Shown here: positions 1 through 46,014 of the stretch, piece by piece | Layout: each line of letters opens with the position of its first letter | Position numbering within the stretch: position 1 is the stretch's first letter | Origin: an uncultured Thermotogae bacterium | GTDB taxonomy: Bacteria > Bipolaricaulota > Bipolaricaulia > UBA7950 > UBA9294 | DNA length: 46,014 bases | Assembly: GCA_964582975.1 (NCBI GenBank) | Contig: CAZOUO010000004.1 | Location: 1 to 46,014 of the forward strand | Direction: 5' to 3' | Program-made: the position numbers and the translations under genes | The notes under the pieces: model-generated | What the model saw: the letters and a program-made list of their open reading frames with translations, nothing else | What the model was told of the DNA's origin: nothing | The model's database searches: none

Positions 1-174
1 CAACGGTGTGGGTGTAAAAGGGGTTTATTCCTGGATCGAACAAAGGTCCTGGATTTCTAATAGTAAAGAAGTTTTCGGTTCAAGCGGGCATCCTGGGACC
101 GAGCCTACCTGCGCGCGAGCACCGCTTGCCAGTTTACCCACACTAGATAGCGAAGAACCATCTAAAGAGGGCAC

Positions 175-2220
175 ATGAGACGTTCGGTTACCATGGTTAT
201 TTTATCGATAAGTAGGCTTTGCAAAACTGCTTGGCGACTGGATCCATATCGGCGACTCTGTCTGAAAGCACCAGAAAACCGCAGGGCTCTGCGATTAACG
301 GTCGTGGTGATCGGACTTTTCTTTCTGCTGACTCATGCAGCGATTGCTGCTTTTCCATTCCCACAGCGTGCCCCAGTGAATCCAGAGTACGTTAAGTACA
401 AAGAAACGCTTCGCACAATGGCGTACTGGAGGTTTCAAACGGAAGAAGGCTACGCGCTTGGTCTTGTTCCAAGCCCGGTTGACTTCAGCCGCGTGACGGC
501 GACGCCGATTCGTGAGGTTTCTCCACGCGATGTTCTTTCGTTGCCATCAAGCTACGATCTGCGGACTCTCGGAAGGGTTACTGCAGTCAGGGATCAGGGT
601 GGATGCGGCTCCTGTTGGGCGTTTGGGGCGATAGCGTCTCTTGAGTCGTGGCTGCTCACCGCCGCGGTCGGGGCTTGGGACCTGTCCGAGAACAACTTCA
701 AGGAGTGCCACGGCTTTGCCTACGGCCCGTGCGAAGGCGGAAACCGCTTCATGAGCACCGCCTATTTTGCCAGACGCAGTGGACCGGTCAGTGAAGCGGA
801 TGACCCCTATTATCCTTACGCGACTGGGTGCACAGCCGGGCTGACTGTTCGCAAGTTTCTTAGGGACGTTTCGATGCCCCCAAACAGGACAGGTTCTTTG
901 GATAACGACACCATCAAGCAGGTGGTGATGGATTACGGCGCGATGTACACGGGCATGTACTGGGAGAGTGCTTACTATCGATCCGACGAAAGCACCTACT
1001 ACTATCCAGGAACGTTGGGAAGCAACCACGCTGTCGCCATCGTCGGGTGGGACGACAACTTTGACCGAACTCTCTTTGCCTCGCAGGCCCCGGCTTCGCT
1101 ACCACCTGAGGATGGCGCGTGGATTGTCCGAAACAGCTGGGGATCTGGCTGGGGGGATGGTGGGTACTTTTACGCGTCGTACTACGACAGCAAGATCGGC
1201 AGAGGTAATGCAGTCTTCATTAATGCCACCGATCCTGACGCAACAGAGTTGTATCAGTACGATTCACTGGGCTGGGTCACCAACTGGGGTTATTCCTCCA
1301 ACACGGCATGGGGCGCCAATGTTTTCACCGCTTCTTCAAACGGGAGCATCACCGCGGTGGCAACGTACGCTTCGACGAGCAATACGGCGTATGAGATCAT
1401 GGTTAAGGATGGGTTAAATGGGAGTGTTCTGGCCAGCAAGACAGGCACGTGGCCGTTTGCCGGCTATCACACCGTCGATCTTGCCACGCCAGTGTCAATC
1501 TCATTAGGCGATACCTTCGTCATTGCTGTTAGGTACACCACGCCAGGCTACAACTACCCAGTTCCTGCCGAGTGCGTGGATTCGTGGTACTCTCCCGCCG
1601 CCACGGCCAACCCCGGAGAAAGCTACATCAGCTCGGATGGCAACACCTGGTCGGACATTGTCACTGCCACGTGGGGTGACCCCACCTGCAACATCTGTAT
1701 CAAGGCGATCGTCTCACCGGGTCCCAGTACCGCAGTCTTCCGCGTCGACAAAACAGGAAACGTCTACGCCGAAGGATCCTACTACGGCGCCGGGTTCTAC
1801 ACCGGCTCAGCGGACGTGGCAGAATGGGTCCCCGTGAGCGAGGAGGTGGAACCAGGCGATGTCCTGGAGCTTGATCCGGATAATCCCGGCCACTATCGAA
1901 AGACGCGCGGTCCCTGTTCTACACTTGTGGGGGGCGTAGTCTCGACAGACCCCGGCGTCGTCCTCGGTTCTTCCCCGACTCTGGACATTGGACCTTCGAC
2001 TTTGGACTCAGCGCTTTTAGCGCTGCTCGGCATCGTACCCGTGAAGGTGACCGACGAGGGTGGACCGATCGAGCCGGGGGATCTCCTCGTCACCTCATCG
2101 CTGCCAGGCTTTGCCATGAAGCGGAATCCTGCCAGCACAGCATCCTGTGATCTGGTTGGCAAGGCATTGGAGTCTCACAGGTCTGGCATGGGCCTCATTC
2201 GCGTTCTCCTGATGCATTAA
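175..2220 (+). CDS. Secreted papain-like (C1A) cysteine protease with lectin-like domain and shared C-terminal ADVAE domain
   Basis: Catalytic motifs QGGCGSCWAF (Cys), SNHAVAIVGW (His) and VRNSWG (Asn); hydrophobic signal-like segment LTVVVIGLFFLLTHAAIA; YQYD..GW lectin-like domain. True start may be downstream of 175. Confidence 0.9.
   Translation: MRRSVTMVILSISRLCKTAWRLDPYRRLCLKAPENRRALRLTVVVIGLFFLLTHAAIAAFPFPQRAPVNPEYVKYKETLRTMAYWRFQTEEGYALGLVPSPVDFSRVTATPIREVSPRDVLSLPSSYDLRTLGRVTAVRDQGGCGSCWAFGAIASLESWLLTAAVGAWDLSENNFKECHGFAYGPCEGGNRFMSTAYFARRSGPVSEADDPYYPYATGCTAGLTVRKFLRDVSMPPNRTGSLDNDTIKQVVMDYGAMYTGMYWESAYYRSDESTYYYPGTLGSNHAVAIVGWDDNFDRTLFASQAPASLPPEDGAWIVRNSWGSGWGDGGYFYASYYDSKIGRGNAVFINATDPDATELYQYDSLGWVTNWGYSSNTAWGANVFTASSNGSITAVATYASTSNTAYEIMVKDGLNGSVLASKTGTWPFAGYHTVDLATPVSISLGDTFVIAVRYTTPGYNYPVPAECVDSWYSPAATANPGESYISSDGNTWSDIVTATWGDPTCNICIKAIVSPGPSTAVFRVDKTGNVYAEGSYYGAGFYTGSADVAEWVPVSEEVEPGDVLELDPDNPGHYRKTRGPCSTLVGGVVSTDPGVVLGSSPTLDIGPSTLDSALLALLGIVPVKVTDEGGPIEPGDLLVTSSLPGFAMKRNPASTASCDLVGKALESHRSGMGLIRVLLMH
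1732..2217 (+). repeat. Shared C-terminal domain, copy 1 (VFRVDK..GSADVAEW..GIVPVKV..GDLLV..GKALE)
   Basis: Highly similar at nucleotide level to 3921-4409 and at protein level to 12974-13462. Confidence 0.9.
1973..2007 (+). repeat. Degenerate heptamer array (5 units, NNNNGAC) inside coding sequence
   Basis: ccccgac tctggac attggac cttcgac tttggac. Confidence 0.75.
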
Positions 2221-2267
2221 AGCGAACCTTTGGCCACGGTGAAGTGTATCAATTACAGGAGGATGCC

Positions 2268-4412
2268 ATGAGGTGGAAGCGTATGCAGGGATTGACCGGT
2301 GCGGGGATAATCCTAGTGCTCTTGGCGGTGCAAGCAATTGGCGGCGCTAGGAATGCCTCCGCTTTCATCCCTCGAGATGAGATTCATCCTCGCTTGGAGA
2401 CGGTCCTTCAGGCCCTTGCACGCACGGCACAAGTTGGTCCGGCCGCGTTGGCTGATTTTGCTCGGGGCAGGGGAATCCCTTTGACTGATGAGACGGTTCG
2501 GGTGGTTATTGAGCCGGTTTCTGGAGCCGTATCCGCTATTGACCGCGCAGCGGTTGCAGCGTTGGGTGGGGTAATTGAAGCAAGCTCTGAAAGTTTGATG
2601 CGGGTGCGAGTTCCGGTTGGCCGACTAGAGCAGGTTGCTGATCGCGTTGAGGGGATCGTGTTCATCCGCTTGCCCTACCAACCACGGCCTTTGGTGACGA
2701 GCCAGGGAGTAGAGCTCACAGGAGCGTCCGATTTCCATGGCGCTGGCTACTACGGGCAGAACACCAGGGTGGCAGTCATCGATTTGGGGTTCATTGGCCT
2801 CACCGCGGCGCAGAATGCCGGTGAGCTCGACAACGTGGTCTACACGCACGACTTTGGGTCCGGCGGGGTAGAGAGTTATACGTCTCATGGGACCGCTGTC
2901 GCGGAAATCGTGGCCGACATGGCCCCTCAGGCCTCCCTTTACCTCATGAAGGTCGATGATGAAGTCGATCTGCAAAACGCTGTCACTTACTGCGTTAACA
3001 ACGGAATCGACATCGTCAATCACTCCGTTGGGTGGTACAACACCAACTACTACGACGGCACCGGTACAGTAGCAGGGGCTGCCAATACTGCTCGTGATAA
3101 TGGAATCCTGTGGGTGAACGCAGCGGGAAACGACGCCGACGGTGTCGCTGGGTATACCGGTCACTGGCAGGGTGCTTTTGCCGATGGCGATGGAGACAAC
3201 TGGCACGACTTCGCGGCCGGAGATGAGAGGAACAGCTTCTATCTTGCCTTGGGAGAGACCGTTGATATCTACATGACATGGGATGATTGGGAATTCAGCG
3301 CCCAAGATTATGACCTATATCTCTACGATCCGGGTGGAGGCGAAGTCGACTGGTCTGAAAATGTGCAGGACGGGTCTCAGCATCCCACAGAATGGATTGA
3401 GTACACTACGACGACCAGTGGGTACCATTCCTTCGCCATCTATCGTTGGAATGCCCCGGCGAGCCCAGAAATTGAGGTCTTCTTGTGGAACAACACTGGC
3501 ACGGCGCTTGGGCTTGAACACAACGTCTACGAAAGCAGCATCGTCACCCCTGGCAACTCATCTAAGGTCATGGCTGTCGGAGCGATTCACCGTGGCAATT
3601 GGACGACCGGTCCCCAGGAGACGTACAGCTCTCAAGGGCCGTCCAATGCGAGCAAGTACGCTTCAAGCCGGATCAAACCGGATATCATGGGCCCAGACAG
3701 TGTGTCCAATTACACCTACGGCGGATTTGCGGGCACCTCAGCCTCTTCACCCCATGTCGCGGGAGCGGCGGCGTTGCTGCTTTCCGAGGACCCGACAAGG
3801 ACGGCCGACCAACTCCGAACAAAGCTGGAGGCAGACGCCATTGATATGGGAACTTCGGGCAAAGACAACATCTATGGATCGGGCCGGCTGAATATGCAGC
3901 TCGTGTCCTCTGGAACAGAGGCGGTCTTTCGCGTCGACAAAGTAGGCAATGTCTACGCCGATGGCTCTTTCTACGGTGCCGGCTTCTACACCGGCTCGGC
4001 CGATGTCGCCGAATGGGTCCCCGTGAACGAGGAGGTGGAACCCGGCGATGTCCTGGAGCTCGATCCCGATAATCCGGGCCACTACCGAAAGACGTGCAGT
4101 CCCTGTTCCACGCTTGTGGGGGGCGTGGTCTCGACAGACCCCGGCATTGTCCTTGGATTGCCGTCCGAGACTCCCGACTCAGGACTCCCGACTCAAGATA
4201 TGGCCCTTCTTGCGCTGCTCGGCATCGTACCCGTGAAGGTGACCGACGAGGGTGGACCGATCGAGCCGGGGGATCTATTGGTTACGTCTGGCACTCCAGG
4301 CCATGCTATGCGTTGGGATCCAGAGAATAAAGGCATCTGTGATTTTGTCGGCAAGGCCTTGGGTCCCCTACAAGAAGGCACGGGAACGATTCGCGCCCTG
4401 TTGATGCGATAA
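2268..4412 (+). CDS. Secreted S8 subtilisin-like serine protease with shared C-terminal ADVAE domain
   Basis: VAVIDLGF (Asp), SHGTAVA (His), FAGTSASSPHVAG (Ser); signal peptide; GGAGG before ATG 2268. Confidence 0.92.
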   Translation: MRWKRMQGLTGAGIILVLLAVQAIGGARNASAFIPRDEIHPRLETVLQALARTAQVGPAALADFARGRGIPLTDETVRVVIEPVSGAVSAIDRAAVAALGGVIEASSESLMRVRVPVGRLEQVADRVEGIVFIRLPYQPRPLVTSQGVELTGASDFHGAGYYGQNTRVAVIDLGFIGLTAAQNAGELDNVVYTHDFGSGGVESYTSHGTAVAEIVADMAPQASLYLMKVDDEVDLQNAVTYCVNNGIDIVNHSVGWYNTNYYDGTGTVAGAANTARDNGILWVNAAGNDADGVAGYTGHWQGAFADGDGDNWHDFAAGDERNSFYLALGETVDIYMTWDDWEFSAQDYDLYLYDPGGGEVDWSENVQDGSQHPTEWIEYTTTTSGYHSFAIYRWNAPASPEIEVFLWNNTGTALGLEHNVYESSIVTPGNSSKVMAVGAIHRGNWTTGPQETYSSQGPSNASKYASSRIKPDIMGPDSVSNYTYGGFAGTSASSPHVAGAAALLLSEDPTRTADQLRTKLEADAIDMGTSGKDNIYGSGRLNMQLVSSGTEAVFRVDKVGNVYADGSFYGAGFYTGSADVAEWVPVNEEVEPGDVLELDPDNPGHYRKTCSPCSTLVGGVVSTDPGIVLGLPSETPDSGLPTQDMALLALLGIVPVKVTDEGGPIEPGDLLVTSGTPGHAMRWDPENKGICDFVGKALGPLQEGTGTIRALLMR
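3921..4409 (+). repeat. Shared C-terminal domain, copy 2
   Basis: Near-identical to 1732-2217 apart from the variable loop and the last ~40 codons. Confidence 0.9.
4165..4199 (+). repeat. Degenerate heptamer array (5 units) inside coding sequence
   Basis: ccgagac tcccgac tcaggac tcccgac tcaagat, at the same position in the domain as 1973-2007. Confidence 0.75.
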
Positions 4413-4507
4413 GGCGAAGGTTCAGCAATAAACGTAGTTCAGGGACGGGTTTTACTGCTGGTGCGAAAAAACATCTGTCAGGGTTCGTTGCCAAAGGTGG
4501 CGTGCCC

Positions 4508-4536
4508 TTGACAAGAAAGCTCCGTAATTGTATAAT
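4508..4536 (+). promoter_or_regulatory. Consensus sigma70 promoter
   Basis: TTGACA-17 nt-TATAAT, 37 nt upstream of ATG 4574. Confidence 0.9.
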
Positions 4537-4550
4537 TCATTCGTTGAATT
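4534..4550. promoter_or_regulatory. Palindromic operator overlapping the -10 box and start site
   Basis: AATTCA-ttcgt-TGAATT directly upstream of a winged-helix regulator gene. Confidence 0.6.
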
Positions 4551-4573
4551 CGAAAGCTGAATGGTAGGTTTGT

Positions 4574-5443
4574 ATGGAGGAAAAAGAGGATAAAGCGGCA
4601 TTGCGAGAGCTTGAGCTCCTCGAGGCGCTGGCCGAGAATCCAGAAGCCCGGCAGGTGGATCTCGCCACGCGCCTCGGGGTAGCCGTGGGAACAGTTAACT
4701 GGCTGCTCAAGCGCCTATCAACGAAAGGATATGTCAAAATCAAGCGAATCGGACGCTGGCAATGGCGGTACCTCCTCACCCCCCGGGGCTTTGCGGAGAA
4801 ATCGCGGCTGACCCAGCGGTATCTTAAGAACTCCATGACCCTCTACCGAAAGACGCGCCAGGAGGCCCGCCGGCTCCTGGGTGCTTTACGGGAGAGCGGG
4901 TATAACCAGGTGTGCCTGGAAGGCGATCCGGAGAACGATCTGCTGGACGTCTGCCGCCTGACGTGTCTTGAACAGGAGATAGCGATCGCTAAGGCTGGAA
5001 ACCCTTTAGCCGATGGGGAAGTGCCAACATTACGGGTGGTAGGGCAGGAGCTAACACTCGCAGGGCCGCAAGGAAAGCCACCATCCAGACAGGGAGAGCA
5101 AGGACGGAAAATCGATCAGCGGCTTTCTGAGGTCATCGAGCGAATTGTCGAGGTTGCCCAGCCGGAGAAGATCATTCTCTTCGGTTCTGCGGCGCGTGGG
5201 AAAATGGGGCGAAACAGCGATTTGGATCTGCTGGTCGTAAAGTCTGGAGACTACCATAAGGGTCGCCTGACTGGCGAGATCTATATGCATCTAATCGGGG
5301 TGGGCCAGGCCGTCGATGTGGTTCTCGTGACTCCAGAGGATGTCGACCGATATCGAAACTCGCATCCTCTCGTAATAAAACCCGCTCTGCAGGAGGGGAA
5401 GGTCGTCTATGAACGCGAGCCCGAAACGATATCCGCCGGATGA
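4574..5443 (+). CDS. MarR-like (EPS-associated) winged-helix regulator fused to a minimal nucleotidyltransferase (MNT) domain
   Basis: N-terminal ARQVDLATRLGVAVGTVNWLLKRL..YLLTPRGFAEK; C-terminal IILFGSAARG..SDLDLLVV (GS-x10-DxD). Confidence 0.85.
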   Translation: MEEKEDKAALRELELLEALAENPEARQVDLATRLGVAVGTVNWLLKRLSTKGYVKIKRIGRWQWRYLLTPRGFAEKSRLTQRYLKNSMTLYRKTRQEARRLLGALRESGYNQVCLEGDPENDLLDVCRLTCLEQEIAIAKAGNPLADGEVPTLRVVGQELTLAGPQGKPPSRQGEQGRKIDQRLSEVIERIVEVAQPEKIILFGSAARGKMGRNSDLDLLVVKSGDYHKGRLTGEIYMHLIGVGQAVDVVLVTPEDVDRYRNSHPLVIKPALQEGKVVYEREPETISAG

Positions 5444-5816
5444 CCCCCGGGAGTGGCTGAACCGGGCACGGAGCAACTTGTTGCTGGCAGAGAGCGAGAA
5501 AGGGGATGTGTATCTGGAAGATCTCTGTTTTCATGCGCAGCAAGCTGCCGAAAAGGCGGTCAAGGCATTGCTGATTCATCGGGAAGTGGAGTATCCCTAT
5601 GCCCATGATCTTGCAGAGCTCTTGACCCTTCTACAGCTGGCTGGACTGGACCTTCCCGAATCGGTTAGGAAAGCCTCGAAACTCACACGTTTTGCCATTG
5701 TAACCCGTTACCCTGGCACCCAGGGGCCGGTCGCGCAGGAAGAGTATGAAGAAGCAATATCCGCTGCTGAAGAAGTGGTGCAATGGGTAGAAAGACAAGT
5801 GGGCAGTGAAGCGTAA
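5409..5816 (+). CDS. HEPN domain protein (partner of the MNT domain)
   Basis: CFHAQQAAEKAVKA, HDL and TRYP motifs; overlaps the MNT gene end. Confidence 0.88.
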   Translation: MNASPKRYPPDDPREWLNRARSNLLLAESEKGDVYLEDLCFHAQQAAEKAVKALLIHREVEYPYAHDLAELLTLLQLAGLDLPESVRKASKLTRFAIVTRYPGTQGPVAQEEYEEAISAAEEVVQWVERQVGSEA

Positions 5817-5924
5817 GGGCAAAGTGCAGGCCGCTGTGCGATTCTTGAGGTTACACGTTGAGACGCCCAGTGATGTAGTGGTGGTAGCGGCGGAACCCGT
5901 GTCCGCCGCAAGTGATCAAATGAG

Positions 5925-6308
5925 GTGGTAGGAAAGATGGCCAGCCGAACCTGGATAACTAACTCGAGCCAATACGTCTACCAACGGCCCTACGAGGACG
6001 CCTGGGGAACCCTACACGATCCGAGGACGGAATGGGACGAGCTTCTCAAGAATTACAAGCCGTGGGTCATGCTCCTCCAAGTTGGGGAAGGCACGCGGCG
6101 GATGGCTTGGCCAGCCTCCGTTGGAGCAGAAAAGATTATCCGCAAGCAGCGACAGCGGCAGCAAGACAGTGCGATGGCAGTTCGTGAGCTGGAAGCGGAC
6201 TACTTGCAAAAGACGCATAGCACAAAGCACTGGAGGCGTAGGCAGAAGAAAAAGTTGACTATGAGAAGTAAAGCGGCCTCTTGTGTAGAGGGCGCAACCG
6301 GCGCGTAA
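5925..6308 (+). CDS. Hypothetical protein or gene fragment
   Basis: Open frame on the operon strand with a protein-like first half; family not recognised. Confidence 0.3.
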   Translation: MVGKMASRTWITNSSQYVYQRPYEDAWGTLHDPRTEWDELLKNYKPWVMLLQVGEGTRRMAWPASVGAEKIIRKQRQRQQDSAMAVRELEADYLQKTHSTKHWRRRQKKKLTMRSKAASCVEGATGA

Positions 6309-6767
6309 GCGCTAGAGCAAAGCTGAGAGGCTTTGCTTCTTAGGTGCTGAGGGAGAGGACAAAAGACTGAGAAGATGTTGTTGGCATGTTTGTCAAAGTT
6401 ATTGAAATGAAAGACATGATATTTAAAAATTGTTTGTCATTGGGATGAATGCTACTTGGTAAGATTTGTTCAGCTTAAGGGTGGTATTGTGGCTTGTGTA
6501 CCGCGGCTAAGGAGGTTGCTAGATCAATCTTAGGATTCACTCGCTATTTGAAAGAGACGTTCCTCACTATCTTATGTGGATAGCTAACCGCAGTCAATCC
6601 TCTCTCGGCGTATGGGAGCTGACATTGGTAGTTTGGCTCGCTTGAGATGAGCAATTCCAGAATTTGCTTTTCCTTCCTTTATGGAAGTAGCAAGGGGGGG
6701 TGAGGAACTAACTTTTTCGGGAAGGTAGGTAGGCTTGGACGGAAATTTATCTAGAAGTGAAGGAGAT

Positions 6768-8078
6768 ATGGACAATCTTCTCAGTAAGATAAAGGCCGAG
6801 AAGGCAAAAATTGCTGTTATCGGCCTGGGCTATGTTGGTCTCCCTCTGGCGGTGGAGAAGGCCAAGGCCGGATTCCAGGTCGTGGGCATCGAGCGCAAGA
6901 AAGAGCGGGTCGATAAGGTCAATCGGGGAGAGAATTACATCCCCGATGTCCTTGATATCGAGTTGAAGGAGGTAGTCCAGAAGAAGCGGCTCTGGGCCAC
7001 CCAGAGCTTCGAGGTGGTCAAAGACGTCGATATCGTGACCATCTGCGTGCCCACCCCCTTAGACAAGAACAAGAATCCAGATACGAGTTACATCCAATAC
7101 GTGGTGGAGCAATCACTGCCCTACCTCCATCCTGGCCAGTTGATGGTTCTGGAGAGCACTACCTATCCCGGCACCACCGAGGAGATTATCCTCCCTCGGA
7201 TCGTCAGTCGAGGGTTCAAGGTCGGTGAAGATTTCTACCTGGCTTTCTCCCCGGAGCGGGTCGATCCCGGAAATAAGAAATACAAGGTGGCTAACACCCC
7301 CAAGGTGGTGGGCGGAGTCAGCCGTGAGTGTACTGAGGTGGCTAAAGCGTTATACGAACAGGTCGTTAAGGGAGGGATCCACACGGTCACCTCACCTAAG
7401 GTTGCGGAGATGGGAAAGCTCTTTGAGAATGTCTTCCGCATTGTCAACATCTCGTTGGTGGACGAGCTGGCGATGCTCTGTGAGCGGATGGGGATCGACG
7501 TCTGGGAAGTCATTGATGCCGCCAAGACGAAGCCCTTCGGGTTCATGCCTTTCTATCCAGGTCCCGGTCTAGGCGGACACTGCATCCCGTTGGATCCCTT
7601 CTATCTCTCCTGGAAGGCCAAGGAGTATGGTTTCCCCACCAGGTTCGTCGAGCTTGCCGGTGAGATCAACGATAAAATGCCGAGATACGTGGCCGAGAGG
7701 GTGTTGGAACTCTTGAATGAGCAGGGGAAGCCTCTGAAGGGTTCCCGCCTCCTGATGCTAGGGATGGCCTACAAGCGTGACGTGGACGATCTCCGGGAGT
7801 CCCCGGCGATCAAGGTGGCAAGGCTACTCCAAGAGCGAGGAGCTGAGCTTTCATACCATGATCCTTATGTTCCCATAGTTGAGATCAATGGTTTGGAATA
7901 TCGCTCGGTCAACCTCGCTCCTGAAATCCTTGAGAAGAGTGATCTAGTCCTGATAACCACGGACCATTCCAACGTGGACTATTCTGCGGTCGTAGAGCAT
8001 GCAGGGCTAATCTATGACACTAGAAACGCGTTAAAAGACTACAATTCTGATAAGATTTATAAGTTGGGGGCGTCATGA
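6768..8078 (+). CDS. UDP-N-acetylhexosamine 6-dehydrogenase (WbpA/WbpO/WecC-like)
   Basis: GLGYVG, ICVPTP, ESTTYPGTTEE, FSPERVDPGN, GGHCIP, YKRDVDDLRESP; AGGAG before ATG 6768. Confidence 0.92.
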   Translation: MDNLLSKIKAEKAKIAVIGLGYVGLPLAVEKAKAGFQVVGIERKKERVDKVNRGENYIPDVLDIELKEVVQKKRLWATQSFEVVKDVDIVTICVPTPLDKNKNPDTSYIQYVVEQSLPYLHPGQLMVLESTTYPGTTEEIILPRIVSRGFKVGEDFYLAFSPERVDPGNKKYKVANTPKVVGGVSRECTEVAKALYEQVVKGGIHTVTSPKVAEMGKLFENVFRIVNISLVDELAMLCERMGIDVWEVIDAAKTKPFGFMPFYPGPGLGGHCIPLDPFYLSWKAKEYGFPTRFVELAGEINDKMPRYVAERVLELLNEQGKPLKGSRLLMLGMAYKRDVDDLRESPAIKVARLLQERGAELSYHDPYVPIVEINGLEYRSVNLAPEILEKSDLVLITTDHSNVDYSAVVEHAGLIYDTRNALKDYNSDKIYKLGAS

Positions 8079-9070
8079 GGGTAGCGATCGTCGGCGCGGG
8101 AAACTGGGGGAAGCATCTGTTAAGGAATTTCTGCGAGCTCCTGGGCGAAGAGGATGTCATTGTGAGCGACATTGATGAGAAAAGGCTTAAGGAAGCGAAA
8201 GCCCAGCATGTGGGTATCGTCGTTACCCAGGACTTCGATAACTTGCTCATGGATAGAAGAATTGATGCCGTGGTCATTGCAACTCCTGTGGTGACCCACT
8301 TCGAGCTGGCTAAGAAGGCTCTAGAGGCAGGGAAGCACGTCCTGGTGGAGAAGCCGATCTCCTTGGATATCGATGAAGCCATGGAGCTAGTCAAGTTGGC
8401 AAGAAGAACCGGTAGAACACTAATGGTAGACCATCTCCTGGAATACCATCCGGTGGTGGAGGAGATGAAGCGGCGGATCGACTCTGGGGAGTTCGGGGAG
8501 ATCTATTATCTCTACTGCCAGCGGCTCAACCTGGGAGTCATAAGGACAGAAGAGAATGCCCTGTGGAGCGTTGGGCCGCACGATATCTCTGTAATATTGT
8601 ACTTGCTCGGCAAAGAGCCGATACGCGTATCCGCTCACGGAGGTGTCTATCTGCAAAAAGAGGAGGGCATTGACGATGTGGTCTTCTTGAACTTGGAGTT
8701 CAATAACGGAGTGCGGGCTCACTCCCACCTAAGTTGGCTTAATCCTTGCAAGATAAGAAAGATCACGGTGATAGGTAGCGAAAAGATGATGGTCTTTGAT
8801 GATCTGGCCCCGGAGAAGCTAAAAATCTTCGATAGGAGGGCGGAACGAGTGGAAGGAGGTTTTCAGCTTCATGCCGGAGGGACCTATGCGATTGAGTTTA
8901 ACTTAGAGGAAGAGCCCCTGAAGCGCATGGCCACGCACTTCCTGGAATCCATCAAGGATAACACTGCTCCAAGGAGCGACGGCCGAGATGGGCTACAGGT
9001 TTTGCAGGTGCTGGCCGCAGCCCAGAGATCCTTGGAGAAGGGCGGGAGGACCGTCGAGCCGGAGAGCTAA
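8075..9070 (+). CDS. Gfo/Idh/MocA oxidoreductase (WbpB-like 3-dehydrogenase)
   Basis: GAGNWG, IATP..H, GKHVLVEKP; ATGA overlap with the upstream gene. Confidence 0.88.
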   Translation: MRVAIVGAGNWGKHLLRNFCELLGEEDVIVSDIDEKRLKEAKAQHVGIVVTQDFDNLLMDRRIDAVVIATPVVTHFELAKKALEAGKHVLVEKPISLDIDEAMELVKLARRTGRTLMVDHLLEYHPVVEEMKRRIDSGEFGEIYYLYCQRLNLGVIRTEENALWSVGPHDISVILYLLGKEPIRVSAHGGVYLQKEEGIDDVVFLNLEFNNGVRAHSHLSWLNPCKIRKITVIGSEKMMVFDDLAPEKLKIFDRRAERVEGGFQLHAGGTYAIEFNLEEEPLKRMATHFLESIKDNTAPRSDGRDGLQVLQVLAAAQRSLEKGGRTVEPES

Positions 9071-9664
9071 ATGGCAGATAATGATTACTTCGTTCACGAA
9101 TCGGCATATGTCGATGAGCCAGTCAAGATAGGCAAGGGCACCAAGATCTGGCACTTTTCCCACGTCATGCACAGCGTGCGAATCGGGCGAAACTGCATGC
9201 TGGGACAGAATGTACTCGTTGGTCCGAACGTGACAATTGGCAACAACGTGAAGATTCAAAACAACGTCTCCGTCTACGAGGGCGTCACCCTCGAAGACGA
9301 TGTCTTCTGCGGGCCCTCGATGGTCTTCACTAACGTCGATATGCCTAGATCAGCTTATCCCCGGGAGCATAGTGAGTATCTGGAGACCGTGGTCAAGTGC
9401 GGGGCAACGATCGGGGCCAATGCTACGATCATCTGTGGCCATACCATCGGGGCTCATGCCTTCATCGGCGCTGGGGCAGTCGTGGCCAAAGATATCCCCG
9501 ACTATGCCCTGGTCTACGGCAATCCGGCCAGGATCAGGGGCTGGGTCTGCGAATGCGGAGCCCCGCTGGCGTTCAGCCGAGGTCGGGCCACTTGTGAAGC
9601 GTGCGGTAGAGGGTATCGGAAGAGAGGCGAGAAGGTGGAGCCGACTGGAGTTCGCAGTGCGTAG
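9071..9664 (+). CDS. wbpD: Hexapeptide-repeat N-acetyltransferase (WbpD/WlbB-like)
   Basis: KIWHFSHV, KIQNNVSVYEGV, FCGPSMVFTN, GNPARIRGWVCECG. Confidence 0.9.
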   Translation: MADNDYFVHESAYVDEPVKIGKGTKIWHFSHVMHSVRIGRNCMLGQNVLVGPNVTIGNNVKIQNNVSVYEGVTLEDDVFCGPSMVFTNVDMPRSAYPREHSEYLETVVKCGATIGANATIICGHTIGAHAFIGAGAVVAKDIPDYALVYGNPARIRGWVCECGAPLAFSRGRATCEACGRGYRKRGEKVEPTGVRSA

Positions 9665-9680
9665 TGCGCAGTTCGCAGTT
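9650..9680 (+). repeat. Heptamer array GTKCGYA x4 (left arm)
   Basis: gttcgca gtgcgta gtgcgca gttcgca gtt; reverse complement of the array at 10150-10177. Confidence 0.85.
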
Positions 9681-9728
9681 GACGGAGAGAACCCCAGAGG
9701 CCGCGGAACCGTCTGGTGAGAGGGGCTT

Positions 9729-10097
9729 ATGAAGATTGAGCGATTCGAGGACATCGAAGCTTGGAAGGCAGCCCGAGTTCTCGGTTCGCAAGTATATGAG
9801 TTGGGTCGTAAGTCCGGGTTGAGGAGGGACTTCGGGTTGCGCGATCAGGTTCAGCGAGCCGCCGTCTCCATCATGGCCAATATAGCTGAAGGATTCGACT
9901 CCCGCTCGAATCAGGAATTCCTCCGCTTCCTTGGCTATGCCTATCGGTCGGCGACCGAGCTGCAATCCCACTTGTACGTGGCCGTGGATCAGTCGTACGT
10001 GGACCAAGAGGGATTCGACAAGCTATATCAACAGACAGCGAAGGTTCACAAGCTTCTTAACGGATTCATACGTTATCTGAAGGAAGGCAGGGAATGA
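9729..10097 (+). CDS. Four helix bundle protein (TIGR02436 / 23S rRNA IVP, Avd-like fold)
   Basis: FEDIEAW..A, LRDQVQRAAVSIMANIAEG, EFLRFL..A..S..E signature. Confidence 0.92.
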   Translation: MKIERFEDIEAWKAARVLGSQVYELGRKSGLRRDFGLRDQVQRAAVSIMANIAEGFDSRSNQEFLRFLGYAYRSATELQSHLYVAVDQSYVDQEGFDKLYQQTAKVHKLLNGFIRYLKEGRE

Positions 10098-10149
10098 AGC
10101 TGCGAGCTGGAACGGAGATTCGGCATCGACAATCCGGAAATCAAATGAC

Positions 10150-10177
10150 CGCGAACTGCGAACCACGAACAGCGAAC
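10150..10177 (+). repeat. Heptamer array NRCGAAC x4 (right arm)
   Basis: cgcgaac tgcgaac cacgaac agcgaac. Confidence 0.88.
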
Positions 10178-10191
10178 CAAAGGGAGAAGAC

Positions 10192-11421
10192 ATGAAGATT
10201 CCGACGCTCGATCTCGTCCGCCAGTACGAGTCGATTCGCGAAGAGATGGACGATGCGATCCTCGAGGTCGTGCGTTCGGGCAAGTTCGTGCTCGGCCCGT
10301 TCGTTCGGGCGTTTGAGGAGGCCGCCGCCGAATATTGCGGTGTGAGGCACGCCATCGGCGTCGCTAGCGGCACCGACGCCCTCCTTCTCTCACTGAAGGC
10401 GCTGGGGATTGGCTCCGGGGACGGCGTCATCATTCCCAGCTTCACCTTCTTCGCCACCGCCGGCGTCGTTTACAACATTGGGGGCACGCCCGTCTTCGCT
10501 GACATCGACCCCAAGACTTTCAACCTCGATCCCGAAGATGTCAGAAGGATTCTGACTGCGCACCATGAACTACGAACTGCGAACCATAAACCACTCACCG
10601 AAATCAAAGCCATCATCCCCGTTCACCTGTACGGTCAAATGGCCGACATGGACGAGATCACGGCAATCGCGCAGGAGTACGATCTTGCCGTCATCGAAGA
10701 CGCTGCCCAAGCCATCGGCGCGACGTATTCCAGTAAGATGGGAGGCAACCGCGAAGCACAAGCTTCCGGTCACAAACCGCGAACCGCGAACCGCGAACCG
10801 GTTATCAAAGCTGGCACTATTGGCCGTCTTGGCTGCTTCAGCTTCTACCCCACCAAGAACCTGGGCGCTTACGGTGACGGCGGGATGGTAATCACCAACG
10901 ATGACGAGCTGGCCGAGCGGATGAGGCTTCTCCGAGTCCATGGCTCGAAGCCAAAGTATTATCACCACATCGTTGGAGCGAACAGTAGGCTGGATGCCCT
11001 TCAGGCGGCCATCCTGAGAGCGAAGCTGCCTCATCTCGATCAGTGGTCTCAGGCCCGGCGGGAGAGGGCCGCTTATTACGACCAGCTCCTCAATGACGTA
11101 GAGGGAATTGAGACTCCCTATGTGGCTTCTGACCGGACTCATATCTACCATCAGTACACTATCCGGGTAAAGGACGGCAGGAGGGACAAGCTCCGGGTAT
11201 ATCTCAAGGAGCGGGGCATTGGGACGGAGGTTTACTACCCTTTGCCATTGCATCTACAGGAATGCTTTAGCGATTTGGGATATCACGAGGGAGACCTTCG
11301 GGAATCGGAGTGGGCGAGTCGGGAAGTATTGTCGCTTCCGGTTTTTCCCGAACTCAAAGAAAAGGAGCTGGCTTACGTGATTAAGCATGTGCAAGCTTTC
11401 AGTAGTAAGTCCGATAGTTAA
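10192..11421 (+). CDS. DegT/DnrJ/EryC1/StrS aminotransferase (WbpE-like) with two repeat-derived loop insertions
   Basis: SGTDAL, PVHLYGQ, IEDAAQA, SFYPTKNLGAYGDGG, NSRLDALQAA. Confidence 0.93.
   Translation: MKIPTLDLVRQYESIREEMDDAILEVVRSGKFVLGPFVRAFEEAAAEYCGVRHAIGVASGTDALLLSLKALGIGSGDGVIIPSFTFFATAGVVYNIGGTPVFADIDPKTFNLDPEDVRRILTAHHELRTANHKPLTEIKAIIPVHLYGQMADMDEITAIAQEYDLAVIEDAAQAIGATYSSKMGGNREAQASGHKPRTANREPVIKAGTIGRLGCFSFYPTKNLGAYGDGGMVITNDDELAERMRLLRVHGSKPKYYHHIVGANSRLDALQAAILRAKLPHLDQWSQARRERAAYYDQLLNDVEGIETPYVASDRTHIYHQYTIRVKDGRRDKLRVYLKERGIGTEVYYPLPLHLQECFSDLGYHEGDLRESEWASREVLSLPVFPELKEKELAYVIKHVQAFSSKSDS
10557..10598 (+). repeat. In-frame heptamer array (6 units, 42 nt) in the aminotransferase
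   Basis: tgcgcac catgaac tacgaac tgcgaac cataaac cactcac. Confidence 0.85.
10743..10798 (+). repeat. Second heptamer array in the aminotransferase
   Basis: aggcaac cgcgaag cacaagc ttccggt cacaaac cgcgaac cgcgaac cgcgaac (last four units are clear). Confidence 0.8.
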
Positions 11422-11782
11422 TTCCATGGGCTTATGGAAATTATAGATTTTACTTAATCTTAATAATATTTCCATAGATGACGAATGATCACGAGCCAGG
11501 GGCCCGGGATTGCGCTTCAAGGGTGGACGGGTCAAGTGAGCAATATCATGAGTGTCCCCAGAGACTTTGATACGAGCATCCGATGACAACTCATCGGGCC
11601 GGAATCCTGTCTAATTCGATCATGAGAAGTCTATTTGTGTCCGTTCCTGACGTGGTTATTCAGAAAGGCGACCAACTTGTCCCGAGAGGTGAGAGTAGTT
11701 GCTGGTTTGGATCTGAAAAACTAGTACAGCTCTAGAATGACAGATAAGAAATAGAAGACGAAGACATACGGAGGTGTACAAG

Positions 11783-13465
11783 ATGAAACGTTGGCTGGTA
11801 GGCTGGAAGCTTTGGAGTGCTCTGAGTGGGATCATCATAGCTGCGGTCTTAATTCCGGTGCTCGCAAGTAGTACGGAGAAAGACATGACTCTCACCAGCT
11901 TTGCAGACGTGATTCGCTTTGAGGCCGAGGGGATTGCGAGTCTGCGGGTTTGTATCTTCGACCTTTCCGGACGCGAATTATGGAGCTCTGGAGTTGTCTC
12001 AAGCAAAATCGTTGATTGGAACAGGACTAACGAGTGGGGGGAACGTTTGGCATACGGAGCATATTTGTATGTCGCAGATGGCTGGAGTGCAGATGGAGTT
12101 CTTGTCCTCCAGAAGAAGGGAAAGCTTGTGCTTTTCCCTGGCGGTCGCTTTCAGCACCCAGTTGCGCCACCAGTTGCTCCACCTGGTGGGGAAGAAGATA
12201 GTCCCCCTTCATCTGGAGATGGAGATGCACCTTTCAGACCCATGGCCCAAATTGGAACACTTAGTGACACGGGTATCTTTGGCCAAGTGGGAATTGGTAC
12301 GACGAGTCCGGTACAGATGTTTGATGTGGCGGGTAAGGTTGTAATTGATGGGATTAATGGACGTCTTGGGATAGGGACTACCACACCAGAATATGACTTG
12401 AAAGTGGTGGGGGCGAATGCGGGACTTTACTTAGAGAGAACTGACGGGATTCACGAGGCATTCATTCTTATGAGAAGCAACTCTGGAGGAGGTCAATTAA
12501 GAGGCCTTTTGAACGGTGGTATTAGGTTTATGGATTGGCAGGCAGCTAGGGAGTGGGTGAGAATTGATAATTCTGGCAACGTTGGCATTGGTACGTTAAG
12601 TCCGGTACAGATGTTAGATGTGGCGGGTAAGGTTGTAATTGATGGGATTAATGGACGTCTTGGGATAGGGACTACCACACCAGAATATGACTTGAAAGTG
12701 GTGGGGGCGAATGCGGGACTTTACTTAGAGAGAACTGACGGGATTCACGAGGCATTCATTCTTATGAAGGGCACCTCTGGGGGAGGTCAGTTAAGAGGCT
12801 TATTAGACGGTGGTATTAGGTTTATGAATTGGCAAGCGAGCAGAGAGTGGGTGAGAATTGATAATTCTGGGAACGTTGGCATCGGTACTACCACCCCGAG
12901 CGCGAGCTTGGAGGTTCACGGCTCTACAAGCAATCTGCTTGCACTCTATGATCCTGTTGCTCCTGCAGACCCCAAGTTTAGGGTGACCAAAACCGGCGAA
13001 GTCCGTGCCGATGGCTCTTACTACGGAGCTGGAGGTGTTTACTCAGGTGGAGCAGACGTTGCCGAACGTATCAATGCCAGCGAATGGGTAGAGATGGGTA
13101 ACGTTGTGGAGATCGATCCCGACCATCCGGGCTTCTTCCGGAAGGCGCGCTCTCCATATAGCACCAAAGTGGCAGGGATCATATCAACTTCACCAGGAGT
13201 TGTTTTAGGGAATAGCTTTGACTCAGCCACAGACAAGTGGGCGGACAACCGACCAATGATAGCCATTGCCGGCCGAGTACCAGTGAGAGTAGTCACAGAG
13301 AATGGGCCTATAAGATTAGGAGATCTTCTAGTCAGTTCATCTCAGTCTGGATATGCAATGCGATGTGGTGTGAAAAGTACATATGTAGGCGCAGTGATCG
13401 GCAAAGCTCTGGAACCATTGACCGAGGAAAGTGGGACTATTATGGTTCAGGTAATGTTGCGTTAA
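11783..13465 (+). CDS. Secreted fibre-like protein: signal peptide, FlgD/T9SS-like Ig domain, Pro linker, GNVGIGTTxP repeats, C-terminal ADVAE domain
   Basis: IFDLSGREL..W....G..LAYGAYLY; five GIGT repeats; GGADVAE..GRVPVRV..GDLLVSS..IGKALE; GGAGG before ATG 11783. Confidence 0.8.
   Translation: MKRWLVGWKLWSALSGIIIAAVLIPVLASSTEKDMTLTSFADVIRFEAEGIASLRVCIFDLSGRELWSSGVVSSKIVDWNRTNEWGERLAYGAYLYVADGWSADGVLVLQKKGKLVLFPGGRFQHPVAPPVAPPGGEEDSPPSSGDGDAPFRPMAQIGTLSDTGIFGQVGIGTTSPVQMFDVAGKVVIDGINGRLGIGTTTPEYDLKVVGANAGLYLERTDGIHEAFILMRSNSGGGQLRGLLNGGIRFMDWQAAREWVRIDNSGNVGIGTLSPVQMLDVAGKVVIDGINGRLGIGTTTPEYDLKVVGANAGLYLERTDGIHEAFILMKGTSGGGQLRGLLDGGIRFMNWQASREWVRIDNSGNVGIGTTTPSASLEVHGSTSNLLALYDPVAPADPKFRVTKTGEVRADGSYYGAGGVYSGGADVAERINASEWVEMGNVVEIDPDHPGFFRKARSPYSTKVAGIISTSPGVVLGNSFDSATDKWADNRPMIAIAGRVPVRVVTENGPIRLGDLLVSSSQSGYAMRCGVKSTYVGAVIGKALEPLTEESGTIMVQVMLR
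12305..12892 (+). repeat. In-frame tandem duplication, 294 bp (98 aa) x2
   Basis: 12305-12598 vs 12599-12892; first ~169 bp differ at one position by eye. Confidence 0.92.
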
Positions 13466-13518
13466 AGTTTAAGCATTTGTAGAGCTTCGTGTACGGTTTA
13501 GCTAGAGGTGGTGGTTTA

Positions 13519-14889
13519 ATGCAATATTTTGTTTCATTTGCGTATTCGTGGCAGTTCATTGCAACCGTTCTGGGTGGGGTCGTGATGGTAGGATTTGTAG
13601 CTATAAGGCCTAAAGCACTCTGGGAAACGGTGATTTTTGTTTCTATTGTATCTTGTGGGGTCTTTGTCTGTGGGTACCCTGTTCTGGACGAGGTTTTTTT
13701 AGGGTGCATTTTACTCGGTGCCCTTCTTGCGATCTCAGTAGGTGGTCTCTCTCGGCGAAAGAGTGGTAGGAACCGCCTCCACGCACAAATATTCTTTCTA
13801 CTAGTTGCATATATGGTCTTTCAAAGCATTCGTGGCCTACCCTCAACAGAAGACTGGTTGAGGACAAGCCGGTGGATCATCTTTTACGGAATGTTGGGCA
13901 TGCTCTCATACGTTGTACGAAAATGGGATTTCCCTGTTCCATCGGCGAGAAAAGTACTCTTGGTAGTTGTGGCTGGAACTGGTGTGTACCTGAGTCTGTA
14001 TGTGGGGCATGGGATTTTCTCCGAGTATGTTAGAGGAATCAGCAGATGGGATGTACAAGGTGTTGAATGGGCGGGATCTGCCTATGCAGTGTTCCCCCTG
14101 GTCGTGGGAATGCCAGCAGCGCTGTTGTGCGCCAACGATCGGGCTCGCGTTTGGAAATGTGCAGGATATGGACTGTTTGGAATTATGATGGTAAGCGCTT
14201 TCTATTATCTCAGTCGTATCTCGTGGTTGGCAATATTAGCCTTTTTTATAATTTCTCCAACAGTCCTAAGGCTTAAAAAAGTCATTTTGTTTATTTTTCT
14301 TGCTTTCCTTACTGGCATGCTAATCTCTTTCTCAACTGGCGAAGACATCCTAAAAGACATTGCAAAGTATGGAAACATGGTGGTAGAGAGTGCCCGTGCT
14401 CTCTATGTCCCACGATCAACTGACATAGATCGCCAGCTACATCTGCGATCGTCTTTCCTTACGGCGAGCAAAGATTGGACAACGCTGATGTTTGGTTACG
14501 GAACTTCTTCCCATCATCATGTGATGCGTCCAGACCTACAGGAGCTCTATAATGAGTATCTGCCTGGCGTAGAAGTAAAAGACTTCGTGCGGACAACAGG
14601 TTTCGCTGCCTTGGTTGTTGATACTGGCCTGCTCGGGCTGCTACTTCTGTTGGGGAACTTCTTGTTAAGTGCACGTGCAGTCGTTAGGAGAATCGGGCCG
14701 AGGTTAAGGGGCAGGCGAGTTGTTCTTTTGTTAGGGATAGCCCTAACGTTTCTATGGATACTTGTCACGAATGTGCAAGATATGGTATTGTTTTATCTGT
14801 TAGTGTTTCCTTTTGGCATATTTGTGCAATTAAGTTGTCATCCGCCGGAGAAGCGACCTGCTACCTGCTTACAAGAATTTGGAGCGTAA
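13519..14889 (+). CDS. Multi-TM Wzy polymerase / O-antigen ligase-like protein
   Basis: About 11-12 hydrophobic segments, SR motif, large loop with FGYG; upstream of the flippase. Confidence 0.65.
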   Translation: MQYFVSFAYSWQFIATVLGGVVMVGFVAIRPKALWETVIFVSIVSCGVFVCGYPVLDEVFLGCILLGALLAISVGGLSRRKSGRNRLHAQIFFLLVAYMVFQSIRGLPSTEDWLRTSRWIIFYGMLGMLSYVVRKWDFPVPSARKVLLVVVAGTGVYLSLYVGHGIFSEYVRGISRWDVQGVEWAGSAYAVFPLVVGMPAALLCANDRARVWKCAGYGLFGIMMVSAFYYLSRISWLAILAFFIISPTVLRLKKVILFIFLAFLTGMLISFSTGEDILKDIAKYGNMVVESARALYVPRSTDIDRQLHLRSSFLTASKDWTTLMFGYGTSSHHHVMRPDLQELYNEYLPGVEVKDFVRTTGFAALVVDTGLLGLLLLLGNFLLSARAVVRRIGPRLRGRRVVLLLGIALTFLWILVTNVQDMVLFYLLVFPFGIFVQLSCHPPEKRPATCLQEFGA

Positions 14890-14943
14890 GATGATAATGA
14901 CATCAGTGGATTGAGTATGTTTGACAAGGAAGGTGAAGGCAAG

Positions 14944-16398
14944 ATGTTCTCCGGTTCTACTCTGACACGCGATACGCTCTTCTATGGTGTCGCGATACTA
15001 GCTGAGAGATGTATTAGTTTTCTCATTCTACCTCTCCTGACGAAAGCGCTCTCACAGGAAATGTATGGCGTCTGGACTCAGATAATTGTCACTGCAGGAT
15101 TACTGATGACCGTTATTTTAGTGGGCTTTCATATAGGAGCAGTGCGGTTTCTCGCCGGAACTGGGGAAGACAAGCAAAGAAAGGCGATTTTTCATGCTAT
15201 GCTGATTATTGTACTTCTGAACTCTTTTCTCTTTGTCGTTGTTGCTTTTGTGTTTAGCGCGTCGCTGAGCGGTGTGGTGTTTGGGGATTCTCGCTTTTCT
15301 AGCCATATTCGTGTATTTGGGTTTTTCTTGATGTCTGAAGTACTTCTTGAGCTACTGACTGCGTTTCTTCGTGCTCGCAAAGCAATCGGCCTACTATCGT
15401 TCTATTATATACTGAAAAATGCAGGGAGAGTCGGAATCCTAGCAGCAGGAGTGCTCGCGGTGCATATTGAATTATTGGACGCACTTGTAAGTATTAGTAT
15501 ATTTCAGATAGCGCTAGCTGCTGTCATATATTTTAAGGACATTCTGAAAGAAGCTCGTTTTGACACCTTGATCGGGGAGATTAAGTGGAAAGAAATGATG
15601 TTCTTCTCTCTTCCGCTTGTGCCTTATAGTCTCTTAATCTGGGGCAACAATTTTATCGATCGTTATCTCATTTTGCATATGCTCGATATCAGGCAGGTGA
15701 GTATTTACGCAGTGAGTTATTCTTTGGCGGGGATCGTTGGACTTTTTTACAGCATCTTGGGGTTTACGCTCTATCCTCACATTGCACAACGCTGGAATGA
15801 TGGAGAAAGGGCTGATGCTGCCAGAACACTTCGCAAGGCGACGGAGTATTACCTCTTTTTCGCCGTTCCGTTCATAGCTGTAAGTTCGGTTCTAAGTATG
15901 CCGCTCATTAAGATATTCTCAACATCGGAATATCTCTCAAACTGGCAAGTTTTTTCTACCCTGGGGGTTGGCGTTGGGATTTTTGGCCTTTATCAAATAA
16001 ACGTCTATGGGACTTTGCTGGCAAATAAGACGTTCATTAATTTGGCTCTTTCGGCCGCAGGGCTATTAGGAAATCTACTTTTGAACATCATATTGATCCC
16101 GCATATTGGGATTTTGGGCGCTGCAATTGCAACACTGGTATCAAATAGCATTTTGGCTATGTGGGCAATTAAGATCTGCATAAAACACGTTCCTTATGTT
16201 TTTCCATGGCGAACGGCTATTAGGACTGTTGTCGCTACTCTTCTAATGTCCGGCGTATTATTAATTGCGAAGCAACATATAGGGATAGACAATTTGTGGT
16301 CGCTGCTGTGCCTTTTTGGAATGTCAGCAGTGGTATATGGTGCAATGGACCTGTTATATAGGAGATCATTATTACTTGATCTAGCAAAGAGCTTATGA
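14944..16398 (+). CDS. wzx: Wzx-type oligosaccharide flippase
   Basis: LPLLTKALSQEMYG, IDRYLI, LLNIILIPHIGILGAAIATLVS. Confidence 0.88.
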   Translation: MFSGSTLTRDTLFYGVAILAERCISFLILPLLTKALSQEMYGVWTQIIVTAGLLMTVILVGFHIGAVRFLAGTGEDKQRKAIFHAMLIIVLLNSFLFVVVAFVFSASLSGVVFGDSRFSSHIRVFGFFLMSEVLLELLTAFLRARKAIGLLSFYYILKNAGRVGILAAGVLAVHIELLDALVSISIFQIALAAVIYFKDILKEARFDTLIGEIKWKEMMFFSLPLVPYSLLIWGNNFIDRYLILHMLDIRQVSIYAVSYSLAGIVGLFYSILGFTLYPHIAQRWNDGERADAARTLRKATEYYLFFAVPFIAVSSVLSMPLIKIFSTSEYLSNWQVFSTLGVGVGIFGLYQINVYGTLLANKTFINLALSAAGLLGNLLLNIILIPHIGILGAAIATLVSNSILAMWAIKICIKHVPYVFPWRTAIRTVVATLLMSGVLLIAKQHIGIDNLWSLLCLFGMSAVVYGAMDLLYRRSLLLDLAKSL

Positions 16399-17495
16399 AG
16401 ATATGTTTCTTGGCAAGCGGTTCGTCTATCCATAGCTACCGTTGGATTAAATACTTTGCCGATAAAGGGCACGACGTTTATTGGGTATCACTCGTTCCGT
16501 CAGGTTTCAGACATATCGAAAATGTAGATTTTCATAAAGGCAAGAGCTTTTCGATAAAAGCATTGAGTGTTGTTGCAGCCACTACGAAGATAAGGAAACT
16601 CCTGCGGGGCATCAAACCGGATATCGTGCATGCTCACTATTCAGGAAGTTACGGCTTGATCGGCGCCCTGAGCGGGTATCATCCTTTTGTTGTGACGGCT
16701 TGGGGGTCCGATGTCTTGATTACAGCCAGGTTCTCCTTGAAAAAAGCAGCTGTTCGGTATGCGCTGAACTCAGCCGATGTGGTAACCTGTGACGCGGATC
16801 ACATGAGAGAGGAGATGATAAGGTTGGGGATTGCTCCCGGCAGAATACGGATTGTCTATTTCGGCACAGACGTAGAGCAGTTCTGTCCGGAAAGAAGAAA
16901 GGTCGCTCTCCGAGCGGAGTTGGCTGTGGGCGACTCGCCTCTGATCATCTCTTTGAGGAGTCTTGAACCGGTCTATGATGTGCGGTCGTTGATAGAAGCG
17001 GCACCACTTGTCCTGAAGGAGTTCACAAACGCGAAGTTCGTTGTTGCGGGAAGCGGATCGGAGAAGGAAAGGCTCAAAATGCTGGCTGGTTCACTGGGGG
17101 TAACGGAGAGCGTTGTTTTTGTGGGACAGATCCCTAATGACGAACTTCCTGTCTACTTAGCCTCATCAGATGTCTACGTTTCCACTTCACTGTCCGACGC
17201 AGGCCTTGCTGCAAGCACCGCGGAAGCTATGGCTTGTGGATTGCCGGTGGTCGTCACTGATTCTGGAGAGAACAGGTTATGGGTTGAGGACAGCCAGAAT
17301 GGATACGTTGTTCGTGTTAGAGATCCTGCGATGTTGGCTGAGAGAATTCTCTGTTTGCTACGAGACAGAGAACTCCGAATGGAGTTCGGGCAACGCGGTA
17401 GGCAAATCATAGAAAGTAGAAACAGCTACGCCGCAGAAATGGCCAAGATGGAAAGAATTTACCAACAGGTATTGACAGGGGGGAGAATAGCCTGA
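16395..17495 (+). CDS. Glycosyltransferase family 4
   Basis: PDIVHAHY, TAWGSDV, EAMACGLPVVVTD. Confidence 0.92.
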   Translation: MKICFLASGSSIHSYRWIKYFADKGHDVYWVSLVPSGFRHIENVDFHKGKSFSIKALSVVAATTKIRKLLRGIKPDIVHAHYSGSYGLIGALSGYHPFVVTAWGSDVLITARFSLKKAAVRYALNSADVVTCDADHMREEMIRLGIAPGRIRIVYFGTDVEQFCPERRKVALRAELAVGDSPLIISLRSLEPVYDVRSLIEAAPLVLKEFTNAKFVVAGSGSEKERLKMLAGSLGVTESVVFVGQIPNDELPVYLASSDVYVSTSLSDAGLAASTAEAMACGLPVVVTDSGENRLWVEDSQNGYVVRVRDPAMLAERILCLLRDRELRMEFGQRGRQIIESRNSYAAEMAKMERIYQQVLTGGRIA

Positions 17496-17566
17496 AGTCG
17501 ATTCTGAAGAGATGGCCAAGACTCTACCGCTTCCTTCAGCGTACCTACTACCGCTGTTGGAGACTT

Positions 17567-18250
17567 ATGGAGCAACGCGTTCTTGGGACCAGAGTTCAGG
17601 AGTGGATCTGGAAGACGCGACACATTTACAAAGGTAGTAATTGGGTGAAGGGATACTGTGGCTCAATAGACCACCCGCACCGTCAATTGCTCATAGACAA
17701 GGTAGTATCCTATGCGCCTTTTGAGAGTGTCTTAGAGATTGGATGCAATACAGGCCCCAACCTCTTTCTGTTGGCTGAGATGTTTCCGGAAGCGCAACTG
17801 TACGGAATGGATATCAATTCTCGAGCTATCAAAGAAGGCAAACGATGGTTTGAAGAAATGGGGATCAAGACGGTCCTTCTGTCAACGGGAAAGGCGGATA
17901 GGCTTAACAAGTTCAGAGACGCCAGTATAGATGTTGTCTTTACAGACGCCGTTCTGATCTTCATCGGGCCGGATAGAATCGAGAAAGCGATAGAAGAGAT
18001 GAAGCGAGTGGCTCGCAAAGCAATTATCCTTAATGAATGGCACCGGGAGAGCAACTCAAAAGGAGGCGAGAGGGGTCTTTGGCTTGACGGCCGTTGGATC
18101 TATGACTACGGCCTTCTCCTTGTCCACTTTTTTCCGCCTGACAACGTCAGGATTAAGAAGTTGCCAACGGGCTTGTGGGGTGGCGGCGATTGGGAGGAGT
18201 TTGGGGTGACTATTGAGGTGAGCATTGAAGAGAGTCCTGATCGTTGCTAA
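17567..18250 (+). CDS. Class I SAM-dependent methyltransferase
   Basis: VLEIGCNTGPNL, YGMDIN. Confidence 0.85.
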   Translation: MEQRVLGTRVQEWIWKTRHIYKGSNWVKGYCGSIDHPHRQLLIDKVVSYAPFESVLEIGCNTGPNLFLLAEMFPEAQLYGMDINSRAIKEGKRWFEEMGIKTVLLSTGKADRLNKFRDASIDVVFTDAVLIFIGPDRIEKAIEEMKRVARKAIILNEWHRESNSKGGERGLWLDGRWIYDYGLLLVHFFPPDNVRIKKLPTGLWGGGDWEEFGVTIEVSIEESPDRC

Positions 18251-19529
18251 TCTGTTTCATGCGTCTCCTCGAATGCCTGGCATCGCGACATACCTGCCAG
18301 AATATGGTTGGAAGGCGACCATAGTTACCCCGCCTGTAAGTACGTGCGCTGAGGAGCGTTTAGGATTTCCTGAGCAGTTCTTTCAAAGAGTTGAAATTGT
18401 TGAAGCCCCTTATCGAGGAGATATATTTTGGTTATGGAGAAAAGTATTTAAAATCATGGGATTCAAAGAAGTGAGCAGCATCACCGAACAAGTGAAAGAA
18501 CGAATTGGCACGACTTCCCAGAGGTCCTTTATTGATGTAATGCTACGTTTCTATCAGGAGGTCTTTGCGTACCCCGATACCGAGAAGACATGGAGAAAAG
18601 CGGCCCTAAGAGCAGCCAGTGATGTTTTGTCGAAAGAGGATTTCGACGCTATTCTCAGTAGCTCACCCTTTCCCACCACACATATAATCGCTTCTGAGCT
18701 AAAAAAGCGGTTTGGGGTACCCTGGCTTGCCGATTTTCGGGACCCCTGGACACGGAATCACAACTATCCTTTTGGAGCTATCAGAAGGCATTTTGAGGAG
18801 AAGCTGGAAATAGCAACGCTTCGGCACGCAGGTGCTCTAACTACGGCAGCGGAGGCATACGCTGGAAAGCAAGAAGAGATACACAAGAGGTCAACTACAG
18901 TCATCACGAACGGGTTTGACCCGGAGACTCTGAACAGGCCACCTATTCCCCTGTCCCGCAAATTCACAATTACTTACACCGGGAGAATATACACTGGCAA
19001 ACAGAAACCTGAGACGTTGCTTGCCGCTTTGGAAGGTCTCTGTTTCAATGGTGCAATTGACATAGCAGATATCGAGATCTGGTGGTGTGGGCCACTGCAA
19101 CATTGGTTAATTAGAAAATGTGCCGAATATGGTCTTGAGGGGGTCATTCGCCATTTCGGCATAGTCTCAAGACTTGAATCCATTCGAATGCAACAAGAAT
19201 CCCAGATTCTCCTTCTCTTTGATTGGGAGGATCCTGAAGTGGGGGGTGTATGCCCCGGGAAAACCTTTGAGTATCTCGCCGCACAAAGACCGATTCTTGT
19301 TGTTGGGGGATTCCCTGGAAGTGAAGTAGGGGGCTTGATCTTAAGTACAAAAGCGGGTATCCATACCCCTAGTGTTGGAGAGACCAAGAGCGCTCTTTTG
19401 GACTTCTATGCTGAATTCAAGCAAAGCGGGGTGGTCTCATATCGTGGTAATCTGCAGGCAATAATGCAGTATAGCTACCTAAGAATCGCAAAAAAGTTCT
19501 CTGCTGTTCTCAACAAGGTGGCAGAATGA
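18225..19529 (+). CDS. Glycosyltransferase (GT4-like)
   Basis: SSSPFP, WLADFRDPW, ITNGFD, PGKTFEYLAAQRPIL. Confidence 0.88.
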   Translation: MKRVLIVANLFHASPRMPGIATYLPEYGWKATIVTPPVSTCAEERLGFPEQFFQRVEIVEAPYRGDIFWLWRKVFKIMGFKEVSSITEQVKERIGTTSQRSFIDVMLRFYQEVFAYPDTEKTWRKAALRAASDVLSKEDFDAILSSSPFPTTHIIASELKKRFGVPWLADFRDPWTRNHNYPFGAIRRHFEEKLEIATLRHAGALTTAAEAYAGKQEEIHKRSTTVITNGFDPETLNRPPIPLSRKFTITYTGRIYTGKQKPETLLAALEGLCFNGAIDIADIEIWWCGPLQHWLIRKCAEYGLEGVIRHFGIVSRLESIRMQQESQILLLFDWEDPEVGGVCPGKTFEYLAAQRPILVVGGFPGSEVGGLILSTKAGIHTPSVGETKSALLDFYAEFKQSGVVSYRGNLQAIMQYSYLRIAKKFSAVLNKVAE

Positions 19530-20203
19530 CAGAACAAGCCGATGCTAATGTTGGGTCGGGCACCAAAAGCGACTATTACTTGAGAAAACTGGATTTTCTT
19601 GACTGGTACCGTTATTACTACATAGTCAAAGCAATTATTAAGTTCAATTCGCAGCACATCTTGGAGATAGGTTCGGGCAGCGGTATAGTTAAGAATTGCC
19701 TTCAGCCTTTCGTGAGTCGATACATGGTACTAGACATAAACCCCAGATTGCAGCCAGATATTGTAGCCGATGTGCGTGTGTACAGAAAGGAATTTGAGAA
19801 GCAATTCGATTGCGTCATTGCAGCGGATGTGCTTGAGCATATACCGTTCCCTCATGTGGAGAGGAGCTTGTGTAATTTACATCGCTATCTAAGAGACAAC
19901 GGGAAGGCCGTTCTTACCGTCCCACATCGTAGGAGCCACTTCCTATTCATGACACCTACTTATAAGCCGCACATTATGACTATCCCGACAGGTTTACTCA
20001 GCCCTGGCGCGTTTTACCGCCGGTTCATTAACCGCCAAATCTGGATCGATCCGGATCACTGCTGGGAGATCGGCGATGGAAGGATAAAGAAGTCCGACGT
20101 TGAAGTTGCGTTCAGGAACGCCGGTTTCTCCATAGAAAGCTTCAGGAAACTTCTCTATGTGGATTTCTGGACGCTAAAGAAAGACTACGGGAGGGGAACC
20201 TGA
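19526..20203 (+). CDS. Class I SAM-dependent methyltransferase
   Basis: ILEIGSGSG, FDCVIAADVLEHIP, HCWEIG. Confidence 0.88.
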   Translation: MTEQADANVGSGTKSDYYLRKLDFLDWYRYYYIVKAIIKFNSQHILEIGSGSGIVKNCLQPFVSRYMVLDINPRLQPDIVADVRVYRKEFEKQFDCVIAADVLEHIPFPHVERSLCNLHRYLRDNGKAVLTVPHRRSHFLFMTPTYKPHIMTIPTGLLSPGAFYRRFINRQIWIDPDHCWEIGDGRIKKSDVEVAFRNAGFSIESFRKLLYVDFWTLKKDYGRGT

Positions 20204-20441
20204 GCCACCTGAGTCGCTTTTCAGATGGCGAATGACAACCCCGAGAATCGCAGCGCAGCAAGGACTTTTATGTTACCTATTCTTGTGAAGTTTCGCAGCA
20301 GGCCCTCGCTGGAAGGTATTGGATACCGTTTGCTCTGGTCTCGATCGAGATCAGTTTTGCGCCGCTCTCTACAGGGTTCTCTTTTTCTTATGTTTTCTGG
20401 GAGGGACTCTCTGCGCCTGTGCTTTGGCCAATATCGGATTA

Positions 20442-21272
20442 GAAGCAGTTTCAAAAGTTTGATTAGATCAGGTATCCTGGAAGCATGAGGGGGAATGAAC
20501 TAACGGATGAGCAGTGGAAGTGGATTCGACCGTTACTTCCACTGCAAGGACGAATGGGCGGCCACGGGCGGATGATCGTAAGGTGCTAAACGGGATTCTG
20601 TATGTTTTGCGAACCGGCTGTCGGTGGAAGGACATGCCACAAGAGTACGGAGCGTATGTAACGGCGTGGAGGAGATTGCAACGGTGGGAGGAGGAAGGGG
20701 TGTGGGACCAGATCTGGCAGGCATTCCTTTCCAATTTGGATGAGGAAGGGGAACTGGAGTGGGCACGAGCCTTTCTGGATGGGAGCTTTGTTCCGGCAAA
20801 AAGGGGGGAGAAGGAATCGGCTTAACTAAAGTTGGCAAGGGGACGAAGCGCATGTTGGCCACGGATGGGAAGGGAATTCCGCTTGCTTTCTTGTTGGCCA
20901 GTGCCACCTGTGCGGAAGTCAAGTTGGCGGAGGCGACTCTGGAGCGGATCCGCGTTCCTCGCAAGCGGGGTCGGCCGCGGAAACGCCCGAAGAGGCTGGT
21001 GGCAGACCGGGCATATGACTCTGATCCCTTGAGGGGATGGCTTCGTCGTAAAGGGGTTCGTCCGTGTATTCCACCGCGAAAGAACCGCAAGGGACGGCGC
21101 AAGACCTGGGAGGAGGAATACAAGAAGCGGTGGCATGTGGAACGGACCTTTGCCTGGATGGGGAATTATCGCAGGCTACTGGTACGGCATGAGCGGCTGC
21201 TCTCGGTGTACGAGGGGTTCTTCGCCCTGGCGTGCATCATGATCTGCCTAGGGAAACTTTTGAAATGACTTC
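20442..21272 (+). mobile_element. IS5-family insertion sequence (two-ORF type)
   Basis: Inverted ends GAAGCAGTTTCAAAAGTTT / AAACTTTTGAAATGACTTC, flanked by TA on both sides. Confidence 0.9.
20485..21268 (+). pseudogene. IS5 transposase with a typical A/G-run frameshift plus an extra 1-nt deletion near 20555
   Basis: LTDEQW, RTGCRWKDMP, LDGS, ADRAYD, RWHVERTFAW; slippery AAAAAGGGGGG at ~20798-20808. Confidence 0.85.
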
Positions 21273-21466
21273 TAGGTATTCATGTTTCTTTCTGTAAAGG
21301 AGAAGAGCATCAGGTATTCGCAAGCACTGCTCCTAAGTCTTTAACGTGTCGCATATACCTCGCAGTCTTACGCAATCTCTTTGAGGTCCTAACCGCTGGA
21401 CGATTTTGGTCCAACCGATGTAGATACAAAAGAAAAAGGGAATAGTATGCAAGAAGGGTCAACCTA

Positions 21467-22056
21467 ATGGTTAAATGTCTTTCTGACACCATCGTTTCTC
21501 TGACAGGGCAGAACTTCTCATTTTCTTTCCGCTCATGGGCTAGGTTGTGCTTCTAATCCAATTCCGTTCTGAGGGACTGGTCTTCTATCGCAGTGTAAGA
21601 GTGGGCAGGCATGGAAAAACATCTCAAATATACAAGTTCAGAACAATGATTGCTAACGTAGACAAGATCGCTGTACCATTTACCGCAAGTGACGACCCTA
21701 GGGTTACCTGAGCTGGAAAGCTCCTCAGAAAGTATAAGCTGGACGAGCTACCGTAATCGATTAACGTCCTCAAAGGTGAAATGAGCATTGTTGGACCGCG
21801 ACCAGAAGTCCCGATGTACGTGGGCATGTTCACCGAGAAAGAGAAAGCCATCTTAACGGTTCGCCCTGGCATGACTGACTGGGCATCTTTGTGGAATATC
21901 GATGAAGGAGGTATCTTGGCCGGTAGCCCCGACCCGGACAAGATGTACGCCAAAGAAGTCAGACCAAACAAGATTCAGTTCCAACTAGCGTACGCACACA
22001 CCAACTCCTTCCTTGGGGACGCCGGAATCATCCTAAGAGCATTAGCACGATCTTGA
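21467..22056 (+). pseudogene. Decayed sugar transferase (priming phosphoglycosyltransferase), paralog of 29495-30160
   Basis: YKFRTM, DELP, GEMSIVGPRPE recognisable; in-frame stops at ~21709 and ~21754 and 5' frameshifts. Confidence 0.85.
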
Positions 22057-22537
22057 CCCTAGAGACGCCCGATGATCCCGAGAGGCGGTTTGAGAGGATA
22101 CTCTAAAAGGCGCTCTGTTGAACGAGGAAGACTGCTTTCCGTGGTGAGAGGACGGTTGCTTGCTGAAATCCGAAAATGGGTAGCGCTTGACGCCCAGTAT
22201 ATTTCTACATAACATGAGACCACCAGTCCTGAATTTGCAAAAGGACATTGGCTTTGGGTAGCGGCGTCTCCTCTGCGATTCAAATCTTCGAGGACCGCGA
22301 AGGGCTCCAAAGGAGAAGGGGGGAACATCTTACCCATCTCTACGGTGGTTGAGGAACTATCGCGGCCGGCAGCAGCATGATTGGCACCCCAAAAAGCGAG
22401 GATTTAATCAAGTTCAAGTCTTGGACAAAATGGAGTCGTTCGCAGTCTTCATGAGCAACTTCACTAAAATTCTACTAGGATGGCGGGAGAGGCAATTGCC
22501 CGAAGCTTTTCGAAGGGTAGCGTGAGGAGGCAACCCA

Positions 22538-23485
22538 ATGACCGCTGAAGCAGTGTACTCAGTGATCGTCCCAGTCTTCAATGAGGAAGAAGTCCTGGAT
22601 GAGCTTCACAAGCGACTTACTGCTGTCATGCAGAAGCGCGGTGAGCCGTACGAGATCATCTTTGTCGATGATGGCAGCTCTGATAGATCGATCGAGATCC
22701 TGAAGGCTCTATTCAAGCAGGACAAACACATCAGGATCATCCGTTTTAGCAGAAACTTCGGACATCAAATGGCAATCACGGCTGGACTAGACCGAGCCTC
22801 CGGGAAAGCCGCGATCGTAATAGATGCAGACTTACAGGATCCGCCTGAGGTCATTCCAAAGTTCATCGACAAATGGCGCGAGGGATTCGAAGTGGTCTAT
22901 GGGTTGAGAGAAAAGCGATACGGCGAGAGCATCTTCAAGAAGGCGACCGCCTGGCTCTTCTATCGGCTTCTGAGGAAGCTTGTTGCAGTGGAACTCCCCC
23001 TGGATGTGGGCGATTTCAGGCTGATCGACAGGAAGGTGATCGATGCTCTCAGAAGAATCAGGGAGCAAAATCGTTATATGCGTGGACTAACAAGTTGGGT
23101 AGGATTCAAGCAAGCGGGCGTTCCATATGTGCGAGCAGAGAGAGCCGCTGGATCAACCAAGTATTCTCTCCGGAAAATGCTCAAGTTAGCATGGGATGGC
23201 GTATTCTCATTTTCGAGGATCCCTGTCAAAGCGTCGATGTACCTCGGGTTCTTGACCGCAAGTTTGAGCTTTCTATATCTCATTTCCATCGTCTTCCTGA
23301 GGATATTCGCCGGCACAAGTATTCGCGGGTGGTCTTCTATTATGGGGATTGTCCTTTTCTTGGGCGGTGTTCAGCTAATAAGCCTAGGCATCCTTGGAGA
23401 ATACGTTGGCAGGATAAGCGAGGACGTGAGAGGCAGGCCGCTGTACATCGTACGTGAGTATGTTGAGCCGGACTCCGATGACTAA
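22538..23485 (+). CDS. GT2 polyprenol-phosphate glycosyltransferase (GtrB/ArnC/CsbB-like)
   Basis: VDDGSSD, FSRNFGHQ, DADLQDPP, GDFRLIDR, two C-terminal TM helices, RPLYIV. Confidence 0.92.
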   Translation: MTAEAVYSVIVPVFNEEEVLDELHKRLTAVMQKRGEPYEIIFVDDGSSDRSIEILKALFKQDKHIRIIRFSRNFGHQMAITAGLDRASGKAAIVIDADLQDPPEVIPKFIDKWREGFEVVYGLREKRYGESIFKKATAWLFYRLLRKLVAVELPLDVGDFRLIDRKVIDALRRIREQNRYMRGLTSWVGFKQAGVPYVRAERAAGSTKYSLRKMLKLAWDGVFSFSRIPVKASMYLGFLTASLSFLYLISIVFLRIFAGTSIRGWSSIMGIVLFLGGVQLISLGILGEYVGRISEDVRGRPLYIVREYVEPDSDD

Positions 23486-23816
23486 GTATCTAATCGTGTT
23501 GCTGTCCGTAGTATTGGCCGCCTGCGGACAGGTTTTATTGAAGAAGGGAGCTAGCGCTGGTACAAGCGTTATGGCAATAGCCGGAAGTCTCCATACCTGG
23601 GTCGGTTTGTTCTGTTATTTCCTAAGTGCGATAATGTGGGTTGCAGTTCTGTCGCGAATGGACCTAAGCTATGTCTACCCATTCACCATTGTGACTTATA
23701 TCCTGGTTATGGTCGCCGCCCATTTCTTATTGGGTGAGAGAGCAGCGACCAAGAACCTGGTGATCGGATCTATCTTCATCATCATAGGGATTATTACGAT
23801 TAATCTCCGCACTTGA
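23478..23816 (+). CDS. Small EamA/SMR-like membrane protein (ArnE/ArnF-like flippase)
   Basis: GQVLLKKG, LSRMDLSYVYP, four TM helices. Confidence 0.82.
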   Translation: MTKYLIVLLSVVLAACGQVLLKKGASAGTSVMAIAGSLHTWVGLFCYFLSAIMWVAVLSRMDLSYVYPFTIVTYILVMVAAHFLLGERAATKNLVIGSIFIIIGIITINLRT

Positions 23817-24066
23817 AATGTGTGCTATCACGATTGACGATGCAGTCAACCAGTGTTGGGGTTTCTGCTGCCGATGGATTACACGATCCAAAGGAGAGTC
23901 TACACCGATGGCTTGGCAGTTCCCTGCAATCATGATGATACAGGATTCCGCCCTCACCTCCATTTGATGGATCAGTGTTCGCGTGGAATCGGATTAGGGC
24001 TGTGAGTGAGGGTACCCAAACTGACTAAGAGTGCATCTACGCAGGAGGAGGCAGAGCCAGATTCAC

Positions 24067-24798
24067 ATGGAAAAAACTTTCTACAGGGAATACTTCCATT
24101 TTGAAGAAAAGCACTGGTGGTTTCGCGGGAGAGAGAAGATCGTGACCGCCGTTCTTCGCAAGTACTTACTGGACACGATAACGCCGCAGATCTTGGATGC
24201 GGGAACCGGGACCGGAAGAATGCTTCAAGTGTTGGGGCAATACGGGGAAACAACCGGCCTCGACAAGAGTAAGGACGCAATTGGATTTTGCAGGGAAAGA
24301 GGCATAGAGAACGTGATCGAGGCCGATGCCGAATCAATTCCATTCAAATCCTGTTCCTTTGACCTTTTGAGCGCGATGGATCTCTTAGAGCATCTTGACA
24401 ATGATGTTGCTGCTCTCAAGGAATTCCATAGGGTCCTCCGCAAGGACGGTTTGTTGTTGCTAACTGTACCTGCGTTTATGTTTCTGTGGAGCGCTCATGA
24501 TGTCATTAATCATCACAGGAGACGTTATACTAAGAAATACCTCGTTAACGCCGTCAGGACGGCGGGGTTTAAGATCGAGAAAGCATCTTATTTCAACTCC
24601 CTGCTTTTTCCCATTGTCCTCCTGCAACGTCTCGTTAAGAGAGTCAGGAAAAGCGAAGTCGTGAAATCAGATTTGAAAGAGTATCCTCCCTTTGTAAATG
24701 CAGTTCTCGAGAAAGTGTTTGTGTTGGAGAAATTCCTGCTCCGACACTGCGATTTGCCAGTAGGGGTGTCAATTCTGTGCATAGCGCGAAGGGCTTGA
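24067..24798 (+). CDS. Class I SAM-dependent methyltransferase
   Basis: HWWFRGR, ILDAGTGTG, DLLEHL, LWSAHD..NHHRRRY. Confidence 0.9.
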   Translation: MEKTFYREYFHFEEKHWWFRGREKIVTAVLRKYLLDTITPQILDAGTGTGRMLQVLGQYGETTGLDKSKDAIGFCRERGIENVIEADAESIPFKSCSFDLLSAMDLLEHLDNDVAALKEFHRVLRKDGLLLLTVPAFMFLWSAHDVINHHRRRYTKKYLVNAVRTAGFKIEKASYFNSLLFPIVLLQRLVKRVRKSEVVKSDLKEYPPFVNAVLEKVFVLEKFLLRHCDLPVGVSILCIARRA

Positions 24799-25617
24799 GC
24801 TATGTCTTGGTAGACTCGTCTCGAAGAGAGTGGGGAACCCTATTGACCGAACGAGGCGGGATGCGGAGAATGCAGAGCGAGCAGCGGGTTCCCTCAACGA
24901 CGCGTCCGTAAGATGGTGGAAGAGACACATTTTACAACAAGCTGGGTTTCTCGACAGTCTACAGAGAAGAGATTTCCTGCGAATGTATCTGCAGGCTATC
25001 CGTTCGCAACGCTACGAACAGCTGTCCGTGGAACACGATGTCTCCTCGACAGTAGGACTCGATGGGAACTCCGATTCGAGTACTTCTATGGCGTCTTGAA
25101 GGGAGGCTTCCGCTATCTTGGGGCAGCGGGGAAGACGCGACGGCTACAGCCGGCGTGTAGAATCACAGCTTTGCGGAAGTTCGCACGGAGAAGGTACAGG
25201 GTCTGAGGATCTAGTGGTGGTTGGAAGGAATGCGCGGGATACCTGGTGTTCACATCGGACCGCCCAATTCAGCGTGGACAGTGCGTGATGCGTTGTACTG
25301 CCTAGCAACGACAAACGATGAGACAAGGCACGCCCTCCACAAGTGGCTACAGACGATGGTTCGTTAGCAGGTGCTACAGAAGTGGATACCGGGAACAGGG
25401 GCAAAGCCCTGTATACCGCGGGAGCATGTCGGGGAATGTACACGGGGAGTGGTATTAGGATGATGCGGGAAGGATTGCCGAAGGCGCTGTGTATCAACAC
25501 CCGGTCAGGGGATTCCACGAGTTTGTAGATTAGGTGCAGAACGAGGAGTGCCTTCTTGATTCAATCCGGAAAGAGATGAGGGAGAGACATAGTACGATGG
25601 AAGGTAATGACATAGGG

Positions 25618-28152
25618 ATGAATCGAAAAAAACCAGGGATCTGGGCGAACCTGGATCATATTCTAGATTCAAATGCTCTGTACATCGTCTTGATTGTTCT
25701 CTGTGTCATTCTTTTCGTGGTGCAGATCAATCTGCCTCCATGTGAAAGGTATCCTGGCTGGGACGAGTTCTGGATAGACGTTAGACAAAGCGGTAAGCTA
25801 TACTCACTGCGGTATGCATTAGCAGAAGGGGAATTGCCCTATATTGATCCCTATACAGGATTCGGATGGAACTTAGTCGGCGACCATCATTCGTTCTGGT
25901 CTCCTATCAACCTTTTCGTTACCGTGTTTTCCCCAAGCACGGTCATGGTTTTGGCCAGAATAGGTGTATTGCTACTTGGAGGTATAGGTGGCTTTTTGTA
26001 CTTGCTGTTACTCACAAATAATAGGTTTACATCCTTTCTGGGTGGATTGGCTTATGTTACTACGCCTTTTGTGCTGAGTCTGATGTTCCCGATCACCTTT
26101 GGTTTCTACTTCGTTCCGCTCATGCTCGTCTTGATCCATAGGCTATTGGACCACATGAGTACGAAGAGATTGGTGCTTTTCGTATTCTTCTGCGCGATTG
26201 CAGTCGCTGCGTGCGACATTTACTTCCTGCCAGTCCTCTTCGCTGTGAGTTTTCTTTACACATTCGTCATCGCAAACTGGTACTGTCGGTCGGGGTTCAT
26301 AGCATCTTTGAAAATCGCGTTCGCTTTGCTGCTTCTGTCCGCCTTATCGGGAGCGTTTTACATTGTCCCTCTCTACAGCAATCTGCGTGCCATCTCAGCC
26401 GCGCTCAGACCGTTCAGAACTCTGAATCTGTATCCGATGGGAGCTGGGCGCGTTGATTTCCTTTGGTTCTTCAGGCAGTATGGGTTCGAATCCCTCTATA
26501 AGCCTCTCGAAGGTTCAGCGCTTCTACTGTACATACCATCGGCGTTCTATGTCAGCATCATAATCGGATTATTGTTCAACAAGGTTGTGTTCAAGGACAA
26601 ACGCAGGCAAGTTGCGGTGCTAGCCTGTCTAGTTTTTCTCGGGACAGTGATGTTCTTAGGGAGTGTGGCGTTTTACAGCCCTCTCTTTTTCAAGATTTTC
26701 CCAAGTCTAGTGGAAGGCGCAAGAGGTGTTCTCCGAGTTCACATAAACCTTATCCCATTCGTAAATTTGCTTGCTGGATTCCTATGTTTTGCAGCAATAA
26801 GCAATATAAGAAGCAAAAGAGTCCGGATAGGATTATATGCCCTGGTAGTAGCAGGTTCGTTGAGTACTGATTTGTTGTTATTCGGCTCCTGTCGAGTATC
26901 AGATAGGCCATTTGCAAGTTCCAATATTATACACATTTATTTCAGAAACACATGGGACGCCTTACCGTGGCTAAACATTACGTACGTATTCCTTTTGATG
27001 TCTCACACTCTCCTACAGAGGTGGCGAAAAGATGGGACCAAGCGGTTCATCCAGGGGAGCTTCATCCTATCAGCATTCGTCCTTACATTGGTAAATGTGT
27101 CTGTCTACAATGAGTTGCTCGTCCAAAGCAGTCCCCGATCTTTGACTAGAAATCCATATCGCTGGGCCAACTACCTATATAGAAAGGAATGTATAGATGA
27201 GAAAATAGATAGGACTGATCTGAACTACAGAGTACTATATGCGGGTGAAGGGAAAGTAGTAAGTTCCAGTGGTAGAGATTGGCGGTTAATTGCGGAAACG
27301 GAGCTTCACACCTGGGATCGTGAAAAAGCCCTGTTTTCCTATCGCGAGTTCACTCACCCGTACACTGGGTTGCTGCGAGGGACATTCCATCCAGAGGGCG
27401 GATTCTACCGGTCGAATATCTTCCCCCCACTGAGTGCGGAGGTTGAGCATAACATGAATACTATCAGACTCATGGGGGTTAAGTACGTAGTGAGCGCGGG
27501 AGAGAAGATAGAGGCTCAGGATCTTGTTCTCAGGGGAGAATGCAGATCAAACCACGGTCCGCCTGGCATATACAAAGAGGGAAACAGGTGGGACATATAC
27601 TATTCAGAGGGTGGCCCCATTTACATATACGAAATGGTCAATCCCATGGGCATTGCTTTCCTCGTTGACAAGTATGTGAAGGTGGGCCTAGGAGATGCTT
27701 TGTTGGTTCTTTACGAAAACAAACAGCATCCGTGGGAGCACAATCTCGTTCTTCTCGAGGCAGACCCTGTCGACAATTATGAACAAGGCGATGAGGGTCT
27801 TGGAGACGCAGTCTATGGACTAGAGAGTGAAGCACAGATAACGCGAGAAACATACAACACGATCGAAATAAAAGCGAGCTCTCCCGAAGAGGCATACCTG
27901 GTATTGAGTTATATATACAAACCAGATTGGAAAGCATATATTGATTCCTCAGAAGTTCCAATCTATAGAGCCTATGGCGGATTTATGTGTGTGCAAGTGC
28001 CGGCGGGAGTGCATACTATTACGTTCAAATATTATCCAGTCGATTCCTACGTGGGGTTTGGAATCACTGCTGTTGGATTCTTGATTCCTTTTTGCATTAG
28101 CATAGTACGTAGAGCGGCGAGAAAAAACATACGACAAGGCTGTAGTTTCTGA
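25618..28152 (+). CDS. YfhO-like GT-C fold membrane glycosyltransferase
   Basis: GELPYIDPY..G N-terminal loop, many TM helices, GVKYVV, LVLS..Y.PDWKAYID, VPAGVHTITFKY; start may be 25534-25618. Confidence 0.8.
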   Translation: MNRKKPGIWANLDHILDSNALYIVLIVLCVILFVVQINLPPCERYPGWDEFWIDVRQSGKLYSLRYALAEGELPYIDPYTGFGWNLVGDHHSFWSPINLFVTVFSPSTVMVLARIGVLLLGGIGGFLYLLLLTNNRFTSFLGGLAYVTTPFVLSLMFPITFGFYFVPLMLVLIHRLLDHMSTKRLVLFVFFCAIAVAACDIYFLPVLFAVSFLYTFVIANWYCRSGFIASLKIAFALLLLSALSGAFYIVPLYSNLRAISAALRPFRTLNLYPMGAGRVDFLWFFRQYGFESLYKPLEGSALLLYIPSAFYVSIIIGLLFNKVVFKDKRRQVAVLACLVFLGTVMFLGSVAFYSPLFFKIFPSLVEGARGVLRVHINLIPFVNLLAGFLCFAAISNIRSKRVRIGLYALVVAGSLSTDLLLFGSCRVSDRPFASSNIIHIYFRNTWDALPWLNITYVFLLMSHTLLQRWRKDGTKRFIQGSFILSAFVLTLVNVSVYNELLVQSSPRSLTRNPYRWANYLYRKECIDEKIDRTDLNYRVLYAGEGKVVSSSGRDWRLIAETELHTWDREKALFSYREFTHPYTGLLRGTFHPEGGFYRSNIFPPLSAEVEHNMNTIRLMGVKYVVSAGEKIEAQDLVLRGECRSNHGPPGIYKEGNRWDIYYSEGGPIYIYEMVNPMGIAFLVDKYVKVGLGDALLVLYENKQHPWEHNLVLLEADPVDNYEQGDEGLGDAVYGLESEAQITRETYNTIEIKASSPEEAYLVLSYIYKPDWKAYIDSSEVPIYRAYGGFMCVQVPAGVHTITFKYYPVDSYVGFGITAVGFLIPFCISIVRRAARKNIRQGCSF

Positions 28153-28388
28153 CAGTGCTGAAGGTAGAAAAGGGAGGTCAAGGAGTGTTGAGCGTGCGCG
28201 CGCAAAATGTCAATCGACTGCAGGGAGCAGACGTTCTGGTAGAACTACAGTGTGGGTGATTTGGGAGGATAACTAAGGTGGGCTCAGAGAGGAATATGAA
28301 AATATGTACGGGCTGATGACATCAAGTTATTGAGAGGCAAGAAACAGAGTTGCGCTGATGGGAGCCAATCGATCAGGGGTGGATGGGA

Positions 28389-29460
28389 AATGCTGGATCT
28401 GATGAGAAACTGGCAAGAAGGAACTTGTCTCCCTTTTGTTTCGGTCATCATACCATGTCGGAATGAGGAGATGTACATCGATAGATGTCTTAATTCTATT
28501 CTTTCTAACGACTACCCACGGGACAAGATCAAGATACTAGTTGCTGATGGAATGAGTCGCGATGGCACACGCAGTATTGTCGCCGCGTTTGCTGAGAGAT
28601 ATCCGTTCATAAAGCTCCCGGAAAACACCAAGGGAAGCTTCACTGCCGGAGTGAACTTGGGCATCAAGCATGCAAGTGACGAAATCATTCTGATAATGGG
28701 ATCACATGCTTGTTACGAGAAGAGATACATCTCGAAATGCGTGAAATTCTTGATGGAATACGGCGCCGATAATGTAGGTGGTGTTGCAACTTCTACACCG
28801 TTCAAGAATACGCTTATGGTTAAGGCTATTGACTTTCTTTGTCTCATCCGTTCGTTGTGGCCAATTCCTATTTTCGAATCGGCAACAAAAGGCCTAGATA
28901 GGTTGATACGGTGTTTGGCGGCTGCTACAAGAGAGGGGTTTTCGAAAAAATCGGCCTGTTTAATGAGGACCTTTTCAGAAGTGCTGATTTGGAGTTCAAC
29001 ATGCGGTTAAGAGGTGCTGGTGGAAAGATCCTGCTGGCAACTTCAATTGTTGCGCACTACCATCCCAAATCCAGCCTCAAAGACTTCCTGATTCACTCGC
29101 TAAATGATGGCTTCTGGGCCATCTATCCTTTGAAACTTGGAAGTAAGCCCTTCTTTCTGAGGCATTTGATCCCACTAGCATTTGTCTCGAGCCTAATTGG
29201 TTCAGCGGCGCTCTCTGCAGTGTCTTTATTCTTCTTGTGGCTTTTGGGAGGGATTCTGTGAGCCTATGCTTTGGCCAACATCGGATCAGCTGTTCATATT
29301 TCGTTGAAGGAGCAGAGCCTCGAATACCTGCCAGCACTCCTTATTAGCCTTCCTTGCCCGCCATATACCTTATGGGTTAGGTTCCTTATACGGTCTTGTA
29401 CGAGTGTTAACGGCAGCGCGGTTTTGGAAGAATCGACTGGAGCGCATTCGGACGGAGGCG
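28389..29460 (+). pseudogene. Frameshifted GT2 glycosyltransferase (ExoA-like), paralog of 33467-34507
   Basis: VSVIIPCRNEE, DGMSRDGT, GADNVGG; frameshift ~28835, TGA 29259-29261, further shift ~29355. Confidence 0.85.
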
Positions 29461-29494
29461 ATTGCTTCGCAGGAGCAAACGGGAGGTTGGCCGA

Positions 29495-30160
29495 ATGGTA
29501 AAGCGTCTGTTTGACCTCGCAGTTTCTTCAATGGTGCTTCTGATGTTGTCTCCTTTGCTGTTGGCAATTGCTCTTCTGATCAAATTGGATTCTAAGGGAC
29601 CAGTCTTCTATCGTGGTATGAGAGTAGGTAGGCTTGGAAAGCCGTTTAAAATGTATAAGTTTAGAACGATGGTCGTTAACGCAGATAAGATTGGGGGGCC
29701 GTCTACTCCCGGTGGTGACCCTCGGCTGACGAAAGTTGGAAAACTCGTGAGAAAATACAAGCTCGACGAGTTGCCACAGCTTCTCAACGTCCTCAAAGGT
29801 GAAATGAGCATCGTTGGACCGCGACCAGAAGTCCCGATGTACGTGGATATGTTCACCGAGAAAGAGAAAGCCATCTTAACGGTTCGCCCTGGCATGACTG
29901 ACTGGGCATCTTTGTGGAATATCGATGAAGGAGGTATCTTGGCCGGTAGCCCCGATCCCGAGAAGATGTATGCGGAAGAGATTAGACCAAGGAAGATCCG
30001 GCTTCAACTGGCGTACGCACGCAACCATTCTTTTTGGCAAGATCTCAGGATTATCTTGGAAACGCTTAAAGCGATTGTAGGTTGTATGGGTGCCCAAGAC
30101 CTTAATGCCCGTTTTGAGAAGTTTCTCCGGGAAGCTACTCCGCAAAGCAAGCCCCCCTAG
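29495..30160 (+). CDS. Sugar transferase (priming phosphoglycosyltransferase, Bac_transf family)
   Basis: KRLFD, YKFRTM, KLDELPQLLNVLKGEMSIVGPRPE. Confidence 0.92.
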   Translation: MVKRLFDLAVSSMVLLMLSPLLLAIALLIKLDSKGPVFYRGMRVGRLGKPFKMYKFRTMVVNADKIGGPSTPGGDPRLTKVGKLVRKYKLDELPQLLNVLKGEMSIVGPRPEVPMYVDMFTEKEKAILTVRPGMTDWASLWNIDEGGILAGSPDPEKMYAEEIRPRKIRLQLAYARNHSFWQDLRIILETLKAIVGCMGAQDLNARFEKFLREATPQSKPP

Positions 30161-30211
30161 CTGCCTTCATCGGAGCGTTCTATCAATTGGTGAAAGAAGA
30201 TTCTTCATAGC

Positions 30212-30240
30212 TTGACGACTGGTATAGTGTGTTGTACGAT
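30212..30240 (+). promoter_or_regulatory. Putative sigma70 promoter for the E1 alpha/beta block
   Basis: TTGACG-17-TACGAT with TG before the -10. Confidence 0.55.
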
Positions 30241-30282
30241 GCAAAGCCGGACATCTAAGAATTTGGGAAAAGGAGAAGTGTC

Positions 30283-31278
30283 TTGAGCTATACCATTACT
30301 CGCGAACTCCTTTTTTGTTTGTATAAGACGATGCTTCGGACTCGATTCTTCGAAGAGCGAGTAGCTAAATTGCTCGAAGATGGGGAGATTAACTGCCCAA
30401 CCCACCTTTACATTGGTCAGGAGGCAATCGCAGCCGGTGTCTGCAGTGCCTTGCGAAACGATGATTGTGTCTTTGGGACGCATCGGTCCCATGGACACTA
30501 CCTTGCTAAAGGTGGGGACATGAGGCAAATGATGGCCGAGCTGTTCGGCAAACAGACTGGTTGCTCGAAGGGCCGGGGTGGTTCCATGCATCTGACGGCG
30601 CCAGAGGTGAGGTTCCTTGGTTCAGCCCCAATCGTCTCTGGGATTATCCCATTGGCGGTTGGAAGCGCGTTGTCCTCAAAACTGCAAGGGAAGGACCGTG
30701 TGAGCGTGGCCTTCTTTGGGGATGGAGCTGTGGATGAAGGTATCTTCCATGAGTCCTTGAATTTTGCGGCGCTAAAGAAGTTGCCCGTGGTCTTTGTGTG
30801 CGAGAACAACTTCTTTTCCACCCACCTTCATATAGTGGAGAGGCGTGTCAACGACGATATCTTCAGGATCGCTGATATCTATGGGATGCCCGGTGTGAGA
30901 GTAGATGGGAACGATGCGATCGAAGTCTACTCTCTGGCGGCTGAAGCCGTCGCTCGTGCCCGAGGCGGCGAAGGACCAACCCTACTTGAATGCCTAACCT
31001 ACCGCTGGCGAGGACATGTCGGCCCGGCCTGGGATCTAGACGTTGGGTTTAAAAGGAAAGAGGAGCTCCCCCAATGGCTTGAAAGGGATCCGATTGCCTG
31101 CCTGGAGAAGCATTTAATAGGGGACGGAGGGATCTTCCCCAAGGAGCTAGAGCAAATATCAAGGGAGGTTCGACAGGAAGTTGAAGAGGCTGTTGTGTTT
31201 GCTCGCCAGTCCCCCTACCCCGATGAAAAAGAACTCCTACGTCATGTCTTCAATGACAATGATGGCTTGGGAGGCTGA
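30283..31278 (+). CDS. TPP-dependent dehydrogenase E1 alpha subunit
   Basis: HLYIGQEA, GRGGSMH, GDGA..EG...E..N TPP motif, YRWRGH. Confidence 0.93.
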   Translation: MSYTITRELLFCLYKTMLRTRFFEERVAKLLEDGEINCPTHLYIGQEAIAAGVCSALRNDDCVFGTHRSHGHYLAKGGDMRQMMAELFGKQTGCSKGRGGSMHLTAPEVRFLGSAPIVSGIIPLAVGSALSSKLQGKDRVSVAFFGDGAVDEGIFHESLNFAALKKLPVVFVCENNFFSTHLHIVERRVNDDIFRIADIYGMPGVRVDGNDAIEVYSLAAEAVARARGGEGPTLLECLTYRWRGHVGPAWDLDVGFKRKEELPQWLERDPIACLEKHLIGDGGIFPKELEQISREVRQEVEEAVVFARQSPYPDEKELLRHVFNDNDGLGG

Positions 31279-31280
31279 TT

Positions 31281-32267
31281 ATGCGGAAGATTAGCTACGC
31301 AGATGCCATCAGGGAGGCTTTGGCCCAGATGCTCGCACGCGATCCTCGCGTTTTCGTAATCGGCCAAGGTGTCTGGAGCCCGTGGTACGTTGGCACAAGC
31401 ATGAAAGATCTGGACAAAGAGTTTGGAAAGGATCGCATCATTGATACTCCCGTTTCAGAGAATGGTATAACCGGTGTGGCCATTGGCGCGGCGCTAGCTG
31501 GCATGCGGCCCGTGGTTGTCCATCCGCGCATGGACTTCATGCTGCTGGCCGCTGATCAGATCGTCAACGAGGCCGCGAATTGGCACTACATGTGTGGAGG
31601 GCGGGTGAACGTCCCGATCGTGATCCGTCCCATCATCAATCGGGGAGGGGAACAAGCGGCACAACACTCGCAGGCCTTGCATGCATGGTTCATGCACGTA
31701 CCGGGAATCAAGGTTGCTATGCCGAGCACACCATATGATGCTAAAGGACTTTTTGTCGCTGCCGTTGATGATGAAAACCCAGTTATGTACATCGATGACC
31801 GCTGGCTCTACAATGAAGTGGGGGAAGTTCCTGAGGAGCCGTACTCTGTCCCTATTGGAAAAGGTGTACTACGACGGGAGGGAAAAGATGTTACTGTAGC
31901 TGCTATTTCGTACATGGCGCACGAAGCCGTGCGTGCTGCGGAGTGCCTCGAAGAAGAAAAGGGCATCAGTGCTGAGGTACTCGATCTTAGAACTCTCAAG
32001 CCGCTAGATACGGATCTTATTTTCCAATCGGTGGAGCACACGGGAAGGTTGGTCGTTGCGGATGGTGGTTGGAAAACGTGCGGGGCCGCGGCGGAGGTCG
32101 CCGCCCGAGTTGTGAGTGAAGCATTCATACATCTCAAAGCACCGATTGCAAGGGTAGCGCTCCCCGATTGTCCTGCTCCCATGAGTCCACCGCTGGAGAA
32201 GGCATATTATCCCAAAGCCGAGCAAATTGTAGAGGCTGCAGAGAGAGTCTTGTGGTGGTCTAGTTGA
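31281..32267 (+). CDS. TPP-dependent dehydrogenase E1 beta subunit
   Basis: RIIDTPVSENG, AQHSQ, DLRTLKPLD. Confidence 0.93.
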   Translation: MRKISYADAIREALAQMLARDPRVFVIGQGVWSPWYVGTSMKDLDKEFGKDRIIDTPVSENGITGVAIGAALAGMRPVVVHPRMDFMLLAADQIVNEAANWHYMCGGRVNVPIVIRPIINRGGEQAAQHSQALHAWFMHVPGIKVAMPSTPYDAKGLFVAAVDDENPVMYIDDRWLYNEVGEVPEEPYSVPIGKGVLRREGKDVTVAAISYMAHEAVRAAECLEEEKGISAEVLDLRTLKPLDTDLIFQSVEHTGRLVVADGGWKTCGAAAEVAARVVSEAFIHLKAPIARVALPDCPAPMSPPLEKAYYPKAEQIVEAAERVLWWSS

Positions 32268-32289
32268 TGATCTAGAGGAGGAGAAGGCA

Positions 32290-33408
32290 ATGATGGATAC
32301 AGCGTGGAAGGTTCGGTTTGTGGATTATCCGGCGCAGTTCCAGAAGATGGGAAACGAGATCATGGAAACCCTGAACATCGTGCTGAGTCGGGGTGATCTT
32401 ATCCTTCGTCAGCAATTGCAAGAGTTTGAGGAACACTTGGCTGATTTTGTTGGGACAAAATATGCAGTTGGTGTCAGTAATGGTACCGATGCTCTGCATT
32501 TAGCATTACGTGCAGTTGGAGTAGGTCCGGGGGATGAAGTCATTACTGTCTCGCATACGTTTGTGGCCACTGCAGCAGCGATCCACCATGCAGGTGCCAC
32601 GCCCGTCTTGATAGACATCGATGATGATCACAACATGAATGTCGATCTTGTTGAGGCTGCTATCACCTCGCACACTAGGGCGATTATGCCAGTCCATCTG
32701 AATGGGCGGTTATGCGACATGGGGAGGCTCATGGAAATTGCAGAAAAGCATGATCTCTTGGTCATTGAGGATGCAGCGCAGGCGTTGGGAGCCTCTTTTC
32801 AAGGAACGAAGGCTGGTGCGTTTGGCTTGACTGGTTGTTTCAGCTTCTATCCTGCTAAGCTGCTGGGGTGTTTTGGGGACGGCGGTGCGGTGGTGACGAA
32901 TAGCAAGCAAATCGCTGACGGGATAAAACGATTGCGCCATCACGGCCTTACAGAAGAGGGAGAAGTGTCCTGCTGGGCGTTCAATTGTCGATTGGACAAC
33001 CTCCAAGCGGCACTTCTTGATTTGAAGCTTAAACAATTGCCCAAGTGGATCGCTAGAAGGCGAGAAATAGCCCAAATCTATCATAACCAATTGTCTGAGA
33101 TTGGCCAGCTCAATCTGCCACCCCCGCCGGCAGATGGGCCTTTTTTTGATGTATATCAGAACTACGAGGTGGAAGCGGTGAATCGTGACCGGCTCGTGGC
33201 GCATCTGAAGCAATCTTGCGTCGAAGTGTTGGTACAGTTTGGTGGCAAAGCCGTGCACCATTTCAAGGCCCTTGGACTGGTGCACTTCAGGCTCCCACGC
33301 ACCGAGTGGATGTCAGAGCGGGCGCTTATGCTGCCGATGCATCCAGAGCTTGGCGATGACCAAGTGGAATACGTAACAGATGTCATCGCTCACTTTTACT
33401 CCGAGTGA
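32290..33408 (+). CDS. DegT/DnrJ/EryC1/StrS aminotransferase
   Basis: NGTDAL, PVHLNG, IEDAAQA, SFYPAKLLG. Confidence 0.93.
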   Translation: MMDTAWKVRFVDYPAQFQKMGNEIMETLNIVLSRGDLILRQQLQEFEEHLADFVGTKYAVGVSNGTDALHLALRAVGVGPGDEVITVSHTFVATAAAIHHAGATPVLIDIDDDHNMNVDLVEAAITSHTRAIMPVHLNGRLCDMGRLMEIAEKHDLLVIEDAAQALGASFQGTKAGAFGLTGCFSFYPAKLLGCFGDGGAVVTNSKQIADGIKRLRHHGLTEEGEVSCWAFNCRLDNLQAALLDLKLKQLPKWIARRREIAQIYHNQLSEIGQLNLPPPPADGPFFDVYQNYEVEAVNRDRLVAHLKQSCVEVLVQFGGKAVHHFKALGLVHFRLPRTEWMSERALMLPMHPELGDDQVEYVTDVIAHFYSE

Positions 33409-33466
33409 GATTTGATGAAAAGCTACAAGATGGTCATGGGGATAGAAATAGGAGGAGAATAAGAGT

Positions 33467-34507
33467 ATGAGTAGTATTTCCTCTGTCACTGTCATAATTC
33501 CTTGCCGTGATGAGGGGCACTACATCAGTCAGTGCCTCGACTCCATCGTTGCTAATGACTACCCAAAAGAGCGGTTCGAGATTCTAGTAGTTGATGGGAT
33601 GAGCAAAGATAGGACGAGAAGCATGGTAGAGAGCTATGTTCAGCGCTATCCCTTTATTCGACTTGTGCCTAATCCCAAGAGAATCTTCCCCTCTGGCGTG
33701 AACGTAGGTGTCCGTCACGCGAAGGGTGAAATAATCGTCATAATGAATGCCCACAGCACCTACACCAACGACTATATCTCCCAATGTGTGCGGTATTTAC
33801 AAGAGACCGGTGCGGACAATGTCGGAGGAGTTCTGACTACTGTTCCTAGCTCCAACACGCTTATAGCTAGGTCCATTGCTATTGCCTTATCTCATCCCTT
33901 TGGCACACTCACCAGTCACTTCAGAATAGGGGCAAAAGAACTTAAATGGGTAGACACCGTAGCCTTTGGGTGTTATAGAAAGGGGATCTTTGAAAGGGTG
34001 GGGCTTTTTAACGAGGATCTTGTACGAAGCTCAGATATGGACTTTAATGTTAGGTTGAGAAGAATAGGAGGGAAGATCCTATTGGTACCCAGTATCATAG
34101 CTTACTATCGCCCACAATTTAAGCTTTGGCGTTTCTGGCGGCATAACTTCCTGGACGGGGTCTGGGCAATTTATCCGCTGAGGTTTGGGAGTCCGATCTT
34201 CTCCCTAAGGCATCTGACTCCCATCATTTTGCTGTTTGCTTTCAGTGGATTTGTGACATTAGCGATTCTCTGGCCCGTGCTTCTATGGCTCCCGCTGAGT
34301 ATGCTTGGAGGATACGCCCTCATTGCTCTTCATGCGTCAACAAGAATTGCTGTGCAAGAACGGAAGCCCAGTTATGTTATTACCTTACCATTGGTCTTCA
34401 TGGTTAGACACAGCGGTTATGGCCTTGGCTCCATAGCAGGATTATTGCGGGTGATAACTTCTCAGTTTTTCTGGAAGAGTGTCTTGCGATCTCTGTTGGC
34501 GAAATGA
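33467..34507 (+). CDS. GT2 glycosyltransferase (ExoA-like)
   Basis: VIIPCRDE, VDGMSKD, GADNVGG, VDTVAFGCY; C-terminal TM helices. Confidence 0.9.
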   Translation: MSSISSVTVIIPCRDEGHYISQCLDSIVANDYPKERFEILVVDGMSKDRTRSMVESYVQRYPFIRLVPNPKRIFPSGVNVGVRHAKGEIIVIMNAHSTYTNDYISQCVRYLQETGADNVGGVLTTVPSSNTLIARSIAIALSHPFGTLTSHFRIGAKELKWVDTVAFGCYRKGIFERVGLFNEDLVRSSDMDFNVRLRRIGGKILLVPSIIAYYRPQFKLWRFWRHNFLDGVWAIYPLRFGSPIFSLRHLTPIILLFAFSGFVTLAILWPVLLWLPLSMLGGYALIALHASTRIAVQERKPSYVITLPLVFMVRHSGYGLGSIAGLLRVITSQFFWKSVLRSLLAK

Positions 34508-34810
34508 ATTAGAGCTATGAAAAAAATCGTAATAGAAAGGGGAGAAATGGTCGCCCCTGAAAAACCATGCCTGGGATAGGTAATAAAATCTAGGAGTATC
34601 TGCAAAATGCTTTTCTACGGTCGATTTTCAACGCGTTTGAAGAATCTCTTGATGCACTTCGTGGGATCCCTATCACTCTGGATTCTCAGTCTGCGGGTTA
34701 TAAGGTTCTGTATGCAATCGCACGTGTGTAATAAGTTCTGTTAAACGACTAGCGTTATTCTTTAGATTGTGTACGGCAGCAGGGTGCGCTAGGGATAGGG
34801 GGTAACGCAA

Positions 34811-36703
34811 GTGAAGGGTTACCTGTGTAGGTTTTCTCTAAAGAGCTATGGGAAGCGAGCGTTGTTTTTTCTGGGCATTGATATCGCCCTCATAGCCTTT
34901 TCTATGTGGATAGCCTTCCTCCTCAGGTTTGAAGGCCAAATCCCTCAAAAGCACATGGGGGACCTTTGGATCCTTATTCTGCTTGCTGTAGGGGTGAAGG
35001 TCCCTATCTTCTACCTCCAGAGACTTTATCGAGTAACTTGGTCTTACGTGAGCGTTCAGGAGCTGATATCGGTTGTTAAGGGGATCTTCTTTGCCTTCCT
35101 GGTTCTAGGGACCGCTCTTTTCATTCTACGGACCACTGCGATCTTTGTTGGCTTCCCTAGGTCGGTCCTATTCATCGATTTCTTTCTATCTCTCACTCTG
35201 ATTGGGGGATTCCGTGCAGCGAAACGGGTGTACCTGCAGTTTGTAAAACGATTTCCTGCGGAGGGGAGAAGGACCTTAATTGTAGGAGCCGGCGATGCTG
35301 GAGAACAGCTCGTGCGGAGCGTGCTTGCATCTACCGACGCTGAGTATCTACCGGTTGGATTCGCGGATGACGATCCGGCTAAATTGGGTACGTCTATCCA
35401 AGGAATCAAAGTTTTGGGACCAAGAAGTGAGATCCCCAGGTTTGTGAATACATATGATGTGGAGGGCCTATTGATCGCCATGCCATCTACCTCCTCCAAA
35501 GTTATCAAGGAGACGGTGGAGATAGCCAGAGAGAGTAATCTGAAGTGGATGAAGATTCTTCCCGATATCAGCAAGCTCCTTTCTGGCAGAGTGAGGTTAG
35601 CGGATGTACGCGAGGTCCAACCGGAGGATTTGTTGGGGAGAGAACCGGTCAGGATTGAAACCATACAGATCGAAAATTACCTAAAGGATCGCTGTATTCT
35701 TGTTACCGGAGCCGCTGGCTCCATTGGCTCGGAGCTCTGTCTCCAGATTGCAAAATTTCTGCCGTGCAAGCTCGTCATGTTGGATCATGAGGAAACGGGT
35801 CTCTTTGAGACAAAGCGGAAACTCGATAGAGAATCTCCTAAGATCGACTGTATCGCCATATTGGGCGATATAAAAGATGAGGGAAAGATAGAGAGAATCT
35901 TTACCCAGCACAAACCAGAAGTCATCTTTCACGCTGCTGCCTATAAGCACGTAGAGATGTTGAGGGAGCATCCTGATGAGGCGGTGAAAAACAACGTCCT
36001 TGGCACAAGAGCGCTCGGCGAGGCTTCGATCAAAGCCGGGGCAGAAAAGTTCATTCTGATTTCTACGGATAAGGCAGTAAATCCGGTTGGCGTGATGGGG
36101 ATGACCAAGCGGGTCGCGGAGCTCGTCATCCAGGACCTCAACCGCCAGGGGCCGACCAGGTTCGCCGCGGTGCGGTTTGGCAACGTCTTGGGAAGCCGGG
36201 GTAGCGTCATTCCCATTTTTGAGGAGCAGATCAAGAGGCGTGGCCCGGTGACAGTGACCGACCCCGAGATGCGTCGCTACTTCATGGTTCCTTCCGAGGC
36301 GGTGCTCCTGGTCCTGGAGGCAGGAGCCATAAGCAAAGGTGGGGAGATCTTCGTTTTGGACATGGGGGAGCCGGTTAACATCTTGGAGCTTGCCCGGGAG
36401 ATGATCAGGCTCTCCGGATACGAGCCGGACAAGGATATCCCCATTAGCATCATCGGGTCTGGAGAGGACGAGAAGCTCTTTGAGGACATCCTGACGGCGG
36501 AGGAGGGTACCGAAGCTACTAGGCATAGGCAGGTCTTTGTCGCCAGGATGAACGCTTATTTGACGGGAGATAAGCTATCGGAGTACTTACGGAGGTTGCA
36601 GGAGCTGGCAGATCGAGGCGCCGGTGAAGAGGAGATCAAGGGGATCCTCCAGGAGATGATCTTCGGCCATAAGCTGGGCATCGAAGATAAGGAGAAGGAG
36701 TAG
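34811..36703 (+). CDS. Membrane-anchored NDP-sugar 4,6-dehydratase (CapD/PglF/WbpM-like)
   Basis: Four N-terminal TM helices, GAGDAG, EDLLGR, GAAGSIGSE, HAAAYKHV, STDKAVNP, VRFGNVLGSRGSV. Confidence 0.93.
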   Translation: MKGYLCRFSLKSYGKRALFFLGIDIALIAFSMWIAFLLRFEGQIPQKHMGDLWILILLAVGVKVPIFYLQRLYRVTWSYVSVQELISVVKGIFFAFLVLGTALFILRTTAIFVGFPRSVLFIDFFLSLTLIGGFRAAKRVYLQFVKRFPAEGRRTLIVGAGDAGEQLVRSVLASTDAEYLPVGFADDDPAKLGTSIQGIKVLGPRSEIPRFVNTYDVEGLLIAMPSTSSKVIKETVEIARESNLKWMKILPDISKLLSGRVRLADVREVQPEDLLGREPVRIETIQIENYLKDRCILVTGAAGSIGSELCLQIAKFLPCKLVMLDHEETGLFETKRKLDRESPKIDCIAILGDIKDEGKIERIFTQHKPEVIFHAAAYKHVEMLREHPDEAVKNNVLGTRALGEASIKAGAEKFILISTDKAVNPVGVMGMTKRVAELVIQDLNRQGPTRFAAVRFGNVLGSRGSVIPIFEEQIKRRGPVTVTDPEMRRYFMVPSEAVLLVLEAGAISKGGEIFVLDMGEPVNILELAREMIRLSGYEPDKDIPISIIGSGEDEKLFEDILTAEEGTEATRHRQVFVARMNAYLTGDKLSEYLRRLQELADRGAGEEEIKGILQEMIFGHKLGIEDKEKE

Positions 36704-36725
36704 GGAGGGATGCCCTCGGCATTCA

Positions 36726-36790
36726 TGTAGTGCCTAACACTTGATCTGACAGTTGCCTTTCCGGGGCCGGACGTCCAGCTAAGCCGCAAC
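36726..36790 (-). mobile_element. Solo IS481-type end
   Basis: TGTAGTGCCTAACACTTGATCTGACA...CTAAGCCGCAAC matches the IS481 end at 42211, including the transposase stop region. Confidence 0.8.
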
Positions 36791-37074
36791 TATCAGAACA
36801 GCATTGCTGATTTAGGAACTTTGCTGGTACAATTTCTTTACCGTATCCCTTTAGGTTTTGAATCGTGTATGCAGGGGTGCACTGCATCAAAAGGCTTTGT
36901 TTAGGACCCTCTGGGTGGTTTAACTGGGAGAGGAACTCGGCCCGTCCCATGGAGTAGCGAGGCTTACTCGACAGGACCTGTGGAATAAAGACGAGTGGGG
37001 TTATTCCATGGGCCAAGGTAAGTTCCGGTTGCAATACCTCTAGAATCAAGATAGCTTTAAGGTGAGGTGATTTC

Positions 37075-37356
37075 ATGACCGTGCAAGAGAAAATTGAGCG
37101 TCTGAAGCGTGAGAGAACCTCTCATTCTACAGAAGAGCTCGATCGTCTGGGGTGGGATCGCTATGAGGAGATCAAGGATGAGCTGGAAGCTGAACACCAC
37201 GGTGAGTATGCCGTGATCGAGGTAGACAGCGGCGATTATTTCGTGGGGAAGACTGCTGAGGAGGCCTTTGAGCAAGCGGAAGCAGCCTATCCTGAAAAGG
37301 CTTTCTGCTTAATTCGGGTTGGATACAAAGCAGTACATAAGCTGAAGCGGTCATGA
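37075..37356 (+). CDS. Small DUF5678-like protein
   Basis: LEAEHHGEYAVIEVDSGDYFVG..A...A...YP; ATGA-coupled to the aspartic protease. Confidence 0.7.
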   Translation: MTVQEKIERLKRERTSHSTEELDRLGWDRYEEIKDELEAEHHGEYAVIEVDSGDYFVGKTAEEAFEQAEAAYPEKAFCLIRVGYKAVHKLKRS

Positions 37357-37766
37357 TCCAAGGATATGTCAACGAGGCCTTGGAACCTATGGTGGAGATA
37401 GGCCTTAAGCGAGGAGAGGTGATAGGAACTATCCCTGCCATCGTCGATACTGGATTCAGCGGTTATCTATGCCTGTCCGAGCGACATGTGGATAGGATGG
37501 CGACGGCTTTTCACCACGTTGAACGCTACGAGTTAGCCGATGGAGAGGTCATTACAAGGGATGTGTTCCGAGGCGTGATCCGCTTTGATGATCAAGACCG
37601 GAAGGTCGATGTTATTCTGACCGCCTCTGATGATACATTGATCGGAGCCTCCCTATTCAAAGAATACCAGGTGGCTATCGATTATCCCCGGCGTCATGTC
37701 CGTATGGAACGAGAGCAGTCAGCTAAAGGGGATCGCTGGGGCCTCTTACCTCGCCGATCGATTTGA
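37353..37766 (+). CDS. Clan AA (retropepsin-like) aspartic protease
   Basis: AIVDTGFSG and LIG motifs. Confidence 0.85.
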   Translation: MIQGYVNEALEPMVEIGLKRGEVIGTIPAIVDTGFSGYLCLSERHVDRMATAFHHVERYELADGEVITRDVFRGVIRFDDQDRKVDVILTASDDTLIGASLFKEYQVAIDYPRRHVRMEREQSAKGDRWGLLPRRSI

Positions 37767-37960
37767 GGCAGCCGGAGATCTGGGGCTGGGGCCGTCGCCT
37801 TTCTGAAGGGTGAGCCTTCAGCACTCTTGGCATTAATCTCCGGATTAGGGGTATTGTTGGCCGCGCTCTATTATGGTTTTGGCAGACCGGCCTTATTGTC
37901 TTCATCCCATAACTCCTGGATCTTGGAATGAGGGCCAGGGGCCGTTCAACGGCTCAGTTA

Positions 37961-39070
37961 TACATAACGCCATAAATAATTGCGCATGTTAAGGCGCCAT
38001 GGTACACTGGTCTCATGAGGCCGTTAATGGTTTCCGAAGCGGGCACGGTTGTCCTCGCCTTGCAGGACGAGATCAGGCGCTCACCCGAGTCCCGCTACGA
38101 TCACCGGCTGCACGCCGTATTGCTCGTAGCGCAGGGACTGACCTGCCCGGAAGCGGGCCGGCTTCTGGGTGATGCACCGCGAACTGTGGAGTACTGGGTC
38201 CATCGGTTCGAGGAGCGGGGCTTGGCCGGTCTGGCGGAAGGACAGCGGCCGGGGCGACCAAGACGACTCACTGACGAGCAGCTTTCCGAGGTAAGCGTGG
38301 TCCTTCGAGGCTCGCCAGCTGAGGTGGGCATGGGCACGAACCTGTGGGATGGCAAGACCTTGGCCGCGTTCATCGCTGAGCGCTACGGGGTGACCCTAAG
38401 CGTGCGCCAGTGTCAGCGTATGTTCAGGCAGCTTGGCTTCCGCCTGCGCAAGCCCCGCTCGCTGATCGCCCACGCTGACCCGGAAGCGCAGGCTGTATAT
38501 AAAAAAACTCCGCGTACTGACCAGCGAAGGCGGAGTGGATCTATGGACCAGCGATGAAGTGCGCTTCCAGCAGCACGGCTCCCGCTGTCGGATGTGGGTC
38601 CCTCCAGAAACAACTGATCCTGTCCTGCTACACCACCCTACCCGGCGCAGTGTGGGGTATTTCGGGGCGGTGCGGTTGCGCGACGGCAAGCTCGTGTTCC
38701 GCCGCGAGCCAGACAGGTTCAACGCCCACACGTTCCACGAGTTCCTCAAGCAGCTGTGGCGCTCCAGCTGGCAGTCCGGGCGGCCGGTCGTGGTCATCGT
38801 AGACAACGCCAAGTACCATCATGCCAAGCTTCACAGGGGATGGAGGGAGAACCATGCCGGGCGGTTCGTGTTGGACTTCCTGCCACCGTACAGCCCTGAG
38901 CTCAACCCGTGTGAGCGGGTGTGGAAGCTTGTACGTCGCTTGTGCGTTCACAACATGTACTTCCCCTCCCTGGAGAATGTTACGGCGGCCGTGGAAGCGC
39001 AGTTCTCAGCGTGGAGCTCAGGGAGCGACACCTTGAGACGACTATGCGCAGTTACTTAAGACACTCTGTA
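37961..39070 (+). mobile_element. IS630-family insertion sequence
   Basis: Imperfect inverted ends TACATAACGCCATAAATAATTGCGCAT / ATGCGCAGTTACTTAAGACACTCTGTA, TA duplication on both sides. Confidence 0.92.
38015..39059 (+). CDS. IS630 transposase expressed via -1 frameshift
   Basis: HTH ORF 38015-38557 plus DDE ORF (SDE, VDNA, PYSPELNPCE); A7 run at 38501-38507. Confidence 0.9.
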
Positions 39071-39212
39071 TAATTGAGTGGCTCACCGGGATCAACGGAG
39101 GAAAGGCTGTTTTGGTTTTGATCGCGCTAGAGTTTGTTTTCGGCTTGATCAGTATTTCGCTTTGTCTGTAAAGAGTCTTAAATGTGCATTGATCACTTCG
39201 GCGATCGGGATC

Positions 39213-39270
39213 TGTACTAACCAGCACTTGATCTGACAGTCGTCTTTTCTGAGGTGGGCTGGCCGGGGAG
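39213..39270 (-). mobile_element. Solo IS481-type end
   Basis: TGTACTAACCAGCACTTGATCTGACA. Confidence 0.72.
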
Positions 39271-39282
39271 GATGCTCCATCG

Positions 39283-39825
39283 TGCTTTCCGAAAGATGTA
39301 CGGTTCCTGGAGTTTCTTTCGTCGCTTCATGGCTACAACTTCGAACTGCTGCGCGCTGTGGTCGACGTCAACAGCCGTTAACGTCTGCTGCCTATACAAG
39401 CGTTTCACGAAGAGTTCGGTTCGATAAAGGGTGTAAAGGTGGTGCTGCTTGGCCTTGCGTTCAAACCGAATACGGATGATGTAAGGGAAGCACCTGCTTT
39501 GGATGTCGCACGATTGCTGGTTGAGGATGGCGCTCACGTCAGTGCGTTCGACCCCAAGGCAATGCAGAATGCACGCCCTCTACTGCCCCCAGAGGTCGTT
39601 TTGTGTAACTCAGCACTGGAAGCACTTAAAGGCGCACACGCCGTGGTTCTGGCTACGGAATGGCAGGAGTTCTCTGAACTGCCCTGGGAGCGGGTAGCCG
39701 AAGTGATGGTCCCATCCCGGGTGATCTTTGATGGTCGCAACGTATTAGATGGACGCAGGCTCATGAAATTAGGTTTTCGCTATCGAGGTGTAGGCCGAAG
39801 TGGACCTCGGTGGAAGGGAGATTAG
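39283..39825 (+). pseudogene. 5'-truncated UDP-glucose/GDP-mannose dehydrogenase
   Basis: CFPKD..., in-frame TAA 39379-39381, GLAFKPNTDDVREAP, FDGRN. Confidence 0.9.
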
Positions 39826-39867
39826 TGAGTGGTGAGTAGTAATAAGTGGTAAATGGTGATGAGTGAC
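39823..39867 (+). repeat. Degenerate heptamer array TRGTRAR
   Basis: tagtgag tggtgag tagtaat (aag) tggtaaa tggtgat gagtgac, starting at the stop codon. Confidence 0.7.
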
Positions 39868-39980
39868 GTGCACGGTTGTCTTCCCATTCTATAGTAACTT
39901 GTAGATTCGTTAGGTTGAAAGTAGCCTAGGAGTCTTGCTACACGGATTTTTGCGGACCTTTACTGGAGGGGGAATGTCAC

Positions 39981-40208
39981 ATGCCCGAGAAGCGAGACCA
40001 GACTGAAGTAAAGATAGGGATCTCTATTGAAGAGTTGATATCTGCTGTCAACGAGCTGGATGAAGAGCGCAGGGAGTCCCTGATCGAGAATCTCCTAGCT
40101 GCCACGAGCCCCGATTACCTTCGCAGCATCGAAAAGGCAAGGATGGATTATGAGCAGGGTCGAGTCCTTTCCCATAATAAGGTATTCGGCAAAGTGAGAA
40201 AGAACTAG
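39981..40208 (+). CDS. Putative antitoxin
   Basis: 75 aa acidic protein ending SIEKARMDYEQGRVLSH..VF; precedes a RelE stub. Confidence 0.7.
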   Translation: MPEKRDQTEVKIGISIEELISAVNELDEERRESLIENLLAATSPDYLRSIEKARMDYEQGRVLSHNKVFGKVRKN

Positions 40209-40218
40209 AGGCAAGGCT

Positions 40219-40281
40219 TTGGAGTACGAGCTGGTATATACCAAGCGCGCGGCAAAGGATATCTCTGGATTGAGCGGTTGA
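40219..40281 (+). pseudogene. Truncated RelE/ParE toxin
   Basis: (M)EYELVYTKRAAKDISGL, then sequence switches into the next promoter. Confidence 0.65.
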
Positions 40282-40320
40282 CCATTGTTTTTCAATGGCA
40301 TATAATGGCCCTATTATGGC
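40278..40320 (+). promoter_or_regulatory. Promoter and operator of the vapBC-like pair
   Basis: TTGACC-17-TATAAT with inverted repeats CCATTG/CAATGG and ATAAT/ATTAT. Confidence 0.75.
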
Positions 40321-40338
40321 AGCAAGGAGGGCTGATCG

Positions 40339-40647
40339 ATGAAGTCCGTTGCGACACATATCACTATTCCTGAAGCGCTTCTTAAGGAGATGGATGAGCA
40401 AGCGCAGAAAGAACATCGCAACCGCTCGGAGTTACTACGCGAGGCCATCCGCCTCTATTTGGAGGAGCAGAGAAGAAAGAACATAGAAGAGCAGCGGCTG
40501 AAGCGACTCCTTCAGGGGCTTGAGGAGTCAGCAGGAAGCTGGAAGGATGAAGCTCATCCTGAGCTAAGGGAGCGTGGTGACGCCGCCCGGCTACGGAAGG
40601 ATCTCTGGGAGCATGATCAGAAAGGGATTGTACACTACAGTCGGTAG
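40339..40647 (+). CDS. Ribbon-helix-helix (CopG) antitoxin
   Basis: THITIPEALLKEMD..NRSELLREAI; AGSWKDE.HPEL tail. Confidence 0.85.
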   Translation: MKSVATHITIPEALLKEMDEQAQKEHRNRSELLREAIRLYLEEQRRKNIEEQRLKRLLQGLEESAGSWKDEAHPELRERGDAARLRKDLWEHDQKGIVHYSR

Positions 40648-40662
40648 GCTTGCAGAAGCGAT

Positions 40663-41073
40663 ATGGCGTATCTCATCGATAGCGATGTTCTGATCTGGCA
40701 CTTGCGGGGTCATGAACCAACGGTTCAGTTGCTGCGAACATTGGCTCAAGGAAGCCGGGAAGAAGAGGCAGTGTTGCCATTGGGGTGCTCGGTCATCTCT
40801 GTGTTTGAGGTGCGGGTGGGGATGCATCCGGAAGAAAAGGCGAGTACAGAGAGATTTCTAAGCGCGCTTGAAAGATATCCGGTTGGTGAGGTTATTGCGG
40901 AGAGAGCAGCCGATTATTACCGTGCTTTCGTGAAACAGGGAACTACCCTTCACATCGCCGATGTTATCATTGCCGCAACGGCGGCAGAATATGGACTGAC
41001 TTTGGTAACCTATAATCACGATCATTTCCCAATGGAGGACATCCGTCTCTATACGTCCATGCCGGAATTCTAG
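40663..41073 (+). CDS. vapC: VapC PIN-domain toxin
   Basis: YLIDSDVLI, E, DVIIAATA, LVTYN..HF. Confidence 0.9.
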   Translation: MAYLIDSDVLIWHLRGHEPTVQLLRTLAQGSREEEAVLPLGCSVISVFEVRVGMHPEEKASTERFLSALERYPVGEVIAERAADYYRAFVKQGTTLHIADVIIAATAAEYGLTLVTYNHDHFPMEDIRLYTSMPEF

Positions 41074-41137
41074 CGCCGAAAAGAGGGCAAATCGCTCTTC
41101 CGCACCGCTCTTTCGCACCGAAGTGGAGGCTCGCATT

Positions 41138-41222
41138 GGATTTTACAGGTGCGGGGAGGGCCTTCATTAGGTAGACTGTCTTCTTGACGGGGGTGTGGCT
41201 CCTGGGGTTCGCAGTCTCGAAC
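41138..41222 (+). repeat. Dispersed ~85 bp repeat, copy 1
   Basis: tttacaggtgcggggag..ttaggtagactgtcttcttgac..ggggtgtggctcc shared with 45122-45230. Confidence 0.85.
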
Positions 41223-41399
41223 TGCTCGGCTCTGAAATGCCGCCCCCGTCATCTGTGTCATCCAGGAACGTCTGCCGGGATGATGCCGAACGTGTGGCCT
41301 TTGTCTGTAGAGTTTTTCCAGTAGCAGTTCTTCTTGCCCGTTCATCAGGTGCTATAATGAGGTCAAGAGCATCTGTTCACTGTTTTTGGGGGGACGGGT

Positions 41400-41807
41400 A
41401 TGCCGAGTCGACATGCGGACTGGCTCAAACAGGCGAAGCGGGATCTCCGGCATGCACACCATGCTCTGGAGGACGGTGACTTTGAATGGACCTGTTTCGC
41501 GGCCCATCAGGCGGCAGAGAAGGCGGTGAAGGCCCTTTATCAAAGCCTGGGAGCGGAGGCTCAAGGGCATTCAATCCGTGCCTTCCTGGACCGTCTGCCT
41601 GACGCGCATTCTCTAGGGGAGAAATTGAAGAAGGCAGCCCGGGAGCTGGATAGGCATTATATCCCCTCTCGTTATCCGAACTCATACTCTGAAGGGGCGC
41701 CTTTTGAATACTATGCAGAAGAGGAGGCACGAGGAGCGATCGGGCATGCGGAGCGGATCATCCGATTCTGTGAGGATCATCTGGTTGGACCGAAAGGCGG
41801 TCCTTGA
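41400..41807 (+). CDS. HEPN domain protein
   Basis: WLKQA..DL, CFAAHQAAEKAVKA, GHS, YIPSRYPN; TGcTATAAT at 41350-41358. Confidence 0.9.
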   Translation: MPSRHADWLKQAKRDLRHAHHALEDGDFEWTCFAAHQAAEKAVKALYQSLGAEAQGHSIRAFLDRLPDAHSLGEKLKKAARELDRHYIPSRYPNSYSEGAPFEYYAEEEARGAIGHAERIIRFCEDHLVGPKGGP

Positions 41808-42120
41808 GCGTCTCCGGCGGGCGGTTAAGGAGCTAGCGGCTGCCCATCCCGAGGTTGAACGGGTCTTACTCTTCGGCTCGTTGGCCCGTGGGGACGCTGT
41901 TCCTGGGAGTGACGCCGATCTGCTCATTATCTTGACAGAATCCGGTTTGCGCTTTCTCGATCGGATTCCCCAGTACACGCCCTCAGGTTGTGACATTGGC
42001 GTAGAGGCCTTCCCTTACACTCGGAGAGAGATTGAGAAGATGCTCAGCGAAAACAATTACCTGATTAAGCGGGCCTTGGCCGAGGGGCTGGAGATTTTCG
42101 GGAGGGAAAGGGCAGAGTGA
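41746..42120 (+). CDS. Minimal nucleotidyltransferase (MNT)
   Basis: LLFGSLARGD..PGSDADLLII; start could be 41746 or 41770. Confidence 0.9.
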   Translation: MRSGSSDSVRIIWLDRKAVLERLRRAVKELAAAHPEVERVLLFGSLARGDAVPGSDADLLIILTESGLRFLDRIPQYTPSGCDIGVEAFPYTRREIEKMLSENNYLIKRALAEGLEIFGRERAE

Positions 42121-42210
42121 TCCGGGGGCTGGTCTTGGAGAGTGCCGTGAAAGCTGGAGGTATGTCGTTGATGACAGCCCAGGTTGCGCAGCAAGGCCGG
42201 CGACCGTACA

Positions 42211-43131
42211 TGTAGAAACCAACGTTTGATCTGACAATTACGCTTTCTGGAAAGGCTGTCCGGCTAAGCCGCAACTGCCAGACAGTCCTCCTCACTCATA
42301 TCCCAAATCTTCTCCTTTGCCAAGTCCAGGTTCTCCTCGAACGTCTCCATCGGCGTTCGCCCTCCACATCGCTTGCCTTGGTGGACACGCTCGGTGTTGT
42401 AGCGCTCCAGCCAGTGGTCAAGATCTTCTTGTAGCTCTTTGACGTCACGGTAGATCTTCTTCCGAAACGCTACCCGGTAGAACTCGTCCAAGATCGTCTT
42501 AATACTCCCACGTAGAATGTGTCCTTCATCTCCAAGATATCCAACGTGCTCCGTCTCAATCTCGCCTTGGGCGATCTTCTCTTCCTTGGCCTTCTCCATC
42601 GCTCGCAGCTGCGCTTCAGTCAGCACCTCACCACCGGTCTTGGCAACGTGCTCCTCCAGCCGTTGTAGCCGCTTGGCGAACGTCTCCAATCCATGCCGGA
42701 GCCACACACAGTGCGCTCCAGCCGGTGAGATGAACAGGCCGCGCTGACGGAGGGTCTCCGCCGCCCGTTTCTGCTCGAACGCCGGCTCCTGAGAGCGCAA
42801 AGGCTACTACCGCCTGTTCCACCTCCTCACTCACGCGATTCTTGATGTTGGGGGTGCGACGGCTCTTCTCCTTCAGCGCTTCCATGCCGCCGTTCTCGTA
42901 CGCCTTCTTCACCCGGTAAAACGTGTCCCGACTGTAGCCCATCACCCGGCGTGCCTCGGACACATTCTTCAAATATGCAGCCAAGTCGAGCAGATTCATC
43001 TTCGATTTGATAAGCTTCTCTGCGGTGGTCATGGTTTCGTTCTCCTTTCTGGTTATTTGGTTCCCGGAAAGGATACGCCGTGACCACCTCTTCCCAGAGT
43101 CACCCTGTCAGATCAAGTCGTGACTACTGCA
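42211..43131 (-). mobile_element. Internally deleted IS481-family element
   Basis: 26-bp inverted ends TGTAGAAACCAACGTTTGATCTGACA and (reverse strand) TGCAGTAGTCACGACTTGATCTGACA; no clear target duplication. Confidence 0.88.
42264..43032 (-). pseudogene. IS481 transposase, frameshifted and missing most of the integrase core
   Basis: NVSEA.RVMGYSRDTFYR HTH; shift ~42795; GYLG joins almost directly to KTILDEFYRVAFRKKIY..YN.ER.HQG. Confidence 0.88.
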
Positions 43132-43259
43132 TTTATACATAAAGCGCGACGTCAACGACGTTTGGAGTATTCCGCGAATCGGTGAACAAGCTCTTACTTT
43201 CTTGTACTTGCTAATGCTAGCCTTTGATGTTAATCTCACTTTGCGGATGGTGGTCAACA

Positions 43260-43481
43260 ATGCTTAAAACCTATGCGGCTAAGTTGGAAGAGCGGCAGAT
43301 CGAGTCTCTAAAGCGCCTTTCCAAGGAGACGAAGGTCCCTCAGGCGGAGCTTCTGCGCCAAGCGGTCGATCTTCTGCTGGAGCAGTGGCGGGGCGATCAG
43401 GAACGGTTAAAGTTTATCAAACGCCTCGATAAGCGCCTTGAGGAAGATAGGGAAGCAATGGAACGGCTTGCTAAGCTATGA
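43260..43481 (+). CDS. Ribbon-helix-helix antitoxin
   Basis: LKRLSKETKVPQAELLRQAVDLLL; ends MERLAK; ATGA overlap with doc. Confidence 0.82.
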   Translation: MLKTYAAKLEERQIESLKRLSKETKVPQAELLRQAVDLLLEQWRGDQERLKFIKRLDKRLEEDREAMERLAKL

Positions 43482-43882
43482 GATATCTTGAGGCCGATGA
43501 GGTGCTCCTAATCCATGAACGCATCTTGGATAAGTTTGGTGGAGCGGGAGGACTTCACGACTGGGGATTGCTTGATTCCGCGGTGAATCGTCCCCGTGCC
43601 ACCTTTGGGGAAGGGGAACTTTACCCGAACATCTTTGCCAAAGGAGCTGCATTGGGTCATTCCCTGACTCTCAATCATCCCTTTGTGGATGGTAATAAAC
43701 GGACCGCCTGGGAGGCGATGCATACCTTTATTGAGGAGAACGGATACTCACTCCAGGCGGAGGGTGATGAGATCATTGAACTGATGCTCAGAATCGAGGA
43801 TAAGAGCCTGGGAGTGGAGGAAATCACCCAATGGCTCAAGCAGCGATCTATCCCTGTGAGCGGTCCAGGCCCCGGGGTGTGA
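43478..43882 (+). CDS. doc: Doc/Fic family toxin
   Basis: LLDSAVNRP, HPFVDGNKRTA. Confidence 0.92.
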   Translation: MRYLEADEVLLIHERILDKFGGAGGLHDWGLLDSAVNRPRATFGEGELYPNIFAKGAALGHSLTLNHPFVDGNKRTAWEAMHTFIEENGYSLQAEGDEIIELMLRIEDKSLGVEEITQWLKQRSIPVSGPGPGV

Positions 43883-43929
43883 CATCGCGCCCGCACCTGT
43901 CGCTCACTAGATAAAGCTAGATAAAGTGG

Positions 43930-44248
43930 GGTCTTTACTTTCGTGGTGGATATTGCTCGGGGAACGGTCCTCGCACTGAAAGTAGGGTAGGAGATCATAA
44001 ACCTGGGAAACGATTGGCCTGTAGCCATTCTGCAGTTGATTGAGCCAGTCGAAGAATTGGTAGGGAGGAAAGCACGAATCGATCGGCGACCGGCCCACCC
44101 TGCCGATGTGCTGGCTATGTGGGCTTCCATCACGAAAGCTCGGGATCTCTTAGGTTGGCAGCCGACGATAAGTCTTGAAGAACGGCTTAAACGCACCGTC
44201 GATTGGTACCTGGAAAACCGCGAGTGGGCGAAGGAGATTCAGGTTTGA
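43930..44248 (+). pseudogene. 3' remnant of an NAD-dependent sugar epimerase/dehydratase
   Basis: FTFVVDIARG..(TAG)EIINLGN..HPADV..ITKARDLLGWQP..TVDWY. Confidence 0.85.
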
Positions 44249-44259
44249 GCAGCAAAAAG

Positions 44260-44280
44260 CGGTGAATTGTGAATGGTGGG
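44260..44280 (+). repeat. Short heptamer array
   Basis: cggtgaa ttgtgaa tggtggg. Confidence 0.5.
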
Positions 44281-44324
44281 AGGGAGTCCGAAGTCAAGGG
44301 CAAGGTGCGGATGCATACCATATT

Positions 44325-44353
44325 TTGACTTGGATTCAGCACTTTGCTAAACT
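44325..44353 (+). promoter_or_regulatory. Putative promoter of the TA pair
   Basis: TTGACT-17-TAAACT with extended TG. Confidence 0.6.
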
Positions 44354-44380
44354 AAGAAAAGTGGTTGGGGGCGGGAGGAG

Positions 44381-44680
44381 ATGCCTATGAAGCCTGAGGT
44401 GATCGATGAAATCAGGCGTTACGTGGAGATGGATCGCGAATCTCTGTTAGAGCGCGGAGTTGAAGCTCTCTTAAGGGAACGCAGGCGCAATTTGATGCTG
44501 GAAAGGCATCAGATCCTCTTCCGATACCACATCTCAAAGGCTGTCGAGCTGGAGGAGAGAATCCGATCCGGAGATATCGAGGAACATCCAGCTTGGGAAG
44601 ATCTCATCACGTTAGAGAACTTGGAGGATGCAATCCATAAGCTCGATGGATATCTTCGAAGCCTACAAGAGACAGCTTGA
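44381..44680 (+). CDS. Putative antitoxin (partner of the DUF6516/TumE-like gene)
   Basis: ELEERIRSGDIEEHPAWEDLI.LENLE; overlaps the toxin gene. Confidence 0.75.
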   Translation: MPMKPEVIDEIRRYVEMDRESLLERGVEALLRERRRNLMLERHQILFRYHISKAVELEERIRSGDIEEHPAWEDLITLENLEDAIHKLDGYLRSLQETA

Positions 44681-45041
44681 GCTCGCCAAAGAGCGGTTTA
44701 GCCATATTGTCGAGGATGGCAAAATCATCCATACACCGGGTGAATTGCCTCAAAAACTGAGGTTGAAGATCATCGACGATTCAGTAGTAGATGTCTTTCT
44801 TTCCGCAAGAGGTCGGTATTCTTATCACTGAGAAAGGCGGCATATCAACGGGACCATTTATCGGCATGACAATGCTCCTCACAAACGGTGGCAGCATATT
44901 AAGACTTTTCCCAAACATTTTCACAATGGCTCTGAAGCGGATGAAGATGGTAAAGAAAGTTACATTAAGGAGGATCCTCTAGAAGGTTTCGGGGGGTTCC
45001 TCAAATTTATCGATGGCAGACTGGCTGAGAGAAATCATTGA
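44646..45041 (+). pseudogene. DUF6516/TumE-like toxin with internal TGA
   Basis: RYSYH*ERRH..IYRHDNAPH..TFPKHFH; TGA 44829-44831, frame continues to 45041. Confidence 0.8.
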
Positions 45042-45078
45042 GTTGGTTCTTCCGGAAAAAAGGGGACAGGCTGCTTTT

Positions 45079-45099
45079 TGGTGAGCAGTGAATGGTAAA
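45079..45099 (+). repeat. Short heptamer array
   Basis: tggtgag cagtgaa tggtaaa (two units identical to units at 39830 and 39847). Confidence 0.6.
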
Positions 45100-45121
45100 T
45101 GAGTCTGGGTGCTCTACCATC

Positions 45122-45230
45122 GGATTTACAGGTGCGGGGAGCGCCCCTGTTAGGTAGACTGTCTTCTTGACCGGTCTGCCTGTGCGTCGCACGTAGACAG
45201 GGGTGTGGCTCCGGGGGTCGGAGTTTGAAT
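45122..45230 (+). repeat. Dispersed repeat, copy 2, carrying a ~27 bp palindromic insertion
   Basis: Matches 41138-41222 with extra cggtctgcctgtgcgtcgcacgtagac at ~45172-45198. Confidence 0.85.
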
Positions 45231-45340
45231 TGTGCACTAGAGTGCTAGTTTGTAGTGGGTGGATCTCGAATTTCTGCTGGACAGAAGGATCAGGGTTTAT
45301 TACCCAATCGAAAGAGCTTTGGGTAGAAGATAGGTAGAGA

Positions 45341-45369
45341 TTGCCTCGATCCCGGAGCTATCGCATAAT
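45341..45369 (+). promoter_or_regulatory. Putative promoter of the last TA pair
   Basis: TTGCCT-17-CATAAT. Confidence 0.5.
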
Positions 45370-45415
45370 AGAGTTTATCTGTCCTTTCTAGAGAGGCGGG
45401 ACAACAGGTGGACCG

Positions 45416-45631
45416 ATGAAAGTAAAGGACCTTTCGAGCGAGGAGCTGAAAGCATTGATCCACGAGGCGGTGGATGAAGCGCTACTCGAGTGGGTTGTCG
45501 ACCCAGATCAAGGGCTGGAGCTGCGGGAAGAAATACAGGAACGGCTCAGGCACTCCCTTGAGCGCATTCGAACGGAAGAACGGGGCATACCGGCGGAAGA
45601 GGTGGCTAAGAGGGCTGGGTTGAGTTGGTGA
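45416..45631 (+). CDS. Putative antitoxin
   Basis: MKVKDLS.EELKALI, DPDQGLELR, IPAEEVAKR.GL; GTGA overlap with relE. Confidence 0.8.
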   Translation: MKVKDLSSEELKALIHEAVDEALLEWVVDPDQGLELREEIQERLRHSLERIRTEERGIPAEEVAKRAGLSW

Positions 45632-45885
45632 CGGCTTACCAGGTAGAGTTCCTTCCCCAGGCTGCCGGCGAACTCGCCGCGCTGGACAAGGCGGTTGCGC
45701 TGCGTGTCCTGAAGAAGCTGAAGTGGTTGGCTGATGACTTTGAGGATTAAATTCCAGAGCCTGTGGGTGGCGAGCTGAAAGAACTGTTCAAGCTTCGTGT
45801 CGGGAGCTACAGAGTATTTTATTCATTCGATCGGGAGGAACGCATTCTGGCCATCCATCCTATAGGACATCGGAAGGATGTCTAA
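45628..45885 (+). pseudogene. relE: RelE/StbE toxin with nonsense mutation
   Basis: YQVEFLPQA..L..LD, FKLRVGSYRVFY, IGHRKDV; TAA at 45748-45750. Confidence 0.88.
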
Positions 45886-45907
45886 AACGGTCATAAATCC
45901 TTAGGGC

Positions 45908-45965
45908 TGTAGTGACTAACACTTGCTCTGACAGTTGTCCTTTTCGGGGCTGAATATCCGACTAG
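45908..45965 (-). mobile_element. Solo IS481-type end
   Basis: TGTAGTGACTAACACTTGCTCTGACAGTTGTCCTTTTCGGGGC, close to the copy at 36726. Confidence 0.78.
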
Positions 45966-46014
45966 TGTCACGTCTGGTTAATCTCTTGACAATGGATGCG
46001 GATCGTGCTACGGT

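Follow-up and report, generated by a model that had tools for sequence, protein, structure and literature searches.

A PF05635 gene framed by inverted heptamer arrays between WbpD-like and WbpE-like genes, and gene-less arrays of matching type in its relatives

We put at about one half the probability that positions 9649-10179 of the window, by which we mean the whole 46,014-nucleotide stretch of DNA analysed here, are one copy of a widespread and apparently selfish cassette of the 23S rRNA intervening sequence (IVS) kind, equipped with type-specific cis arrays that spread without the gene. Its gene encodes a PF05635/TIGR02436 four-helix bundle, and the arrays that enclose it are built from 7-nt units.

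The cassette and its junction

The cassette gene (9729..10097, + strand; 122 aa, intact) lies between genes for a WbpD-like hexapeptide acetyltransferase (9071..9664, + strand; Pfam Hexapep, 4.8e-23) and a WbpE-like DegT aminotransferase (10192..11421, + strand; Pfam DegT, 2.4e-124), the latter gene containing two in-frame inserts encoded by arrays. WbpD and WbpE are names given by likeness, with no NCBIfam equivalog cut-off reached; PDB relatives of the aminotransferase include WbpE itself (3nu7, E 4e-80). Using Tandem Repeats Finder, we identified a period-7 array upstream of the cassette gene (9649-9680; 4.6 copies of the unit AGTTCGC) and another downstream (10151-10177; 3.9 copies of GCGAACA). 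The flanking inverted heptamer arrays reported in a preliminary description, made from the sequence alone, were thereby confirmed: the arms at 9650-9679 and 10148-10177 are inverted with respect to each other, 30 nt long, 83% complementary and 468 nt apart. The left arm as a whole (9649..9680, unstranded) can be written as AGTTCGC or GTKCGYA units with the core GTNC towards the gene. The right arm (10148..10179, unstranded) consists of the units CGCGAAC, TGCGAAC, CACGAAC and AGCGAAC, that is, four NNCGAAC units in which the CGAAC core is invariant and positions 1-2 are free.

The two borders fit closely into the flanking genes. As the preliminary description had proposed, the left array supplies the end of the acetyltransferase gene, namely its last five codons (V R S A after G) and the TAG stop. 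The spacer from the left arm to the start codon (9681..9728, + strand) contains the Shine-Dalgarno-like GAGAGGGG ahead of the ATG, and the arm-to-start distance has a median of 36 nt across homologues. On the other side, the Shine-Dalgarno sequence of the aminotransferase gene, AAAGGGAGAAGAC (10180..10191, + strand), lies immediately 3' of the right arm, and other filled junctions likewise carry a Shine-Dalgarno-like stretch 3' of the right arm. Read from the sequence, this is an operon insertion that does no harm, in which the cassette brings a stop for the preceding gene (within the left array) and a ribosome-binding site for the following one (after the right array).

A search of relatives for empty versions of the junction found two (G011 and G037), in both of which the acetyltransferase and aminotransferase genes overlap by 4 nt, while gaps of 479-543 nt separate them in the six listed loci with filled junctions. 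On this comparison the segment is a discrete inserted unit, which bears out the earlier claim that a non-biosynthetic gene interrupts wbpD-wbpE. Eight genomes have an occupied junction, with cassettes from divergent protein clades and differing array types. Cassette proteins at this position are 31-70% identical, compared with 64-71% for the flanking aminotransferases; either the junction has been hit or refilled repeatedly, or the cassette gene is evolving much more rapidly than the genes beside it. We also considered whether the unit derives from its target, as GTTCGAA at the empty junction of G011 belongs to a match of about 10/11 nt with the start of the left arm, aligned by eye. This was rejected because the junction also harbours cassettes whose cores differ, and because the match is a single case (n=1).

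No transposase ORF was found in or beside the cassette (ORF list and Pfam), and neither the sequence at the borders nor the comparison of filled with empty sites revealed a flanking direct repeat or target-site duplication, in agreement with the preliminary description. Scanning 8900-11600 for sigma-70 promoters and terminators returned nothing above shuffled sequences. Three sequencing runs yielded one contig that was identical to the window from 9000 to 11500, along with short fragments of homologues from other organisms, and no empty or variant allele was present in these runs over that interval.

PF05635 was the sole Pfam match of the cassette gene (E 6e-32, 110.5 bits against a cut-off of 33.8), and TIGR02436 matched it with 108.4 bits (cut-off 24). 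AF2 modelled the protein as four helices (pLDDT 96.3), and Foldseek aligned this model to XCC0516 (2gsc; TM 0.87), BT_0352 (2rld; TM 0.78) and Avd (4dwl; TM 0.75 at a sequence identity of 12%), the first two of which were also matched by sequence (E 3.4e-11 and 4.8e-7, respectively). Together with the Pfam name and the accessible text of PMC4990558, these matches uphold the earlier assignment to an IVS protein family with an Avd-like fold. Both solved relatives, 2gsc and 2rld, contain 5 chains per entry, and a homopentameric toroid is described in the accessible text of PMC4990558. Six residues that are invariant in 24 relatives (S47, N51, E54, G55, S74 and E77) are all present in the cassette protein. 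The PF05635/TIGR02436 family is very large, with at least 492 confirmed relatives in our genome scan; a 2016 study of Coxiella states, in the accessible part of PMC4990558, that over twenty years of knowing the S23p family had not yet revealed its function. No nuclease or recombinase motif is known in PF05635, and this, together with the lack of a target-site duplication at the borders, weighs against a mobile cassette.

Flanking arrays across the gene family

To place the arrays in a wider context, we analysed the flanks of 80 homologue loci, taken from among the matches listed (at least 492) for a single query protein and therefore biased to the clade of the window protein. An inverted score of ≥14 was reached by 35/80 of these flanks, which span many phyla, and by 0/242 shifted control pairs. 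Tandem scores of ≥12 were found upstream in 32/80 and downstream in 34/80 of the same listed loci, compared with 10/242 and 8/242 controls. Array periods in these flanks were 7 (46 arrays), 8 (14), 9 (4) and 6 (2), and array density was 2.2 per kb within the gene ±200 nt versus 0.39 per kb elsewhere in the loci. Arms had a median size of 5.1 and 4.7 units, with a mode of 4-5. At the threshold used, only 40/99 cassettes had arrays on both sides, and two of the arrays counted were runs of N. The preliminary description had suggested examining homologue flanks in this way, and the outcome establishes flanking inverted arrays as a property of the gene family. Our literature search on the PF05635 family and heptamer arrays, with supplements outside its reach, returned only the Coxiella heptamer note, and it found no paper describing the architecture of a gene with inverted arrays.

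Within the window's own genome, the arrays exceed chance expectation. The whole 2.9-Mb assembly contains only five period-7 arrays with ≥3.5 copies, all on the window's contig, and three instances of GAAC repeated at least three times at period 7, all within 10153-10798, against a whole-assembly background of 0.25 per 4-mer per strand; the GAAC arrays of this genome are all confined to 1.15 kb. The same conclusion follows from the energy of the duplex between the arms, which at -37.3 kcal/mol was reached by none of 1817 segment pairs of the same geometry taken from the window (mean -16.8, sd 5.0, minimum -36.9).

The arms were paired with each other in both the MFE and the centroid folds; the overall fold energy of 9630-10200 was ordinary (z -0.15). 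The earlier suggestion that the arms loop the gene out of the mRNA gained no support: the arms can pair, yet mismatches between arms displayed no G·U excess (94 G·U versus 126 A·C; 69 loci) and the real order of units beat permuted orders in 0/36 loci. Since mirrored unit order was absent from these 36 loci, complementarity reflects a shared core rather than maintained base pairs. The arms match through a shared G-N-A-C core alone, and RNA pairing between them is possible, without support from covariation.

An array type has three features: a core of 4-5 nt, which is G-N-A-C in the clade of the window protein; spacer positions that are free to vary; and a period, which may be 7, 8 or 9. Only 1-2 positions vary in 48/72 period-7 arms, and the core is GAAC, GGAC or GCAC in 37/77 labelled loci; another clade uses an 8-nt type, GATTGAGT. 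Core and period follow the protein tree, with 16 core changes compared with a shuffled mean of 33 (minimum 28) and 7 period changes compared with 12.6 (minimum 10). Array type is inherited with the protein. Such clustering of types on the protein tree would arise from plain co-inheritance as well.

Two further properties of the arms were explored. The 5' arm is G-rich (48:10) and the 3' arm C-rich (45:11), but we rejected this bias as a sign of polarity relative to the gene, as it restates the shared GTNC core and reads alike from either strand of an inverted repeat. Units decay weakly along the arms, the outer two being 0.86 and the inner two 0.80 identical to the consensus (p 0.026); the slope had a positive sign in 24 arms and a negative one in 31, and this weak gradient was not used.

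Gene-less arrays in the aminotransferase gene and in relatives

Two arrays lie in frame within the aminotransferase gene. Site A (10560..10600, + strand) is a solo array of GCACCAT, GAACTAC, GAACTGC, GAACCAT, AAACCAC and TCACC, which encodes HELRTANHKP and shares the GAAC type and the orientation of the right arm. Site B (10752..10800, + strand) begins with relic units of another type (GCACAAG ... TCACAAA), resembling the CCACAAG arrays of relatives, and continues with a 3.7-copy AACCGCG (CGCGAAC) array at 10775-10800 that Tandem Repeats Finder scored at 100% matches; the site encodes ...GHKPRTANREP. Residues 124-136 and 186-205 of the aminotransferase are absent from the PDB alignment, the inserts are also apparent in the alignment of homologues, and AF2 gave a pLDDT below 50 at residues 183-201. 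Gene-less array copies in this genome are local only. The arrays in the aminotransferase ORF (about 10560-10600 and 10775-10800) had been missed in the preliminary description.

In four relatives, gene-less inverted array pairs occur in frame inside the aminotransferase gene. One locus (L009) carries an in-frame array of 9-nt period in this gene that is identical in register to its own right arm at 37/46 positions and lies about 500 nt from that arm, and in another (L020) a GAAC array is nested inside older CCAC arrays. Overall, 13/55 loci contained a further array of the resident type within 3 kb, compared with a mean of 1.0 (maximum 6) when types were permuted. For copies as local as these, passive template switching between nearby arrays is possible without any role for the protein.

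We then compared kin genomes, using the first 20 kb of 20 contigs from each (n=4 versus 3). Four relatives without a PF05635 hit contained 2 period-7/8 arrays of ≥3.5 copies in 1.40 Mb, while three relatives with 6-7 PF05635 hits contained 44 in 1.02 Mb. Among the gene-less arrays of one array-rich relative, G007, 16/22 matched one resident cassette in its 8-nt unit, whereas 0/22 matched units of a second array-rich relative, G009; in G009, 6/18 matched its own units versus 2/18 for those of G007. These cassette units were read by eye from the output of Tandem Repeats Finder, and the list for G009 is incomplete. Nearly all sampled arrays in both genomes are distant from any PF05635 gene, so any action on them would be in trans; 2/24 sampled arrays of G007 flank a divergent PF05635 gene just under the E-value threshold.

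In relatives, gene-less arrays are of the resident cassette's type, and genomes that lack the gene have few of them. The preliminary description had supposed that the protein might be linked to spreading of the repeats, and it had held that arrays equally frequent away from such genes would speak against this. Resident-type repeats have indeed spread, near the gene and across gene-carrying genomes. Most arrays of the array-rich relatives do lie far from the gene, but these distant arrays match the resident type, and genomes without the gene are almost devoid of arrays.

Mechanism, alternatives and known systems

The cassette, made of a PF05635 gene and two terminal inverted arrays (NNCGAAC, period 7), sits in an mRNA operon. 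We propose that its arrays serve as cis sites at which a multimer, with the encoded protein as the obvious candidate, recognises one unit after another. Setting a pentamer against 4-5 units per arm suggests one unit per protomer. By analogy with TRAP, binding would probably be to single-stranded nucleic acid; by analogy with RAYT and REPINs, the relation between gene and arrays might drive or stabilise the spread of gene-less arrays. In the transcript, the arms could pair into an IVS-like stem, which RNase III may cut. More tentatively, and with a likelihood well short of even, PF05635 rings could act in trans as readers and, directly or indirectly, propagators of type-specific 7-9-nt tandem arrays. 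Such a two-part system, in which gene-less solo arms and hairpins accompany an autonomous cassette and no known recombinase takes part, would colonise intergenic junctions, rRNA and protein surface loops and would account for heptamer arrays of the STRR, GGGAATC and TAACTGA types, long unexplained in many bacteria.

The pairing of the arms in both folds and a duplex energy below all 1817 controls would also suit an element acting at the RNA level only, in which the arms pair, RNase III excises or separates the cassette mRNA and the 7-nt period is a by-product. There is a precedent in Coxiella: RNase III cleaves in vitro the 28-bp terminal stem of an IVS that contains an S23p ORF (accessible text of PMC4990558). 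We regard this account as possible but rather doubtful, given that G·U does not exceed A·C, that unit order is mirrored in none of the 36 loci and that the two arms retain a common core but diverge in their spacers; moreover, solo arrays and genome-wide orphan arrays have no partner arm, and the in-frame inverted pairs in the aminotransferase genes of four relatives would be costly if stems were efficiently cut. It is unlikely that passive repeat dynamics suffice, with slippage-prone microsatellites, template switching at hairpins, unread arrays and the PF05635 gene as a passenger. Perfect, young arrays exist (10775-10800), heptamer copy number varies among Coxiella strains (again in the accessible text of PMC4990558), and the short distance between the L009 copy and its arm is what template switching predicts. 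Passive dynamics, however, sit poorly with variable spacers around a conserved core, a pattern seen inside single arms, from arm to arm and from one paralogue to another, and with a G-N-A-C core kept across many phyla in proteins about 46-70% identical. Period and core track protein clades, same-family genomes without the gene are almost free of period-7/8 arrays, and gene flanks are enriched (35/80 among the matches listed versus 0/242).

Retro-copying of the DGR kind, in which the Avd-like protein and a reverse transcriptase acting in trans would copy an arm into nearby arrays and so diversify protein loops, seems to us highly improbable. The Avd-like fold invites the comparison, with Foldseek matches that include DGR ribonucleoprotein entries (8ub7 and others) where Avd accompanies the DGR reverse transcriptase; resident-type arrays replace older ones in protein loops; and the window's genome has a single clear RVT_1 gene (E 1.6e-42). 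That gene is on another contig (C79), with none near the cassette, variation falls on spacer positions and not on adenines, both A of GAAC being constant, and we saw no template/variable repeat pair with adenine-specific differences. There is similarly little to recommend a local regulator, in which the protein would bind DNA or RNA to control the polysaccharide operon and the arrays would be operators governing wbpE. The cassette does sit within the operon, where sites lie both ahead of and within the downstream gene, and its junction is filled in eight genomes. The same design nevertheless recurs across many phyla in genomic surroundings that are unrelated, behind a tRNA gene in L013 for instance; relatives with empty junctions retain the operon; and the junction cassettes come from divergent clades of the protein and differ in array type.

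Our preferred reading, a selfish cassette with arrays that spread gene-less, is closest to the 23S rRNA IVSs of Coxiella and Leptospira, which in the accessible literature likewise hold a PF05635/S23p ORF inside stem-forming terminal inverted repeats (about 430-530 nt). The accessible text of PMC4990558 regards IVSs as selfish and horizontally moving, and reports GACAGAT heptamers, in 3-4 strain-variable copies, next to the ORF of the Coxiella burnetii S23p IVS. In contrast to IVSs, the window cassette lies between protein-coding genes of an mRNA operon and not in rRNA helix 25/45, its arms are whole short-unit arrays that match via the core only, and arrays of its type occur gene-less in neighbouring coding DNA. 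No LSU rRNA was found in the window's assembly, which is incomplete.

In REP/REPIN systems, inverted copies of a repeat lie on either side of a single-copy RAYT gene, and this repeat is scattered gene-less through the same genome as singlets and inverted doublets; RAYT is a Y1 transposase and the REP repeat a 20-40-nt palindrome. The cassette has in common with them a gene between inverted repeat copies, gene-less copies of the same repeat type, the match between repeat type and resident gene (16/22 in G007) and the near absence of the repeat from genomes without the gene. It differs in that its gene encodes a 122-aa four-helix bundle without a known transposase motif, rather than a Y1 enzyme (IS200/IS605-like), and in that its repeat consists of tandem 7-9-nt units tolerated in frame in coding DNA. 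Insertion sequences and MITEs are set apart by the cassette's lack of a transposase ORF and of a target-site duplication. The TRAP ring binds spaced GAG/UAG triplets, and as a working analogy the cassette protein may resemble it as a ring homo-oligomer facing a short repeated core with free spacers and about one repeat per protomer, although fold and stoichiometry are unrelated. Avd, which we take to be a pentamer in the DGR ribonucleoprotein, shares the four-helix-bundle fold (TM 0.75), but the cassette lacks an adjacent reverse transcriptase, a template/variable repeat pair and adenine-specific variation. The accessible text of PMC10053308 places Avd in the same Pfam family as PF05635 proteins.

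If cassettes carry type-specific arrays that spread gene-less, the PF05635 family gains a concrete, testable ligand, and an origin is offered for the short repeat inserts that lie in frame in enzymes like the aminotransferase. Dispersed heptamer repeats would likewise gain a candidate cause. Among these, the STRRs of cyanobacteria are heptamer simple-sequence arrays and resemble the window arrays, as do GGGAATC and TAACTGA arrays, in being dispersed arrays of 7-nt units. The study in PMC4679880 found, in its accessible text, no mechanism behind the patchy occurrence of TAACTGA arrays in Beggiatoaceae, cyanobacteria and Bacteroidetes. The terms S23, intervening, 23S and four helix are absent from the accessible text of PMC4679880 and PMC4692102, so that no link to PF05635 is made there. 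In Xanthomonas, GGGAATC arrays form 70-75 convergent inverted pairs and also occur within transcripts (accessible text of PMC4692102).

A PF05635 gene at an operon junction

The window spans the entire 46-kb contig of an assembly of 2.9 Mb in 348 contigs (79% complete), and the sole sequencing run containing this stretch is labelled as a sediment metagenome. Using ORF, domain, NCBIfam and PDB comparisons, we identified a sugar-nucleotide operon (6735–11421) with genes for a nucleotide-sugar dehydrogenase, a GFO/IDH/MocA oxidoreductase, a WbpD-like hexapeptide acetyltransferase (9071–9664) and a WbpE-like DegT aminotransferase (10192–11421), which has WbpE (3nu7, E = 4e-80) among its solved relatives. 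Neither of the last two genes reached an NCBIfam equivalog cut-off, and their names denote likeness only.

The junction between them holds a 122-aa ORF (9729–10097) matching PF05635 (110.5 bits; cut-off 33.8) and TIGR02436. Its product is confidently predicted to form a four-helix bundle (pLDDT 96.3), with XCC0516 (2gsc, TM 0.87) and BT_0352 (2rld, TM 0.78) as the nearest folds. Entries for its solved relatives contain five chains each, and one such relative is described as a homopentameric toroid (PMC4990558). Two period-7 arrays enclose the gene. The left array (9649–9680; 4.6 units) encodes the last five codons and stop of the acetyltransferase, while the right array (10148–10179) comprises four NNCGAAC units, in which an invariant CGAAC is preceded by CG, TG, CA and AG in turn. 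The arms are inverted relative to each other (30 nt, 83% complementarity), and the energy of their RNA duplex, −37.3 kcal/mol, was reached by none of 1,817 window pairs of the same geometry (mean −16.8, s.d. 5.0). Tandem-repeat (TRF), inverted-repeat, ORF and profile results agreed in every checked particular with the preliminary description of a gene between inverted heptamer arrays. The whole assembly contains five period-7 arrays with at least 3.5 copies, all on this contig, and GAAC phased at 7 nt at least three times occurs in three cases in 2.9 Mb, all within 10153–10798, against 0.25 such arrays per strand for an average 4-mer. Two arm-like units (GTTCTCG GTTCGCA; 9777–9790), 86% complementary to the right arm, are also found within the PF05635 gene itself, in its 5′ portion.

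Empty acetyltransferase–aminotransferase junctions, which the preliminary description had proposed to seek, were found in G011, a 91%-complete genome of the same family, and in G037, which belongs to the same class and is 94% complete: in both genomes the host-gene stop and start overlap by 4 nt, and neither has a PF05635 match. The window and a further five listed genomes have a gap of 479–543 nt at this junction, with a PF05635 gene and its arms inside it; altogether, such a gene adjoins the WbpE-like gene in eight genomes, G005 and G014 included. These comparisons show that the cassette is a discrete unit inserted at a stop/start overlap. No target duplication was found at the cassette, nor any known catalytic motif that would support DNA mobility. 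At every filled site shown, the right arm is followed by a Shine–Dalgarno-like stretch and the aminotransferase start codon; since the left array carries a stop, the cassette provides both the stop of the upstream gene and the ribosome-binding site of the downstream one.

Cassette proteins at this shared junction are 31–70% identical to that of the window, the neighbouring aminotransferases show 64–71% identity, and arm cores differ among the cassettes (CGAAC, CGGAC/GGACTAC, CCAC and CCTAC). Either insertion or replacement at the junction has happened repeatedly, or the cassette is evolving far faster than its neighbours. The empty junction of G011 (contig C228) reads ...GGAGGTTCGAAGTGAAGG... 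and contains a single GTTCGAA, with about 10 of 11 nt matching, by eye, the sequence at which the window's left arm begins, which could reflect a target preference, an array seed or chance.

Inverted arrays across the PF05635 family

PF05635 matches were present in 26 of 41 related genomes, and inverted arrays lie beside the gene in most of the 30 loci fetched from relatives. An independent sample comprised the best 80 of at least 492 relatives in named genome records, drawn from many phyla; the closest among the listed relatives were Acetothermia/Bipolaricaulota MAGs (64–68% identity). We compared 150-nt flanks with 242 equally spaced window pairs from the same loci. The flanking inverted arrays sought among homologues were recovered: within these best 80 of at least 492, an ungapped inverted match scoring ≥14 was found in 35, compared with 0 of 242 control pairs, and tandem periodicity scoring ≥12 was found upstream in 32 and downstream in 34 (controls, 10/242 and 8/242), with array periods of 7 (46 arrays), 8 (14), 9 (4) and 6 (2). 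Under a less strict threshold, 99 cassettes had an upstream array in 62 cases, a downstream array in 61 and both in 40, two of these 'arrays' being runs of N.

Many PF05635 cassettes of relatives (loci L002, L005, L007, L010, L016, L017 and L027) lie on contigs of ~1.8–2.7 kb or near contig ends. This suggests that arrays break short-read assemblies, and cassettes and arrays may therefore be under-counted in MAGs. One cassette with 8-nt units (AGTTGGAA / CTTTTGAA; G029, contig C40) begins a few bases past an apparent tRNA gene 3′ terminus (…GGTTCAAATCCCACCCCCTCCGCCA).

Gene-less copies of the resident arrays

Compared with solved enzymes and with empty-junction relatives, the window's aminotransferase has two inserts. 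Site A (residues 124–136) is encoded by GAAC units at ~10560–10600, and site B (residues 186–205), disordered in the predicted model (pLDDT <50 at 183–201), by a perfect 3.7-copy array at 10775–10800, preceded by relic units of a different type. Both encoding arrays match the right arm in type and orientation. G005, G014, G017 and G022 carry in-frame, gene-less inverted pairs at these sites, GTGG-type then CCAC-type. Where the resident cassette differs in type, its array type turns up beside or inside the older arrays: G005 has a 9-nt-period array in register with the right arm of its own cassette (37/46 identical), and G017 a GAAC array nested within CCAC arrays. An additional resident-type array was found within 3 kb at 13 of 55 loci, against ~1 (maximum 6) with types permuted among loci. 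G006 has a second aminotransferase gene copy (contig C40), 87.5% identical in DNA to its cassette-adjacent copy, which lies in another operon without a cassette and retains both GGAC arrays.

We also sampled 20 contigs per genome, taking the first 20 kb of each, and counted period-7 and period-8 arrays with at least 3.5 copies. Four relatives lacking a PF05635 match yielded 2 arrays in 1.40 Mb sampled, and three with 6–7 matches yielded 44 in 1.02 Mb; the window's genome, with one PF05635 gene, has 6 in 2.9 Mb, five of them within the window. The genomes compared are few and kin, and cassette units were identified in TRF output by eye. In G007, 16 of the 22 gene-less arrays carry the 8-nt unit flanking one divergent resident PF05635 gene and 0 of 22 carry G009 cassette units, while those of G009 carry its own cassette units in 6 of 18 cases and those of G007 in 2 of 18. 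Gene-less copies of the resident type are thus present both locally and genome-wide.

Two further in-frame period-7 arrays occur in the window, one (1977–2008; GACTCTG GACATTG GACCTTC GACTTTG) in a papain-type peptidase gene with a lectin-like domain (175–2220) and one (4169–4195; GACTCCC GACTCAG GACTCCC GACTCA) in a subtilase gene (2244–4412). Both map to one shared loop in a C-terminal domain common to the two peptidases, whose aligned stretch is 88% identical overall and keeps only the phased GAC cores within the array. Similar units, CTGGACT, form the arms of a cassette in G001, a genome of the same genus; a cassette matching these GAC arrays was not found in the window's own genome.

Arm cores and competing readings

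If arms were kept for mRNA base pairing, mismatches should favour G·U and variable positions should be mirrored between arms. Across 69 clear-armed loci there was no G·U preference (94 G·U versus 126 A·C, with 1,916 Watson–Crick and 234 other). Unit order was mirrored in 0 of 36 loci at 5%; permuting one arm's units never lowered the match, and a median share of 0.8 of permutations matched at least as well as the real order. The arms thus have a conserved core in common rather than maintained pairs, and owe their complementarity solely to this single core, around which the spacer positions are free. Against these counts, a purely RNA-level role of the arrays appears rather unlikely. Just one or two positions vary in 48 of 72 period-7 arms, and the median unit numbers of the arms are 5.1 and 4.7 (mode 4–5). 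The core in the window's protein clade is G-N-A-C (GAAC 17, GGAC 13 and GCAC 7 of 77 labelled loci), in keeping with the terminal AC noted earlier.

On the protein tree, the core changed 16 times versus 33 expected and the period 7 times versus 12.6. Array type is inherited with the protein, and the clustering of core and period could come from co-inheritance alone. Passive repeat dynamics, with the PF05635 gene as a passenger, seem improbable. The predicted bundle also resembles, more distantly, the DGR protein Avd (4dwl, TM 0.75). A DGR-like reading is very unlikely, and we give just as little weight to a regulator of the operon that the cassette interrupts. We favour, at a probability of about 0.5, a package in which the arrays are putative cis sites that a multimer, in the simplest case the encoded ring, would read one unit at a time; the gene-plus-array relation would underlie the spread of gene-less arrays, by analogy with RAYT and REPINs; and the arms could pair in RNA as in rRNA intervening sequences (IVSs). 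Each array keeps a single period, although clades differ in theirs (7, 8 or 9), a pattern that fits spaced single-strand reading better than double-helix phasing. The preliminary description had envisaged a minimal mobile unit, its protein linked to repeat spread and its arrays acting as binding or recombination sites or pairing in mRNA. Discrete insertion, family-wide flanks and resident-type gene-less copies uphold part of that interpretation; arm pairing in mRNA gained no support from the mismatch and unit-order tests.

The closest described system is the ORF-bearing IVS of 23S rRNA. In Coxiella, this has a terminal stem of 28 bp that RNase III cleaves, with 3–4 tandem heptamers, variable in number among strains, adjoining the S23p (PF05635) ORF, and its mobility has been speculated upon (PMC4990558). 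Strictly speaking, the window's cassette is no IVS, because it lies outside rRNA; the feature is real, and is an IVS-type element in a non-rRNA setting, to which a repeat system is attached. In the openly accessible main text of papers, we found no described link between PF05635/TIGR02436 and flanking repeats, and the family is unmentioned in the available text of heptamer-array papers on Xanthomonas/Nostoc (PMC4692102) and Beggiatoaceae (PMC4679880). The interest is high because the feature brings together, as one testable problem, a large protein family whose function is unknown and repeats of a class so far unexplained.

Elsewhere in the genome, a 606-aa RVT_1 reverse-transcriptase ORF (contig C79, 6237–6929; E = 1.6e-42) is unlinked to the cassette. 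Within the window, an overlapping ORF pair (4574–5816), one encoding a winged helix-turn-helix with nucleotidyltransferase (Polbeta/NTP_transf_2) and the other HEPN, looks like an MNT–HEPN toxin–antitoxin-type module. A 294-nt tandem duplication (12293–12888; 2.0 copies, 93% matches) lies within an ORF (11774–13465) that has no Pfam match and shares its C-terminal domain with both peptidases.

What the first reader, a model, noticed from the sequence alone, without database searches (positions are those of the whole stretch)
10557..10798. The same heptamers have invaded the adjacent aminotransferase as two in-frame loop insertions
Seen: relative to the paralog at 32290-33408, this DegT has ~13 extra residues before KAIIPVHL (AHHELRTANHKPLT, six heptamers = 42 nt). 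It has ~23 extra residues before KAG (..GHKPRTANREP, including cgcgaac x3). Units match the right-arm array 400-600 bp upstream in sequence and orientation, and the frame is preserved. Inference: local directional seeding of repeats, retained only when in frame. Gain or loss of one 7-nt unit would frameshift the gene, offering phase variation of the surface sugar.
Basis: partly seen in the sequence, partly recalled or inferred. Interest (0 to 1): 0.75.

Follow-up and report, generated by a model that had tools for sequence, protein, structure and literature searches.

The report
Repeat-built loop insertions in a sugar aminotransferase
Two surface loops of a sugar aminotransferase are made of the same 7-base repeats that flank a small neighbouring gene cassette, apparently tolerated selfish DNA and not a genetic on/off switch.

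Summary
The DegT/WbpE-like gene (10192-11421) has two in-frame insertions that its paralog, 72 orthologues from other phyla and the solved structures lack. Both are registers of 7-nt units of the NNCGAAC type (10557-10598 and 10743-10798). The units match the right arm of the upstream PF05635 four-helix cassette in type and orientation.

Orthologues change the picture. Across Candidatus Bipolaricaulota the same two slots hold hypervariable repeat-coded peptides. Site 2 is filled in 85 of 120 database homologues. Site 1 lengths run 10, 17, 24, 31 aa, which is steps of three 7-nt units.

The unit type in the gene usually follows the arms of that genome's own cassette: CGAAC, CGGAC, GACTC, GTGG/CACAAG or 9-mers. 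In two genomes whose DegT flanks are 91-96% identical, the cassettes are unrelated and both slots carry different repeats.

Inserts go with the cassette: 11 of 12 loci with it and 2 of 12 without it. Few of these contrasts are phylogenetically independent.

The inserts fall in low-confidence coil of the model.

Local seeding with retention in frame is supported. Phase variation is not: only three perfect units, no out-of-frame allele seen, and some lineages use 9-mers. The mechanism of spread is unknown.

The parts
10192..11421 (+). DegT/WbpE-like PLP sugar aminotransferase carrying the two inserts
   Evidence: PF01041 E 2.4e-124. The model aligns to DesV 2oga with Z 42.7, 357 residues aligned, rmsd 2.1, and to WbpE 3nu7 with Z 39.2. 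The lysine of the FSFYPTKNL motif is invariant in 39 orthologues.
10557..10598 (+). Site-1 array: six 7-nt units, coding part of TAHHELRTANHKPLT
   Evidence: Sequence. 13-aa gap against the paralog. pLDDT under 50 at residues 125-129 and 131-133.
10743..10798 (+). Site-2 array: eight 7-nt units in register, the last three perfect CGCGAAC (10778-10798)
   Evidence: 23-aa gap against the paralog. pLDDT under 50 at residues 183-203.
10148..10179 (+). Right arm of the four-helix cassette, NNCGAAC units, directly upstream of the DegT ribosome-binding site
   Evidence: TRF. Pairs with the left arm in the MFE and centroid folds.
9649..9680 (+). Left arm of the cassette (GTTCGCA-type units, reverse complement of the right arm). 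It contains the stop codon of the upstream acetyltransferase.
   Evidence: TRF 4.6 copies.
9729..10097 (+). Four-helix-bundle gene (PF05635, 23S_rRNA_IVP), the cargo of the cassette
   Evidence: E 6e-32. It is the only copy found in this assembly.
9071..9664 (+). Hexapeptide acetyltransferase (WbpD-like), the upstream neighbour. In cassette-free relatives it abuts DegT.

Best explanation
The two inserts are satellite repeat arrays of the neighbouring PF05635 four-helix cassette. This cassette resembles an rRNA intervening sequence: a small ORF enclosed by two inverted arrays of about 7-nt units that can pair. The inserts are translated as disordered surface loops of a still intact WbpE-like aminotransferase.

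Shown:
- The arrays occupy two fixed slots, after RRILT and after (E/T)Y, that are shared across the phylum.
- The slot content is hypervariable.
- The content usually carries the unit type, period and orientation of the cassette arms in the same genome.
- In some lineages each insert is a left-type array, a spacer and a right-type array. That is a cassette without cargo, and it folds as a hairpin.

Inferred:
- Repeats spread from the arms into the slots over a few hundred bases by a non-reciprocal copying process such as template switching or conversion.
- They then grow and shrink by slippage.
- Selection keeps only stop-free lengths divisible by three in loops where extra residues do no harm.

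The arrays are best read as tolerated selfish or neutral DNA. They are not an adaptive device and not an on/off switch.
For: 1. Same slots, variable content. In 120 homologues of 59-72% identity, site 2 exceeds 5 aa in 85 and site 1 exceeds 11 aa in 64. Site 1 lengths are 10 (47 sequences), 17 (13), 24 (11) and 31 (1). Site 2 has modes at 3, 12, 19 and 26 aa.

2. The peptides are three-frame readings of 7-nt repeats, for example TNHEPRT, HKPQATS and RTANREP.

3. Arms and inserts agree within a genome:
- G000: CGAAC.
- G006: CGGAC.
- G071: CCACGGA/CCACGCA.
- G161: ACGAAC.
- G045: GACTCNN in arms and both sites.
- G047 and G050: GTGG-type left part and CACAAG-type right part in arms and both sites.
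- 9-mers: G169 in both arms and both sites, G150 in the right arm and both sites, G005 in the right arm and site 1.

4. G045 and G050 have DegT flanks 91-96% identical at the DNA level. Their four-helix proteins are only 32% identical, their arms are unrelated, and both slots differ and match each genome's own arms.

5. Independent loci. Among 30 other four-helix loci of the phylum, 26 have an array within 130 nt of the gene. Distal arrays match their own arm unit in 16 of 34 cases against 40 of 850 across loci. One such array is an in-frame insert (LTPHVSPLTPH) in an NAD-dependent epimerase downstream of a cassette with the same unit.

6. Co-occurrence. A site-2 insert is present in 11 of 12 loci with the cassette and 2 of 12 without.

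7. Permissive loops. The inserts are coil with pLDDT under 50 between helix 114-126 and strand 137-141, and between strands 178-180 and 204-206. In 72 orthologues of other phyla site 1 varies from 4 to 39 aa and site 2 from 3 to 9 aa.

8. Hairpin-type inserts fold well. L107 site 1 has z -4.8, L109 site 1 has z -3.7, and the cassette arms pair in the window.
Against: - The copying mechanism is not shown. When a cassette with unrelated arms replaces another, there is no homology to start ordinary gene conversion.
- G049 is a mosaic: arms GACTC-type, site 1 CGGAC/GACTC-type, site 2 GTGG/CACAAG-type. Its 3' half is closer to G050 (98-99% in some windows). Homologous exchange of blocks between lineages therefore explains part of the pattern.
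- G125 keeps 7-nt-type inserts with no cassette or arm remnant upstream. G032 has a degenerate cassette and no site-2 insert.
- The co-occurrence rests on few independent events. One well-supported clade holds 7 of the insert-free loci, and the tree cannot exclude a single origin.
- The window's own inserts are one-armed. Site 1 has no predicted structure (z +0.7), so they are not miniature hairpin elements as they stand.
- GACTNNN arrays sit in frame in two peptidase-like genes of the window with no cassette beside them. Arrays can therefore exist away from a cassette.
- Surface exposure was inferred from confidence and secondary structure, not computed. The model is only moderate (mean pLDDT 70).
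Confidence: 0.6

Rival explanations
1. Phase-variable contingency locus. Slippage of one 7-nt unit in the CGCGAAC tract frameshifts DegT and switches the 2,3-diacetamido sugar pathway on and off.
For: A 7-nt unit inside an ORF would frameshift on gain or loss of one unit. The tract 10778-10798 is perfect. 7-nt repeats do drive phase variation elsewhere: H. influenzae HMW1A, title and abstract seen (PMC8262952).
Against: - Only three perfect units. Recalled, not tested: known switches usually have many more.
- None of the 31 orthologue matches in 29 genomes has an internal stop.
- Length classes differ by 7 aa, that is by three units at a time.
- Three genomes use 9-nt units.
Confidence: 0.06
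2. Unrelated simple-sequence expansion. Polymerase slippage builds 7-nt arrays on its own in any unconstrained stretch, and the likeness to the cassette arms is coincidence or a genome-wide bias.
For: 7-nt repeats are reported as the most abundant long SSR class in many bacteria (introductions of PMC4679880 and PMC4692102, passages read). The GACTNNN arrays in the peptidase-like genes lie 6 kb from the cassette.
Against: - In this assembly the NNNGAAC arrays with three or more units occur only at this locus.
- Cassettes within one genome have different units: G161, L096 against L125. The match is therefore local and not genome-wide.
- Own-locus matches are 16 of 34 against 40 of 850 across loci.
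- The change of period to 9 nt is shared by arms and inserts.
Confidence: 0.1
3. Block exchange only. Arms and inserts agree because the whole segment (cassette plus the 5' half of DegT) is passed between lineages by homologous recombination, with no copying from arms into the gene.
For: G049 looks recombinant: its upstream part resembles G045, and parts of its 3' half are 98-99% identical to G050.
Against: - G045 and G050 are 91-96% identical on both sides of each slot and between the slots, yet differ in both slots. That would need several exact double crossovers at the slot borders.
- It does not explain how slots and arms came to share a unit in the first place.
Confidence: 0.12
4. Selected protein feature. 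The repeat-coded loops serve the enzyme, for example as flexible tethers, in partner binding or for solubility.
For: The slots are filled in most members of the clade (85 of 120). The peptides are hydrophilic and rich in proline and threonine.
Against: - The sequences are not conserved even within a genus.
- Orthologues of 374-380 aa without inserts are common (35 of 120 have the 3-aa site 2).
- The same units occur in non-coding arms.
- The segments have low model confidence.
Confidence: 0.05

Closest known systems
Rickettsia palindromic elements (RPE): small repeats inserted in frame into protein-coding genes
   Same: Selfish repeat DNA is translated as extra peptide segments in unrelated metabolic enzymes, at positions compatible with the fold (review PMC10969869, passage read). 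In several relatives the DegT inserts are palindromic hairpins.
   Different: RPEs are dispersed elements of about 150 bp with a conserved peptide and many copies per genome. Here the inserts are arrays of 7-nt (or 9-nt) units and are hypervariable. In this genome they occur only beside one cassette and share their unit with its arms. The window's own inserts are not palindromic.
23S rRNA intervening sequences carrying an S23p / PF05635 ORF (Coxiella, Leptospira)
   Same: The same cargo gene family, enclosed by complementary ends that can form a stem. Described as a selfish element (abstract of PMC4990558 seen).
   Different: The cassette lies in an intergenic spacer of a sugar operon, not in rRNA. 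Its ends are tandem arrays of short units. Copies of those units lie inside a neighbouring gene. No paper found or 54 describes this.
Bacterial heptanucleotide repeat arrays (cyanobacterial heptamers, Xanthomonas GGGAATC, Beggiatoaceae TAACTGA)
   Same: Tandem 7-nt units of a few copies, often as convergent inverted pairs (70 pairs in X. campestris). Function unknown (PMC4692102, passages; PMC4679880).
   Different: [quoted passage not shown] No link to PF05635 genes is mentioned in the passages read. Here the units are specific to a cassette and sit in frame in an enzyme.
Simple-sequence contingency loci (phase variation)
   Same: A repeat unit that is not a multiple of three inside an ORF.
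   Different: The tract is short and no off-frame alleles were seen. Length changes are in whole codon multiples.
Diversity-generating retroelements (the Avd accessory protein is a related four-helix bundle)
   Same: A four-helix-bundle gene lies next to a gene with a hypervariable segment. PF05635 is discussed together with DGRs in PMC10053308 (search listing only).
   Different: There is no reverse transcriptase in the window. The two RVT_1 hits of the assembly are on other contigs. There is no template/variable repeat pair. The variation is in repeat unit and number, not at adenines. The target is a cytoplasmic enzyme.

Membership tests
DegT/DnrJ/EryC1/StrS sugar aminotransferase (WbpE-like) | Pfam PF01041 over its cut-off along the full length | tested here: met
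   415.6 bits against a cut-off of 19.8; residues 14-400 match profile positions 2-359 of 360.
DegT/DnrJ/EryC1/StrS sugar aminotransferase (WbpE-like) | Type-I aminotransferase fold with the PLP lysine | tested here: met
   Z 42.7 to DesV and 39.2 to WbpE. The lysine in FSFYPTKNL is invariant in 39 orthologues. That this is the Schiff-base lysine is recalled from the family, not tested.
DegT/DnrJ/EryC1/StrS sugar aminotransferase (WbpE-like) | WbpA/B/D/E-type operon for a 2,3-diacetamido uronic sugar | tested here: inconclusive
   A UDP-sugar dehydrogenase, a GFO/IDH/MocA oxidoreductase and a hexapeptide acetyltransferase lie upstream. Substrate specificity was not tested.
Phase-variable contingency locus | Repeat unit not divisible by three inside the ORF | tested here: met
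   7-nt units at 10557-10598 and 10743-10798.
Phase-variable contingency locus | Long perfect tract that slips at high rate | tested here: not met
   The longest perfect tract is 3.7 copies.
Phase-variable contingency locus | Out-of-frame alleles in populations or relatives | tested here: inconclusive
   0 of 31 orthologue matches have internal stops. Only assembled contigs were available, and they show one form.
MITE / RPE-like in-frame element | Terminal inverted repeats or a palindrome | tested here: not met
   The window inserts are one-armed: site 1 has z +0.7, and site 2 has only small local stems. The feature is met in relatives L107, L109 and L099 (z -2.4 to -4.8).
MITE / RPE-like in-frame element | Many dispersed copies in the genome | tested here: not met
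   Arrays with three or more NNNGAAC units occur only at this locus in a 79%-complete assembly.
MITE / RPE-like in-frame element | In-frame insertion at a structurally tolerant site | tested here: met
   The frame is kept. The inserts are coil with pLDDT under 50, and the loops vary in length in outgroups.
PF05635 intervening-sequence-type cassette (the neighbour, source of the units) | PF05635 ORF enclosed by complementary ends | tested here: met
   E 6e-32. The arms pair in the MFE and centroid folds, about 23 pairs, although the whole fold has z -0.29.
PF05635 intervening-sequence-type cassette (the neighbour, source of the units) | Location inside 23S rRNA | tested here: not met
   It lies between two protein-coding genes of one operon.
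Diversity-generating retroelement | Adjacent reverse transcriptase and a template/variable repeat pair | tested here: not met
   The RVT_1 matches are only on contigs C79 and C83. No long direct repeat pair was seen around the gene.

The most novel reading that the evidence does not exclude
PF05635 four-helix cassettes are an active repeat-writing system. Each cassette defines its own unit of about 7 nt and copies it, without needing homology, into its two inverted arms and into receptive slots of genes within about 1 kb. A cassette swap is then followed by overwriting of the old arrays, as in G045 against G050. The Avd-like four-helix protein would act with a polymerase or reverse transcriptase supplied in trans, by reiterative copying of a short template. 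This would also explain why PF05635 genes in other phyla each sit between inverted arrays with a copy-specific unit (16 of 18 loci, judged by eye).
Probability: 0.15. Interest if true: 0.9.

Novelty: new variant of a known kind. Interest (0 to 1): 0.62.

Why it matters
In-frame selfish repeats in enzymes are known from Rickettsia, and 7-nt arrays are known as unexplained bacterial repeats. This locus ties the two together and links them to PF05635 genes. That family is widespread and its function and way of spreading are unknown. It is found in rRNA intervening sequences and is related to the DGR accessory protein.

The DegT slots act as a natural recorder. Fixed borders, known flanks and many lineages with different units make it possible to ask which way repeats move, how fast, and whether the cassette is needed.

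For annotation, repeat-coded peptides such as TNHEPRT, HKPQATS or NPTNPTN in Bipolaricaulota proteins should be read as repeat DNA and not as motifs. N-terminal extensions of this kind are probably cassette arms read as coding sequence.

Tried and rejected
- Earlier findings of the scan were not open.
- Read-level test for +/-7 nt. Only Logan contigs exist for three runs of one study. One contig of the probable source sample spans 9600-10900 with no difference, and no indel rows are listed. Contigs drop rare variants, so this says nothing either way. The 'joints' that skip 118-320 nt come from other organisms' homologues at low likeness.
- DGR or retroelement idea: no reverse transcriptase near the locus. 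Y1 transposases exist on other contigs, but nothing links them to the locus.
- Whole-cassette RNA fold: the arms pair, but the overall z-score is -0.29, so folding energy alone gives no support.
- Tree-based count of independent gains and losses. The DegT tree is poorly resolved: 10 of 24 inner branches are open, the label needs 5 changes, and the supported branches force only 1. The co-occurrence therefore cannot be given a meaningful P value. Rows dropped before the tree: duplicates L018, L023, L016, L020 and L006/L008, truncated L110, L005 and L015, and L106, which fell under my 57% identity filter.
- A slip: my script made one of three four-helix queries (from L004) in the wrong frame. The locus was still found with the window's protein. 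The G006 row and column of the four-helix identity matrix are invalid and were ignored.
- Literature. Searches found no paper that links PF05635 or four-helix genes to 7-nt arrays, or that describes such repeats in Bipolaricaulota. Only listings and the passages named were read. Subscription journals are not covered.
Full report
**1. What is in the window**

The ORF 10192..11421 (+, 409 aa) is a full-length DegT/DnrJ/EryC1/StrS aminotransferase (PF01041, E 2.4e-124). It follows three genes:
- a UDP-sugar dehydrogenase (6735..8078);
- a GFO/IDH/MocA oxidoreductase (8075..9070);
- a hexapeptide acetyltransferase (9071..9664).

This is the gene set of a WbpA/B/D/E-type pathway (the pathway name is recalled). 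Between the acetyltransferase and DegT lies a 122-aa PF05635 (23S_rRNA_IVP) four-helix-bundle gene (9729..10097, E 6e-32). It is the only copy in the 2.9-Mb, 79%-complete assembly. Names that sources give to close homologues place the organism in Candidatus Bipolaricaulota/Acetothermia.

**2.

In the three PDB alignments that were printed (7b0d, 2oga, 3frk) both segments are absent.

At the DNA level site 1 is six 7-nt units in register (10557-10598). Site 2 is eight units (10743-10798), ending in three perfect CGCGAAC. The cassette's right arm (10150-10177) has four units of the same NNCGAAC type on the same strand. The left arm (9649-9680) is their imperfect reverse complement and holds the acetyltransferase stop codon.

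Chance does not give this:
- 8 matches to a two-unit pattern against 0.64 expected, with no shuffle of 100 reaching 8. One match lies inside the four-helix ORF.
- In the whole assembly the only 3 of 113 NNNGAAC runs with three or more units are the right arm and the two inserts.
- Five of the six period-7 arrays with at least 3.4 copies in the assembly lie in this window.

**3. Orthologues: fixed slots, hypervariable content**

The 120 best database homologues (59-72% identity) range from 374 to 621 aa. Aligned, the length differences fall mainly at the same two slots.
- Site 2 is 3 aa in 35 sequences and longer than 5 aa in 85, up to 57 aa.
- Site 1 is 8-10 aa in 56 and longer than 11 aa in 64.
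- Site 1 lengths run 10 (47), 17 (13), 24 (11), 31 (1). Site 2 has modes at 12, 19 and 26 aa. These are steps of 7 aa, or 21 nt, or three units. That is what in-frame retention of a 7-nt repeat predicts.
- The peptides (TNHEPRT, HKPQATS, RGKWPVASG, NPTNPTNS, HEPNKPNEL) are successive-frame readings of short DNA repeats.

In 72 orthologues from other phyla (45-55% identity) site 1 is mostly 4 aa (50 of 72, up to 39 aa) and site 2 is only 3-9 aa. None of these is repeat-like. The loops therefore tolerate changes in length, but the repeat filling is a feature of this phylum.

**4. The repeats in the gene follow the cassette next door**

I searched 184 genomes of the phylum and 29 have the orthologue. 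The order acetyltransferase, four-helix gene, DegT recurs in 12 genomes: G000, G005, G006, G032, G045, G047, G049, G050, G071, G150, G161 and G169. Unit types read from the DNA:

| Genome | Cassette arms | DegT slots |
|---|---|---|
| G000 | CGAAC | CGAAC, both sites |
| G006 | (GTCCGTA)x4 left, CGGAC right | CGGAC, both sites |
| G071 | CCACGGA/CCACGCA | same, both sites |
| G161 | ACGAAC | ACGAAC, both sites |
| G045 | GACTCNN | GACTCNN, both sites |
| G047, G050 | GTGG-type left, CACAAG-type right | each insert is a left-type array, a spacer and a right-type array |
| G169 | 9-nt units, both arms | 9-nt units, both sites |
| G150 | 9-nt units, right arm | 9-nt units, both sites |
| G005 | 9-nt units, right arm | 9-nt units at site 1 |

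The inserts of G047 and G050 are cassettes without cargo. They fold as hairpins (z -2.4 to -4.8).

The sharpest case is G045 against G050. DegT DNA is 91-96% identical on both sides of each slot and between the slots. The four-helix proteins are 32% identical and the arms are unrelated. Both slots differ and match each genome's own arms.

The exception is G049. Its arms are like G045 and its site 2 is like G050. Parts of its 3' half are 98-99% identical to G050, so recombination between lineages also plays a part.

**5. Co-occurrence with the cassette**

| Upstream context | Loci | With site-2 insert |
|---|---|---|
| Cassette present | 12 | 11 |
| Cassette absent | 12 | 2 |

- The one cassette locus without an insert is G032, whose four-helix ORF is degenerate.
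- Of the 12 cassette-free loci, 10 have the acetyltransferase abutting DegT. The other 2 have a different small insert in the spacer: a nucleotidyltransferase-like ORF in L114 and a pair that looks like HicA/HicB in L113. Those two names are by eye, not tested.
- The 2 cassette-free loci with an insert are G125 and G136. G125 has the same 7-nt-type inserts as its relative G071 and no trace of arms. G136 has a GC-rich insert that is not repetitive.
- Six further loci are cut upstream and were not counted.
- Seven of the insert-free loci form one supported clade, and the rest of the DegT tree is poorly resolved. Independent contrasts are therefore few.

**6. The same thing at other loci**

PF05635 genes occur in 87 of 184 genomes of the phylum, up to 11 per genome. 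Of 30 loci fetched, 26 have an array of 7-9-nt units within 130 nt of the gene. Arrays lying more than 150 nt away match the unit of their own cassette arm (up to 1 mismatch, any rotation or strand) in 16 of 34 cases, against 40 of 850 across loci. Three of the 30 loci are the DegT locus again, and L142 and L146 are homologous, so these counts are not independent.

One case is an in-frame insert (LTPHVSPLTPH) in an NAD-dependent epimerase/dehydratase just downstream of a cassette with the same CCTCAC unit.

Cassettes in one genome have different units (G161: L096 against L125). The match between arms and neighbouring gene is therefore local and not a genome-wide bias.

Outside the phylum, 16 of 18 PF05635 loci show inverted arrays of short units on both sides, each with its own unit. 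This was judged by eye. The loci come from a Desulfosarcina, a Sedimentisphaerales, a Fidelibacterota and a Tautonia genome.

**7. Place in the protein**

The AlphaFold model is moderate (mean pLDDT 70.2, pTM 0.73). It aligns to DesV with Z 42.7 (357 of 409 residues, rmsd 2.1) and to WbpE with Z 39.2. The segments with pLDDT under 50 include 125-129, 131-133 and 183-203, which are the inserts. Site 1 lies between helix 114-126 and strand 137-141. Site 2 lies at the turn between strands 178-180 and 204-206. The motif lysine and the EDAAQ motif are invariant in 39 orthologues. I chose those 39 from the 120 to span the lengths. Exposure was not computed. 'Surface loop' rests on these indirect signs.

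**8. How it most likely works**

Shown: fixed slots, repeat content, local agreement with the cassette arms, 21-nt length steps and intact frames.

Inferred: units are copied from the arms, or from a cassette without cargo, into the slots. They expand and contract by slippage. Selection removes every state that shifts the frame or brings a stop.

The copying step is the weak point. After a cassette with unrelated arms arrives there is no homology for ordinary conversion. Either a homology-independent process exists (the bold reading, which I put at about 0.15), or new miniature elements insert at the slots and the old arrays decay, or block recombination does more than it seems.

**9. Phase variation**

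Nothing supports it. There are only three perfect units. No orthologue match has an internal stop (0 of 31). Length classes differ by whole codon multiples. Three genomes use 9-nt units. It is not excluded, because no raw reads were available.

**10. Verdict**

The inserts are best described as in-frame satellite repeats of a PF05635 cassette in two permissive loops. They resemble Rickettsia palindromic elements in effect (PMC10969869, passage) and bacterial heptanucleotide arrays in form (PMC4692102 and PMC4679880, passages). The tie to a cassette and its arms was found in none of my four literature searches.

Noticed in passing
window 1977-2008 and 4169-4195: Arrays of GACTNNN 7-nt units (4.6 and 3.9 copies) lie in frame at the same loop of the homologous C-terminal domains of two peptidase-like ORFs (175..2220 and 2244..4412). 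The loop has the same length as in a third paralog (11774..13465) that has no repeats. GACTCNN is also the arm and insert unit at the DegT locus of genome G045.
   Followed up: partly
window 12293-12888: A 294-nt tandem duplication (2.0 copies, 93% matches) lies inside ORF 11774..13465 and duplicates a 98-aa segment.
   Followed up: no
L142 (G041:C29) and L146 (G087:C20): A four-helix cassette lies between a Fer4-dicluster ORF and a CCG-domain ORF on the same strand. As recalled, these two domains are usually parts of one protein. CGTGACG/GTGACGG arrays are scattered in frame through both ORFs.
   Followed up: partly
L114 602-931; L113 335-979: In two relatives the acetyltransferase-DegT spacer holds a different small insert instead of the four-helix gene: a nucleotidyltransferase-like ORF, or a pair that looks like HicB/HicA (by eye). 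The spacer seems to be a landing site for small selfish cassettes. Both DegT genes lack inserts.
   Followed up: partly
L154-L173 (Desulfosarcina, Sedimentisphaerales, Fidelibacterota, Tautonia genomes): PF05635 genes in other phyla are also flanked by inverted arrays of about 7-8-nt units, each copy with its own unit (16 of 18 loci by eye). This may be a general, undescribed architecture of the family.
   Followed up: partly
homologues P0012, P0019, P0036, P0054, P0055, P0078 (alignment A1, after GIGPGD): A third insertion slot is filled in 6 of 120 homologues. Its peptides, such as ARGI...IPRA, are the signature of a translated palindrome. Similar LPRAIP...ISRG text occurs at site 2 of some homologues. 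This is a second, hairpin-type repeat family in the same gene.
   Followed up: no
L106 (G150:C104): This DegT has 9-nt-repeat inserts at both slots and a right arm of about 14 nine-nt units. It also lacks 51 aa (query residues 291-342) in frame and may be decaying.
   Followed up: no
window 4574-5816: Two overlapping ORFs (4574..5443 and 5409..5816) look like a nucleotidyltransferase/HEPN-type pair by eye. No family search was run.
   Followed up: no
homologues P0024, P0028, P0038, P0051, P0059, P0119 (N-termini): The predicted N-terminal extensions made of NPTNPTNS-type repeats are probably the cassette's right arm read as coding sequence by gene callers.
   Followed up: no
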